Shown here: positions 1 to 18,300 of the stretch, in pieces
Layout: every line of letters begins with the position of its first letter
Position numbering within the stretch: position 1 is the stretch's first letter
NCBI GenBank assembly: GCA_037444445.1
Contig: JBBIMK010000012.1
Coordinates: forward strand, 1-18,300
Source of the DNA: a bacterium
Lineage (GTDB): Bacteria; UBP7; UBA6624; JBBIMK01
DNA: 18,300 nt
Direction: 5' to 3'
Notes under the pieces: model-generated
Seen by the model: only the letters and a program-made list of their open reading frames with translations
Databases searched by the model: none
Told to the model about the DNA's origin: nothing
Program-made: the position numbers and the translations under genes

Positions 1-2
1 CT

Positions 3-212
3 GTGTGGCGTGAGAAAACTCCTGAAAGAGAACACTATGAGCAGACTTCTCCTATCGTAGAATGCTACGAGTATGACATCGGAAAACCCACCGCTCGCAG
101 GGTCTGCACCCCGGATGGGCTGTGGACGGAAGAAGATGAAAAGAAACTCAAAGAGACCATCGCCCGGGAAAAAGCAAGCCAGAACGCCAAAGCCAGCAAT
201 GGGAAAGGATGA
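3..212 (+). CDS. 3' end of an unidentified protein (5' part probably outside the window)
   Basis: The frame is open from the window edge to TGA at 210-212. The tail is charged and Lys/Glu-rich (EEDEKKLKETIAREKASQNAK). No family recognised. The GTG at 3 is probably an internal codon. Confidence 0.35.
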   Translation: MWREKTPEREHYEQTSPIVECYEYDIGKPTARRVCTPDGLWTEEDEKKLKETIAREKASQNAKASNGKG

Positions 213-381
213 ATTGAAGAGGGACCCTGTGCAAAAGGTTCATAGGGGCAAGCCTTGAAACAGAAAATTCTTTTACGGCATCGCCCCGCTCTTCCCGTGA
301 GGAAGTAAGAGCATATTGGACCAGGACAGATGAGAGAAATTAGTAGAATGCCCGAAAGACCAAGAAAGGAAGGAAGAGAGG

Positions 382-507
382 GTGCGCGAAGAGGAAGTTT
401 CACGGGTAATTAGCGCCGGTTTAGGTGGCTTCATATCAGGAGCAGCACTTTTTACCGGAGCGGGTGGAATATTCAGAGTCGTGAGATACCTGGCGACGGC
501 GAAATAA
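382..507 (+). CDS. possible 41-aa glycine-zipper membrane peptide (below the ORF-track length cutoff)
   Basis: My own translation is GTG-REEEVSRVISAGLGGFISGAALFTGAGGIFRVVRYLATAK-TAA. A purine-rich AAGGAAGGAAGAGAGG stretch lies directly upstream. It has one hydrophobic Gly-rich helix and a basic C-terminus. There is no homology support and it overlaps antisense ORFs. Confidence 0.2.
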   Translation: MREEEVSRVISAGLGGFISGAALFTGAGGIFRVVRYLATAK

Positions 508-664
508 TCCAGAGTCGCCACGCATGAGAGAAGAGGGGATTGTAGGGGGGGCAGGTTATATTCACTGCCACCATTGTCAGCGAGAAGGGGGGATGGAAGG
601 TGAAAAGGGATATTTCAAGGCCCGCCCCTTTGACCACAATTGTTATCACTGGCAAGATTCTCTC

Positions 665-693
665 TTGACATTGATCAATTTTTCTACTAAATT
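665..693 (+). promoter_or_regulatory. sigma70-type promoter upstream of msrBA
   Basis: TTGACA (665-670), 17-nt spacer, TAAATT (688-693). It lies about 28 nt upstream of the ATG at 721. Confidence 0.45.
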
Positions 694-720
694 AGATATA
701 GAAGAGAGGGGAGAGGTGCG

Positions 721-1860
721 ATGCTCGGGGATATGGTCAGGAAAGGAAAGTATGCCCATATCCTGACCGGGATTGGGGTGGCTGGGGTGGTGATGGTGCT
801 TGCCATTGCCACGACGCATCTTAAAGTTACAGGCACGCCCAAAATCACACGGGAGAAAAAGGAGGAAAGGATGGCTGAATATAAAAGACCTTCGTGCGAC
901 GAGTTGAAGAAGCGGCTCACGCCAGAACAATACGAAGTCGTGTGCAACAACGGAACGGAACCTCCATTCCACAATGCATACTGGAATCATCACGAGCCGG
1001 GCATCTATGTAGATATTGTCAGCGGGGAGCCGTTGTTTTCTTCACTGGACAAGTTTGACTCCGGGACGGGATGGCCCAGTTTCACGAAGCCCCTCGTTGC
1101 GGAAAATATCGTGGAGAAACCTGATTTTTCCCACGATATGGTGCGAACCGAGGTGCGCTCCAGGCAAGGGGATGCACATCTGGGGCATGTTTTTGACGAT
1201 GGACCGGGTCCTACTCATAAGCGGTACTGCATCAATTCAGCAGCCTTGCGTTTTGTCCCGCTGGAAAAGATGGAGGGGGAAGGGTATGGCAAATATCTGG
1301 CATCCTTCGTGGCTGCGGGCATCCTGCCCGAGAAGAAGCCCTCCATCGGGACTTTCCGGAAGAAGCAGAGAGAAGAAGAGGTGTATCTGGCGGGTGGGTG
1401 CTTCTGGGGTATGCAGGAAATTCTCAGAAAAATCCCCGGCGTCCTGCACACCGAGGTGGGATACACCGGAGGCTCCGTCCCTGATGCCACTTACCGTTAT
1501 CATCCGGGGCATGCGGAAGCGGTGCGGGTGGTGTATGACCCCGACCAATTAAGTTTTGAGGTTTTGCTTCGCTGGTTTTTCCGCATGCATGACCCGACCA
1601 CCCTGAATCGCCAGGGCAACGACATTGGCGAATCGTATCGCTCCGCCATTTTTTATCTCACTGAGGAGCAGGGCAAGATTGCGGTATCGTTCAAGGAGCG
1701 TTTGAATCAATACAGCAAGTGGGGTGCACCCATCGTCACCCAGATTACCCGGGCGGGTCCATTCTGGCCAGCGGAAGAGGAGCACCAGAACTACCTGCAG
1801 AAACACCCCAACGGCTACACCTGCCACTTCCTGCGCCCCGAGTCCATCCTCGGATTTTAA
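721..1860 (+). CDS. msrAB: bifunctional peptide-methionine sulfoxide reductase, MsrB-MsrA domain order, with optional N-terminal transmembrane anchor
   Basis: The MsrB/SelR half has [25 protein letters not shown] and the catalytic RYCINSAAL. The MsrA half has [23 protein letters not shown] and the YHQNYL-like EEHQNYL. Residues 14-34 ([21 protein letters not shown]) form a hydrophobic helix. An alternative in-frame ATG at 871 follows AAGGAGG. Confidence 0.9.
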
Positions 1861-1878
1861 TAACCCTGACTTCAAGGA

Positions 1879-1908
1879 TTTCCAATTTCGGATTTATCCT
1901 TATATAAT
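1879..1908 (+). promoter_or_regulatory. possible internal promoter for the 692-aa membrane protein gene
   Basis: TTTCCA (1879-1884), 18-nt spacer, perfect TATAAT (1903-1908). AGGAGA and GAAGG RBS motifs lie before the ATG at 1934. Confidence 0.3.
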
Positions 1909-1933
1909 GTCGTGTGGCAGGAGACAGTGAAGG

Positions 1934-4012
1934 ATGAAGGTTTTTCTTCGTGAGGCGAAGGCGGCGCTGGTTCATCCAGTTACGGTAGTGGCGTGGATAC
2001 TTTTTTTGGCGGTGGAAGCCTGGGGCTTACGCACCTGGGCGCCGAGGGATTATCGTATCATCGGCGTGTTTTCTGGCACCTTCTACCTTTCTTTCTTCGC
2101 CGCTCTCACCCTGTTCCTCCTGCTGAGGCGGGACGAACGATTCCGCACCGATGACCTGGTGAGGAACGCTACCTTATCTTCAGGCGCTCTTTTCCTCCTG
2201 CGCTATCTCTCCCTTCTGATGGTTTATGGGGTTCTCTTTCTCATCTTGCCTTCGGCAATATGGCTTGTTCAGGATGTTCAAGTCCTATGGCCGCTGACAC
2301 TTCTACTTTTCCTGCTGGCTATGCCGGGTTTCATTTTCCTCACCGTCCTTTCTGCTATTTTTTCCCGGTTTATTCCCGGGCTTTTTGGAATTCCGCTCAT
2401 TGTAGTATTCTGGATATTTCCGTTTATGGGGGTTGTGCTACCGCCGGCGTTTGCGATATTCTTCCCGTATAAGTTAATGAAGAGTTCTGCTGTATTTGGC
2501 TTCGGATTTCAGGACCCTGCATTGGTCGCCGATGCAGCTGGAGGGTTGATTCTCATTGCCATCCTCGTCTCTGTCCTCCTGTTTTTAACGGGGTTGGAAA
2601 CCCATCATCGCTATCCCTATATCCTTCCTGCCGGTTTCCTTCTTCTGCTGAGTTTGTTTTATGGTTACGCTCTTTTCAGTCGCATCGGGAGGAACACGGG
2701 GTCTGCGCTGAATATGCTTTCTATTATGGGCATCACCCCATTTTCTTCCGCCGAGCCCCAGCCCTGCTTGCTGGCGAACTCCGAGTTATCCTTACGGGAG
2801 GAGAGAGGAATCATTTTCGCCCGGGTCACAGCGAATTTCAAAAGTGAAAAAGAAACCACCTGCCTTCTTGCTTTACCGGAGCAAGCGGTAGAACCTGCCC
2901 TGACGCTGAATGGAAAGCCTCTGTCATTGAAGAAAGGGGAAAACTTTCTGACCGCAAAAGTGGAGAAAGGGAGTGAGGGGGCGGTAACGGCAACCTATCG
3001 TCTTCCGCCGTATCTACTGGCACGCATGTCCGCTCTTGGAGTTCAGTATTCCCTCGGCTATGGGGGTGCTTACACCCGCTTCAGCCTTTCCGATGTGGGA
3101 CTGCAAGCAGGGACGAGAACCGGGAGCCTTCTTCCAGCGGAGGAAACGATGGTGCTGATGATGGGGCATTCAGGAGAGAACCTGACTGCCGACGGAGAGT
3201 GTCATAGCGTTTCCGATGGATTGTCCTGCCTTCTGAAGGGCCAAAATCCTATGGTGATGAGTTATCTGCCTCCACTGGAGGTGGCGAGAGAAGGGGTTGC
3301 TAACGGTGAGGCGGGCGGGGTTTCCTTCTCCATCGCCCTCATCCACGGAGGCACCCTACCCCACCCGGAATGGTGGAAAAAATCGGTCTCCATCGCCTCC
3401 TCTATGCTTCAGGCTTTAGAGATTCCGCAGGATATTCAGGTGGTGGAGGCTTACACGCCATTGCTTCGGGCTGTTGCAGGCACGGGCATCGTCCCGCCGG
3501 AAACCCTGATTCAATGGGCGAACTCCAGTGAGGAGGAGGCGGTATTAGGATTCTGCGCCACCGTGTTCTCCACCGTTGTGGGCACCCGCTCGTTTGGTGC
3601 AGGCGCTTCTTCCGCTCTCTCGGATGAAATTGCCCTCCTCACCGCTTTCCTCACCGCCTTAGAAGCAGGTGGAATTCCGGAAGAAAAACTCCGAGAAGCC
3701 ATTCGCAAGCAGGATGAAAACTGGGCAATGAGAATGGTTCTCCAGAATCCTGAACTTAAGAAGAAGCGACAGAACTTCTACGAACTGTTAGCGGAATACA
3801 AACAGCACCCTGAAGAATTGAAGAGAAGGTTGAAGGAAGTGTACGCAGACTTGCGGACTTCCTCTCAACCGAGGTTTCGTATGACCTCCGCCTCTGACCC
3901 GTATGTGGAATACCTTCTGGGTAACACTGAGAAAATAGAGAAGCGGGAGGAATCCACTGGCGGTTCCTGGAAAGTGGAGAGTGGGGGGATGAGAATAGAG
4001 TGGAAAGAGTGA
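1934..4012 (+). CDS. polytopic membrane protein (ABC-2-permease-like N-terminal half) with a large C-terminal domain of about 430 aa and unknown function
   Basis: 692-aa ORF with an RBS. The first ~260 aa contain about 7-8 hydrophobic helices. The remainder is soluble-looking and ends in a charged Lys/Glu-rich tail. No HExxH, Walker or other catalytic motif found. Confidence 0.8.
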   Translation: MKVFLREAKAALVHPVTVVAWILFLAVEAWGLRTWAPRDYRIIGVFSGTFYLSFFAALTLFLLLRRDERFRTDDLVRNATLSSGALFLLRYLSLLMVYGVLFLILPSAIWLVQDVQVLWPLTLLLFLLAMPGFIFLTVLSAIFSRFIPGLFGIPLIVVFWIFPFMGVVLPPAFAIFFPYKLMKSSAVFGFGFQDPALVADAAGGLILIAILVSVLLFLTGLETHHRYPYILPAGFLLLLSLFYGYALFSRIGRNTGSALNMLSIMGITPFSSAEPQPCLLANSELSLREERGIIFARVTANFKSEKETTCLLALPEQAVEPALTLNGKPLSLKKGENFLTAKVEKGSEGAVTATYRLPPYLLARMSALGVQYSLGYGGAYTRFSLSDVGLQAGTRTGSLLPAEETMVLMMGHSGENLTADGECHSVSDGLSCLLKGQNPMVMSYLPPLEVAREGVANGEAGGVSFSIALIHGGTLPHPEWWKKSVSIASSMLQALEIPQDIQVVEAYTPLLRAVAGTGIVPPETLIQWANSSEEEAVLGFCATVFSTVVGTRSFGAGASSALSDEIALLTAFLTALEAGGIPEEKLREAIRKQDENWAMRMVLQNPELKKKRQNFYELLAEYKQHPEELKRRLKEVYADLRTSSQPRFRMTSASDPYVEYLLGNTEKIEKREESTGGSWKVESGGMRIEWKE

Positions 4013-4042
4013 GCGTCCAATCTCACGGGCAGGGTTGAGATT

Positions 4043-4083
4043 CCCCGCTGGAAAGCAGCGGGAGCCCGATGTCTTTTATCGGG
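4043..4083. terminator. two adjacent hairpins between convergent genes (putative bidirectional terminator)
   Basis: CCCGCTG-gaaag-CAGCGGG (4044-4062) and CCCGAT-gtctttt-ATCGGG (4065-4083). They sit between the stop at 4012 (+) and the stop at 4096 (-). There is no classical U-tract, so the call is weak. Confidence 0.3.
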
Positions 4084-4095
4084 ACTTCGCATCAC

Positions 4096-4422
4096 TCAGA
4101 ATGAGACGGACAGATATGATGTAGGGATGAGGTCAAAGTCGGCATCCGTCTTCGCCATTTCCTTCCACACAGGGTCCAATTGAATCGCCATTTTCAAATC
4201 TGCCACCGCTTTCTTACTGTCCTCTTCATCTTTATCCCGTCCGAACTTCAAAGAGTAGGCACAGGCACGGTTGGAGTAGGCTTTGGCATCTTTCAGGTCC
4301 AAAAACTGAGGCTGGGAAGGTTTCCTTCGCTTCTCCAGCAGAACATAACTACTATCGTTGCAATCCCCAGCACAATTAAAATGAAAGTCAGGATAATTAT
4401 GTAAATGCTTAGATTCTGGCAA
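4096..4422 (-). CDS. small TPR-repeat protein, possibly the 3' fragment of a frameshifted membrane-anchored TPR gene
   Basis: TPR-like signature DAKAYSNRACAYSLKFG...KKAVADLKMAIQLDP. The TTG start at 4422 lies 4 nt after GGGAGG. The first ~35 codons are odd (HNYPDFHFNCAGDCNDSS), while another frame of the same DNA encodes a clean TM helix (see findings). Confidence 0.5.
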   Translation of the reverse strand: MPESKHLHNYPDFHFNCAGDCNDSSYVLLEKRRKPSQPQFLDLKDAKAYSNRACAYSLKFGRDKDEEDSKKAVADLKMAIQLDPVWKEMAKTDADFDLIPTSYLSVSF

Positions 4423-4555
4423 TGAACCTCCCTAATTCCATACCGCCGTCTCCGGGCTCGGCGTTGGTGAACGGCTTCAAGACATCCAAATTCCTGCGGT
4501 TCTGAACCGCATCTGGCTTGGTCTCAAACCAAAACATCATTCACCACTCCCTGTG

Positions 4556-4819
4556 TTATCTACACTTATTATAACTGATATGCCCTACATATTCCACCGC
4601 AAATATGCGGTTGGCTGGTATAGAGTCAATGACCACCTCTTGCACACCATCCTCGGTAGATTGGGTGATAAGATTCCTGGTTTTACCGCCCAGTGTCCAA
4701 TTGGGATTTCCGCCTGCATCCTCCTTTTGCGGTTCTCGGACCTCATTTTCATCAGCCCAAAAATGAATCACGACAAGGTCAGTGCACACCTGTCGAGCAA
4801 TTCCTATTGTTGAGGTCAC
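4556..4819 (-). CDS. hypothetical protein (87 aa, GTG start), low-confidence
   Basis: Globular-looking composition (VVIHFWADENEV...NPNWTLGGKTRNLITQS...RIFAVEYVGH). No recognisable family and no convincing RBS. The frame stays open a further 23 codons upstream without a start. The patch is AT-richer. Confidence 0.3.
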   Translation of the reverse strand: MTSTIGIARQVCTDLVVIHFWADENEVREPQKEDAGGNPNWTLGGKTRNLITQSTEDGVQEVVIDSIPANRIFAVEYVGHISYNKCR

Positions 4820-5096
4820 GAGAAAAGCCTGGCTACAGTTATAGAAGCCCCGTTGAGACAGACTTTGAGGAGGCCATCCGCTGCCGTTTCAGGCGCTCAA
4901 ACGCGGATTTTGGTGGCAAACGAAGCACCTCCTTTCGCGCGCTCTCATATCTCCGCACCCACTTTCAATTGAATTCTTCCCTCCATATAATCTATTATCG
5001 CCTTTAATCTATCCTCTCTTGACTCACTTCCAACCCGAGGTATCGCCTGCAAAAACCTTTCAAGTCAAGGATTCTGGAATATTCCTGTTTCACAGA

Positions 5097-7283
5097 TTAA
5101 TGTTCATTCCTCATGGAGGGGCGGGGAAGGGAAGCCATCGCCGCGCCCAACAGGAGAGCCAGAAGGGCAAGAGCAATGCCGGGGATGAGGAGGCGGGGAA
5201 AGTAGCGAAAGGTTACGGTGTGCTCGCCGGCGGGAATCTGGACGGCACGAAAGAGGTAATCTGCCCGGTAAATTTTAGCGGGCTCGCCATCTACCCATGC
5301 CTTCCACCCGGGGTCGTATACATCGGAAAGGACAAGAAAGCCCTCGGTGGCGGTGCGCACTTTCAGCACGACTTCCTGCGGGTTGTCCTTCTGCCACTCT
5401 ACATTAGAAGAAATCTCTTCACTCTCTTGAAATTCAGGGGGGGATTCTTCCAGAAGCACTTCCCGAGCAGGTTCAAAGCCCAGGGAGAATAATTTCTCCA
5501 GGATATTTCTATCCTTGAATTGAACCTTAGTCAGGGTGACATCAACGGCGGGCGACCATTTGATGACACTTTTTACCGGCTTTTCCACTACGACTTTCCC
5601 CACCACGAAAGCCCTCGGATGGGGGTCCAGATTCCGATAAATCTCCACATACTCATCCTGATACACTTTCACATAATGCTCCACTGCCTCGTTTATAAAA
5701 GGGAAATCCCTTATTTTCGGAAGGATGAGGAGGTCTATACCGAGAAGGTTCAGAATTTCCTGCCGTGTGCGGATTTGGAGTTCATTGCTGAACACCAGAT
5801 ATCGGCGGTAGAGCAAAGTGGTCTGGAAGAAGAAAGCCATCGTGGGGAGTTGATACCGATTCGCCAGGAGGAAGGGAACGATTTCGGTGGGGGTGGGAGA
5901 GCCTTGTTCAGTGCGGATGAAGGGCTGGTATCGGAAGGAGGGGTCCTCAAAGAAGCGGAAGCCTGCCGAAAGAACCCGCCCCCCGGGGATTAGATTCTTC
6001 TGGAGAAATTGGGTTCGGGCAGGGATATTTTCATAATACCCCCGCTCCGTCGTCTGGGTATAATGATAGCCCATCCGTGCCAGGTCCCAGCCCTGAAGAA
6101 ACAGCAAAAGCCAGAAGATAAGCCCTCGCCATCGTGGCGGGTAGCGGGAAAGAAGAAAGGATAGCACATACCCTGCTCCGGCGATGGCAAAAACATCCCA
6201 TAACCAGAGGTAACGCGAAGGATACCTCAACAGGGAATAGGGCGGAATCTTCGCCATATACTGATAGAGGGTGGAGTAAGGACCGAGGGTGAACCAGAGA
6301 GCCAGAAGAGAAAGGGTGATAAATAAGAGGATGGGAGGGCGGATTCTTGCAGGAATAGATTTCATCGTGATACCTGCGAACACGAGGCAGAAAACAGGGA
6401 TCCAGCCGATATATCCTCCCTTCTCATAGAACAGGTTGCCGAAGGCTTTCGGGAAGAGGAGAAGCCGGAAGTGGGAGGGATTGAGGAAGCCCTCATTGAC
6501 CGGAGGGATGAGGGCACGAGCAGATTGAAAGCCGAACTCCATACTGGGTGCCAGTTGCGGGGCGCCGAGGAGAATGGCGAACAGATAGCACAAAACCAGG
6601 CTCCATACAGGCTGGAGGGCTGGCTTCCAGTGGTTGGTTTGAAATAATTCCCACAGGGAAAACGCAAGGGAATAAGCCAGCAATCCGGTTCCACAAATGG
6701 TGAGAGCGATGAAATGTCCGGCGAATATCTGCAGAGTCAGCACCCCCGTCAGCGCCATTAGAAGCCATCGCCTCCTGCTTTCCGCATACAGGTCATACAG
6801 GTAAAGTGTGAGGGGAAAAAAAGCCACCACATGAATCAGGTTGGGGTGGAAGAGGTGGGAAATCATAAAGCCGGAGAACTCAATGGACATAGCGCCCCAG
6901 AGGGCAAGTTCCGGGCTACCGAATCTCCGCCTGAGCCAGAGATAACCGAAAGCGCCGGTGAGAAAATAATGAAACGCCAGCAAACTATGATATAAATAGG
7001 TGAAAGAGGAGAGGGGGAAAAGGGCAAATAAAAGATTCGGGGGGTAGAACACCCCGCCCTGCGATTCCGCTAAAAAAGGATACCCGAGGTAGTAAAATGG
7101 GTTCCAGAAGGGGGGAAACCCCTGATGCAAAGCCCACGCCAGAAACCAGCGCGTGGGATACCCCACGAGAGGCGTATCACCTTCATAAATCACTCGCCCA
7201 TAGAAAAGAGACTCCCGGAAGTAAATCAGGGTTAGCACCAGCAGGAAGAAAAGATAAAGGACTTCCTTTCTCCCTTTCCTCAT
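5097..7283 (-). CDS. YfhO-family / GT-C-fold polytopic membrane protein (putative glycosyltransferase)
   Basis: 728 aa. The N-terminus LFYGRVIYEGDTPLVGYPTRWFLAWALHQGFPPFWNPFYYLGYPFLAESQGGVFYPPNLL matches the YfhO-family pattern as I remember it. More than 10 hydrophobic helices are followed by a soluble region and a C-terminal TM helix. Confidence 0.85.
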   Translation of the reverse strand: MRKGRKEVLYLFFLLVLTLIYFRESLFYGRVIYEGDTPLVGYPTRWFLAWALHQGFPPFWNPFYYLGYPFLAESQGGVFYPPNLLFALFPLSSFTYLYHSLLAFHYFLTGAFGYLWLRRRFGSPELALWGAMSIEFSGFMISHLFHPNLIHVVAFFPLTLYLYDLYAESRRRWLLMALTGVLTLQIFAGHFIALTICGTGLLAYSLAFSLWELFQTNHWKPALQPVWSLVLCYLFAILLGAPQLAPSMEFGFQSARALIPPVNEGFLNPSHFRLLLFPKAFGNLFYEKGGYIGWIPVFCLVFAGITMKSIPARIRPPILLFITLSLLALWFTLGPYSTLYQYMAKIPPYSLLRYPSRYLWLWDVFAIAGAGYVLSFLLSRYPPRWRGLIFWLLLFLQGWDLARMGYHYTQTTERGYYENIPARTQFLQKNLIPGGRVLSAGFRFFEDPSFRYQPFIRTEQGSPTPTEIVPFLLANRYQLPTMAFFFQTTLLYRRYLVFSNELQIRTRQEILNLLGIDLLILPKIRDFPFINEAVEHYVKVYQDEYVEIYRNLDPHPRAFVVGKVVVEKPVKSVIKWSPAVDVTLTKVQFKDRNILEKLFSLGFEPAREVLLEESPPEFQESEEISSNVEWQKDNPQEVVLKVRTATEGFLVLSDVYDPGWKAWVDGEPAKIYRADYLFRAVQIPAGEHTVTFRYFPRLLIPGIALALLALLLGAAMASLPRPSMRNEH

Positions 7284-7474
7284 CTTCTATATTTTACTAC
7301 CAGCATAAAAAATTCGTAATTCCCATTCACCGGTTTCCAGTTTCGGGTTGCAAGTTCAAGATACAAGCCAGGAACCCGCCCGGGGTGGCGAGGGTCTGGC
7401 GTTCCCTCCTTTTCTTCTTCCCTTTCATAATCTTCGCACTCCGGATGCTGGCTTATGCCTTATGAAGTATTCCC

Positions 7475-7503
7475 TTGTAAGTTTTCGTGAAAAGGCATAT
7501 CCT
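7475..7503 (+). promoter_or_regulatory. possible promoter of the acyl-CoA dehydrogenase gene
   Basis: TTGTAA (7475-7480), 17-nt spacer, TATCCT (7498-7503). It lies about 37 nt upstream of the ATG at 7540. Confidence 0.3.
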
Positions 7504-7539
7504 ATTTGTATGGACGATGAAGGAGAAGGAGGTGAAGAG

Positions 7540-8682
7540 ATGGATATTTTATTGAGCAAGGAGAATCATGAGTATCGGGAGAAGGCTCGGGCGATAGCGG
7601 AGAAGGTGGTGAAGCCCATAGCGGCAGAATGCGACCGGGAATCCAAATATCCCTGGCCTGTGATGGAGGCGCTAAAGGAGGCAGGGCTGTCCGGGGCGTG
7701 GATTCCGAAGGAATATGGAGGTGCGGGCGCCGGGCTTCTCAACCTCTGCATCATTGTAGAGGAACTTTCCCGGGTTGACGGAGGGACTGGTGTGGCTTAT
7801 GCGGTGAACGCCCTCGGCTCTTTCCCTATCATCCTGGGCGGAACGGAGGAGCAGAAGAAGAGATGGCTTCCCCCGATTGCCTCTGGCGAGAAGCGGATTG
7901 CCTATGCCCTGAGTGAAAAAGAAGCGGGTTCGGATGCCGGGAGTCTGAAAGCCCGAGCCACGAAGGATGGGAATGCCTATATCATACACGGGGACAAGAA
8001 ATGGACCACGGGGGCGGAAGTGTCGGAAATCTTCACCGTCTTCGCCTCCACGAACCCGGAAATGGGCGTGCGGGGCATCTCTGCCTTCGTGGTGGAACGG
8101 GGCACGCCGGGATTCCGCATCGGGAAGTTAGAGGACAAAATGGGCATCCGGTGTGTGCCCGTGAATGAGACCCACTTTGATAACTGCCGGGTGCCGGCAG
8201 AAAATCTTTTAGGTGGGCAGGAAGGGCGTGGGTTCATCCATGCCATGCAAACTTTAGATATGGCAAGACCCGGGGTGGCGGCGCAAGCCCTTGGCCTGGC
8301 ACAGGGCGCCTACGAACTCGCCCTCTCCTGGGCAAAGGAAAGAAAACAGTTCGGCCAACCCATCAGCCAGTTTCAGGCTATCTCCTTCCTCCTGTCGGAT
8401 ATGGCCACGCGAATAGAAGCCGCCCGCCAGTTAATCTACGCCGTGGCGAAAGCGGTGGATAAGGGCGAGAAAAACTTCACCCGCTACTCCGCCATGACCA
8501 AAGTTTATGCCTCCGATGTGGCTATGTGGGTAGCCACCAACGCAGTTCAAATCTTCGGCGGTTATGGATACATCAAAGATTACCCCGTAGAACGCTTTAT
8601 GCGCGATGCGAAAATCACTCAGATTTACGAGGGAACCAACCAGATACAGCGCCTCGTCATCTCCCGTTCTATCCTGAAATAA
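7540..8682 (+). CDS. acyl-CoA dehydrogenase (short/butyryl-CoA dehydrogenase-like, 380 aa)
   Basis: ACAD signatures are present: N-terminal MDILLSKENHEYREKARAIAEKVV, AYALSEKEAGSDAGS, and QIFGGYGYIKDYPVERFMRDAKITQIYEGTNQIQRLVISR with the catalytic Glu. The start is placed at ATG 7540, 5 nt after GGAGGTG. This gives the typical ~380-aa length, unlike the longest ORF from 7348. Confidence 0.9.
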   Translation: MDILLSKENHEYREKARAIAEKVVKPIAAECDRESKYPWPVMEALKEAGLSGAWIPKEYGGAGAGLLNLCIIVEELSRVDGGTGVAYAVNALGSFPIILGGTEEQKKRWLPPIASGEKRIAYALSEKEAGSDAGSLKARATKDGNAYIIHGDKKWTTGAEVSEIFTVFASTNPEMGVRGISAFVVERGTPGFRIGKLEDKMGIRCVPVNETHFDNCRVPAENLLGGQEGRGFIHAMQTLDMARPGVAAQALGLAQGAYELALSWAKERKQFGQPISQFQAISFLLSDMATRIEAARQLIYAVAKAVDKGEKNFTRYSAMTKVYASDVAMWVATNAVQIFGGYGYIKDYPVERFMRDAKITQIYEGTNQIQRLVISRSILK

Positions 8683-8692
8683 CCTTCTTTCA

Positions 8693-9040
8693 TCAGGGGT
8701 TTCCTGAGAGGGCGGTTTTATTCCCCGCCTGTAAAAGGGCAGACCGAATCCATTCATCCGGCGGGATGCCCTGAAATCCTTTAGGGGTCCGAAAAATCCG
8801 GCACTTTAAGCCATACTGCATATCCCGGCTGGCGTTCGGGTCCACATCCTTCCCATTGATGCGGATGGTGGGCGAGCCGATGAACCGCCAGGTTGCCGCT
8901 GACGCTTCATCCTCCACCCGTATGCGCCGGATAGGAGCCTGGATGCCCAGTTCCCTCATCAGTTCCTTCAGCCTCGCCTCCGCCTTTTCGTGATTTGGAC
9001 ATCCATCAAAATATAACAGTTCAATCTCCATCTCCATCAC
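8693..9040 (-). CDS. small thioredoxin-fold protein with single-Cys GCPN motif
   Basis: The pattern LLYFDGCPNHEKAEARLKELM...IRRIRVEDE...FIGSPTIRINGKDV...GLKCRIFRTPKG...IPPDEWIRSAL is typical of small proteins annotated as thioredoxin family. AAGGAGG directly abuts the GTG at 9040, so the real start is more likely ATG 9037 or ATG 9031. Confidence 0.8.
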   Translation of the reverse strand: MMEMEIELLYFDGCPNHEKAEARLKELMRELGIQAPIRRIRVEDEASAATWRFIGSPTIRINGKDVDPNASRDMQYGLKCRIFRTPKGFQGIPPDEWIRSALLQAGNKTALSGNP

Positions 9041-9049
9041 CCTCCTTTC

Positions 9050-9079
9050 ATTATAATCCCTACCTCCCTCCCCTGTCCA
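9050..9079 (-). promoter_or_regulatory. promoter of the thioredoxin-fold gene
   Basis: On the minus strand: TGGACA (9079-9074), 18-nt spacer, perfect TATAAT (9055-9050), immediately before the GAAAGGAGG RBS. Confidence 0.4.
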
Positions 9080-9164
9080 ACCAGCGACGTGATGAATGAA
9101 TGTCGTGCTGAACGAAGGAAATCGTGAATCGGGTCACGAACCAAACACGGTCAAAAATAACTGA

Positions 9165-9190
9165 ACTTTTGGTGCCTGACCCCAAAAGGT
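9165..9190. repeat. copy 1 of a 22-nt hairpin-forming intergenic repeat (TTTGGTGCCTGACCCCAAAAGG)
   Basis: 9168-9189 is identical to 18277-18298. TTTTGG and CCAAAA arms flank the loop TGCCTGACC. Confidence 0.55.
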
Positions 9191-9202
9191 GTCATTACTT
9201 GG

Positions 9203-9231
9203 TTGACAGATGGGTAATAAACTTCTACGAT
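9203..9231 (+). promoter_or_regulatory. promoter of the small CxxC membrane ORF (and possibly ppdK)
   Basis: Perfect TTGACA (9203-9208), 17-nt spacer, TACGAT (9226-9231). It is followed by AAGGAGGTGG (9241-9250) and ATG 9257. Confidence 0.45.
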
Positions 9232-9256
9232 AGTAAATAGAAGGAGGTGGTAGGCA

Positions 9257-9433
9257 ATGAAATGGTTTCATTGCGATTATGTCGTTGGCATTTTACTGGT
9301 GATATTGGCGTTGATACCCGGGCTTGCCAGCGGCTACAGGTGGATAGGCTTGATAGCAGGGCTTATCCTCATCGGGCATACGGCGATGGGACCTGCCTGC
9401 CCTGTGTGTAAGGTGATGAAGAGCGGTGGATAA
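9257..9433 (+). CDS. 58-aa two-helix membrane protein with C-terminal CPVC motif (DUF2892/YgaP-like appearance), absent from the ORF track
   Basis: My own translation is MKWFHCDYVVGILLVILALIPGLASGYRWIGLIAGLILIGHTAMGPACPVCKVMKSGG-TAA. AAGGAGG lies 9 nt (taggca after the GGTGG extension) before the ATG, and a consensus promoter is upstream. Confidence 0.55.
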   Translation: MKWFHCDYVVGILLVILALIPGLASGYRWIGLIAGLILIGHTAMGPACPVCKVMKSGG

Positions 9434-9546
9434 GGAAAGAGCCAAATAGCCCATAGTATCGGGAACAAGGAGGCGCAGAGAGGGGAGAAAGAAGGGGCAA
9501 AAGTATTCTCAATCCGCACCTGTAAACGGAATAAGAGGATGAAAAG

Positions 9547-12267
9547 ATGAAATGGAGTGTGATGTTAGGGAAAAGTCCTTACTCCTCGTGGGAGGAGAAG
9601 GTTCAATATCTGGGGAGTAAGGGGGCGGGACTGGATGAGATGACGGGATTACATATCCCGGTGCCACCTGGATTTTCCATCATTACGGAAGCCTGCCGAT
9701 ATTATCTGAGGGAAGAACGGGTGCCTCCGGGATTGGAAGAGGAAGTGAATACGCATATTCGGGAGATGGAGCGGGTGAAGAAGCAGAAGCTGGGTGACCC
9801 GAGGAATCCTTTGCTGGTGAGCGTTCGTTCGGGGGCCCCTGTTTCTATGCCCGGGATGATGGACACGATTCTAAACCTGGGGCTGAATCAGGAAATCACC
9901 GAGGGGCTGGCGAAAAAAACTTCCAACCCTCGCTTCGCCTATGACGCCTACCGCCGCTTCCTCCAGATGATGGGAAGAATCGTTCTGCATATCCCTGGGC
10001 CCCTGTTTGAGAAAGAGATGGACCGGGTGAAAGGCAGGCGAAAAACCACCCGGGATGAAGACCTGACAGCGGAGGACTGGCAGGAGATAGCCAGTAGATT
10101 TCTACACTTGATTGAGCACTATACGGGCAGAAAGTTTCCTGAGGACCCGTATGAGCATCTCTGGCTGGCAACACGAGCCATCTTTGAGTCGTGGAACAAC
10201 GAGCGGGCGAAGGCATACCGTCAGATTTACCATGTGTCGGACACGCTGGGAACTGCTGTGAATGTGGTGGCGATGGTGTTTGGGAATCTGGGTCCCCGGT
10301 CGGGAACGGGTGTGGCATTTTCCCGGGACCCATCCACGGGTGAAAAGCGCCTGTATGGCGAGTTTCTTCCCAATGCCCAGGGTGAAGATGTGGTTGCCGG
10401 CACCCGCACTCCCTTTCCCCTTTCTCGCAAGGACTTAACCGACGGCGTTCAATTTTCACTGGAAGATTGGATGCCCTCTGTTTACGCTGAACTGCTGGAT
10501 ATTTCTCAACGATTGGAGGCTCACTTCCACGATGTGCAGGATATGGAATTCACCATTGAGGAGGAGAAGCTGTGGCTACTGCAAACAAGAGCCGGGAAGC
10601 GCACACCGAAAGCCGCCGTGAAGACCGCTGTGGATATGGTTCACGAGAATCTGATTACCCGTCAGGAGGCTATCCTTCGCCAGAAGCCTGAAGATTTTGA
10701 ACTTTTGCTTCATCCCACGGTGGACCCGAAGTATAAAGTGAAGCCCGTAGCCACCGGTATTCCTGCCTCTCCGGGTGTGGCTACTGGCATGGTGGTGTTT
10801 GACTGGCGAGAAGCGGAGCGATTGAAGAAGAATGGTGAATCAGTGATACTGGTTCGGAATGAAACCTCAGCGGATGACATACGGGGGATGGTGGCATCAG
10901 CGGGCATCCTCACCACGAGAGGGGGGAAGACCAGCCACGCTGCGGTGGTGGCGCGGGGGATGGGAAAGCCTGCCGTCGTCGGCGCTGAACAACTCTTCAT
11001 CCACTTTGAGGGCGGGTTCTTTGATGCACCCGGTACCCGCATCCGAAAATATGACATCCTGACGATTGATGGAGGTTCCGGCGCCATCTATCCAGGCGAT
11101 GTTCCCAAAGCCTCTCCTTCCCCCTCTTCCGAAATGGAAGAGTTATTGCAGTGGGCAAATACCTTTCGCTCACTGAAAGTGCTGGCGAATGCGGAAACCC
11201 TTCAGGATGCCCGGGCGGCCCTTCCCGTGGGTGCGGAGGGAATTGGTTTAGCCCGCACCGAACATATGTTCTTCGGCGAGGAACGCATCACTGCTTTCCG
11301 GGAACTCATCCTCCTGGCGCTGCAGGAACGCAGGCTGAGAGAGGTCCGCGACGGTGAGAGCACCCGAAGAGCCATCTATGGGGTTATGGAACGGATACGG
11401 AAAATGCAGAAAGAGGACTTCAAGCAGCTGTTGAGATTGATGGAGGGGCTACCGGTGGTGGTGCGGTTTCTGGACCCGCCCCTGCACGAGTTTCTGCCCA
11501 CCACCGACGATATGATACAACAGCTGGCAGGGCGTCTACGGCTGGATTTTGAATTTGTGCGCTCCTCCATAGAGAACCTGAAAGAAATCAATCCGATGCT
11601 TGGCCACCGGGGAGTTCGCCTTGCCATCACTTTCCCGGAAATCTATCAGGTTCAGATGCAAGCCCTGACGGAATCTGCCTGCGAGCTTTTGAAGGAAGGG
11701 GTTACCGTTCACCCGGAGGTCATGCTTCCTCTTGTGGGATTTGAGCGGGAGCTCACGTGGATACGCCCGCGTCTGGAAGAGATTGTGAAATCCGTGTCGG
11801 AGCGATATGATGTATCCTTAAAAATTCCTATGGGGACGATGATAGAACTTCCCCGAAGCGCCATGACAGCGGGCAGTATTGCCAGATATGTGGATTTCTT
11901 TTCGTTCGGCACCAACGACCTGACGCAGACCACCCTGGGCTTTTCTCGGGATGATTCGGGGAAATTTCTACCCGATTACATTCAGCAGAGGGTTCTGGAT
12001 TTTGACCCCTTTCAGGTGCTGGACCGGGAAGGGGTGGGAAGTCTAATTCAACTGGCAATTCAGCAGGGGAGGGCGGCGAACCCGAGGCTGGAGGTTGGAG
12101 TCTGCGGCGAGCACGGTGGCGACCCATCCTCTATTGAGTTCTTTCAGCAGGTGGGCGTGGATTATGTCAGCGTTTCTCCCTTTCGGGTTCCAGTGGCTCG
12201 TCTGGCGGCGGCCATTGCCGCCCTACGGCAGGCGGGCGCCACATCAGAATCCACCCGCACCGTCTGA
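9547..12267 (+). CDS. ppdK: pyruvate, phosphate dikinase
   Basis: 906 aa. N-terminal ATP-grasp LGSKGAGLDEM...PVPPGFSIITEAC. Phosphohistidine loop TTRGGKTSHAAVVARGMGKPAVVG. PEP/pyruvate domain GLARTEHMFF, FSFGTNDLTQ and CGEHGGDPSSIEF. Confidence 0.95.
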   Translation: MKWSVMLGKSPYSSWEEKVQYLGSKGAGLDEMTGLHIPVPPGFSIITEACRYYLREERVPPGLEEEVNTHIREMERVKKQKLGDPRNPLLVSVRSGAPVSMPGMMDTILNLGLNQEITEGLAKKTSNPRFAYDAYRRFLQMMGRIVLHIPGPLFEKEMDRVKGRRKTTRDEDLTAEDWQEIASRFLHLIEHYTGRKFPEDPYEHLWLATRAIFESWNNERAKAYRQIYHVSDTLGTAVNVVAMVFGNLGPRSGTGVAFSRDPSTGEKRLYGEFLPNAQGEDVVAGTRTPFPLSRKDLTDGVQFSLEDWMPSVYAELLDISQRLEAHFHDVQDMEFTIEEEKLWLLQTRAGKRTPKAAVKTAVDMVHENLITRQEAILRQKPEDFELLLHPTVDPKYKVKPVATGIPASPGVATGMVVFDWREAERLKKNGESVILVRNETSADDIRGMVASAGILTTRGGKTSHAAVVARGMGKPAVVGAEQLFIHFEGGFFDAPGTRIRKYDILTIDGGSGAIYPGDVPKASPSPSSEMEELLQWANTFRSLKVLANAETLQDARAALPVGAEGIGLARTEHMFFGEERITAFRELILLALQERRLREVRDGESTRRAIYGVMERIRKMQKEDFKQLLRLMEGLPVVVRFLDPPLHEFLPTTDDMIQQLAGRLRLDFEFVRSSIENLKEINPMLGHRGVRLAITFPEIYQVQMQALTESACELLKEGVTVHPEVMLPLVGFERELTWIRPRLEEIVKSVSERYDVSLKIPMGTMIELPRSAMTAGSIARYVDFFSFGTNDLTQTTLGFSRDDSGKFLPDYIQQRVLDFDPFQVLDREGVGSLIQLAIQQGRAANPRLEVGVCGEHGGDPSSIEFFQQVGVDYVSVSPFRVPVARLAAAIAALRQAGATSESTRTV

Positions 12268-12301
12268 TAGAGTCCCGTGTATGGCTGACTACTCGCTTTT
12301 T

Positions 12302-13591
12302 CTACAGGGGAGTGCAGAAGTGTTCCATTTCCTTGAGCAGACGGGCAACCTCCGCTTCCGCAAGAGCAGTAACCTGCTGAACGGTTTCCATCTTCCTCTG
12401 CTTATAGTTTTCATAGTGGTCTAACAGGCGAATCGGATTGCCCACATTCACATAGGCGGTTTTCCAGACTTCGGTGCGGAAATCACCGAACACCTCTCTT
12501 TCCAGGCGGTGGAGGGTGTCCAGAAACCGTTCCTGGCAGAGGTTCTCTCGCACATAGCCATCGTAGAGGGCGATGAAATTTAATAACCGAAGGGTATTTT
12601 TAATCAGAACTTTTTTCTCATCCTCCGTAAGAAGGGAAGCGGGGTGGTGGTCAACCCCAGGGTCTCTCGGGAACAACAGAGGCGCGGCGCTGAAAATCAC
12701 CTTCCTCAGGCGAGCCAGCACGGTGGTTTCTTTCTTCTCCACGAACCCGAGACGCGCTTCTAACTGCTTGAGAATGATTTCCTTCAGAATACCGATTCGC
12801 TCGTTTATGCTCTCCTTCGCCTCCGGGGTTCGGGCAAATTCTTCCTCTATCCGGCTGAGAATGGTGATGCCAGCGGTCCGCAGACGCTGATACAATCCTT
12901 CTGTGGAAGTGTCATTTCCAGCCGGCAAGCCGAGAGCAGATTCCAGAGCGGATAACCCCCGAATGATTCGCACCCTGGAATTGAACCGGAACCGGTATTT
13001 AATCGCCACTGGAACAATCAGAATGGCTTCGCCCGGAAGAGCCTTTTCCAGCCGTTCTTGAGCCCGGAAAGCCATGAAAAAAGTGCCTTCCAGGAAAGGT
13101 AAAAGGGTGTCGTTTTGATGATAGGTATGCCCTTCCGGGAAGATGACGATTTTATGAGGACCCTGCGTGAGAAGGGTCAGAGTCGTCTGGATGGAGTCAT
13201 GGTCCACCGTTCCTCTCTGGATAGAGTAGGTGCCCACCCGCTGAAGAATCCAGCCTAAAAATCCATTCCACATATCAAAGAGTTCCCGGGAGGAGACGAA
13301 AAAATACCTGCCAGGGACCCAGCGGGATACCCACCAGAGGATGCCGGGTTCGTAGAGGGTGGTATGATTGGGGGTAAGGATGGCGTGGGCGTTTTTGAGC
13401 GCCCAGAGTCGTCTTCGGCTTCCCGGAGTTAATTTTACAGAAACCAGCCCCGATTTCAGGGTCAACAGTACCGGGCAGAGAAGGGTGGCGAAAAAGGCTA
13501 CCCCGGGGTTATATTTCGGCGGGCAGAAGGCCTTTTTCATCAATGACTTCGCCTCTACCACCATCGGTATCTTCTCCTTCACCCCATTCAT
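12302..13591 (-). CDS. PlsC-domain phospholipid/glycerol acyltransferase family protein (long, GPAT/DHAPAT-like form)
   Basis: Acyltransferase block I is PNHTTLYEPG (an HX4E variant of HX4D). Block III is VIFPEGHTY. A long helical C-terminal extension follows. An alternative start at ATG 13564 follows AAGGAG. Confidence 0.8.
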   Translation of the reverse strand: MNGVKEKIPMVVEAKSLMKKAFCPPKYNPGVAFFATLLCPVLLTLKSGLVSVKLTPGSRRRLWALKNAHAILTPNHTTLYEPGILWWVSRWVPGRYFFVSSRELFDMWNGFLGWILQRVGTYSIQRGTVDHDSIQTTLTLLTQGPHKIVIFPEGHTYHQNDTLLPFLEGTFFMAFRAQERLEKALPGEAILIVPVAIKYRFRFNSRVRIIRGLSALESALGLPAGNDTSTEGLYQRLRTAGITILSRIEEEFARTPEAKESINERIGILKEIILKQLEARLGFVEKKETTVLARLRKVIFSAAPLLFPRDPGVDHHPASLLTEDEKKVLIKNTLRLLNFIALYDGYVRENLCQERFLDTLHRLEREVFGDFRTEVWKTAYVNVGNPIRLLDHYENYKQRKMETVQQVTALAEAEVARLLKEMEHFCTPL

Positions 13592-13635
13592 TCACTGGCT
13601 CACTCAGTCAAATTCTATCAGATTTTCACAAGCAT

Positions 13636-13664
13636 TTGGCATTTTGCCATTCGCAGATTACAAT
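13636..13664 (+). promoter_or_regulatory. promoter of mtnP
   Basis: TTGGCA (13636-13641), 17-nt spacer, TACAAT (13659-13664). This implies a very short leader before ATG 13677 or 13686. Confidence 0.4.
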
Positions 13665-13676
13665 TAGTGTTTGGAA

Positions 13677-14522
13677 ATGAGGAAGATGGGTCTCATTGGC
13701 GGTAGCGGGCTGTATTCGCCGGGAATCGGTGCGGAGAAAGGCAAACGCATTGCTGTGAAAACTCCCTATGGAAGCGTGGAAATGGTTCAATTCCACACCA
13801 GGAATGCAGAGGTCTACTTTTTGAACCGGCACGGGGAAGGGCACCGATATCCTCCCCATTTAATCCCCTATCGGGCGAACCTGTGGGCAATGAAAGAAAT
13901 GGGCGTGGAGCGGATTCTCGCCTTCAGCGCCGTAGGCAGTATCAACCCGAAAATGAAACCTGACCACCTGGTTCTAATTTCTGACTTTATAGATTTCACG
14001 AAAAACAGGCCCTCCTCCTTCTCCGAGGAAGGGAAAGTGATTCATGTGGATGTGAGCCAGGCTTACTGCCCGGAGATTCGGGAGAGCATACGCAAAGCCC
14101 GGGAAATCCTCCGGGAACAGAAGCGAAGCGGGGTTCCGCACCTGCATCTGAAAGGGATTTATGTTTGCACCGAAGGGCCGAGATTTGAAACATCGGCAGA
14201 GATACGAGCCTACCGGCAGTTAGGCGGAGATGTGGTGGGGATGACGGGGGTGCCTGAAGGGGTGCTGGCGCGGGAAGCAGGCATCTGCTACGCCCTCGTG
14301 GCTGTGGTGACCAACCCCGCCGCCGGCATCTCTTCATCCCTTCTCACGCCTCAGGAGGTGAACGAGAAAATGAAAGCCCTCCAGCCTTTTTTGTGGGCTC
14401 TCTTCCTCACCTCTCTTTCCCACCTTCCCCGCCAGCGTTCCTGCGCCTGTGGCACCATCCCGAGCCTGAGCCTCCTCACAGACGGAGAGATTCAGGGGCC
14501 GGGCGAGGAGAGACCAGAGTAG
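13677..14522 (+). CDS. mtnP: S-methyl-5'-thioadenosine phosphorylase
   Basis: MGLIGGSGLY phosphate loop, FLNRHG, CTEGPRFETSAEIRAYRQLGGDVVGMTGVPEGVLAREAGICYA and VTNPAAG. The track start TTG 13671 would sit at the predicted transcription start, so ATG 13677 or ATG 13686 is preferred. Confidence 0.9.
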   Translation: MRKMGLIGGSGLYSPGIGAEKGKRIAVKTPYGSVEMVQFHTRNAEVYFLNRHGEGHRYPPHLIPYRANLWAMKEMGVERILAFSAVGSINPKMKPDHLVLISDFIDFTKNRPSSFSEEGKVIHVDVSQAYCPEIRESIRKAREILREQKRSGVPHLHLKGIYVCTEGPRFETSAEIRAYRQLGGDVVGMTGVPEGVLAREAGICYALVAVVTNPAAGISSSLLTPQEVNEKMKALQPFLWALFLTSLSHLPRQRSCACGTIPSLSLLTDGEIQGPGEERPE

Positions 14523-14694
14523 CCAGTTTGCGGAGATTTTCCGGGTCCGGAAGAGCAATGAGCGTATTGCCGGCGACGATTGCGGAACCCGGCGAAGGGT
14601 TAAAAATCACGGTTCCATCAGGCTTTTTCACACCCACGACGCTGATATTCAGCTCTTTCCTGAGAATAGAATCCTTCAGCGTCTCCTTCCGCCT
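14476..14694 (-). pseudogene. N-terminally truncated TrkA-C (RCK_C) domain remnant, or a start-less mini-ORF
   Basis: My own translation is RRKETLKDSILRKELNISVVGVKKPDGTVIFNPSPGSAIVAGNTLIALPDPENLRKLATLVSPRPAPESLRL-TGA. This fits the TrkA_C pattern (G.tl.el.lr...v.vvai.R.g..i.nP.....l.aGD.L.vlG....l..l). An in-frame TGA lies at 14695-14697, and there is no upstream ATG, GTG or TTG. It overlaps the mtnP 3' end by 47 nt. Confidence 0.4.
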
Positions 14695-14709
14695 TCAAGC
14701 CCCATATAG

Positions 14710-14739
14710 TTGACAAACATTAAGATTCAATGCAATATT
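14710..14739 (+). promoter_or_regulatory. promoter of the tandem-HTH gene
   Basis: Perfect TTGACA (14710-14715), followed 15 nt later by an extended -10-like TGcAATATT (14731-14739). It overlaps the longest-ORF ATG at 14730, which argues for the downstream start at 14766. Confidence 0.45.
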
Positions 14740-14765
14740 TGAAATGGGTAAGGAAGGAATGGAGA

Positions 14766-15677
14766 ATGGGAAAGAAAGAAACTTATGAGGAAGCGCTGGC
14801 TCTCATCCGGCAAGGTGTCTATGATGCGGAAGTAGCCAGAAGAACAGGGTATACTCGGGAGCGCATCCGCCAGTTGCGGGTGCAAATGGGGCTCCCTTTA
14901 TCCTCTCACTATTTCTCCTATGTGGATGCGGTTCTGAAGTATTCCACGGACCAGGAATTTATGAAGAAGTTGAGGGCTTACTGGGAGGATGAGAGATGTT
15001 ACAATGACAAACAGATTGCTCGCTTTCTCCAGGTGTCTCCCGAGCTCATTGGTCTCCTGCGGGAGAAGTTCAAGATTCCTGCGCATTGGAAGCGGGTAGA
15101 GGCTCTTCTGTTGCCCTATCTGGAAAAAAGAATGGATACTGAATTGGCTCATCAATTCGGCCTATCCGTTATTAGGGTTGCAGGGGCGCGCAAACGCCTG
15201 GGCATCCCCAGTTATCGGGCCCGGAAAATGCAATTCCTCTCCAGCAAAGCTTTTCGGGATGCTCTGGGGAAAATGTATGATAAAGAAGTGGCTCAACAAT
15301 TTGGCGTCCATGTAAACACCGTGGTCCGATATCGCAAACGCCTGGGCATCCCCTCTTTTCATCCGGCGATGAGAAAAAGGGAGTTAATGTCACAGAAAGC
15401 CTTCCTGGAAGCACTGGGAAAGATGCTGGACAGGGCAGTTGCTCGTCAGTTTGGCGTCAGCAAGTCCGCTGTCCAGAGATATCGGACTCGTCTGGGCATC
15501 CCTCCTGTTTATCCGAGGAGAAGAACAGAGGAGTTAATGTCGCAGAAAGCCTTCCTGGAAGCACTGGGAAAGATGCTGGACAGGGCAGTTGCTCGTCAGT
15601 TTGGCGTCAGCGTGTCCACTGTTCAGAAATATCGGACTCGTCTGGGTATCCCGGCGTATAAATCACAGAAAAAGTGA
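14766..15677 (+). CDS. protein made of six tandem helix-turn-helix modules (GcrA / sigma-70 region 4-like), function unknown
   Basis: The six HTH modules are DAEVARRTGYTRERIRQLRVQMGLP, DKQIARFLQVSPELIGLLREKFKIP, DTELAHQFGLSVIRVAGARKRLGIP, DKEVAQQFGVHVNTVVRYRKRLGIP, DRAVARQFGVSKSAVQRYRTRLGIP and DRAVARQFGVSVSTVQKYRTRLGIP. The start at ATG 14766 is 8 nt after AGGAAGG. The longest ORF begins at 14730. Confidence 0.85.
   Translation: MGKKETYEEALALIRQGVYDAEVARRTGYTRERIRQLRVQMGLPLSSHYFSYVDAVLKYSTDQEFMKKLRAYWEDERCYNDKQIARFLQVSPELIGLLREKFKIPAHWKRVEALLLPYLEKRMDTELAHQFGLSVIRVAGARKRLGIPSYRARKMQFLSSKAFRDALGKMYDKEVAQQFGVHVNTVVRYRKRLGIPSFHPAMRKRELMSQKAFLEALGKMLDRAVARQFGVSKSAVQRYRTRLGIPPVYPRRRTEELMSQKAFLEALGKMLDRAVARQFGVSVSTVQKYRTRLGIPAYKSQKK
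15087..15677 (+). repeat. intragenic tandem repeat, four units of 144, 150, 150 and 147 bp
   Basis: The units start at 15087, 15231, 15381 and 15531. The last two differ at 1 of their first 80 nt and 7 of their first 120 nt by hand alignment. The caaacgcctgggcatcccc string recurs at 15191 and 15335. Confidence 0.85.
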
Positions 15678-15704
15678 ATCTTTCGGAGGCATGGCTCTCT
15701 GGGC

Positions 15705-16640
15705 TTATGGGTGAAGGTTTCGGCTGATTTCATCCAGGGAAGCCACTTCTTCAGGGGTCAGATACCATCCGGTGGCGCCAGCATTTTCAACCACCTGGCG
15801 GGCATTTTTGGCGCCCGGAATGGGCACCGCTCCCTTGCACATCACCCAGTTGAGGGCAATCTGGGCGGGCGTCTTTCCCCCGTGCGCTTCCCCAAATTCC
15901 CGAAGGCGTTGAATGAAAGGCTGTATCTGAAAAAGAAGCCTTCCCCCGTAGCGGCGATTGCGAAACCCGGGAGGTGGATGTTCCGGAGTATACTTCCCGG
16001 TCAAAATGCCCATCCCCAGAGGGCTGTAGGCAATGAGTGTGACACCCATTTCCTGGCAGGCTTGAAGAAGGCCATTCCGCTCCGGCTCCCGCTTCAAAAG
16101 GCTGTATTCTACCTGATTGGAAGCCAATGGAATACCGCGCCGGGAGAGGACTTCATAAGCCCTTCTCATCTGGTGAAGACTATAGTTGGAGACGCCCACT
16201 GCACGGGTTAAGCCTGCGTCCACGGCATCTGCCAGGGCATCCGCCCAGACCTCCACCCGACGAAGAGGGATGGGCCAGTGAACCTGATACAGGTCCACGC
16301 GTGGGAGCCCCAGCCTTTGCAAACTCCTTTTTAATGCCTTCATCAGGCTTCCCTTCAGGAAATGCCAGGGCATAAACTTCGTGGCGATGACCACCTTTGC
16401 CTGCGTCCTGTGGATGAAAGTTCCGAGGAAGCGTTCTGATAGCCCCATTCCATACACTTCTGCGGTATCAAAGAAATCAATGCCCAACTTCAAGCTTTTT
16501 TGAAACGCTTCATACAGGTCGTTCTCATTGTATTCCTTGCCGAAGCCCCAGTAGAATTTATCCCCCCACTGCCAGGTGCCCACGCCGAGAGGGGGGATTT
16601 CCACCTTCGTCCTGCCCAGCGGAATTCTGGGGACTTCCAT
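15705..16640 (-). CDS. aldo/keto reductase family oxidoreductase
   Basis: AKR pattern LGRTKVEIPPLGVGTWQWG, GIDFFDTAEVYG, VVIATKF, VDLYQVHWP, GVSNYS and LIAYSPLGMGILTGKY. ATG 16640 is preferred. The track start TTG 16658 adds 6 residues. Confidence 0.9.
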   Translation of the reverse strand: MEVPRIPLGRTKVEIPPLGVGTWQWGDKFYWGFGKEYNENDLYEAFQKSLKLGIDFFDTAEVYGMGLSERFLGTFIHRTQAKVVIATKFMPWHFLKGSLMKALKRSLQRLGLPRVDLYQVHWPIPLRRVEVWADALADAVDAGLTRAVGVSNYSLHQMRRAYEVLSRRGIPLASNQVEYSLLKREPERNGLLQACQEMGVTLIAYSPLGMGILTGKYTPEHPPPGFRNRRYGGRLLFQIQPFIQRLREFGEAHGGKTPAQIALNWVMCKGAVPIPGAKNARQVVENAGATGWYLTPEEVASLDEISRNLHP

Positions 16641-16704
16641 CCTCAATCGCCTGCCCAACCCTCATTGTAACACGGCTGACGGTTCAGTATGAACAGTGAG
16701 TGGT

Positions 16705-16733
16705 TTGACATACCTTCTTGTATTTTGTATACT
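16705..16733 (+). promoter_or_regulatory. promoter of the aldehyde dehydrogenase gene
   Basis: Perfect TTGACA (16705-16710), 17-nt spacer, TATACT (16728-16733). The leader is about 80 nt before GGAGGGGGG-ATG 16821. Confidence 0.5.
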
Positions 16734-16820
16734 GCTTAACGGTGCTCAACGCACCGGGGCCGGGTAAAAAAGCCTGGCGGAAGAAGAGAGGGAAAGAGCG
16801 AAGGAGCAAGTGGAGGGGGG

Positions 16821-18263
16821 ATGAAAGAGATGAAGATGTTCATTCAGGGCGAGTGGGTGGATTCCATCAGCGGTGAGAGGATGGAGATACGCAACCCCGC
16901 CACCGGTGAGGTGGTGGACACCGTTCCGAAAGGCACGGAAGAGGATGCTCAAAGGGCGATAGATGTGGCTTATCAAGCCTTTCCGGAGTGGGCGGAGACT
17001 CCTCCTGAAAAACGGGCACAGGTGCTGTTCAAAGCACTGGAACTCATCCAGGAGAAGAAAAGCGAACTGGCTGTGCTTCTGACAAAGGAGCAGGGTAAAC
17101 CGGTGAGTGAATCGGTGCGGGAGATAGACCACTTCCTTCACGGGATGGAGTTCTATGCCGGGCTTGCCACGAAGATTCGGGGAGCCTATGTGCCTTTACC
17201 CGAGAAGGGAATGTATGGAATGGTGCTGAAGAAGCCGGTTGGAGTTTGCGGAGCCATCGTGCCGTGGAACTTTCCCATCACCCTGATGGGAACCAAGGTC
17301 TGCCCGGCTCTGATAGCGGGGAATACGGTGGTGGTGAAGCCTGCCAGCACTACACCTCTGACCACACTTCAAATCATAGAACTCATTCACAGGGCAGGGC
17401 TACCGAATGGGGTTTTGAACTGCGCCACTGGACCGGGAAGCACGGTGGGTGAGGAACTCTTACGAAACCCGAAGGTTCGCCGAATCGCTTTCACGGGGGA
17501 AACGAAAACGGGGCGGCATGTGATGGAAGTCGCAGGGCGGGAAATCAAGCGTGTTACCTTAGAGTTAGGCGGCTCCGACCCGATGATTGTCTGCGACGAT
17601 GCCAATATGAAGAAAGCCCTCACCGGCGCTTCCGTTGGCAGATTTTATAACTGCGGACAAGCCTGCCTCGCCATCAAACGCCTCTATCTGTTTGAAAAAA
17701 TCGCAGATGACTTCATGGCCGGCTTGATAGAAAAAGTGAAACGCCTGAAGGTGGGAAATGGGCTGAAGGAAGATACCCGAATCGGCCCACTTCACACAGA
17801 AGCCCAGAGAAAGGAAGTAGAAGAACAGGTGGAGGACGCCATCCAGAGGGGAGCAAAGATTCTCATCGGCGGGAAGCGCCCCACGGGTGAAGAATATGAT
17901 AGAGGCTTCTTCTACCTCCCTACCCTGCTCACCGATGTAGACGCCTCCTCACGCATCGTTCAGGAGGAGTGCTTCGGTCCTGCCCTCCCCATCTTCCGAG
18001 TCAAAGACCTGAAGGAAGCCATTCAGATGGCAAACTCTTCCCCCTATGGCCTGGGAGCATCCATCTGGACTTCTGACCTGACGAAAGCCTATCAGGCGGC
18101 GGAGCAGTTAGAAGCCGGCAATGTCTGGATTAACTCTCTCCACATCGGCTACGATGAACTTCCCTTCGGCGGTGTGAAACAGAGCGGAGTCGGTAGAGAA
18201 CACGGACAAGAAGCATTGGAATACTACCTGGAGCCTAAAGGCGTCGTGGTCGCCACCGAATAG
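16821..18263 (+). CDS. NAD(P)+-dependent aldehyde dehydrogenase family protein
   Basis: 480 aa. WNFP, GPGSTVGEEL, catalytic Glu in LELGGSDP, catalytic Cys in FYNCGQACLAIKR, and EECFGP and PFGGVKQSG near the C-terminus. Confidence 0.95.
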   Translation: MKEMKMFIQGEWVDSISGERMEIRNPATGEVVDTVPKGTEEDAQRAIDVAYQAFPEWAETPPEKRAQVLFKALELIQEKKSELAVLLTKEQGKPVSESVREIDHFLHGMEFYAGLATKIRGAYVPLPEKGMYGMVLKKPVGVCGAIVPWNFPITLMGTKVCPALIAGNTVVVKPASTTPLTTLQIIELIHRAGLPNGVLNCATGPGSTVGEELLRNPKVRRIAFTGETKTGRHVMEVAGREIKRVTLELGGSDPMIVCDDANMKKALTGASVGRFYNCGQACLAIKRLYLFEKIADDFMAGLIEKVKRLKVGNGLKEDTRIGPLHTEAQRKEVEEQVEDAIQRGAKILIGGKRPTGEEYDRGFFYLPTLLTDVDASSRIVQEECFGPALPIFRVKDLKEAIQMANSSPYGLGASIWTSDLTKAYQAAEQLEAGNVWINSLHIGYDELPFGGVKQSGVGREHGQEALEYYLEPKGVVVATE

Positions 18264-18273
18264 GAAAATGACA

Positions 18274-18298
18274 CCGTTTGGTGCCTGACCCCAAAAGG
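18274..18298. repeat. copy 2 of the 22-nt hairpin repeat, 14 nt after the aldehyde dehydrogenase stop (terminator-like position)
   Basis: 18277-18298 is identical to 9168-9189. The stem is CCGTTTGG/CCAAAAGG (7 of 8 pairs) with loop TGCCTGACC. The window ends at 18300, so downstream context is missing. Confidence 0.5.
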
Positions 18299-18300
18299 GG

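Follow-up and report, generated by a model that had tools for sequence, protein, structure and literature searches.

Introduction

To our knowledge, DNA readers that combine several HTHs are known only with few modules, namely two in AraC, three in Cbp1 and three in Myb. Homing endonucleases need long specific targets. Experiments on Cbp1 showed its three HTHs, linked in one chain, to lie 5' to 3' along a repeat of 24 bp (PMC10883916). The DNA-binding domain (DBD) of GcrA works singly; one domain touches all seven bases of its own site with helix 3 in the major groove, residues N34, I37, G38, H41 and R42 contact bases in the GcrA-DNA crystal structure, and the C-terminal sigma-70-interacting domain has a CCCH zinc motif (PMC5887438). 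We analyzed an 18.3-kb stretch of bacterial DNA (the window, 18,300 nucleotides in full) in which an initial annotation had described a gene for a protein made of six tandem HTH modules, and we compared this protein with the described systems.

Results

The array gene and its surroundings

The CDS of the six-module array protein (303 aa) was found on the + strand at 14766..15677, stop codon included, as the initial annotation had described it, and is supported by the ORF list, the AF2 model and the module profile. An identical 303-aa protein (P0001) is on record from a 57,363-bp NCBI contig, which supports the start at 14766 and not at the upstream ATG at 14730. A sigma-70-type promoter-like site on the same strand (14710..14739) reads TTGACA-18 nt-AATATT with TG before the -10; it matches the consensus at 10 of 12 positions, in agreement with the near-consensus promoter noted earlier, and its perfect TTGACA lies 50 nt 5' of the start codon. 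As a consensus match in a host from an unclassified lineage, we regard it as a putative promoter. The sequence also reads as a purine-rich, putative Shine-Dalgarno-like AAGGAAGG at 14750..14757 (+ strand), 8 nt 5' of the ATG. The product is strongly basic, with a pI of 10.4, 62 K+R against 29 D+E and a net charge of ~+33, and has a single cysteine in its whole length.

The array gene sits between unrelated metabolic genes, as had been reported, which encode an MTAP/PNP-type phosphorylase and a convergent aldo/keto reductase (AKR). A possible gene remnant adjoins it. The G+C content of the array gene was 0.47-0.53, slightly under the neighbors' value, and its flanks held no remains of a nuclease, integrase or transposase. 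The search of the 18.3-kb window found no periodic motif, no CRISPR or other repeat array and no Rfam match. A defence-system reading was rejected, since the PADLOC mad1 match was a 60-aa HTH summed over the repeats and no defence genes lie nearby.

We found one orthologue only (P0002), an intact ORF with 49% identity and five modules. Module 6 is missing from it, while module 1 is the best conserved module (76%) and keeps the TRERIRQ heptad. Searches of genome, metagenome and viral contig sets with the window protein or the two-sequence alignment gave no further orthologue, and proteins P0006 and P0046 had no match in viral contigs. The AKR on the orthologue's contig is only 43% identical to that of the window, indicating that the contig comes from a different organism. 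Since the neighbors of this sole orthologue differ from those in the window, no conserved context points to a regulated locus. A close relative of the window, with 85% nucleotide identity over positions 5152-13601, stops at the acyltransferase, before the array gene, and gene order is not conserved in the next relatives ('bacterium JZ-2024 1'), whose PPDK is 65% identical.

The protein is divided into six HTH modules

We searched the protein with an independent HMM generated from 107 modules of other proteins, from which the window protein and its orthologue were left out. This search identified six domains with 8.9-51.7 bits each and 214 bits in total, confirming the six copies of one module that had been recognized by eye. 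The 303 aa are thus fully divided into six tandem HTH modules, all on the + strand. Module 1 (aa 1-47, 14766..14906) scored 19.2 bits and has the recognition helix YTRERIRQLRV, with the TRERIRQ heptad of sigma-70/RpoS region 4.2. Module 2 (aa 48-108, 14907..15089) was the weakest at 8.9 bits and has two extra N-terminal helices (aa 48-74) followed by a divergent HTH, QVSPELIGLLREKFKIP; AF2 placed its helices at 48-61, 63-74, 81-88 and 92-101 with pLDDT above 90. Module 3 (aa 109-151, 15090..15218) scored 30.5 bits, and module 4 (aa 152-199, 15219..15362), with the RpoN-box-like helix HVNTVVRYRKRLGIP, 46.0 bits. Modules 5 (aa 200-249, 15363..15512; helix SKSAVQRYRTRLGIP) and 6 (aa 250-303, 15513..15674; helix SVSTVQKYRTRLGIP) scored 50.8 and 51.7 bits, respectively. 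The module-end motif [RK]x[RQK][LMF][GK][IL]P occurs six times (aa 38, 99, 142, 190, 240 and 290), with spacings of 61, 43, 48, 50 and 50 aa between motif ends. The linkers PSYRARKMQ, PSFHPAMRKRE and PPVYPRRRTEE and the KAFxxALGKM helices named in the initial annotation were all present. The longer module pattern written there holds literally in modules 1, 5 and 6, but modules 2, 3 and 4 deviate from it at one or two positions each.

The full-length AF2 model had 21 helices, described as three per module and two extra before module 2, with a pLDDT of 82; a single module (module 5, three helices) reached 86. The linkers were of low confidence and the pTM was 0.39. The model is one of beads on a string, in which the modules are predicted to be joined by flexible basic linkers. 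With the single-module model, the best Foldseek match was FapR with its operator (TM 0.68, rmsd 1.9 Å), followed by TrpR, DosR and DeoR; these matches are DNA-bound HTH domains, with E-values that are not significant alone owing to the short length. The prediction thus bears out the HTH fold assigned from the letters. A fold search of the full-length model against the PDB gave no match at E<=1e-3, as expected for a beads-on-string layout, and phmmer with the whole protein against the PDB returned noise only.

Searches of Pfam, NCBIfam, PHROGs and PADLOC gave HTH-type matches only and no other domain in the 303-aa protein, which agrees with the earlier statement that it carries no sensor or enzymatic domain. 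The Pfam matches included HTH_23 (1.6e-15), Sigma70_r4_2 (29.9 bits, cutoff 25.7) and Sigma54_DBD (26.8 bits, cutoff 22.8, covering profile positions 129-160 only). The NCBIfam model NF046037, 'carph-isopro domain-containing protein', scored 41.8 bits summed over 2 stretches (cutoff 38); this is a domain name only, under whose cutoff typical members of the array family fall, and our literature search found nothing using the name. When the family module profile was compared by hhalign, the probabilities were 95% for the RpoN domain, 92% for the GcrA DBD and 86% for FapR. Module 1 shares 9 of 16 residues with E. coli sigma-70 r4.2, TRERIRQ included, and its PDB sequence matches were to RpoS region 4 only, at a database-wide E of 0.5. 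The likeness to GcrA and sigma region 4 proposed in the initial annotation was therefore retained at the profile level, and the GcrA string quoted there agrees with the GcrA PDB sequence, but GcrA is not the nearest match, since RpoN scored higher and FapR gave the best fold.

The protein belongs to a large family of arrays

Two features were taken to mark the family, namely a match to the module profile built from other members and at least five copies arranged head to tail, ~45-50 aa apart, in a protein free of further domains. The window protein matched the independent profile and has a six-copy array without a further domain. Judged by its sequence, it belongs to a large unnamed tandem HTH-repeat family with a module of the RpoN/GcrA/FapR type. 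The module profile found 10,506 representative proteins with 5-19 repeats, and 960 of these reached E<=1e-30. The singular architecture implied by the initial annotation was thus not upheld, whereas its question of a varying module number was answered by these counts and by the five modules of the orthologue. Among the 32 top-scoring members examined, the array covers a median of 96% of the protein length, and the repeat period is close to 47 aa. We found related arrays on 83 Pseudomonas plasmid records, among them pWW0; in one case, a plasmid mvaT gene lies 2.8 kb away. Others are found on chromosomes, in GIY-YIG and HNH endonucleases of phages and within a prophage-like region; in the GIY-YIG homing endonucleases of Vibrio phages, the module arrays make up the region C-terminal to the nuclease domain. 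The members are annotated as hypothetical or only generically. We found no dedicated Pfam model for the array family, and our literature searches found no description of it.

Duplicated modules differ on helix 3

The four C-terminal modules are visible in the DNA as direct repeats with spacings of 144, 150 and 150 nt (repeat families D1-D3). Module 6 is a recent duplicate of module 5, and the two correspond to a 150-bp tandem duplication, which Tandem Repeats Finder placed at 15380..15652 on the + strand (1.8 copies, 94% matches, score 497). Within the 41-codon core, 4 of the changes between the two modules are synonymous and 3 non-synonymous. All three of the latter fall on helix 3, and the other changes lie in the linkers. 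We then considered the alignment of 116 modules, in which the scaffold columns are nearly invariant and variability within helix 3 peaks at the columns of module-5 residues 233, 234, 237, 238, 241 and 242. Through the hhalign alignment, five of these six positions map to the GcrA base-contacting residues N34, I37, G38, H41 and R42. Variability exactly at the GcrA base-contact positions is, as far as aligned residues can tell, a signature of specificity.

Discussion

We propose, with a probability of roughly 0.55, that the window protein binds DNA multivalently and in a sequence-directed way, reading an extended composite site with one subsite per module. Each ~45-50-aa module would be a tri-helical HTH of the GcrA-DBD/sigma-54 RpoN-domain/FapR type, whose third helix would enter the major groove and read a subsite of ~6-7 bp. 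Short, basic, flexible linkers connect the modules, so the whole array would extend along one composite site or site cluster of several tens of bp in total. Cbp1, with three HTHs on the CRISPR repeat, may serve as a model, and the phage GIY-YIG homing endonucleases with the same module presumably act alike. Since the recognition helices differ, that of module 1 being sigma-70 r4.2-like and those of modules 4-6 RpoN-box-like, we would expect an asymmetric target that ends in two or three similar direct-repeat subsites for modules 4-6. Such binding would most likely control transcription or DNA architecture at one or a few loci, the gene's own promoter possibly among them. The differences among the recognition helices also speak for binding directed by sequence and against a non-specific mode. 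The use of arrays in Vibrio phage homing endonucleases points the same way, because such enzymes require long specific targets. RNA or another protein may be the bound partner instead of DNA.

Against sequence-directed reading, we counted the high positive charge and the basic linkers, which would equally suit low-specificity DNA coating. Together with multivalency and flexible linkers, this charge would fit a nucleoid-associated, bridging or silencing protein whose weakly specific heads coat or bridge DNA largely independently of sequence, for example AT-rich or foreign DNA, as the initial annotation had suggested, and it is also true that large conjugative Pseudomonas plasmids often carry relatives, one of them close to mvaT. 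We nevertheless consider such a role unlikely, since the recognition helices are differentiated, the variable positions fall where GcrA contacts bases, the same arrays serve homing endonucleases, and the orthologue group is tiny, unlike lineage-wide nucleoid proteins. The protein could also mimic or occlude promoter elements, its sigma-like heads competing with the holoenzyme, at its own TTGACA as well, without any RNA-polymerase-binding parts. The -35-reading TRERIRQ of module 1 and its retention in the orthologue, RpoS region 4 as the sole PDB match of that module, the RpoN and Sigma54_DBD matches and the perfect TTGACA before the gene are consistent with this explanation, but the similarities are short, the database-wide E-value is weak, and many other HTH families score equally well or better. 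We find it very improbable, and it would in any case be a special case of a sequence-directed reader and not a true alternative to one.

Phage GIY-YIG/HNH endonucleases, plasmids and a prophage-like region all carry the same arrays, which raises the question of a stranded mobile-element remnant, that is, the array of a homing endonuclease, plasmid or phage gene left without its catalytic partner and with no function in the host. Its patchy distribution and its place between unrelated metabolic genes, beside the possible gene remnant, would fit such an origin. However, the ORF is unbroken and preceded by promoter-like and SD-like signals, the orthologue is likewise intact in another context with module 1 so well conserved, the flanks are free of nuclease, integrase and transposase remains, and the G+C content is only slightly under that of the neighbors. 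Moreover, arrays that span nearly the whole protein in the top-scoring members argue against a lost catalytic partner. We therefore hold a stranded remnant to be very unlikely.

Beyond the proposed sequence-directed reading by this one protein, the repeat family as a whole might be a modular DNA-address system, with a ~47-aa module for each ~6-7 bp subsite and a code common to homing endonucleases, plasmids and cells, a suggestion that we regard as quite unlikely. Each subsite would be read via the hypervariable helix-3 positions equivalent to GcrA N34/I37/G38/H41/R42, so that 5-19 modules could spell addresses of tens to >100 bp. Gain or loss of modules, or a change of recognition helix as between modules 5 and 6, would then lead to re-targeting. 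In principle, such a system would resemble zinc-finger or TALE arrays, with HTHs as its building blocks.

What the family offers is one bacterial module type in stand-alone arrays of 5-19 copies, in thousands of proteins from chromosomes, conjugative plasmids and phages. Since its variable positions coincide with GcrA base contacts and its arrays guide homing endonucleases, it is a candidate system for the recognition of long DNA sites, possibly in a decipherable way. The practical value of the present gene is modest; among the members of the family it is rare and evolves rapidly, and its lineage is uncultured.

Comparison with known systems

Like the window protein, Cbp1/Cbp2 (PDB 2LVS) are stand-alone proteins of tandem HTHs only, derived by duplication and joined by short linkers. 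They come from archaea and contain two or three modules, whereas the window protein has six, and Cbp1 works on CRISPR arrays with Cren7, whereas the window has no CRISPR array. The match of 2LVS to the module profiles was borderline (E 0.001-0.017), and it was also a weak fold match of the full-length model. The similarity is a likeness of architecture, not proof of homology. The GcrA DBD (PDB 5YIV) resembles the module as a ~45-aa three-helix bundle with the layout W..E...L / A..LG / V..K..RLG. Its 92% hhalign match to the family profile extends over 39/46 columns, while the window modules alone gave 34%, and GcrA was absent from the PDB sequence matches. GcrA has one DNA-binding domain and the zinc-containing sigma-70-interacting domain, whereas the window protein has six modules and no zinc domain.

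The best profile-profile match was the sigma-54 RpoN domain with the RpoN box (PDB 2O8K), in which ...VARRTVAKYREMLGIPSS aligned with ...VSKSAVQRYRTRLGIPPV. The window protein lacks region I and the core-binding domain of sigma-54; TIGR02395 scored 13.3 bits (cutoff 277), and Sigma54_AID and Sigma54_CBD had no match among the 25 Pfam families listed. Matches to the sigma-70 family were of the region-4 type only, with 17.8 bits for TIGR02937 (cutoff 42.9) and no match to Sigma70_r2 among the same 25 families. The best single-module structural match was the N-terminal HTH of FapR (PDB 4A0X/4A12, TM 0.66-0.69), and the NCBIfam FapR model NF003359 matches five stretches of the window protein, although at 56.3 bits (cutoff 183) and with profile positions 24-53 only. 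FapR combines one HTH with a malonyl-CoA-sensing thioesterase-like domain, which the window protein does not have. For transposases, the matches were likewise confined to HTH parts (IS630, 23.1 bits, cutoff 100; IS21, 29.7 bits, cutoff 160), and the resemblance to IS30/IS630 put forward in the initial annotation is best described as generic HTH similarity.

Arrays of the same module are found in phages and on plasmids. The phage GIY-YIG homing endonucleases, for example that of Vibrio phage helene 12B3 (YP_007877424.1), have four to five tandem module copies such as WNKLLGTDTDKNIAKVVGLSLDVVSSRRKGLQIPPY (tblastn E 1e-11); Vibrio phage eugene 12A10 is a further carrier of such an enzyme. They have an N-terminal GIY-YIG domain (Pfam 2.9e-10), whereas the window protein had no GIY-YIG or HNH among the families listed. 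The Pseudomonas plasmid arrays, such as those of pWW0 (WP_011005852.1) and pQBR57 (WP_192963445.1), consist of tandem modules only, as does the window protein. Relatives with the pattern WT..LLGT..D..A..LG....V..KR..LGIP have W-T and LLGT in helix 1, whereas the window protein has KAFLEALGKM there, and it differs further from the plasmid and wider-family arrays by its distinctive N-terminal modules 1-2.

The array protein consists of six tandem HTH modules

The array gene is an ORF at 14766-15677 (+) encoding 303 aa. An identical 303-aa product (P0001) is recorded for a 57,363-bp NCBI contig, which makes 14766 the annotated start. The initial annotation had described six copies of one module in this product, and several observations confirmed it. 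An HMM built from 107 modules of other proteins, with the array protein and its orthologue left out to avoid circularity, found six domains scoring 19.2, 8.9, 30.5, 46.0, 50.8 and 51.7 bits (sum, 214). The end-of-module motif [RK]x[RQK][LMF][GK][IL]P occurred six times (aa 38, 99, 142, 190, 240 and 290), and the six segments aligned with one another (alignment A1). At the DNA level the four C-terminal modules were direct repeats with a spacing of 144/150/150 nt, and modules 5 (aa 200-249) and 6 (aa 250-303) repeated a 150-bp unit in tandem (94% matches). All the linkers, helices and core strings quoted earlier were found in the protein; the literal module pattern fitted modules 1, 5 and 6 exactly but none of the others.

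The full-length AlphaFold2 model, which rests on a shallow 8-sequence alignment, had a mean pLDDT of 81.7 and a pTM of 0.39. It contained 21 predicted helices: each module has three, and two more (aa 48-74) precede module 2. Confidence was low in the linkers (aa 153-155 and aa 252-256). As modeled, the array protein is a beads-on-a-string arrangement. A single-module model from 116 aligned modules reached a pLDDT of 86.3 with helices at residues 2-16, 19-26 and 30-40, and its best PDB fold matches were all DNA-binding HTH domains. FapR ranked first (TM 0.66-0.69; rmsd 1.9 A against the operator-bound form), ahead of TrpR, DosR and DeoR; no E-value was significant because the query was only 46 residues long. 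Pfam, NCBIfam, PHROGs and PADLOC found no second domain, returning HTH-type matches only. The earlier structural reading was largely right.

We compared the module profile A5 with individual HTH domains by hhalign. The RpoN domain of Aquifex sigma-54 matched with 95% probability over 30 columns (VARRTVAKYREMLGIPSS opposite VSKSAVQRYRTRLGIPPV), the GcrA DNA-binding domain with 92% over 39 of 46 columns, including the W..E helix 1, and the FapR HTH with 86% over 29 columns. The GcrA match fell to 34% when the six window modules alone were the query. A PDB profile-HMM search of the module profile gave the sigma-54 RpoN domain as best match at a borderline E of 0.01, and next Cbp2 (2LVS, 'CRISPR repeat binding protein'; E 0.017). 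Both Pfam Sigma54_DBD (26.8 bits; cutoff 22.8) and Sigma70_r4_2 (29.9 bits; cutoff 25.7) passed on the array protein. The recognition helix of module 1, YTRERIRQLRV, has the TRERIRQ heptad in common with sigma-70 region 4.2 (9/16 identities), and RpoS region 4 was the only PDB sequence match of this module, a weak one (E 0.5). Given the hhalign, Pfam and module 1 matches, the proposed label 'GcrA / sigma-r4-like' is reasonable for the HTH subtype, although RpoN and FapR are no more distant.

A large family and a single orthologue of the array protein

The array protein does not stand alone in its architecture. A search of 1.84 billion representative proteins with the module profile A2 yielded 10,506 at E<=1e-3, 4,717 at <=1e-10 and 960 at <=1e-30, with 5 to 19 matched stretches per protein in the best 150 of the 10,506. 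In 32 top family proteins that we fetched, modules took up a median of 96% of the protein, the period peaked at 45-50 aa and the consensus was W-T-x-E-x-x-x-LLG-[TK]-x-x-D-x-x-[VIL]-A-x-x-LG-[VIL]-S-x-x-x-V-x-x-K-R-x-x-LGIP. Among the hosts are Pseudomonas guariconensis, Thermoanaerobaculia and Pirellulaceae; members, where named, are called 'hypothetical protein', 'DNA-binding protein', 'CsgD family' or 'transposase'. No dedicated Pfam model matched family members; NCBIfam 'carph-isopro' reached its cutoff of 38 on the array protein (41.8) only by summing repeats, and typical members scored under it. Within this very large but uncharacterised family of poly-HTH arrays that stand alone, the array protein is rare and divergent. 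P0004 (456 aa; locus L007, 1859-3229) represents a second type of stand-alone 'sigma head' array; it has six to seven tandem sigma-54 RpoN DNA-binding domains (TIGR02395, 7.9e-57 over 6 stretches) and lacks other sigma-54 regions; its gene adjoins ankyrin-repeat genes.

A word-indexed search of 5.8 billion proteins returned a single orthologue, P0002 (284 aa, 49% identical), which has five modules because module 6 is missing. Identity was 76% in module 1 and 33-51% in modules 2-5. Neither the protein nor the two-sequence alignment (A4) brought up further orthologues when genome, metagenome and viral contigs were scanned. P0002 is from a different organism, as shown by an AKR with only 43% identity to that of the window, and its neighbors also differ (KsgA-type methyltransferase, unknown gene, array gene, M16 peptidases). 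The only close DNA relative of the window (L002, 85% nt identity) was from JGI metagenome 3300010938, a sample also holding P0002, and ends before the array gene. Between its acyl-CoA dehydrogenase and PPDK genes it carries an insertion (3876-7660; the window equivalent, 8682-9547, is only ~0.9 kb) with a thioredoxin-like gene, a Polbeta nucleotidyltransferase / HepT toxin-antitoxin pair, an N6_N4 methyltransferase and a HinfI-type restriction enzyme. Among named proteins, the window PPDK was closest to that of the 'bacterium JZ-2024 1' MAG (65%) and next to candidate division WOR-3 (57%), which places the host in an unclassified lineage.

Other features of the window were noted. A short reading frame containing ...KDSILRKELNISVVGVKKPDGTVIFNPSPGSAIVAGNTLIALPDPENLRKLATL... 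(14479-14700, -), preceded closely by a stop codon and overlapping the MTAP-like gene at its 3' end, is the 'gene remnant' of the initial annotation; by eye it resembles a C-terminal RCK/TrkA-C domain, and its 53-aa ORF had no Pfam match. The C-terminal extension of the MTAP-like ORF holds a 13-bp tandem repeat, CTCTCTTCCCCAC x2.2 (14398-14425). A 692-aa ORF (1934-4012, +) matched no Pfam family at E<=0.01 and is alone in its 90% cluster of the protein collection.

Module arrays occur on plasmids, in phages and in a prophage-like region

By tblastn against annotated collections, 102 plasmid records matched (83 Pseudomonas, 57 conjugative), including pQBR57 and the TOL plasmid pWW0 (WP_011005852.1; 244 aa, five modules); all plasmid array proteins were annotated hypothetical. 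Large Pseudomonas plasmids had 2-8 separate array-matching places per record, in blocks of small hypothetical genes, and one match on pQBR57 (249798-250928) lies 2.8 kb from a plasmid mvaT gene, near a ParB-N-domain gene. The Vibrio phage proteins matched were annotated as homing endonuclease or GIY-YIG nuclease, and in that of phage helene 12B3 four to five family modules follow a GIY-YIG domain (Pfam 2.9e-10). In a Foldseek search of predicted viral structures, the full-length model had 17 matches at E<=1e-3 over 150-370 columns, mostly uncharacterised, with a few named endonuclease or D5 protein. A three-module relative with a Cys-rich C-terminus, P0005 (L006, 5769-8654), is encoded in a prophage-like region, divergent from a cI-like (repressor) HTH_3 gene and adjoining an excisionase-like HTH_17 gene and a phage integrase; its gene holds the position of an early lytic regulator.

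The modules point to sequence-directed DNA reading

The scaffold columns (W, LG, D, A, G, V, R and LGIP) hardly varied across the 116 modules, and the most variable helix 3 columns were those of K233, S234, Q237, R238, T241 and R242 in module 5. The hhalign alignment places five of the six opposite GcrA N34, I37, G38, H41 and R42, which make base contacts in the GcrA-DNA crystal structure (PMC5887438). The GcrA alpha2-alpha3 HTH occupies the major groove, and one 45-aa domain touches 7/7 site bases (PMC5887438). Modules 5 and 6 are young duplicates whose 41-codon cores differ by 4 synonymous and 3 non-synonymous changes (K233V, A235T and R238K), the latter all on helix 3; the remaining amino-acid changes lie in linkers. 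Helix 3 variability at GcrA base-contact positions, the module 5/6 changes and the homing endonuclease arrays together point to sequence-directed reading by each module.

The best-supported mechanism is that the array protein acts as an extended-site, sequence-directed DNA binder, to which we assign a confidence of 0.55. It would bind DNA with one module reading one subsite, and binding may lead to a regulatory outcome. No DNA target was found in the 18.3-kb window, nor were periodic motifs, a CRISPR array or Rfam families. The protein is basic (pI 10.4; 62 K+R vs 29 D+E), as a low-specificity nucleoid-type protein might be; set beside the helix 3 pattern, we consider that alternative unlikely. 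The TRERIRQ heptad seen in module 1 would suit a promoter-element occluder assembled from sigma-like heads, since in sigma-70 region 4.2 these residues read the -35 hexamer; this reading, one special form of the extended-site binder, is less likely still. We judged a functionless remnant of a mobile element just as improbable: relatives do occur on mobile elements, and the window genes (msrAB, YfhO, acyl-CoA dehydrogenase, PPDK, acyltransferase, MTAP/PNP, array gene, AKR and ALDH) form a metabolic context, but they include no mobile-element genes, and the G+C of the array gene is only slightly below that of its neighbors.

The array protein belongs to a known kind, the multi-HTH DNA readers. 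Sequence-directed reading of this kind has a precedent in Cbp1, which aligns its three HTHs in 5' to 3' order on a CRISPR repeat of 24 bp (PMC10883916). Cbp1 places three HTHs on one repeat, whereas the array protein has six modules.
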